29,676 bases of DNA. It comes from an uncultured archaeon (GTDB lineage Archaea > Asgardarchaeota > Lokiarchaeia > Sigyniarchaeales > SOKP01). The notes beneath the pieces were generated by a model. It did no database searches, was not told where the DNA came from, and worked only from the letters and a program-made list of their open reading frames with translations. The translations under genes and the position numbers were made by a program. Numbering within the stretch: the first letter of the stretch is position 1; the number at the start of each line of letters is the position of its first letter. Below are positions 1-29,676 of this stretch, piece after piece. The stretch is from contig CAYLZE010000052.1 of NCBI GenBank assembly GCA_964388035.1, positions 1 through 29,676 on the forward strand, written 5' to 3'.

Positions 1-3
1 AAA

Positions 4-606
4 TTAATAAGAAACTGTGACTAATTCGTTGCCCCGCACAGCATAGTTTTTATCAACATACACAATCACGGCATGACCGGAATGAATATATACTAAGGGA
101 ATAGTTGGTTTAGAATAATTTTCGATTAAGGATTTTTTTATGATTATTTTCAGAGTTTTATTGCATCCATTGCATCGGATTAATGCGGTTCTAAATAAGT
201 CTAAATTCTCATAATTGTTAAAGAGATATTTTATGGTATCATTAAATGAATTAAAAATATGGTTTTTCTCCCCATAAGACGTGGAGAGAAGGGTTTCATC
301 AAATGTTTTAAAAAATACGTTGATGAGATATTCTAGTAATATTTCCATTAATAAACTCTGGACATCAGGGTGAGCTCCCATGGTAAAAACCACATCATTT
401 TTAACATAATAGACTAATTTTATATCGGATTTAGAAATACAATAATATATGCCTTTATCGGGAGCATTTCGAGTGAGCTTACATTCAAAAAAGGTAGATC
501 TTAAAAAATTTGGAGAAATCCATTCGAAATTAGTATCATCATAATAATGTCGAGAAATATTGACGAAAAAAATATGTTTGAAGAGATCCAACTTATATGT
601 CATCAT
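4..606 (-). CDS. Hypothetical protein: putative longin-like N-terminal domain plus C-terminal CxxC...HxxH metal-binding motif
   Basis: 200-aa ORF. KLVYYVKNDVVFTMGAHPDVQSLLMEILLEYLINVFFKTF resembles the strand-strand-helix end of longin/sigma-adaptin folds. The C-terminus has CNGC...PLVYIHSGHAVIVYVDKNYAVRG. Fold call is pattern recognition only. Confidence 0.6.
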   Translation of the reverse strand: MMTYKLDLFKHIFFVNISRHYYDDTNFEWISPNFLRSTFFECKLTRNAPDKGIYYCISKSDIKLVYYVKNDVVFTMGAHPDVQSLLMEILLEYLINVFFKTFDETLLSTSYGEKNHIFNSFNDTIKYLFNNYENLDLFRTALIRCNGCNKTLKIIIKKSLIENYSKPTIPLVYIHSGHAVIVYVDKNYAVRGNELVTVSY

Positions 607-866
607 GGTATAATTTCCTAACTTATTATACGGTAATAATATTGTAAAATTACTATTTATTAACTGTTTTGATTCGCGAAAATATTAATATCTATTAAGG
701 TTTCTGGGGCTAAGACGATTAAATTTACAAAAAATTTATTTTAATCAATTTAGAATTCCTTAATTGGAAGAATAGTAATAAATCATTAATAACAAAATTA
801 AATATATCTTTTACGCACTTTTATAAGTATAAAAATTGGAGCTCAAATTAACAGGTAATTTATTTC

Positions 867-1973
867 ATGCTGAAAAAAGTATGTTGCTGGGATTTAGAAG
901 GACCCATAAGCGTTTTAGATTTTGCCGCAGAAATAGGGAAAATGTTAGGTGAAAAGCCAGAATTAAATCTTCAAACCTATGATATGGGAGAGTTTTTCTC
1001 GATGATCTCATTATATGATGATTATATTATTGATGAGCCAGGAGTAAAAGAAAAGCTCCATATTCCGGAATATCAACCGGGAGATACGCTAAGGATAATG
1101 GCTCCCATGTACGTGGCATGCTTTTCTGACTCTGAATTAGATCATTTAGCGCAACAAAATCTAGGATTATTACCTGGTTGTAAGGATTTGATGACAATTT
1201 TGCATAAAAGTTGGGACATTTACGTGATATCTACTAGCTATACCCAATTTGCTCATAATGTAACTAAAGTCTTAAATATCCCCAAGGATCACGTCTATTG
1301 CACGGATTTACATGTGAATGAACTGAAAAAAGGATTAATAAATATAAATAATGAAGTCAATGTTCTCGTCACGGAGATATTTCAAAAATACCTTGATAAC
1401 AATAAGAACTTAAATATTATCCTAGAAAATCTTAATTCATTTTTTTGGGGTGGAAGAGAATCAGAATATGTCAAAATTATGAATAAGGTAATGGTTAGAG
1501 GGGGAAAGAGAAAAGAATTAGCCGTGGAAGATATATCAAAACGAACAGCAACTCCTATATCCCAGATGATTACGATTGGTGATTCCATAACCGATATAAA
1601 CATGCTTCAAAGAGTAAGGGATGAAGGTGGAATAGCGATTTCATTCAATGGGAATCGTTTTTCTCTTAAACGTGCAAACATAGCAGTTACGGCTCCTAGT
1701 AATTTGGGTGTGCTTCCAATTCTTGAATATAAGGATGATCTTTCCCAATTTCTTTTGGATTGGGAGCAAAGCTACGAATTATTTAAACACGATCCAAATA
1801 AAATTCCGAAGGGATTAATAACGGAGCTTTCAAAAAATAAGTTTATAGAATACGCGTTCGTTCCTGAAATTTGGGATTTAAGAAATAAAAAGGAAAAAGA
1901 GATTGAAGAAATCATTCAAAATCAAGAAATAATGCGAAAAAAAATTAGAGGCTGGGCTGGTAATCTTGGATAA
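867..1973 (+). CDS. HAD-superfamily hydrolase, COG4030/EhaR-like
   Basis: Motif I variant WDLEGPISVLDFA, then YQPGDTLR, motif II VISTSY, motif IV IGDSITDINML and ISFNGN, all typical of this archaeal family. Confidence 0.75.
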   Translation: MLKKVCCWDLEGPISVLDFAAEIGKMLGEKPELNLQTYDMGEFFSMISLYDDYIIDEPGVKEKLHIPEYQPGDTLRIMAPMYVACFSDSELDHLAQQNLGLLPGCKDLMTILHKSWDIYVISTSYTQFAHNVTKVLNIPKDHVYCTDLHVNELKKGLININNEVNVLVTEIFQKYLDNNKNLNIILENLNSFFWGGRESEYVKIMNKVMVRGGKRKELAVEDISKRTATPISQMITIGDSITDINMLQRVRDEGGIAISFNGNRFSLKRANIAVTAPSNLGVLPILEYKDDLSQFLLDWEQSYELFKHDPNKIPKGLITELSKNKFIEYAFVPEIWDLRNKKEKEIEEIIQNQEIMRKKIRGWAGNLG

Positions 1974-1994
1974 ATTAAAACATAGATATGATAA

Positions 1995-3941
1995 TTATAA
2001 ATACTTTAACCTCTCAAATAATTTTTTGAATCGTGAATCTTTAAGATAGAATACGGGAGGCTTTCCTAAGGGTGCTTCGACCTCCCACCAACCTTGTTTA
2101 AATTCATCCCCCGACCATAAATGAATCCAACTATCATCCGGTAAGTATACTTTCCATTTAAAAACACTTGGTTCTATTACAGGAGCAATTAATAGTTCTC
2201 TTCCTAATAGATATTGGTATTTCATATCCTTTAATTCGAGATCTCTTTCATAATGAAGAATACAAGCCCTAATTGGCGGTATTCCATCATCTTGATATTC
2301 CATTTCTAAAAGTTTAAGGTAAGGCTTTAAATTGATATGAATAGTAACCATTCTTGCCAAATGAGTTAACGTTTCCTCATCGGAATCGAATTGCCAATTA
2401 TCTTTTGGTTTGTTTCCCTCGTGAGTTCGCATGACCATGGAAAATGCAGCAATTTCTGCCCATCTCATGAAAAGTTCCCTACTTCTTTTTATTTCTCCAT
2501 GGGCACTAAATCCACCGATATCAAAATGATAATTACCAATTCCACACATTCCGCAAGAAATGCCACTTGGAATAACCGTGGGTAAACCCTCGATTGGACT
2601 CCAATTAACAATTTGGTCGCCCGGCCAATATAACATCGTGTATTTTGAAAAATGAGAATATCCCGCTCGCGTAAATATTAAATGATAATCCAGATATTTT
2701 GTTTCTTGCAGGCATTCATAGCCGATCTTAATCCAGTCAACCGCATACTTATTATGAATAAGTTTAGGGTCTTCTCCAGAATATAAAGCAGCATCCAAGG
2801 GAAGATATTCTCCATAATCCATCATCCACCCATCTAACCCGATCTTGATCATATTTTCTTTAATTATTGTTTTAATCCACTTAACCGCTGCAGGATTGGT
2901 GAGATCCAATAAGGCTGGGGCAAATGCGCCCATATTAATGTAATAGTCCTCTCCATTTTGATTTTTGACACAGTAATTCTTTTCAGATGCAATTTTATAT
3001 AAATTTCCTTCTACGTTTAAGAAAGGATTGATATACCCCAGAAATTTAACATTTCGCTTGTTTAATGATTGAATATAACGAGATAATTGAGGATATAAGC
3101 TTTTATCATAAACCCAATTATAAAAGACAAGTTTGCCATAAGGAGATAATACCTGCCCTTCCCAATCTTGACACCAAGCTCCCACTACCTTTATGCCAAA
3201 TTCCTCGGCGATGCTAAGTTTTTTATCAACAACCTCCTTTCCTCCTTGGATGCCTAAAATAATCCCATCATAAACCCAATCGGGAAATCTCGGTTGAAAA
3301 CCCAGATATTTGGTTAAATTACTTACTACGGATAACAGATTTTCATCTTTATAAATAATAATCTTTTCAGGAATACCCCAAAGATAAATTTCATGATAAT
3401 TTTGAGGTTGAAAATTACATTCGGTATATGCAGTGGTTTCGACGTGGCAATAATAACATTCTGAAGAAATAAAGGTTGGTTGGAGAAAGTAGGATTTTTC
3501 CCCCAACATTTCTTCTTGTATCCATATCTTAATTGCTTGACCACGAAGATTAAATTTAGAATACTGAGCCCCACAACCATACACGGCCTCTTCAGCATTA
3601 GCATTGATTTTCAACCAAAATCGGTTTATTTCGGGATCTTTAGCAGTTGGTATAATGATGAGTCGATTTTCTTCTATCTTAAAAGAAAGTTGAAGGGATA
3701 GATTTTGTTCGCTTAATAAAACCGTGATTTCTTTTTCACTTTCGAAGATTAGTTCATAACTTCTCAGTGGCGTACGCTCACTAATTTTATCTCTAATTCG
3801 AAATTCGCCATAGTACATTCTAACCTTATTACTACCCATTCCTAGAAAAATTAGAGGATTTTCGCGGGAGTGTATAAAAAATTCCTGGTGTTCATACTCT
3901 ATTTTAAATCCAATTTGAGTTTCCAGATATTTTAGTACCAT
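1995..3941 (-). CDS. GH31 alpha-glycosidase, YihQ (sulfoquinovosidase)-like subfamily with an altered substrate pocket
   Basis: Motifs LGIQGG, WCQDWEG, FLGYINP, nucleophile WMMDYGEYLP, acid/base WPGDQ, DIGG, MRTHEGN and QYLLGRELLIAPV. Confidence 0.9.
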   Translation of the reverse strand: MVLKYLETQIGFKIEYEHQEFFIHSRENPLIFLGMGSNKVRMYYGEFRIRDKISERTPLRSYELIFESEKEITVLLSEQNLSLQLSFKIEENRLIIIPTAKDPEINRFWLKINANAEEAVYGCGAQYSKFNLRGQAIKIWIQEEMLGEKSYFLQPTFISSECYYCHVETTAYTECNFQPQNYHEIYLWGIPEKIIIYKDENLLSVVSNLTKYLGFQPRFPDWVYDGIILGIQGGKEVVDKKLSIAEEFGIKVVGAWCQDWEGQVLSPYGKLVFYNWVYDKSLYPQLSRYIQSLNKRNVKFLGYINPFLNVEGNLYKIASEKNYCVKNQNGEDYYINMGAFAPALLDLTNPAAVKWIKTIIKENMIKIGLDGWMMDYGEYLPLDAALYSGEDPKLIHNKYAVDWIKIGYECLQETKYLDYHLIFTRAGYSHFSKYTMLYWPGDQIVNWSPIEGLPTVIPSGISCGMCGIGNYHFDIGGFSAHGEIKRSRELFMRWAEIAAFSMVMRTHEGNKPKDNWQFDSDEETLTHLARMVTIHINLKPYLKLLEMEYQDDGIPPIRACILHYERDLELKDMKYQYLLGRELLIAPVIEPSVFKWKVYLPDDSWIHLWSGDEFKQGWWEVEAPLGKPPVFYLKDSRFKKLFERLKYL

Positions 3942-4103
3942 TTTGCTTTTTAAAAAATCTTTAAATTAGTACAAATTAAGGATATCAAAAAAAAAATTAT
4001 AATATAAATAAAATTTAATGCAAAATATAACATATTTGAAATCTGCACGTTAACAGAATTGCCATTATTGTGAAAAAACAATCTACTTGGCAATTAATTA
4101 TTT

Positions 4104-4682
4104 TTACTCTAACTTTTTTGCATATTTAATTCCAAAAATGAGATTTTTGACACGATCAAATAGGATACAATTAATATAAAGAATAGGTACTAGGTACGAA
4201 ATGAGAAGAAATAAGTTAATTCCAAAAAGCATTAAGATAAAATACACGATCCAAACGGAATAGATATTAAAAAAAAACAAAATACTATACGAATAAATTT
4301 TTCTTTTTGATTCTTGTGAAAAATTTCCTCTGGCAAAAGATTCGCAGCAACTACAGCAAATTAAAGCAAGCTGTACATTATACTTTTCTTGATAATAAAG
4401 CTTTTGCATGACTGAAAACATTCGTTCTATCTTTCTTCCGCAGAAATGGCATTTATAGCACCTTAACTTTCTCGCTATTTTATCAATACGTGATTTGGAG
4501 AAATAACACTCGTCGTTTATATAATGATGGCAAGATTTGCAAGTTAATTCTACGTCTAAAAATTGTTCGTCAAAGTAACTTTTGTTGGGGTCAATAAAAT
4601 GAAAGTACTTATCATGGTCTTGGCATATTACCCTTCCCTTTTCCCCAATTTCAAAATGTGGTTCAATAGAATGTTTTGCCAT
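4104..4682 (-). CDS. Cys/His-rich putative zinc-binding protein with two C-terminal transmembrane helices
   Basis: ICQDH, CKSCHH..ECYF, CYKCHFCG and ICCSCC, followed by two hydrophobic stretches. Co-oriented with the aldolase and 43 bp downstream of it. Confidence 0.65.
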   Translation of the reverse strand: MAKHSIEPHFEIGEKGRVICQDHDKYFHFIDPNKSYFDEQFLDVELTCKSCHHYINDECYFSKSRIDKIARKLRCYKCHFCGRKIERMFSVMQKLYYQEKYNVQLALICCSCCESFARGNFSQESKRKIYSYSILFFFNIYSVWIVYFILMLFGINLFLLISYLVPILYINCILFDRVKNLIFGIKYAKKLE

Positions 4683-4725
4683 TGGTTTATCTTTTGGAAT
4701 AAAGTATTGGAATAAATTATTTTTT

Positions 4726-5337
4726 TTACCATTCAGAAAAATGCTTCTCGAGAGAATAATCGCGCTTTAAAGGTTTCCTTGTAAGCATGGTATGATACCT
4801 TAACATGGCAGATTGCTCAGCTCCCGTAACATTTTGCAACGCATCTAATAACGTATTACCTTTTGCAAACACCCCATGGCTCCTGACCACCACAATGGGA
4901 TAATTTTTAAGAACTTTTGGAACTTCTCTTGCTGCATCAGCGGGGCCTGCGGGATTATCTACTTCGATAACGGGAATCTTTTTATACATGTAGATTCCTT
5001 CGGCATCCAAGCATGTTATTTCATCCTCTATAAAGGATAAGATAACACAGAAAGGATTATGGGCATGAATCACTGCAAGGGCATCGGTATTTAAATAAAT
5101 TTGTCGATGGACTTCCGTTTCAGTACTAGAGAGCATGATCCCAGAATCCGGTCCATATAAGTCTGTTTCCACGATATCTTCGGGATCTAAATATCCTAGC
5201 ATAGCGCCTCTTCTCTTTATTAATATCTTGTTTCCACTCCTCATGGAGATATTCCCTGAATGGGAAGTATTATATCGATGATCTGTCAATACTTTTCCCG
5301 TTATTTTGAATTCTCTAAAAGTTGCCTCATCAATCAT
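4726..5337 (-). CDS. Class II (Zn) aldolase/adducin family, FucA-like
   Basis: SGNIS phosphate loop, SSTE catalytic Glu, VIHAH and RSHG Zn ligands. At 203 aa it is FucA-sized and shorter than RhaD. Confidence 0.88.
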   Translation of the reverse strand: MIDEATFREFKITGKVLTDHRYNTSHSGNISMRSGNKILIKRRGAMLGYLDPEDIVETDLYGPDSGIMLSSTETEVHRQIYLNTDALAVIHAHNPFCVILSFIEDEITCLDAEGIYMYKKIPVIEVDNPAGPADAAREVPKVLKNYPIVVVRSHGVFAKGNTLLDALQNVTGAEQSAMLRYHTMLTRKPLKRDYSLEKHFSEW

Positions 5338-5367
5338 ATTTTTTCACTTTTGTGCTTTTTTAACATG

Positions 5368-7176
5368 TCAATTCATTAATTTTTCAAGTCCTAATCTATG
5401 TAATGTTTTGTCTAACGGGATTCCTTCTTCATCCCATCCTCTCACGAGATAATACTCTTCTAATAATTCTCCAAGTGGAACTGTTTGATTTTTGGAAGGA
5501 CCTTCATCTAAGGGCGTTTTTAAGAATCTCATTGGTAAGATATCATCTTTTTTACCAAATCCTTCCCTTAAATTAAATATTCTCTCCAAATTAAAGATTC
5601 TCTCTCCAATTGTCACTAAATCAGTAATAGAAATTTTTTTATTTAAAATTGTGCTTAAAAATCTCACTTGATATTCAAAGCCCAAGGCATAGCCTACAAA
5701 CTTACATACAATCAGAGAATCTTCCACGGCGCTCTGATTTTGTTTTAATGCCAGTAAATCTCCCTTTCCTCGGATAGAGAAGCGATCTATCTTTTTTGGA
5801 ACACCCAAAATTTCCGAAGCAGCTAAAAATCCTGTTAGATGACACGCACCTCTATTACTCACAGCATAATTCAAGGCATGACCAACCGCCCCTCGTGGAT
5901 CATAAGCAGGTAATTCCAGTCCTTTGACTTGCATTGCGCATTCGGGAGCGCCAAATTTAGTAGCTAGTCTTAAAGAACCTTCTGCTAATTCTTTTCCAAG
6001 ATTCTCTCGGAATGCTATTTCTTTTATAATTTTGCATAATTGTCCACCGTTTCCAAATTTGAATTTATGATCGTCCAATATTTCTTTTTGCTCTAGTTCC
6101 ATTGCACATGCTATGGTAGATCCTGCTGAAATTGTATCCAATCCATATTCATTGCAATAATAATTAGCATGTGTAATCTCTTTTAAGTTAAAAGTACCTG
6201 TTAAGGGACCTAATGCCCATAACGATTCATATTCCGGTCCTTTTCCTTGCATCTCACCCGTATTAGTTAATCTACCGCATCTTATGACACAATTAAAGCA
6301 TCCTTCATCTTTTACTAAATACTTTGCCCTTAACTCCTCTCCACTCACGGCATCTATTTTAGTAGAGTTTGTATAAGCTTCTTGAAAATTATTTATTGGA
6401 AACATGCCAAATTGATTAATTACTTTTACCAAGGCGGCTGTTCCAAATAAGGCGAGACCTTGAGAAGTGATAGGCACCACCCTGATTTTATCCAGCGCCA
6501 GTAAATTTAGCCTTTTTAAAGATTCCTTATCTTCAACGTTAAATTGTTTTTTTCCACTTTTAACCACAATTGCTTTAAGATTTTTGGACCCCATTACGGC
6601 GCCTACCCCCCCTCTCCCAAAGGCACGATGAGCTTGATTCATGATCGAGGCAATTTTCACTAAGTTTTCGCCAGCAGGACCAATACATAAAACTTTACAA
6701 TTTTTTCCTTCTACATCTTTTAATTTCTCAACTGTATCTGTTGTTTTCAATCCCCATAAGAAATTTGCGTCCTTGATTTGAACATTGTTCTCATCATTTA
6801 TCACGATATATCCCTTACTATCATTTTTCAATTTGCCTGTTATAAATAAGGCATCATAACCGCATTTTTTGAAAAATGGCCCCCAAAAACCTCCAGAATT
6901 GGAAGGGAAAATAGTATTCGTAAGCGGGGATTTAGTCACCAGAGAAAACCTACCACTCGTAGGTACTGTTGTCCCCGTCAAGGGTCCTACTGAAAAAATT
7001 AAAGGATTTTCCGGGGAAAGTGGGTCAATTCCTTTTTTTAAGGTTTCCGAGAGAAGTTTAACACCAAGACCTCTTCCTCCTAGATAATTCTCTAATACTT
7101 CTTCTTTAAGCTCGATTTTTTTTATCTTTTCATACGTTAAATTAACTTCTAAAAGACAATTATTCATTCCATTCAT
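5368..7176 (-). CDS. aor: Tungsten aldehyde:ferredoxin oxidoreductase (AOR family)
   Basis: GGRGLG, KSPLT, SNSGG, IGPAGE, GRGGVGAVMGSKNLKAI, 4Fe-4S motif CFNCVIRC, EYE, GLDTIS, VKGLELPAYDPR, RGACH and DSLIVC. Confidence 0.95.
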   Translation of the reverse strand: MNGMNNCLLEVNLTYEKIKKIELKEEVLENYLGGRGLGVKLLSETLKKGIDPLSPENPLIFSVGPLTGTTVPTSGRFSLVTKSPLTNTIFPSNSGGFWGPFFKKCGYDALFITGKLKNDSKGYIVINDENNVQIKDANFLWGLKTTDTVEKLKDVEGKNCKVLCIGPAGENLVKIASIMNQAHRAFGRGGVGAVMGSKNLKAIVVKSGKKQFNVEDKESLKRLNLLALDKIRVVPITSQGLALFGTAALVKVINQFGMFPINNFQEAYTNSTKIDAVSGEELRAKYLVKDEGCFNCVIRCGRLTNTGEMQGKGPEYESLWALGPLTGTFNLKEITHANYYCNEYGLDTISAGSTIACAMELEQKEILDDHKFKFGNGGQLCKIIKEIAFRENLGKELAEGSLRLATKFGAPECAMQVKGLELPAYDPRGAVGHALNYAVSNRGACHLTGFLAASEILGVPKKIDRFSIRGKGDLLALKQNQSAVEDSLIVCKFVGYALGFEYQVRFLSTILNKKISITDLVTIGERIFNLERIFNLREGFGKKDDILPMRFLKTPLDEGPSKNQTVPLGELLEEYYLVRGWDEEGIPLDKTLHRLGLEKLMN

Positions 7177-7250
7177 AATATTTTTTTAAACTTTATTTTA
7201 ATTCATAAAATAGATTAGAAAGCTGTGTTTCTTAACGTCTTTATATTTAT

Positions 7251-7263
7251 AATTGTTCCAATA
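7251..7263. promoter_or_regulatory. Candidate operator box upstream of aor
   Basis: AATTG-TTC-CAATA, one mismatch to AATTG-N3-CAATT, abutting a minus-strand TATA-like TTATAAATATAAA. Confidence 0.45.
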
Positions 7264-7285
7264 AAAAATTGAAAATAAGGTTTCA

Positions 7286-8548
7286 TTATCGTTTAAATAA
7301 CACTTCTTTTTCATAATCCTCAATCCTTTTCATCCAGTCGAAATCAAGCGGGACATCGTGTTTATTACAATAATAATTCCAAATAGCACCAAACGGTAGT
7401 GCTTTTATATCTTCAAGCAGTGCCAAGCGATGTGTATAATCCCCAATCCCTTCATATTCTTTTAATTGCTCCCATGGTTGTAATAATGCGAGAAGTAGGG
7501 CTTTCAATATGGCTCTTAATCCAATTACATAAGCCGATATTCTGTTAATAGACGCATCAAACCAATCCGTGCATAAATAAGTCTTTTCTCTTTCAGAACA
7601 TTTTACAATTTCTTGAGCAAGACTAATAAGATCATCATTCAAGATAGCAACATGATCGCTATCCCATCTCACCCCTCTACTCAAATGAAATACAATGCCC
7701 TCTATAAAAGGTAAAATAGCAGAAATCTTATCTGCCACGGATTCCGTCGGATGATAATGTCCGGTGTCTAATGTTAGTAATGTTCTATTTGAAATAGCAT
7801 AACTTAAGTAAAAATCATGACTTCCTACTACGAAAGATTCACTACCTATTCCAAATAACTTTCCCTCAAGAGAGTCTCTCATGAAGGATTTGGGATACTT
7901 TATTGCTAGAATTTCATCTAGAGAATCCTTTAGACGTAAACGGAATCCTCTTCTATCGATGGGAATATCTTTCATGCCATCGGGAATCCATATATTATGA
8001 ATGCAAGTATCATTTAATTGTTTGCCGATTTCAGCGCTAATTTCTCGACATCTCTTTACGTGCTCGATCCAGAATTCTCTAATATTCTGTGATTTATGGC
8101 TAAGCGTAAATCCCTCGTTAGCTTTAGGATGAGAAAATAAAGTGGGATTAAAATCTAGTTTGACACCCTTTTTTTTAGCCCAATCTATCCATCCCTGAAA
8201 ATGGTTGATCGAGATTTGATTTCTATCTACTTTTTTCCCGCCAAACTCTCCATATATCGCATGTAAATTAATTCGATGAATACCAGGAATTAAAGAAAGA
8301 ATTTCTTCAAAATCTTGTCTTAATTCAGATACAGTTCTTGCTCTTCCGGGATAATCTCCTGTAACTTGAATTCCGCCGCCACTTAATTCAGCATTAGGAC
8401 TTTCAAATCCACTCACATCATCCCCTTGCCAACAGTGGATTGAAAGATTAAAGGTTTCTAATTTCTCCAAAGCTATTTGTACGTCAACCCCAATATCTTG
8501 ATAATTATCCTTGGCGATACTATAAGACTTCTCAATCTCTTCTATCAT
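7286..8548 (-). CDS. rhaA: L-rhamnose isomerase (E. coli/Bacillus type)
   Basis: SIHCWQGDDVSGFE, NLHAIY, DFNPTLFSHP, NIWIPDG, EGKLFGIGSES, DTGHYHPTE, RWDSDH and FDASINR. Confidence 0.97.
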   Translation of the reverse strand: MIEEIEKSYSIAKDNYQDIGVDVQIALEKLETFNLSIHCWQGDDVSGFESPNAELSGGGIQVTGDYPGRARTVSELRQDFEEILSLIPGIHRINLHAIYGEFGGKKVDRNQISINHFQGWIDWAKKKGVKLDFNPTLFSHPKANEGFTLSHKSQNIREFWIEHVKRCREISAEIGKQLNDTCIHNIWIPDGMKDIPIDRRGFRLRLKDSLDEILAIKYPKSFMRDSLEGKLFGIGSESFVVGSHDFYLSYAISNRTLLTLDTGHYHPTESVADKISAILPFIEGIVFHLSRGVRWDSDHVAILNDDLISLAQEIVKCSEREKTYLCTDWFDASINRISAYVIGLRAILKALLLALLQPWEQLKEYEGIGDYTHRLALLEDIKALPFGAIWNYYCNKHDVPLDFDWMKRIEDYEKEVLFKR

Positions 8549-8615
8549 TTTTTAAACCTATAAAAGATTAAGTCAATATTGATAATAAAATGTTTTAATG
8601 GAAAAGTAATTAAAA

Positions 8616-8628
8616 AATTGAAACAATT
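8616..8628. promoter_or_regulatory. Candidate operator box upstream of rhaA
   Basis: Palindrome with perfectly matched arms, AATTG-AAA-CAATT, in the rhaA/deoR divergent region. Confidence 0.55.
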
Positions 8629-8853
8629 ATTTAAACAATCTGTTATATTTTGTTATATTCTTGAAATCTATAAAAGTTTTACTTTTTATGAAAATTTGTT
8701 AAATAGTCGCAAAATAGCTACATTTAAAATTCAACTAACCTACTTCATATTCAAGTATTAAATTCACTTTCTTATTTACATTTATGAAGATTATAATGAA
8801 AAGTGTAAAGAATTTAGAAAAACTTATTTTAAATGTAACACATTTTTTTTTAC

Positions 8854-8868
8854 AAATTGATACAATTT
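8854..8868. promoter_or_regulatory. Candidate operator box upstream of the DeoR gene (possible autoregulation)
   Basis: AAATTG-ATA-CAATTT immediately upstream of the TATA-like TATATAAA (8871-8878). Confidence 0.55.
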
Positions 8869-8912
8869 CATATATAAATTCTTATTGAATTTACATTTCT
8901 TTTTTATATCAC

Positions 8913-9695
8913 ATGTTAGCTCGGGAGAGACGGCAACTAATAAGTGAAGTCGTTAAAAATCAGAATTCCGTATCCATTGAGGAACTTAGCTCCAAATTTA
9001 ACGTTTCACGCATGACTATTTGGCGAGATTTAAAGATTCTAGAAGAAAGGGGAATTCTCGTAAAAGTTCATGGAGGAGCAATGAGAATTGATAAGTTAGA
9101 TCCTCAAGAAAATGAATTTGAAATTAGAAAAAAGTCATCCTCAAAAGAAAAGCAAGAAATTGCCAAACATGCTGCCAATAATCATATAAAAAATGGGGAA
9201 ATTTTGTTCTTAGATGGAGGGAGCACGGTAATAGAATTAATTCCATATCTTAAAGAGAAAGAGGTTACCATTTTAACTAATGGTCTTAACACTTTAGTAT
9301 ACGCCTCAAAATTTCTACCCGAACTTAATGTTATTGGATGCGGAGGAATCCTAAGAAAACCCTCTTTCACATTTGTTGGTCCGGAAGCAGAAGAGTTTTT
9401 TAATCATTATAAAGCTGATACTGCATTTATAAGTGGCACCGGAATAACTTTGGAAGATGGAATTACGGATCCCCATCCTTTAGAAATGCAAATCAAAAAA
9501 ATTATGTGCCAAAATGCTAATAGAATAATTGCTTTATTAGATACGAGTAAATTCTTTAAACGTTCATTATCTACTCTCCTCCATATTAAGGATATTGACA
9601 TTCTTATAACTAATGAACCAAATTCAATTCAAGAAAAAAATTTTATCACGGATATTAGAGGATTAGGAGTAAAAGTGGAAGTAATACACTCCTAA
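8913..9695 (+). CDS. DeoR/GlpR-family transcriptional regulator (probable rhamnose regulator)
   Basis: HTH ELSSKFNVSRMTIWRDLKILEERG..KVHGGA and sensor domain LFLDGGST, LTNGL, DTSKF. Lies between rhaA and rhaB, divergent from rhaA. Confidence 0.95.
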   Translation: MLARERRQLISEVVKNQNSVSIEELSSKFNVSRMTIWRDLKILEERGILVKVHGGAMRIDKLDPQENEFEIRKKSSSKEKQEIAKHAANNHIKNGEILFLDGGSTVIELIPYLKEKEVTILTNGLNTLVYASKFLPELNVIGCGGILRKPSFTFVGPEAEEFFNHYKADTAFISGTGITLEDGITDPHPLEMQIKKIMCQNANRIIALLDTSKFFKRSLSTLLHIKDIDILITNEPNSIQEKNFITDIRGLGVKVEVIHS

Positions 9696-17699: not shown

Positions 17700-20021
17700 A
17701 TGATGAATTCTGAACAAGAAATGCTTTTAGAAGCCTATACTAGGGCAGAACAACTATTACCTTGGAATATATATCAGATTCTTTATAATACCTATATAAA
17801 ACCTCATTGGATCAATGAACGTGACGAATTTTGGTATAAATTCGAAAATAAAGAACTAAAGAAGTTTATTTTAATTTCCCCAATGGATTCAAGTAAGAAA
17901 GAGGCCTTTGATCACGAGGAACTAGCGAAATCTATATCGGAGGGTGTCAAAAAATCCTATGATCCAAAGAAACTTCCTTTTGATGAGATCATACTAAATG
18001 AAAAAGAAAATACCATTGAATTTGCGATAAAAAAGAATCAATATGTTCTTACTTTAGAAAATTTTAGAGTTATAAGCAAGAGCAAAAAAGAATTAGAACC
18101 ACAAGGAGAATTAAAATCCCCCGATAATAAATGGGCGGCTTATTTAAAGGATCACAATGTTTACGTGCGCTCCCTTCTTTCTGGTGAAGAAATCGGACTA
18201 ACTAATGATGGGGTACAGCATGATGATTATGGACTATTACCCGAATCAAGCACGTATGAAATAACCATTCGAAGGTGGGGATTTAAGCTTCCTCCCATTG
18301 CAATTTGGTCTCCAGATTCTAAAAAATTAGCAATTCATAAAATCGACCAAACCCAAATTAAGGAAATGTATTTAATTCAATCTGTTGCTCTGAAAGAAAG
18401 CCAGAGACCCATATTACATTCTTACAAATACCCCCTTCCCGAGGATAAGGAATTAGGCAAATCAGAATTAGTAGTTCTTGATATTGAAAAAAAGAGTAAG
18501 ATCATCGCAAAATATAAGCCTCAAGAAGTATCCTATGTTCCTCCTATTTTCTATAAACATGTATGGTGGTCACAAGATGGGCAGAAATTGTATTACATCT
18601 ATTATGAAAGAGGCTTTAAAGCGGGTCGTCTCTTAGAAGTGGACGCAGAAACGGGAAATATCAGAGTTATCCTTGAAGAGAACGTGTCCACGCATATTGA
18701 TTTAAACCAATTGCTTGGACAACCTCCAAATGTGCGAATTCTTGAAAAATCTAACGAATTAATCTGGTTTTCTCAGAAAAGCGGATGGGGACATTTATAT
18801 CTCCACGATCTCAAAACTGGGGAATTGAAGAATCAAATTACATCGGGTGAATGGTTAGTTAGAGACATTCTTTATTTGGATGAAAATGAGCGATGGGTTT
18901 ATTTTCTGGCGGGCGGAAGAGAAAAAGACCGAGATCCTTACTATAGGCATCTTTATCGAGCTAAGCTTGATGGCAGCACGATCGAGTTATTAACTCCGGA
19001 AAATGCTGATCATCAAATTGATTTTTCCCCTACAGGTAATTATTTTGTGGATAATATTGCACGAGCTAGTACGACTCCCACTGCAGTTTTGAGAAAATCT
19101 AATGGAGAATTAGTAATGCCGCTGGAAACTGCAGAAATAGATGAGTTATACAATATGGGATGGAACCATCCTAAGGAATTTAAAGTCAAGGCACGAGATG
19201 GAACAACGGATATATACGGTCTTATATTTTATCCCAGCACCTTTAATCCCGAGAAAAAGTACCCGATCATTGATGCAATATATCCTGGTCCTCAAGTTAT
19301 TAGGACTCCAAAACAATTTCCGCTGAAAGTTGACAGAAATTTAACCGGATATTGGGACCCTCAAGCCATGGCAGAGTTGGGCTTTATTGTAATCACTGTG
19401 GATGGGTTTGGAACTCCTTTACGTTCTAAAGCCTTTCAAGATTTTTCCTATGGTAATTTTAAAGATGGTGGTGGAATACAGGATCATGTTATAGCTTTTC
19501 AACAACTTCAAAAAGATCATCCTTACATGGATTTAGACCGAGTGGGAATTTATGGACATTCCGGGGGAGGATTCGCCTCGGCGAGAGCAATCCTGATGTT
19601 TCCTGAATTTTATAAAGTAGCGGTTTCTTCAGCAGGTAACCATGATCAACGGGGTTACGTGGCAGAATGGGGTGAAAAATACCAAGGATTATTAAAAGGG
19701 AATAATTATGATGATCAAGTTAATGCTAAGTTGGCACCGAAGTTAGAGGGAAAATTAATGCTGATGTATGGCGACTTGGATGATAACGTGCATCCTTCAC
19801 TCACCTTACAATTAATAGATGCCCTCATAAAGGCCAATAAAGATTTTGACATGTTAGTATTGCCAAATCGCAATCATATGTTCTCTAATGATGAATATTA
19901 TGTGAGGAAGCGCTGGGATTATTTCGTCCAACACCTTTTAGGAGTTACTCCTCCCAAAGAATATAAGCTTAAAGCACCCAAAATGGAATTTCTCATGGAA
20001 TTGCTCATGCAAAATATTTAA
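17700..20021 (+). CDS. S9B dipeptidyl-peptidase IV-like serine peptidase, no obvious signal peptide
   Basis: Beta-propeller repeats (SPD..W, WSPDS, GWGHLYL, QITSGEW), YPGPQ, nucleophile GHSGGG, DDNVH and NRNH. Confidence 0.93.
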   Translation: MMNSEQEMLLEAYTRAEQLLPWNIYQILYNTYIKPHWINERDEFWYKFENKELKKFILISPMDSSKKEAFDHEELAKSISEGVKKSYDPKKLPFDEIILNEKENTIEFAIKKNQYVLTLENFRVISKSKKELEPQGELKSPDNKWAAYLKDHNVYVRSLLSGEEIGLTNDGVQHDDYGLLPESSTYEITIRRWGFKLPPIAIWSPDSKKLAIHKIDQTQIKEMYLIQSVALKESQRPILHSYKYPLPEDKELGKSELVVLDIEKKSKIIAKYKPQEVSYVPPIFYKHVWWSQDGQKLYYIYYERGFKAGRLLEVDAETGNIRVILEENVSTHIDLNQLLGQPPNVRILEKSNELIWFSQKSGWGHLYLHDLKTGELKNQITSGEWLVRDILYLDENERWVYFLAGGREKDRDPYYRHLYRAKLDGSTIELLTPENADHQIDFSPTGNYFVDNIARASTTPTAVLRKSNGELVMPLETAEIDELYNMGWNHPKEFKVKARDGTTDIYGLIFYPSTFNPEKKYPIIDAIYPGPQVIRTPKQFPLKVDRNLTGYWDPQAMAELGFIVITVDGFGTPLRSKAFQDFSYGNFKDGGGIQDHVIAFQQLQKDHPYMDLDRVGIYGHSGGGFASARAILMFPEFYKVAVSSAGNHDQRGYVAEWGEKYQGLLKGNNYDDQVNAKLAPKLEGKLMLMYGDLDDNVHPSLTLQLIDALIKANKDFDMLVLPNRNHMFSNDEYYVRKRWDYFVQHLLGVTPPKEYKLKAPKMEFLMELLMQNI

Positions 20022-20053
20022 TTAAATATCGATTGATAAAAACTTAATATCAA

Positions 20054-20081
20054 TTTTTTACTTGCCTTTTTTTTTGATTTT
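20054..20081 (+). terminator. Oligo-T terminator after the S9 peptidase
   Basis: T-rich run with several oligo-T tracts starting about 30 nt after the stop codon. Confidence 0.4.
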
Positions 20082-20153
20082 AAGAACAGTTAATTTAAAT
20101 GAGCTTGGATATTATGTTATTACAAGAAAATCAATTTATATAGGTGAATTTTA

Positions 20154-21395
20154 TTGAAAGCCATTAAGATAGAGGATGATATATATTGGGTAGGAGCTAA
20201 TGTTCACACGGAAGATTTATTTGAAGGAATATGGCCAATTCCTAATGGTGTAGCATTAAATTCGTATATCGTGAAAGGAGATAAAATTGCTCTAGTGGAA
20301 TTGGTGAGAGAATGGGGAGATGCGGCACAAACTTTGATTAAGCGATTAGAATCCATCAAGGTTAAATTAGAAGAAATTAATTATATAATACTCAACCATT
20401 TAGAGCCAGATCACACGGGATTTACCTATCTTTTAAAAGCGATTAATCCTGATATTGAGATTTATGCGACAGAAAGAGGAGTAAAGCTCGTTAATGCATT
20501 TTATGGCATAAAAGATAATGTACATGCCGTGAAAACTGGAGATACTTTGGATCTTGGAAAAGGAAAGAAATTTCAGTTTGTGGAAATTCCTAATGTTCAT
20601 TGGCCAGAAACCATGGTTACTTATGAGATGGATTCAAAAATTCTATTTTCAGGAGATGCTTTTGGAGCTTTCGGGGTTCATAAGGGTGGGATATTTGATT
20701 TTGAGACGCCTGAAGCTAATAAACATTATTGGGAACAAGAAATGGAAAGATATTATGCGAACATTATCGCAATGTTTTCCCCCATGGTACGTAAAGCTAT
20801 ATTGGAACTTTCTAAATATGAAATAAAGTCCATTGCCCCTTCCCATGGTTTAATTTGGAAAAAGCATCCCGAGGTGGTTATTAATAAATACATAAGATAT
20901 GCAGATTATAACAAAGATTATGCAGAACCGGAAATATGTGTAATTTGGGGGTCAATGTACGGGAATACTGAAGTAATGCTTAATGCCGTTTTGAGGGGGA
21001 TAGCAACCGAAGGAGTTCACGTATCAGTTCTTAGAGTGCCTAATGTGGATGTTTCCTATGTCATTTCTAATGCTTATAAGGCTGCAGGATTGGTCATTGG
21101 GACTCCCACGTATGAATATGAAATGTTTCCTCCCATGAAGTACTGCTTGGAACTTTTTAAGAAAAAACATATCTGGTATAAGCACGTGCTATTTTTCGGT
21201 AGTTATGGTTGGAGTGGAGGAGCTAAGAAAGATTTTGATGAACTCAGCAATGGTATGAAATGGGATATTTTAGAGCCATTAACATTTAACGGCCACCCGA
21301 ATGATGAAGAATATGAGCGGGGTATGGAATTAGGGGCTGAATTGGCTCGAAGAGTGAAAAAGGTTCCCTCCAAAATAAAGGACGAAGACTATTAA
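20154..21395 (+). CDS. fprA: Flavodiiron protein (FprA, A-type flavoprotein; O2/NO reductase)
   Basis: Diiron motifs NHLEPDH, HWPE, FSGDAFG and PSHG; flavodoxin motifs SMYGNT and FGSYGWSGGA; AGGTGA 6 nt before the TTG start. Confidence 0.94.
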   Translation: MKAIKIEDDIYWVGANVHTEDLFEGIWPIPNGVALNSYIVKGDKIALVELVREWGDAAQTLIKRLESIKVKLEEINYIILNHLEPDHTGFTYLLKAINPDIEIYATERGVKLVNAFYGIKDNVHAVKTGDTLDLGKGKKFQFVEIPNVHWPETMVTYEMDSKILFSGDAFGAFGVHKGGIFDFETPEANKHYWEQEMERYYANIIAMFSPMVRKAILELSKYEIKSIAPSHGLIWKKHPEVVINKYIRYADYNKDYAEPEICVIWGSMYGNTEVMLNAVLRGIATEGVHVSVLRVPNVDVSYVISNAYKAAGLVIGTPTYEYEMFPPMKYCLELFKKKHIWYKHVLFFGSYGWSGGAKKDFDELSNGMKWDILEPLTFNGHPNDEEYERGMELGAELARRVKKVPSKIKDEDY

Positions 21396-21497
21396 TCCTT
21401 TTTCTTAATTTCAATTGTACAATAATTAAAGGATCAATTAGGATTTGAAAAAGTAAGAGATTAGATAAAAAACAACAAACTTTTTTGGTTAACTTTT

Positions 21498-22265
21498 TTA
21501 TTTCATTCGCTGCTTTATTATTTTAATGTTTTCTTGAATATCTTTATAAAAAGTGATATCCGTTAGGTTTAAGTTTTCAAGTGTTTTAGAGATATTCGAA
21601 AAAATTTCTAATAGCGTATCATAATTTAAAACTCTCAAGTCAGTTATGGAAATGTTAATAAATTTATTTAGAAGCAAGTGAAGGGAGGTTAATAGAATCC
21701 AAGAAATAATCGTAATAGTTAATATCCACTCAATCATGGGTTGCATTAATATTAATAAGAGAATTAAAAAAATGAAGACGAGGAAACCTAAGGAAGAATG
21801 ATATCCCCGAAATTCTATGTTATAAAAATCTTGCTCTTTTGGCCCCGAAAACATCAATATGCTATAGAGAAGGATGTAAATACCAGAGCCAATAAACGCA
21901 TAAAAAGAAATAATACCATGAAACCATTTAAACAGTTCAATGTAGCTTGCTTCGGGATTTATCCCGACTAAAGCGATGCAAATACACGCGGAAATCGAGA
22001 ATCCCGTTGCTAATTTCCGCAAGCGCACGTTAATGTTTGTCAATTCCCTCTCAAGGTATAAAAAGAAAGGAATTTCGGAAGATCCTGCGACGATAAATGC
22101 GATACTGAAAAAGAATTTCCCATTGCCTTCTCCCAGAGAGCTTACCGTATCAGTTATGGGATTATATCCGGGGGTTGATAAAAAGGCCGTTATCAAGAAA
22201 CCGCATGCTGTTAACATGCCGAAAAAACCAAAAAATGCTTCTAATTTATTATGAATTTGAATCAT
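21498..22265 (-). CDS. DUF998-like membrane protein
   Basis: PGYNPITDTVSSLG after TM1, LVGINP, a conserved-type His in WFHG, and EWI; about six TM segments plus a soluble tail. Confidence 0.7.
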   Translation of the reverse strand: MIQIHNKLEAFFGFFGMLTACGFLITAFLSTPGYNPITDTVSSLGEGNGKFFFSIAFIVAGSSEIPFFLYLERELTNINVRLRKLATGFSISACICIALVGINPEASYIELFKWFHGIISFYAFIGSGIYILLYSILMFSGPKEQDFYNIEFRGYHSSLGFLVFIFLILLLILMQPMIEWILTITIISWILLTSLHLLLNKFINISITDLRVLNYDTLLEIFSNISKTLENLNLTDITFYKDIQENIKIIKQRMK

Positions 22266-22843
22266 GCTCTAATATCACTCTTCGATCTAAGTAAATATGT
22301 TGACTAATCACATAAACAAATATAATTCATCCTAGGGTTTCATCAAGTAAGAATTTAATTATTCAAACATTGTTTGACATTTAAATAGATTCAATGTTTA
22401 TTTGAATTAAAATTATAACAACTTAGAACAAAAATTAGAATTTTCTTCCTACGTTTGAAAATTTTTCTAATGAGATTGAGGAGGAACTTATATAATTTCT
22501 TTCTCTTGTTTTTTATTAAATTTTTGTGGGAAACACCTTTTTTTCACTAATTCTTCTTCAAATTCCCCGATGCTTTTTTGTTTTCTCTTTTCCTTTTTTT
22601 TTTTTACATTCTTCAATACCATCTTTCATTTCAACGATTCATCTTCTGCTAGCATAAATTTTTCTAATTAAGGTAAAATGAATGAGATTTTTAAATTTTA
22701 AGCTTATATTTTAAATTTGAATTTGGCTTTATACCGATTTGAAAGCAAAGGAATACAACATGGAATAATCTTTAAAATGTTAAAAGAAAATTTAATATAG
22801 TAAAGATGATAAGTAAAAACCACCTTAAAATGAACTTAAGGGG

Positions 22844-24799
22844 ATGTTTATGAAATTTAGCTTAAAAAATGAGTTTCTAAACAATTACAAGGGAAAACAG
22901 CCAGAATGGGGTCCTTTAGGATATTTTACATACAAGCGTACATATGCCAGATTCTTAGAACAAGAAAATCGAAAGGAAGAATTCTGGGAAACGGTACGAA
23001 GAGTCGTGGAGGGGTGTTTCTCAATTCAAAAAAAACACTGTCAGAACTTAAAGTTGCCGTGGGATGATGAAAAAGCAACAAAGTCTGCTGAACAAATGTA
23101 TGAAAAGATTTGGAATTTTAAAATGTCCCCTCCGGGGAGGGGCTTGTGGATAATGGGAACGCCATTCATCGAAAAACATGGGTCTATGGCATTAAATAAT
23201 TGTGGGTTCGTGTCAACAAAAGATATCCACATAAAATATACGGAACCTTTTGAATTTTTGATGCATGCGCTGATGGTCGGAGTCGGCGTGGGGTTTGATA
23301 CCAAGGGTGCAGGACAGATTGCAATTAAAAGACCAAAAAAAGAAGAATTCAAATTTATCATACCTGATAGCAGAGAGGGATGGGTAAAGGCATTAAAATT
23401 GTTATTAGAAGCTTACTTTTTAGGAAAGCAGAATCCACAATTTGATTTCTCAGAAATCCGGGCGAAAGGTGAACCGTTAGAGAGTTTTGGAGGAACTGCA
23501 TCCGGCCCCAGTCCACTGAAAAAAATGCTATCGAAAATTGATTTGTTATTAAAAAAAAAAGTAGGAAAGAATCTAAGTTCCGTAGATATCTTAGATATCA
23601 TGAATTTAATAGGAACTTGTGTTATTGCAGGGGGGATACGAAGAAGTGCAGAAATTGGACTTGGAGAACAAGATGACAAGGAATTCATCACCGCAAAAAA
23701 TAATAATGAGAAATTATATTCCCACCGTTGGGTTAGTAATAACAGTATTATTGCAAGAGTTGGCATGGATTACTCCTTTATCATAGAACAACTCATTCAA
23801 AATGGAGAACCTGGAATTTTCTGGATAGAAAATGCCAGAACCTATTCCCGAATGATAGATCCTCCCGATCATAAAGATAAAAGTGTAATGGGAATGAATC
23901 CATGTGGTGAAATATCCTTGGAATCCTTTGAACTTTGTAATTTGGTAGAGGTATATCCATCACGGCACGAAAATTGGGAAGAATTCAAAGAAACCTTGGA
24001 GATTGCCTACTTATATGCCAAAACAGTGACTTTATTACACACTAACTGGGAAATGACAAATGCAGTGATGTTAAAAAATAGAAGATTAGGAATTTCCCAA
24101 ACCGGAATCATTGATGCTTTTGATAAACATGGTCGGTTTAAAATGATGGGTTGGTGTCAAAAAGGCTATGAATATCTGAAAGAATTGGATGATCAATATT
24201 CTCACTGGTTATGCATACCAAAATCTATAAAACTGACAACCATTAAACCAAGCGGAACGGTTAGCTTGCTTTCAGGAGTGTCTCCAGGCATCCACTTTCC
24301 CCATTCCGAGTATTACCTCCGAAGAATACGAATTGAAGATACTTCCGAATTAATCCCGTTAATGAAAGTAGCAGGATATAATATAATAAAAGATGCCTAT
24401 TCCGACAATGTCCAACTCATTGAATTTCCCGTTAAAAAAGTTCCTTATACCCGAGGAAAGAATGATGTATCCATATGGGAGCAAACTGAAAATGCAGCTT
24501 TTTATCAAAAATATTGGTCAGATAATCAAGTCTCAATTACCATTACTTTTAAAGAAGAGGAAAAAAAAGATATCAAAAATTTATTAGAAGCGTATCAAGA
24601 CCAATTAAAAAGCATCTCTTTCTTGCCGCTTAAAGAACATGGATATAAACAAGCTCCCTACGAAGAAATTTCAAAAGAAATATATGAAAAGTTATTAAAG
24701 AATTTAAAGTCCCTTTATTTGGATAAAATTAAAGAAAAAGCTAGAGGACAAATTTTTTGCGACTCGGAGCTATGCGAAATTCATATTAAAAGAGAATAA
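22844..24799 (+). CDS. nrdJ: Class II (adenosylcobalamin-dependent) ribonucleotide reductase, monomeric RTPR type
   Basis: YKRTYAR, PPGRGLW, LNNC, GVGVGFD, GGIRRSA, NPCGEISLESFELCNLVE, TIKPSGTVS, QAPYEEI and the C-terminal redox pair CDSELC. Confidence 0.95.
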   Translation: MFMKFSLKNEFLNNYKGKQPEWGPLGYFTYKRTYARFLEQENRKEEFWETVRRVVEGCFSIQKKHCQNLKLPWDDEKATKSAEQMYEKIWNFKMSPPGRGLWIMGTPFIEKHGSMALNNCGFVSTKDIHIKYTEPFEFLMHALMVGVGVGFDTKGAGQIAIKRPKKEEFKFIIPDSREGWVKALKLLLEAYFLGKQNPQFDFSEIRAKGEPLESFGGTASGPSPLKKMLSKIDLLLKKKVGKNLSSVDILDIMNLIGTCVIAGGIRRSAEIGLGEQDDKEFITAKNNNEKLYSHRWVSNNSIIARVGMDYSFIIEQLIQNGEPGIFWIENARTYSRMIDPPDHKDKSVMGMNPCGEISLESFELCNLVEVYPSRHENWEEFKETLEIAYLYAKTVTLLHTNWEMTNAVMLKNRRLGISQTGIIDAFDKHGRFKMMGWCQKGYEYLKELDDQYSHWLCIPKSIKLTTIKPSGTVSLLSGVSPGIHFPHSEYYLRRIRIEDTSELIPLMKVAGYNIIKDAYSDNVQLIEFPVKKVPYTRGKNDVSIWEQTENAAFYQKYWSDNQVSITITFKEEEKKDIKNLLEAYQDQLKSISFLPLKEHGYKQAPYEEISKEIYEKLLKNLKSLYLDKIKEKARGQIFCDSELCEIHIKRE

Positions 24800-24828
24800 T
24801 AGCTTCAAGCTAAATGAATTAAAATTGA

Positions 24829-25695
24829 TTAGGGCAATCTGGATCGCAGATGGAGAATCCACACCACTATAAAGCCGAAAACGAGGTTTTCTGTAAAAAG
24901 CTCCACAAAGTGAGCAATTTGAAGTCCTAGGCTCATGCTGGTCGACAGCATCGATGCACCTGACAATGGCACAGCGAGCAACAGTCCGATTACAACAGCC
25001 GTCTTCCGCCAACCAAATCGAAGTGAAACAACGGTCGGGACCGAAAATATCATCCATAATGCACCCCTCATCAGTTCGATAGGGAACACTAAGGCCGCCG
25101 CTGAGGATGCAATGCTCTGTTCAGCCGCTAATGCCGTGGGATCGAGGGCTTGTGCAATCGGGTAGTAAATTAATAGCCCGAATATTATGAAAACTAGCAA
25201 ATAGACAATTGCTGCTAAAACTATTTTCCAGATCCATTCTATTGTTCTCATGACGAGACGCGGAGAGAGTGCTTCAGCATTTATCGCCCTTTGCCCTAAA
25301 ACCCATACGATGACAGCTGAGAAGATGACGGAAACAATCGCACCATTGATAAGCAGCCCTGCCGCGACCATTGCTGTAAGTATGCTCCCCAGATAAACCG
25401 ACTCGAATGCAGTAAGCACGTATACAAACCCATAAAGAATGCAGAAGATAGCCATCCATTCCTTCCATCCTTTCCATTGTGAATGCTTCACGACGTAGGT
25501 GAAGAGGAGGGTGTCAGCCAGAGCCACCAGAACGAGTCGAATCGGTGTTTGGAGAAGTGTCGATGAAATCTTCATCCCTATATAATCTACCGAGAGCAAA
25601 CCGATCAAGAGAAACGTCAAACAAACTACTTTCAGTGCTAAAACCCAAGGGCTTTCTGGATTTATTCCCAAATCTTCTTGATTTTCTTTTCCCAT
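24829..25695 (-). CDS. Multi-pass membrane protein of unknown function, high GC
   Basis: About eight hydrophobic segments. ATG 25695 (MGKENQ...) is preferred over the track start at 25794 because the extension is AT-rich and contains TATA-like sequence. Confidence 0.75.
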   Translation of the reverse strand: MGKENQEDLGINPESPWVLALKVVCLTFLLIGLLSVDYIGMKISSTLLQTPIRLVLVALADTLLFTYVVKHSQWKGWKEWMAIFCILYGFVYVLTAFESVYLGSILTAMVAAGLLINGAIVSVIFSAVIVWVLGQRAINAEALSPRLVMRTIEWIWKIVLAAIVYLLVFIIFGLLIYYPIAQALDPTALAAEQSIASSAAALVFPIELMRGALWMIFSVPTVVSLRFGWRKTAVVIGLLLAVPLSGASMLSTSMSLGLQIAHFVELFTENLVFGFIVVWILHLRSRLP

Positions 25696-26371
25696 CCTTA
25701 AAAAGCCTCTATATAATGTTATTTCATCATTAAATTTTAAATTTCTTTGCCACGTATCGATTATAGCACGTGGAAAAATAACGATACTAATCAATTCATT
25801 ATATATGAATTAAGATTTCTAAATTTTTGCCGCTTAAAAATGTTTTGCCTCAAAGTTGAGAAGATTCTCAAAAAATGCTCAATTAAAGCAACTTAGAGGT
25901 AATTAAGGATTTTCTTTATTCCATGTGCATCTAGCGAAGCGCAAAAAATAATACCATCATTATCATACATGTTCTAATACAAAAATTTTTCATTTCGGAG
26001 TTCTCTTTTCTGCCTGTCATTTCTTCATTAATGTCTACTTAGGAAACCATTCAATTAACGATTTTTTTTCAATAAATGAACTCATCAGAAATTCTTGTTA
26101 TTCAAACATTCCAAGATAATTTTTATTCCCATTAAAAGTATAATTAAATTATTTTAATTTTCTTAATAGAATCAGAAATAAACTTATATATATTTTAAAA
26201 ATACTAATAAAATTGATTAAGATTTATTAATCACACATTTAAATAATTATTTTTCTTTAAATAATATGGTGGTGATTTATCCCCAAATTACCGTCTAAGA
26301 CCTGTAGAAGAAATACCTCAAAATATTTCTTCTCTAGTTACTATTTTTTTTAATAAAAACACAAAATCAAA

Positions 26372-26518
26372 ATGAATGAATCAGAAGTAAGGCCGACGAT
26401 AATAAAGTGTCCCGTTTGTGGAAATAGCATGAAAACCTCTTTTAGTCGAATAAAGACCGGAGACATTAAATGCTCTAAATGTGGATATCGGTTCAAGCAA
26501 GGCGACTTGTTTCCTTAA
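26372..26518 (+). CDS. 48-aa zinc-ribbon protein (CxxC-x17-CxxC)
   Basis: Hand translation: MNESEVRPTIIKCPVCGNSMKTSFSRIKTGDIKCSKCGYRFKQGDLFP*. Shorter than any ORF in the track. Confidence 0.75.
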   Translation: MNESEVRPTIIKCPVCGNSMKTSFSRIKTGDIKCSKCGYRFKQGDLFP

Positions 26519-26967
26519 AGATTTTAGCACTTCCAGAAAAGGGACGGTGTGATTAATATCTCTTTATGAAACAATAGATTCTTTTACGGTATAGTTGACT
26601 TGAAAAAACTGTGTTTGTCCTTATTGTCGTTAAAATCGATGTTGTTTTTCCCCGCATCGTATAAAATTAGTTATTTTTTGATTTTTAAAATATAAAAATG
26701 ATATAATAATTACCACAGAAAAACTTCAAGGGTATTAAACTATAGGGAGAACTCATCCTCGTTTCAATATATTTTTATGCCATTGACACCGCAAATCCTC
26801 GCTTATAAGTGTTATCGTTCCCTAAATAATGAGCCCCATCTCTTTATAGGGTAAGACATTTGATCAAACAAATTTAGATTTAATTTGTTAGACCTATTTT
26901 TAATAGCAAATCTTTTTATTTGGTGGTCATTCTTATAGAAAGATAAACTCCAATAAATTCATAAGAA

Positions 26968-29676
26968 TTGAAATTGAAATTCAAAAAAGGATTATTCATT
27001 TTAGGAATTTTTTTGTTTATTACTTGGATAGGTGGGATAAATCAATCTCTTGGCATCCCAACAAGCTCTCAGAGTAATCTAAGCTTGAAAAGCATTACAG
27101 ATGGGAGTGACCTTCAAGCAAGTCCCTCTAAGCAATCTCTTGGGGAGCCTTTATCCATTACTCAGCACGCATCTATATCGAAAATGTATTTTCCTCAAGA
27201 ATTACCGCTAAATTTAAGTTTCTCACTTGCTAAAGATTGGACTTCGGAAAATATTACAATATTTTATAGTGGAGTCTCTCAAGATAAAGATTATATTAAT
27301 AATGGGGGATTTACGTCAGGGGGAACTGGTTGGACGTTTAATGAAAAAGGTAAAAAAAACCATTTTATCGATCGAATTTTATTGGGGAATGCGGAAATAA
27401 TTGCGAGAAATCGGCCATTTCTTGCCAATGAATCGGGATATTTTGAACAATCGATAACTATTAATCAGAAATTTGCACGGAATGAAATGGTCGCTTTTTC
27501 TTTTGATTATTTTTTCATATCTCGAGAGAGAAATTTAGGGTTAATGAGTGTTTATCTTGCGGTAATCGTAAATGGTGTGGAAAAAAATATCATGATTAAG
27601 ACATCTGATTTACGGCAAAGATCGTGGAATCGATTACATTTAATTTATGACCCAACGGAAGCAGGTCAACAAATCCCTGGGGTAATAAAATTTAGGGTGG
27701 GTTTGATTGCTAATTCCAATCATGATCCAAGGCACAATCAATATTTTTATATTGATAACGTTCAGGCTGATATTCAGACAAGCGTTCAAGACTCGAACAT
27801 TTTAACCGTCCATGATAACGATTTAGGTGAAGAATACTCTTATTTAAGTATAGGAAATGGTAAGGGAGTCACACAAATTAATTATGAAAGAAAGAGTGAG
27901 GTTTCTAAAAATATTGTTATTACCATAACAAAAAACACCAGCTACAAAGGAGATTTTCACATAAATAATATCACATTAGTTTCTAATTTGTATAAGAATA
28001 TTAAAAGCACTTATGATTCTCAAGAAGGAAGCAAGTACACTATTAGTGATAGTTCAGTTGTTATTTGGGATACTAACATGCTTATCTCAATTCCCGAAGG
28101 ATACACAAGCAATTGGGCAGAAATTCGTAAACCATCTGATTGGAGTTTTACTCATATTTATAATGATGGAGGTAAAGACTTAATAAGAGAATGTGAAGGT
28201 ATTGAACGGGGAAATCAGAGTTCTATAGTTCCCATTGGAATATTACAAGAAGGATTATGGAACTTAGAGGCAATTAATGATAACGCCATCAGCAAGTCTC
28301 AAACTTTCAAAATCGTGAACGGAGAACTTATTGAAACCCCAAGATTTTTCACCGGAGATAAATTCATAACTTTTCTTACTCTTAATGAGCAGACGAGTCT
28401 AAAAGATACCGTGATCTCGTATTCGCTTTTCTATCCTAACGGGAGCTTATTTTATAAAGAAGTTAAAAATCCCACTTCCCGTGAAGTGGATTTTGGGAAA
28501 TTTACTGTAGGAAACAACATGAGTATTGGAGAATTTGTTATTGAGATAAATGGTATGAATAATAATAATCAGCAAAATGCCACCATGATTGCCTATTGGA
28601 AATCTAAAATAGAGGTATGGCATCATTCCCTCCTTGAAGCTGCACGATCATTTATTACGGCTAAAATTGGAGACGCGCTATTCTTCAAAATGAATTATAG
28701 TGATTCTGATTTAAATAAACCCATAGAATTTGCCAAAATGACATTTAATTCCACTTTTGGACAAAAAGGAGCAATGCAATCTATAGGAGCTGGAATATAT
28801 TTGGCTGAACTCGAGACAACTTCATTGTCTCTCGGAGATTACTATATCTCTATTAATGCTTCAAAACAATATCATGAGAATAAAATAATTCAAGATATGA
28901 TTCGCATTAAGATTATTCCTCACTCTTTACAAATCCAAGGTCCAAATACGATCCTCAATGTTATGGGAAATAGTGAAATAAAATTTCAAGTAACCATATA
29001 TGACCCCGAGAAAGGAACATTTTTAACAGATAGTAATCTTTCTACTGATTGGAATAAAGGCAATACCATTACAAATCAAAAAAATGGAACATATCTGATT
29101 AATCTCTCCACAGATGGGTTGCCAATTAATGGTCTACAAGAAACCCTTTATATCACTATATTTGCGAATAGAACAAATTATTTTGAAAGCCAGAAAATGG
29201 TATTTTTAAATATCGTGCCATTACCGGCAATATTATTCATAAACCAAACATTTGTAGTAACCCAATTTAATAAAAATTTTCGCTTGGACGTGTCATATCT
29301 TGATAATGAATCCCTTCAAGCAATCCCAAAAGCCGTTTTGGAGGTGATTTGGGGAAGCTCATTTGAGTTCGTTCAAGATCAAGATAATGCCGTGTTGGAA
29401 TTATCAACTGAGGGGCTTGCAATAGGACATCACTCTCTAACTATCACAGCTCTTGGACCGGGCTATGAGATAAAAAGCGTGACCTTGGATGTACTGATAA
29501 ACCCTATTAATACAGAACTTGTAATATTGAATGAATTACCGATTGAGTTAGTTAAAGGTGATATGGGATTGTTAGAATGTCAATATTTAGCAGAAGACAA
29601 GGTTTATTTAGACGGATCACTCTTTTTAAGAGGTTCTATTGAAGGAAAATTCGAACTGACGAATTCTACCTATAGT
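26968..29676 (+). CDS. Large secreted/cell-surface protein, 3'-partial (>903 aa), with a CBM-like jelly-roll segment and Ig-like repeats
   Basis: Frame read by hand is open from TTG 26968 to the window end. Signal peptide KLKFKKGLFILGIFLFITWIGG; INNGGFTSGGTGWTF...FYIDNVQ; repeats GAGIYLAELETTSLSLGDYYISINA, NGTYLINLSTDGL and LELSTEGLAIGHHSLTITA; many NxS/T sequons. Confidence 0.88.
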   Translation, partial: MKLKFKKGLFILGIFLFITWIGGINQSLGIPTSSQSNLSLKSITDGSDLQASPSKQSLGEPLSITQHASISKMYFPQELPLNLSFSLAKDWTSENITIFYSGVSQDKDYINNGGFTSGGTGWTFNEKGKKNHFIDRILLGNAEIIARNRPFLANESGYFEQSITINQKFARNEMVAFSFDYFFISRERNLGLMSVYLAVIVNGVEKNIMIKTSDLRQRSWNRLHLIYDPTEAGQQIPGVIKFRVGLIANSNHDPRHNQYFYIDNVQADIQTSVQDSNILTVHDNDLGEEYSYLSIGNGKGVTQINYERKSEVSKNIVITITKNTSYKGDFHINNITLVSNLYKNIKSTYDSQEGSKYTISDSSVVIWDTNMLISIPEGYTSNWAEIRKPSDWSFTHIYNDGGKDLIRECEGIERGNQSSIVPIGILQEGLWNLEAINDNAISKSQTFKIVNGELIETPRFFTGDKFITFLTLNEQTSLKDTVISYSLFYPNGSLFYKEVKNPTSREVDFGKFTVGNNMSIGEFVIEINGMNNNNQQNATMIAYWKSKIEVWHHSLLEAARSFITAKIGDALFFKMNYSDSDLNKPIEFAKMTFNSTFGQKGAMQSIGAGIYLAELETTSLSLGDYYISINASKQYHENKIIQDMIRIKIIPHSLQIQGPNTILNVMGNSEIKFQVTIYDPEKGTFLTDSNLSTDWNKGNTITNQKNGTYLINLSTDGLPINGLQETLYITIFANRTNYFESQKMVFLNIVPLPAILFINQTFVVTQFNKNFRLDVSYLDNESLQAIPKAVLEVIWGSSFEFVQDQDNAVLELSTEGLAIGHHSLTITALGPGYEIKSVTLDVLINPINTELVILNELPIELVKGDMGLLECQYLAEDKVYLDGSLFLRGSIEGKFELTNSTYS

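Follow-up and report, generated by a model that had tools for sequence, protein, structure and literature searches.

To our knowledge, every characterised enzyme of GH31 subfamily 13 is a sulfoquinovosidase (SQase). The locus described here raises the question of what a member of this subfamily does once its sulfonate-binding residues have been replaced. The window, that is, the whole stretch of Asgard archaeal DNA analysed (29,676 nucleotides), holds at positions 1995-3941 a single long open reading frame on the minus strand, whose product (P0001) an earlier note, which gave no strand, had described as a YihQ-like enzyme with intact catalytic residues and replaced sulfonate-binding residues. 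The gene and its conserved codons are as follows (residues placed by alignment to E. coli YihQ, 5aed, and by codon translation):

1995..3941, minus strand: GH31 gene of the YihQ subfamily (GH31_13), 648 aa, from open reading frame and translation
2817..2819, minus strand: codon of the catalytic nucleophile, D375, within WMMDYGE (YihQ D405)
2616..2618, minus strand: codon of the general acid/base residue, D442, within WPGDQ (YihQ D472)
2421..2423, minus strand: codon of H507, the substrate-binding His (H537 of YihQ)
3168..3248, minus strand: stretch bounded by the codons of Q232 (3246-3248) and Q258 (3168-3170), which preserve the YihQ pair Q262/Q288

P0001 matched the Pfam models of the GH31 barrel (PF01055) and C-terminal domain (PF21365), and the model of the N-terminal beta-sandwich (PF13802) weakly, slightly below its cut-off. 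The NCBIfam model for YihQ-type enzymes, PRK10426, gave 739.5 bits (cut-off 553), whereas the YicI equivalog model scored 218, far under its cut-off of 606. Among PDB sequences, phmmer aligned P0001 end-to-end with both E. coli YihQ 5aed (E=6e-178) and BmSQase 8r56 (E=1e-187), and the four solved SQases were the best sequence matches. The AF2 model (pLDDT 96.4) was closest to the same four SQases (TM 0.95-0.98, rmsd 1.4-2.0 Å), all of its top fold matches were GH31 proteins, and P0001 nested within the YihQ-like tree. YihQ-type enzymes carry the CAZy number GH31_13 (PMC12780224). Inspection of the N-terminus revealed no obvious signal peptide.

The catalytic apparatus is complete at the level of residues. 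The columns of D375, D442 and H507 were invariant in an 82-sequence alignment, and P0001 is full length with all invariant family residues present. Of the pairs expected in SQases at positions 262/288 of YihQ, Gln/Gln or Lys/Glu, P0001 has Gln/Gln as Q232/Q258, and together with D259 and H507 it makes up the ring-binding residues for the gluco configuration, all of which are kept. The motif spacings of 26, 67 and 65 residues given in the earlier note as those of YihQ were exact in the phmmer alignment, and its description of the catalytic residues as intact held for both Asp, both Gln and the His. P0001 would be expected to work by the double-displacement mechanism typical of two catalytic Asp, in which D375 is the nucleophile and D442 the acid/base.

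The sulfonate site is different, and so is a loop of the N-terminal domain:

3120..3131, minus strand: codons of L271-V272-F273-Y274, replacing R301 and W304 of E. coli YihQ (HMMER alignment to 5aed, codon translation)
2508..2510, minus strand: codon of F478, replacing Y508, the water-mediated sulfonate ligand (HMMER alignment to 5aed, codon translation)
3474..3524, minus strand: shortened N-domain loop, residues 140-156, WIQEEMLGEKSYFLQPT (alignment)

In SQases with the Q/E-RWY motif, Arg301 pairs with the sulfonate in a salt bridge, the indole NH of Trp304 binds it and Tyr508 binds it via water (PMC12780224; bioRxiv 10.64898/2026.02.11.705467). None of the three is found in P0001. GKRVMWNW of YihQ aligns with GKLVFYNW, so that R301 becomes L271 and W304 becomes Y274, and DIGGY aligns with DIGGF (Y508 becomes F478), exactly the replacements that had been proposed. 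Among 174 other family members there was no Tyr at the W304 column, where 99% carry Trp. Leu at the 301 column and, across ~180 sequences, Tyr at the 304 column were restricted to the group of P0001, here called the LYF clade; Phe at the Y508 column was frequent in other Asgard paralogues too. We also considered the adjacent Lys, K270, as a stand-in for Arg301 and rejected it: canonical SQases carry the same Lys (GKR in E. coli), and it is therefore no compensating gain.

The positive charge and two of the three hydrogen-bond donors of the site have gone, in line with the neutral C6 pocket suggested before. Lined by Leu271, Tyr274 and Phe478, the pocket would be uncharged, and it is probably also roomier, Leu and Tyr being less bulky than the Arg and Trp that they replace. 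Because uncharged residues replace the whole sulfonate triad, P0001 probably cleaves a different, neutral sugar compound. Our preferred reading, which we hold to be the probable one, is that P0001 works in the cytoplasm as an active retaining alpha-glycosidase whose substrate is neutral, and that it is not a sulfoquinovosidase.

The N-domain loop bears on a competing explanation. It has 17 residues, as against 38 in canonical SQases; the shortening of about 20 aa noted earlier corresponds to a 21-residue gap after the EQGVGR motif (WIQEEMLGEKSYF). This loop is the lowest-confidence block of the AF2 model (pLDDT 77), and it contains a clade-specific Lys, K149, invariant across the LYF clade. 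The hydroxyl of Tyr274 could hydrogen-bond a sulfonate, and K149, in this remodelled loop near the active site, could supply a positive charge. With a site rebuilt in such a way, P0001 could still be a sulfoquinovosidase, or share the substrate of other Asgard YihQ-like enzymes. Weighing against this, the three former sulfonate ligands are all now residues incapable of a salt bridge, and single R301 substitutions reportedly abolish YihQ activity. Residues for contacts to the aglycone are retained: E143 of P0001, within the shortened loop, corresponds to Glu135 of SmoI and R425 to Arg438 (mapped to SmoI through P0156), residues that contact the glycerol aglycone in SmoI (PMC8795539).

Compared with the solved GH31_13 SQases (E. 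coli YihQ, BmSQase 8R56, E. rectale SftG 6PNR and A. tumefaciens SmoI 5OHS/7OFX), P0001 is 37-43% identical. It shares with them the three-domain fold, the nucleophile and acid/base Asp, the Gln pair, the His, the aglycone-contacting Glu and Arg, and a cytoplasmic location. It differs from them in the Leu/Tyr/Phe triad, in the shorter loop, in Ala for the Glu of GCGEQ and in not lying beside sulfoglycolysis genes. GH31 alpha-glucosidases and alpha-xylosidases such as E. coli YicI (GH31_3) have the family and mechanism in common with P0001 and act on neutral substrates, as proposed here; YicI is, however, only ~20% identical (TM 0.75). A neutral specificity of P0001 would then be independent of that of GH31_3 and have arisen inside the sulfoquinovosidase subfamily.

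The altered pocket is not peculiar to one protein. The same three motifs occurred in six other full-length metagenome proteins, which are 61-77% identical to P0001 and to each other and include two near-identical pairs; the closest are P0002, on a 53.8-kb contig, and P0004 and P0272 (72.9 kb). On the question of whether LYF variants form a clade, the tree showed that they do: the full-length proteins and one truncated genomic copy grouped together with support of 1.0. As the motifs recur in a well-supported clade, the pocket changes are not noise, and their constancy across 61-77% identity suggests that selection has acted on a specific new pocket. LYF proteins are rare: of 161 genomes of the class, the source genome alone had a full-length LYF copy, and no other full-length LYF gene was found in 135 genomes of the family, these 161 or 400 sampled genomes of the phylum. 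Scans of genome and metagenome contigs with P0001 returned distant bacterial relatives only.

The LYF clade is placed terminally within a radiation confined to Asgard archaea, along which the loop becomes shorter step by step and the Arg has frequently disappeared. The other paralogues of this radiation (RWF, QWY, QWF and NWF types) are 47-56% identical to P0001 and are likewise cytoplasmic GH31_13 enzymes. Arg301 and Tyr508 are often missing from these types as well, and the sister NWF type has a very short loop, as in the LYF clade. In contrast, all of these types retain Trp304, and the Tyr at that position, like a hydrophobic residue at 301, belongs to the LYF clade only. Most of the other paralogues directly follow an SqvD-like isomerase gene, often with a transaldolase gene, and the P0001 gene does not.

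The surroundings of the P0001 gene are instead of the rhamnose type:

3942..4103, minus strand: AT-rich spacer of 162 bp upstream of the GH31 gene, with T6 and T10 runs and a TATA-like stretch (sequence reading)
4104..11349, minus strand with deoR on the plus strand: neighbouring rhamnose-type operon (NCBIfam and Pfam)
4104-4682, minus strand: Cys-rich membrane protein, 192 aa, no family assigned, the operon member nearest the GH31 gene
4726-5337, minus strand: class II aldolase (NCBIfam/Pfam)
5368-7176, minus strand: AOR (NCBIfam/Pfam)
7286-8548, minus strand: rhaA (NCBIfam/Pfam)
8913-9695, plus strand: deoR (NCBIfam/Pfam)
9847-11349, minus strand: rhaB (NCBIfam/Pfam)

The 192-aa protein had no match in Pfam or the ESM Atlas, and no sulfoglycolysis cluster was found around the P0001 gene. 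The GH31 gene lies on the strand of the operon, 162 bp past its last gene, and given the T6/T10 runs and the TATA-like stretch in the spacer it may have its own promoter. The earlier note had called the adjoining deoxyhexose cluster suggestive, and had raised 6-deoxy sugars such as quinovosides as possible substrates. An alpha-D-quinovosidase or other 6-deoxyhexosidase might be coupled to the cluster if, for example, the breakdown of the 6-deoxy sugar ended in lactaldehyde that AOR would oxidise. The cluster does adjoin, with rhaB, deoR, rhaA, AOR, the class II aldolase and the 192-aa gene as neighbours; a functional link as a trait of the LYF clade was not supported. In the congener G137, a syntenic rhaB-rhaA-AOR-aldolase-unknown operon lacks both the GH31 gene and deoR; after it comes the convergent HAD-like gene that is also present in the source genome. 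At the rhaA locus of G082 there was no GH31 among the open reading frames, and no RhaA was found in G097, a genome of another genus that holds an LYF copy. The GH31 gene is thus not a conserved member of an L-rhamnose operon, and a linkage of the LYF clade to rha genes is not general.

A methyl group would suit an uncharged pocket, and a transaldolase route from 6-deoxyglucose would, we infer, also yield lactaldehyde. Even so, we consider a 6-deoxyhexosidase coupled to these genes quite unlikely. The RhaA of the locus is the standard L-rhamnose isomerase equivalog (NCBIfam); isomerases of the RhaA type require a 2R,3R substrate, and D-quinovose has the wrong configuration at C3. Given the smaller side chains of Leu and Tyr relative to Arg and Trp, there is no obvious narrowing of the pocket around a methyl group, and other LYF copies adjoin YihQ paralogues and a GPH transporter. 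The position at the operon tail could also be read in terms of the leaving group: P0001 might hydrolyse an alpha-D-glycosyl-L-rhamnose, freeing L-rhamnose from an imported disaccharide, with the short loop opening the +1 site for a sugar aglycone. This would account for GH31 stereochemistry beside L-rhamnose genes and for a loop shorter by 21 residues next to the aglycone-contacting Glu. It would leave the change in the C6 pocket unexplained, however, the synteny with rha genes is not conserved, and a GH78 rhamnosidase is already encoded at another place in the genome; we regard such a role as improbable.

Gene order in other genomes counts in favour of the preferred reading, a neutral alpha-glycosidase. 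In G097 the order is a QWY-type GH31 gene, an MFS_2 (GPH transporter) fragment and an LYF remnant, and the locus of the sister NWF clade is arranged GH31-MFS_2-GH31. Another full-length LYF protein appears to share the 72.9-kb contig with a QWY-type paralogue, judging from the matching contig sizes. In G097 and two other assemblies, the LYF copy consists of the C-terminal 287-305 residues only, beside a broken transporter gene. That one lineage, G097, let its copy decay speaks against the preferred reading, and such remnants, with the rarity of the clade, would fit the view that P0001 is inactive or in decay, a paralogue remaining from the Asgard radiation. We think this highly improbable: the frame of P0001 is undamaged, its motifs are identical to those of diverged clade members, the model confidence is very high, and comparison with the G097 fragment gave dN of 0.21 with saturated dS.

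A further locus of the source genome bears on a retained sulfoquinovosidase function. P0001 is the only YihQ-like gene in this genome (96.7% complete). A search with the SqvD-like neighbour from related loci as query found, on contig C152, an SqvD-like isomerase gene with a transaldolase gene and no GH31 gene beside them; a 148-aa open reading frame and an esterase gene fill the slot that holds the GH31 gene in G137. (A search of the genome with PF07221, the YihS-type isomerase model, gave weak, irrelevant matches and left the E. coli control unmatched as well, and its outcome was disregarded.) In 17 of 22 related loci the GH31 gene directly follows the isomerase gene. Since the C152 isomerase and transaldolase lack their usual GH31 partner, P0001 could serve that pathway in trans. 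Against such a replacement, the P0001 clade is distinct from the paralogue lost at C152 (52% identity), and elsewhere LYF proteins occur alongside an Arg- or Gln-type paralogue, not in place of it. Taking the rebuilt site and the C152 pathway together, we judge a sulfoquinovosidase, or an enzyme sharing the substrate of its Asgard relatives, to be unlikely.

These findings matter beyond this gene. Genome surveys of sulfur-sugar cycling rely on similarity when they count homologues, and a conserved clade without any sulfonate ligand means that such counts of SQases can be wrong in Asgard archaea. Mis-annotation had been anticipated, and relatives of P0001 are indeed labelled 'alpha-glucosidase' or 'sulfoquinovosidase'. 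The RWF/QWY/QWF/NWF/LYF series also raises the question of whether Asgard 'sulfo-transaldolase' clusters really act on sulfoquinovose. The LYF clade can be viewed as a natural experiment in which a charged-sugar pocket was turned neutral; identification of its substrate would add a new GH31 activity and could point to a glycoside eaten by Asgard archaea of sediments.

Under the neutral-substrate reading, P0001 would descend from sulfoquinovosidases and have lost sulfonate recognition. The ancestral LYF setting was apparently a module in which two YihQ-like paralogues flank a GPH sugar transporter; in the source genome the gene would have relocated to the tail of the rhamnose operon, where co-expression is possible and would not amount to conserved coupling. 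We give about even odds to the broader proposal that the LYF clade represents the first non-sulfoquinovosidase activity in GH31_13. On this proposal the enzyme would be a neutral alpha-glycosidase, acting for instance on compounds of the alpha-glucosyl- or alpha-quinovosyl-glycerol type; it would have arisen from a sulfoquinovosidase through loss of the sulfonate triad and be one end point of an undescribed Asgard radiation of paired YihQ-like enzymes around GPH transporters. The GC and GC3 of the GH31 gene are the same as those of its neighbours and give no sign of a recent foreign origin. A likely substrate would be a small imported neutral alpha-D-glycoside, such as an alpha-glucosyl or 6-deoxy-glucosyl polyol or oligosaccharide. 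The source genome gave ~90 tblastn matches to the GPH (MFS_2) glycoside transporter, so that many such genes are available for import.

The enzyme under study (P0001) is encoded by the following gene:

1995-3941, minus strand: GH31 open reading frame, 648 residues

Pfam recognized the GH31 barrel and the C-terminal domain of P0001, with a weak match to the N-terminal domain. The protein scored 739.5 bits with the NCBIfam equivalog for YihQ-type enzymes (PRK10426; cut-off: 553) and far below the cut-off of the NCBIfam model for the YicI alpha-xylosidase. Its top PDB sequence matches were four solved sulfoquinovosidases (SQases; E 1e-187 to 1e-146): BmSQase (8r56), E. coli YihQ (5aed), E. rectale SftG (6pnr) and A. 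tumefaciens SmoI (5ohs). An AlphaFold2 model built with 82 homologues as input (mean pLDDT 96.4) superposed on these structures with TM 0.95-0.98 and rmsd 1.4-2.0 Å, whereas the next-best GH31 structures reached only TM ~0.75.

In YihQ, Q288 serves hydroxyl recognition, R301, W304 and Y508 serve the sulfonate, D405 and D472 act in catalysis and H537 in binding (bioRxiv 10.64898/2026.02.11.705467); the Q/E-RWY motif of SQases has been described (PMC12780224). The earlier note had claimed that the sulfonate residues are replaced in P0001 and the catalytic residues intact. We aligned P0001 with YihQ using HMMER; the alignment was gap-free around the key sites, and the codons were confirmed by translation. 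GKRVMWNW of YihQ is GKLVFYNW in P0001 (R301 to L271, W304 to Y274) and DIGGY is DIGGF (Y508 to F478). Q262, Q288, D405, D472 and H537 are conserved as Q232, Q258, D375, D442 and H507, and the residue spacings claimed relative to YihQ were all exact. This confirmed the observation made in the note. The N-terminal loop, estimated there to be about 20 aa shorter, lacks 21 residues past the EQGVGR motif. In SmoI, Glu135 and Arg438 touch the glycerol aglycone (PMC8795539). Mapped through a Lys/Glu-type homologue (numbering offset: 6-7 residues), both are kept in P0001, as E143 and R425.

The L-Y-F signature (residues at the R301, W304 and Y508 columns) is rare. In a search of 5.8 billion proteins it occurred in only four clusters besides P0001 (P0002 to P0005), whose members yielded two further sequences, P0272 (NCBI TXT60150.1, from a Promethearchaeota MAG) and P0274. 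The seven full-length proteins share 61-77% pairwise identity, apart from two near-identical pairs; the motifs GKLVFYNW, DIGGF and W(I/V)QEEMLGEKSYF are the same in all seven, and their catalytic motifs are intact throughout. Among the family members compared, Leu in the R301 column was confined to them, and the W304 column of 174 other members held Trp in 99% and Tyr in none. That such variants form a clade, a point the note had proposed to test, was borne out by a maximum-likelihood tree of 190 sequences (support 1.0), in which a short-loop N-W-F clade was sister (support 0.73). Of all 161 genomes of the class searched, only the one containing P0001 (G000) holds a full-length copy, and no further full-length copy turned up in a sample of 400 genomes from the phylum.

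Residues for ring binding, catalysis and aglycone contact are thus retained in P0001, and its C6 pocket carries no charge. Judging from its sequence, we therefore conclude with moderate confidence that P0001 is most likely catalytically active, a retaining alpha-glycosidase whose substrate would be small and neutral. Two caveats apply: hydrogen-bond donation by Tyr274 is still possible, and the remodelled loop, the lowest-confidence part of the model (pLDDT 77), carries a clade-specific lysine, K149. A quinovoside, suggested in the earlier note, is a possible but unsupported substrate. RhaA-type isomerases require a 2R,3R configuration, which D-quinovose does not have; once released, it would therefore not enter the pathway of the adjacent rhamnose operon. 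The characterized GH31_13 enzymes are all SQases (PMC12780224), and full-text literature searches (Asgard with sulfoquinovose; GH31 sulfoquinovosidase variants) found no description of these archaeal variants.

Upstream of the GH31 gene lie, in this order, rhaB, deoR, rhaA and genes for an aldehyde:ferredoxin oxidoreductase (AOR), a class II aldolase and a 192-aa protein, all but deoR on the GH31 strand. The rhaA product exceeds the cut-off of the L-rhamnose isomerase equivalog.

8913-9695, plus strand: DeoR-family regulator, between rhaA and rhaB
5368-7176, minus strand: AOR, within the rhamnose gene set
4726-5337, minus strand: small class II aldolase, within the rhamnose gene set
4104-4682, minus strand: 192-aa Cys-rich membrane protein; several CxxC pairs, two membrane helices predicted at the C terminus

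AOR and the aldolase probably convert lactaldehyde to lactate. The 192-aa protein had no match in Pfam or Atlas and recurs at the same operon position in a genome of the same genus, G137 (50% identity). An AT-rich spacer of 162 bp separates its gene from the GH31 gene, whose stop lies 21 bp from that of a convergent HAD-like gene. G137 keeps the order rhaB-rhaA-AOR-aldolase-192-aa gene (50-88% protein identity), directly followed by the same HAD-like gene; GH31 and deoR are absent. The GH31 gene is therefore an addition at the operon tail in G000 or was lost in G137. The deoR gene is a second insertion in the operon; G137 has a 267-bp gap at its position. GC and GC3 of the GH31 gene are in line with those of its neighbours.

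The suggested link of the clade to rhamnose genes did not prove general. In G097 (another genus of the family; 96% complete), the ends of contigs C80 and C180 overlap by ~54 nt, and the joined contigs read Q-W-Y-type YihQ paralogue, 157-aa fragment of an MFS_2 transporter and, abutting it, an L-Y-F gene starting at residue 344 (the last two at L070:10360-10885 joined to L032:7376-8290). A deletion has therefore truncated the transporter gene and cost the enzyme its N-terminal half. The same 287-aa remnant was called as a gene in two other assemblies, one on a contig of the same size as that of the Q-W-Y paralogue P0055. Full-length P0272 and the Q-W-Y paralogue P0024 both lie on 72,923 bp contigs, and the N-W-F sister type in genome G082 shows the arrangement GH31-MFS_2-GH31. 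RhaA was not found in G097. Since the G137 operon lacks GH31, no RhaA was found in G097 and copies elsewhere appear to lie with paralogues or a transporter, we conclude that the clade has no general rhamnose link; its older home looks like a module of two paralogues and a transporter.

By the source names of the matches, the radiation with this clade at its tip belongs almost exclusively to Asgard archaea, and the near relatives of P0001 are all Asgard, Loki-type and others. Loop length falls stepwise across the radiation, from 38 residues through 27 and 20 to 15 or 17, and the 301 column frequently has Gln in place of Arg. The best 120 matches comprised 43 R-W-F, ~42 Q-W-Y, ~14 Q-W-F and only 10 canonical R-W-Y types; among altered Asgard pockets (Q-W-F and similar), L-Y-F, with all three residues replaced, stands at the extreme. 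In the radiation loci examined (L034, L035 and L054-L073), a gene of ~430 aa whose FucI-family signature is weak directly precedes GH31 in 17 of 22, and a transaldolase is present in half (11/22). In the bacterial sulfo-TAL pathway (PMC9594981), the isomerase SqvD and the transaldolase SqvA form a matching pair. Sulfatase, GH4, GH2 and amidohydrolase genes also recur near these loci.

The window is contig C52 of G000 (5.47 Mb, 33% GC, 96.7% complete). P0001 is encoded by the only YihQ-like gene of this genome; a distant second GH31 lies on contig C35 and a GH78 rhamnosidase on another contig than the P0001 gene. Contig C152 (L074:269-8955) carries genes for a transaldolase, a GH3, a response regulator and an SqvD/FucI-like isomerase in the same order as in G137, with isomerase and transaldolase 70% and 81% identical to those of G137. 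After the isomerase, the slot filled by GH31 in G137 holds a 148-aa ORF and a BD-FAE esterase, followed by GH4. G000 thus keeps isomerase and transaldolase without the GH31 that accompanies them in G137, and, on a less likely rival reading, the L-Y-F enzyme would serve this pathway in trans. Used as a tblastn query, a single GPH (MFS_2) glycoside transporter matched ~90 times across many G000 contigs; the genome therefore holds many such genes, which points to a glycoside importer repertoire unusually large for an archaeon. In the representative library, eight separate stretches of a 4269-aa protein (P0155) matched the query, possibly a giant multi-GH31 protein.
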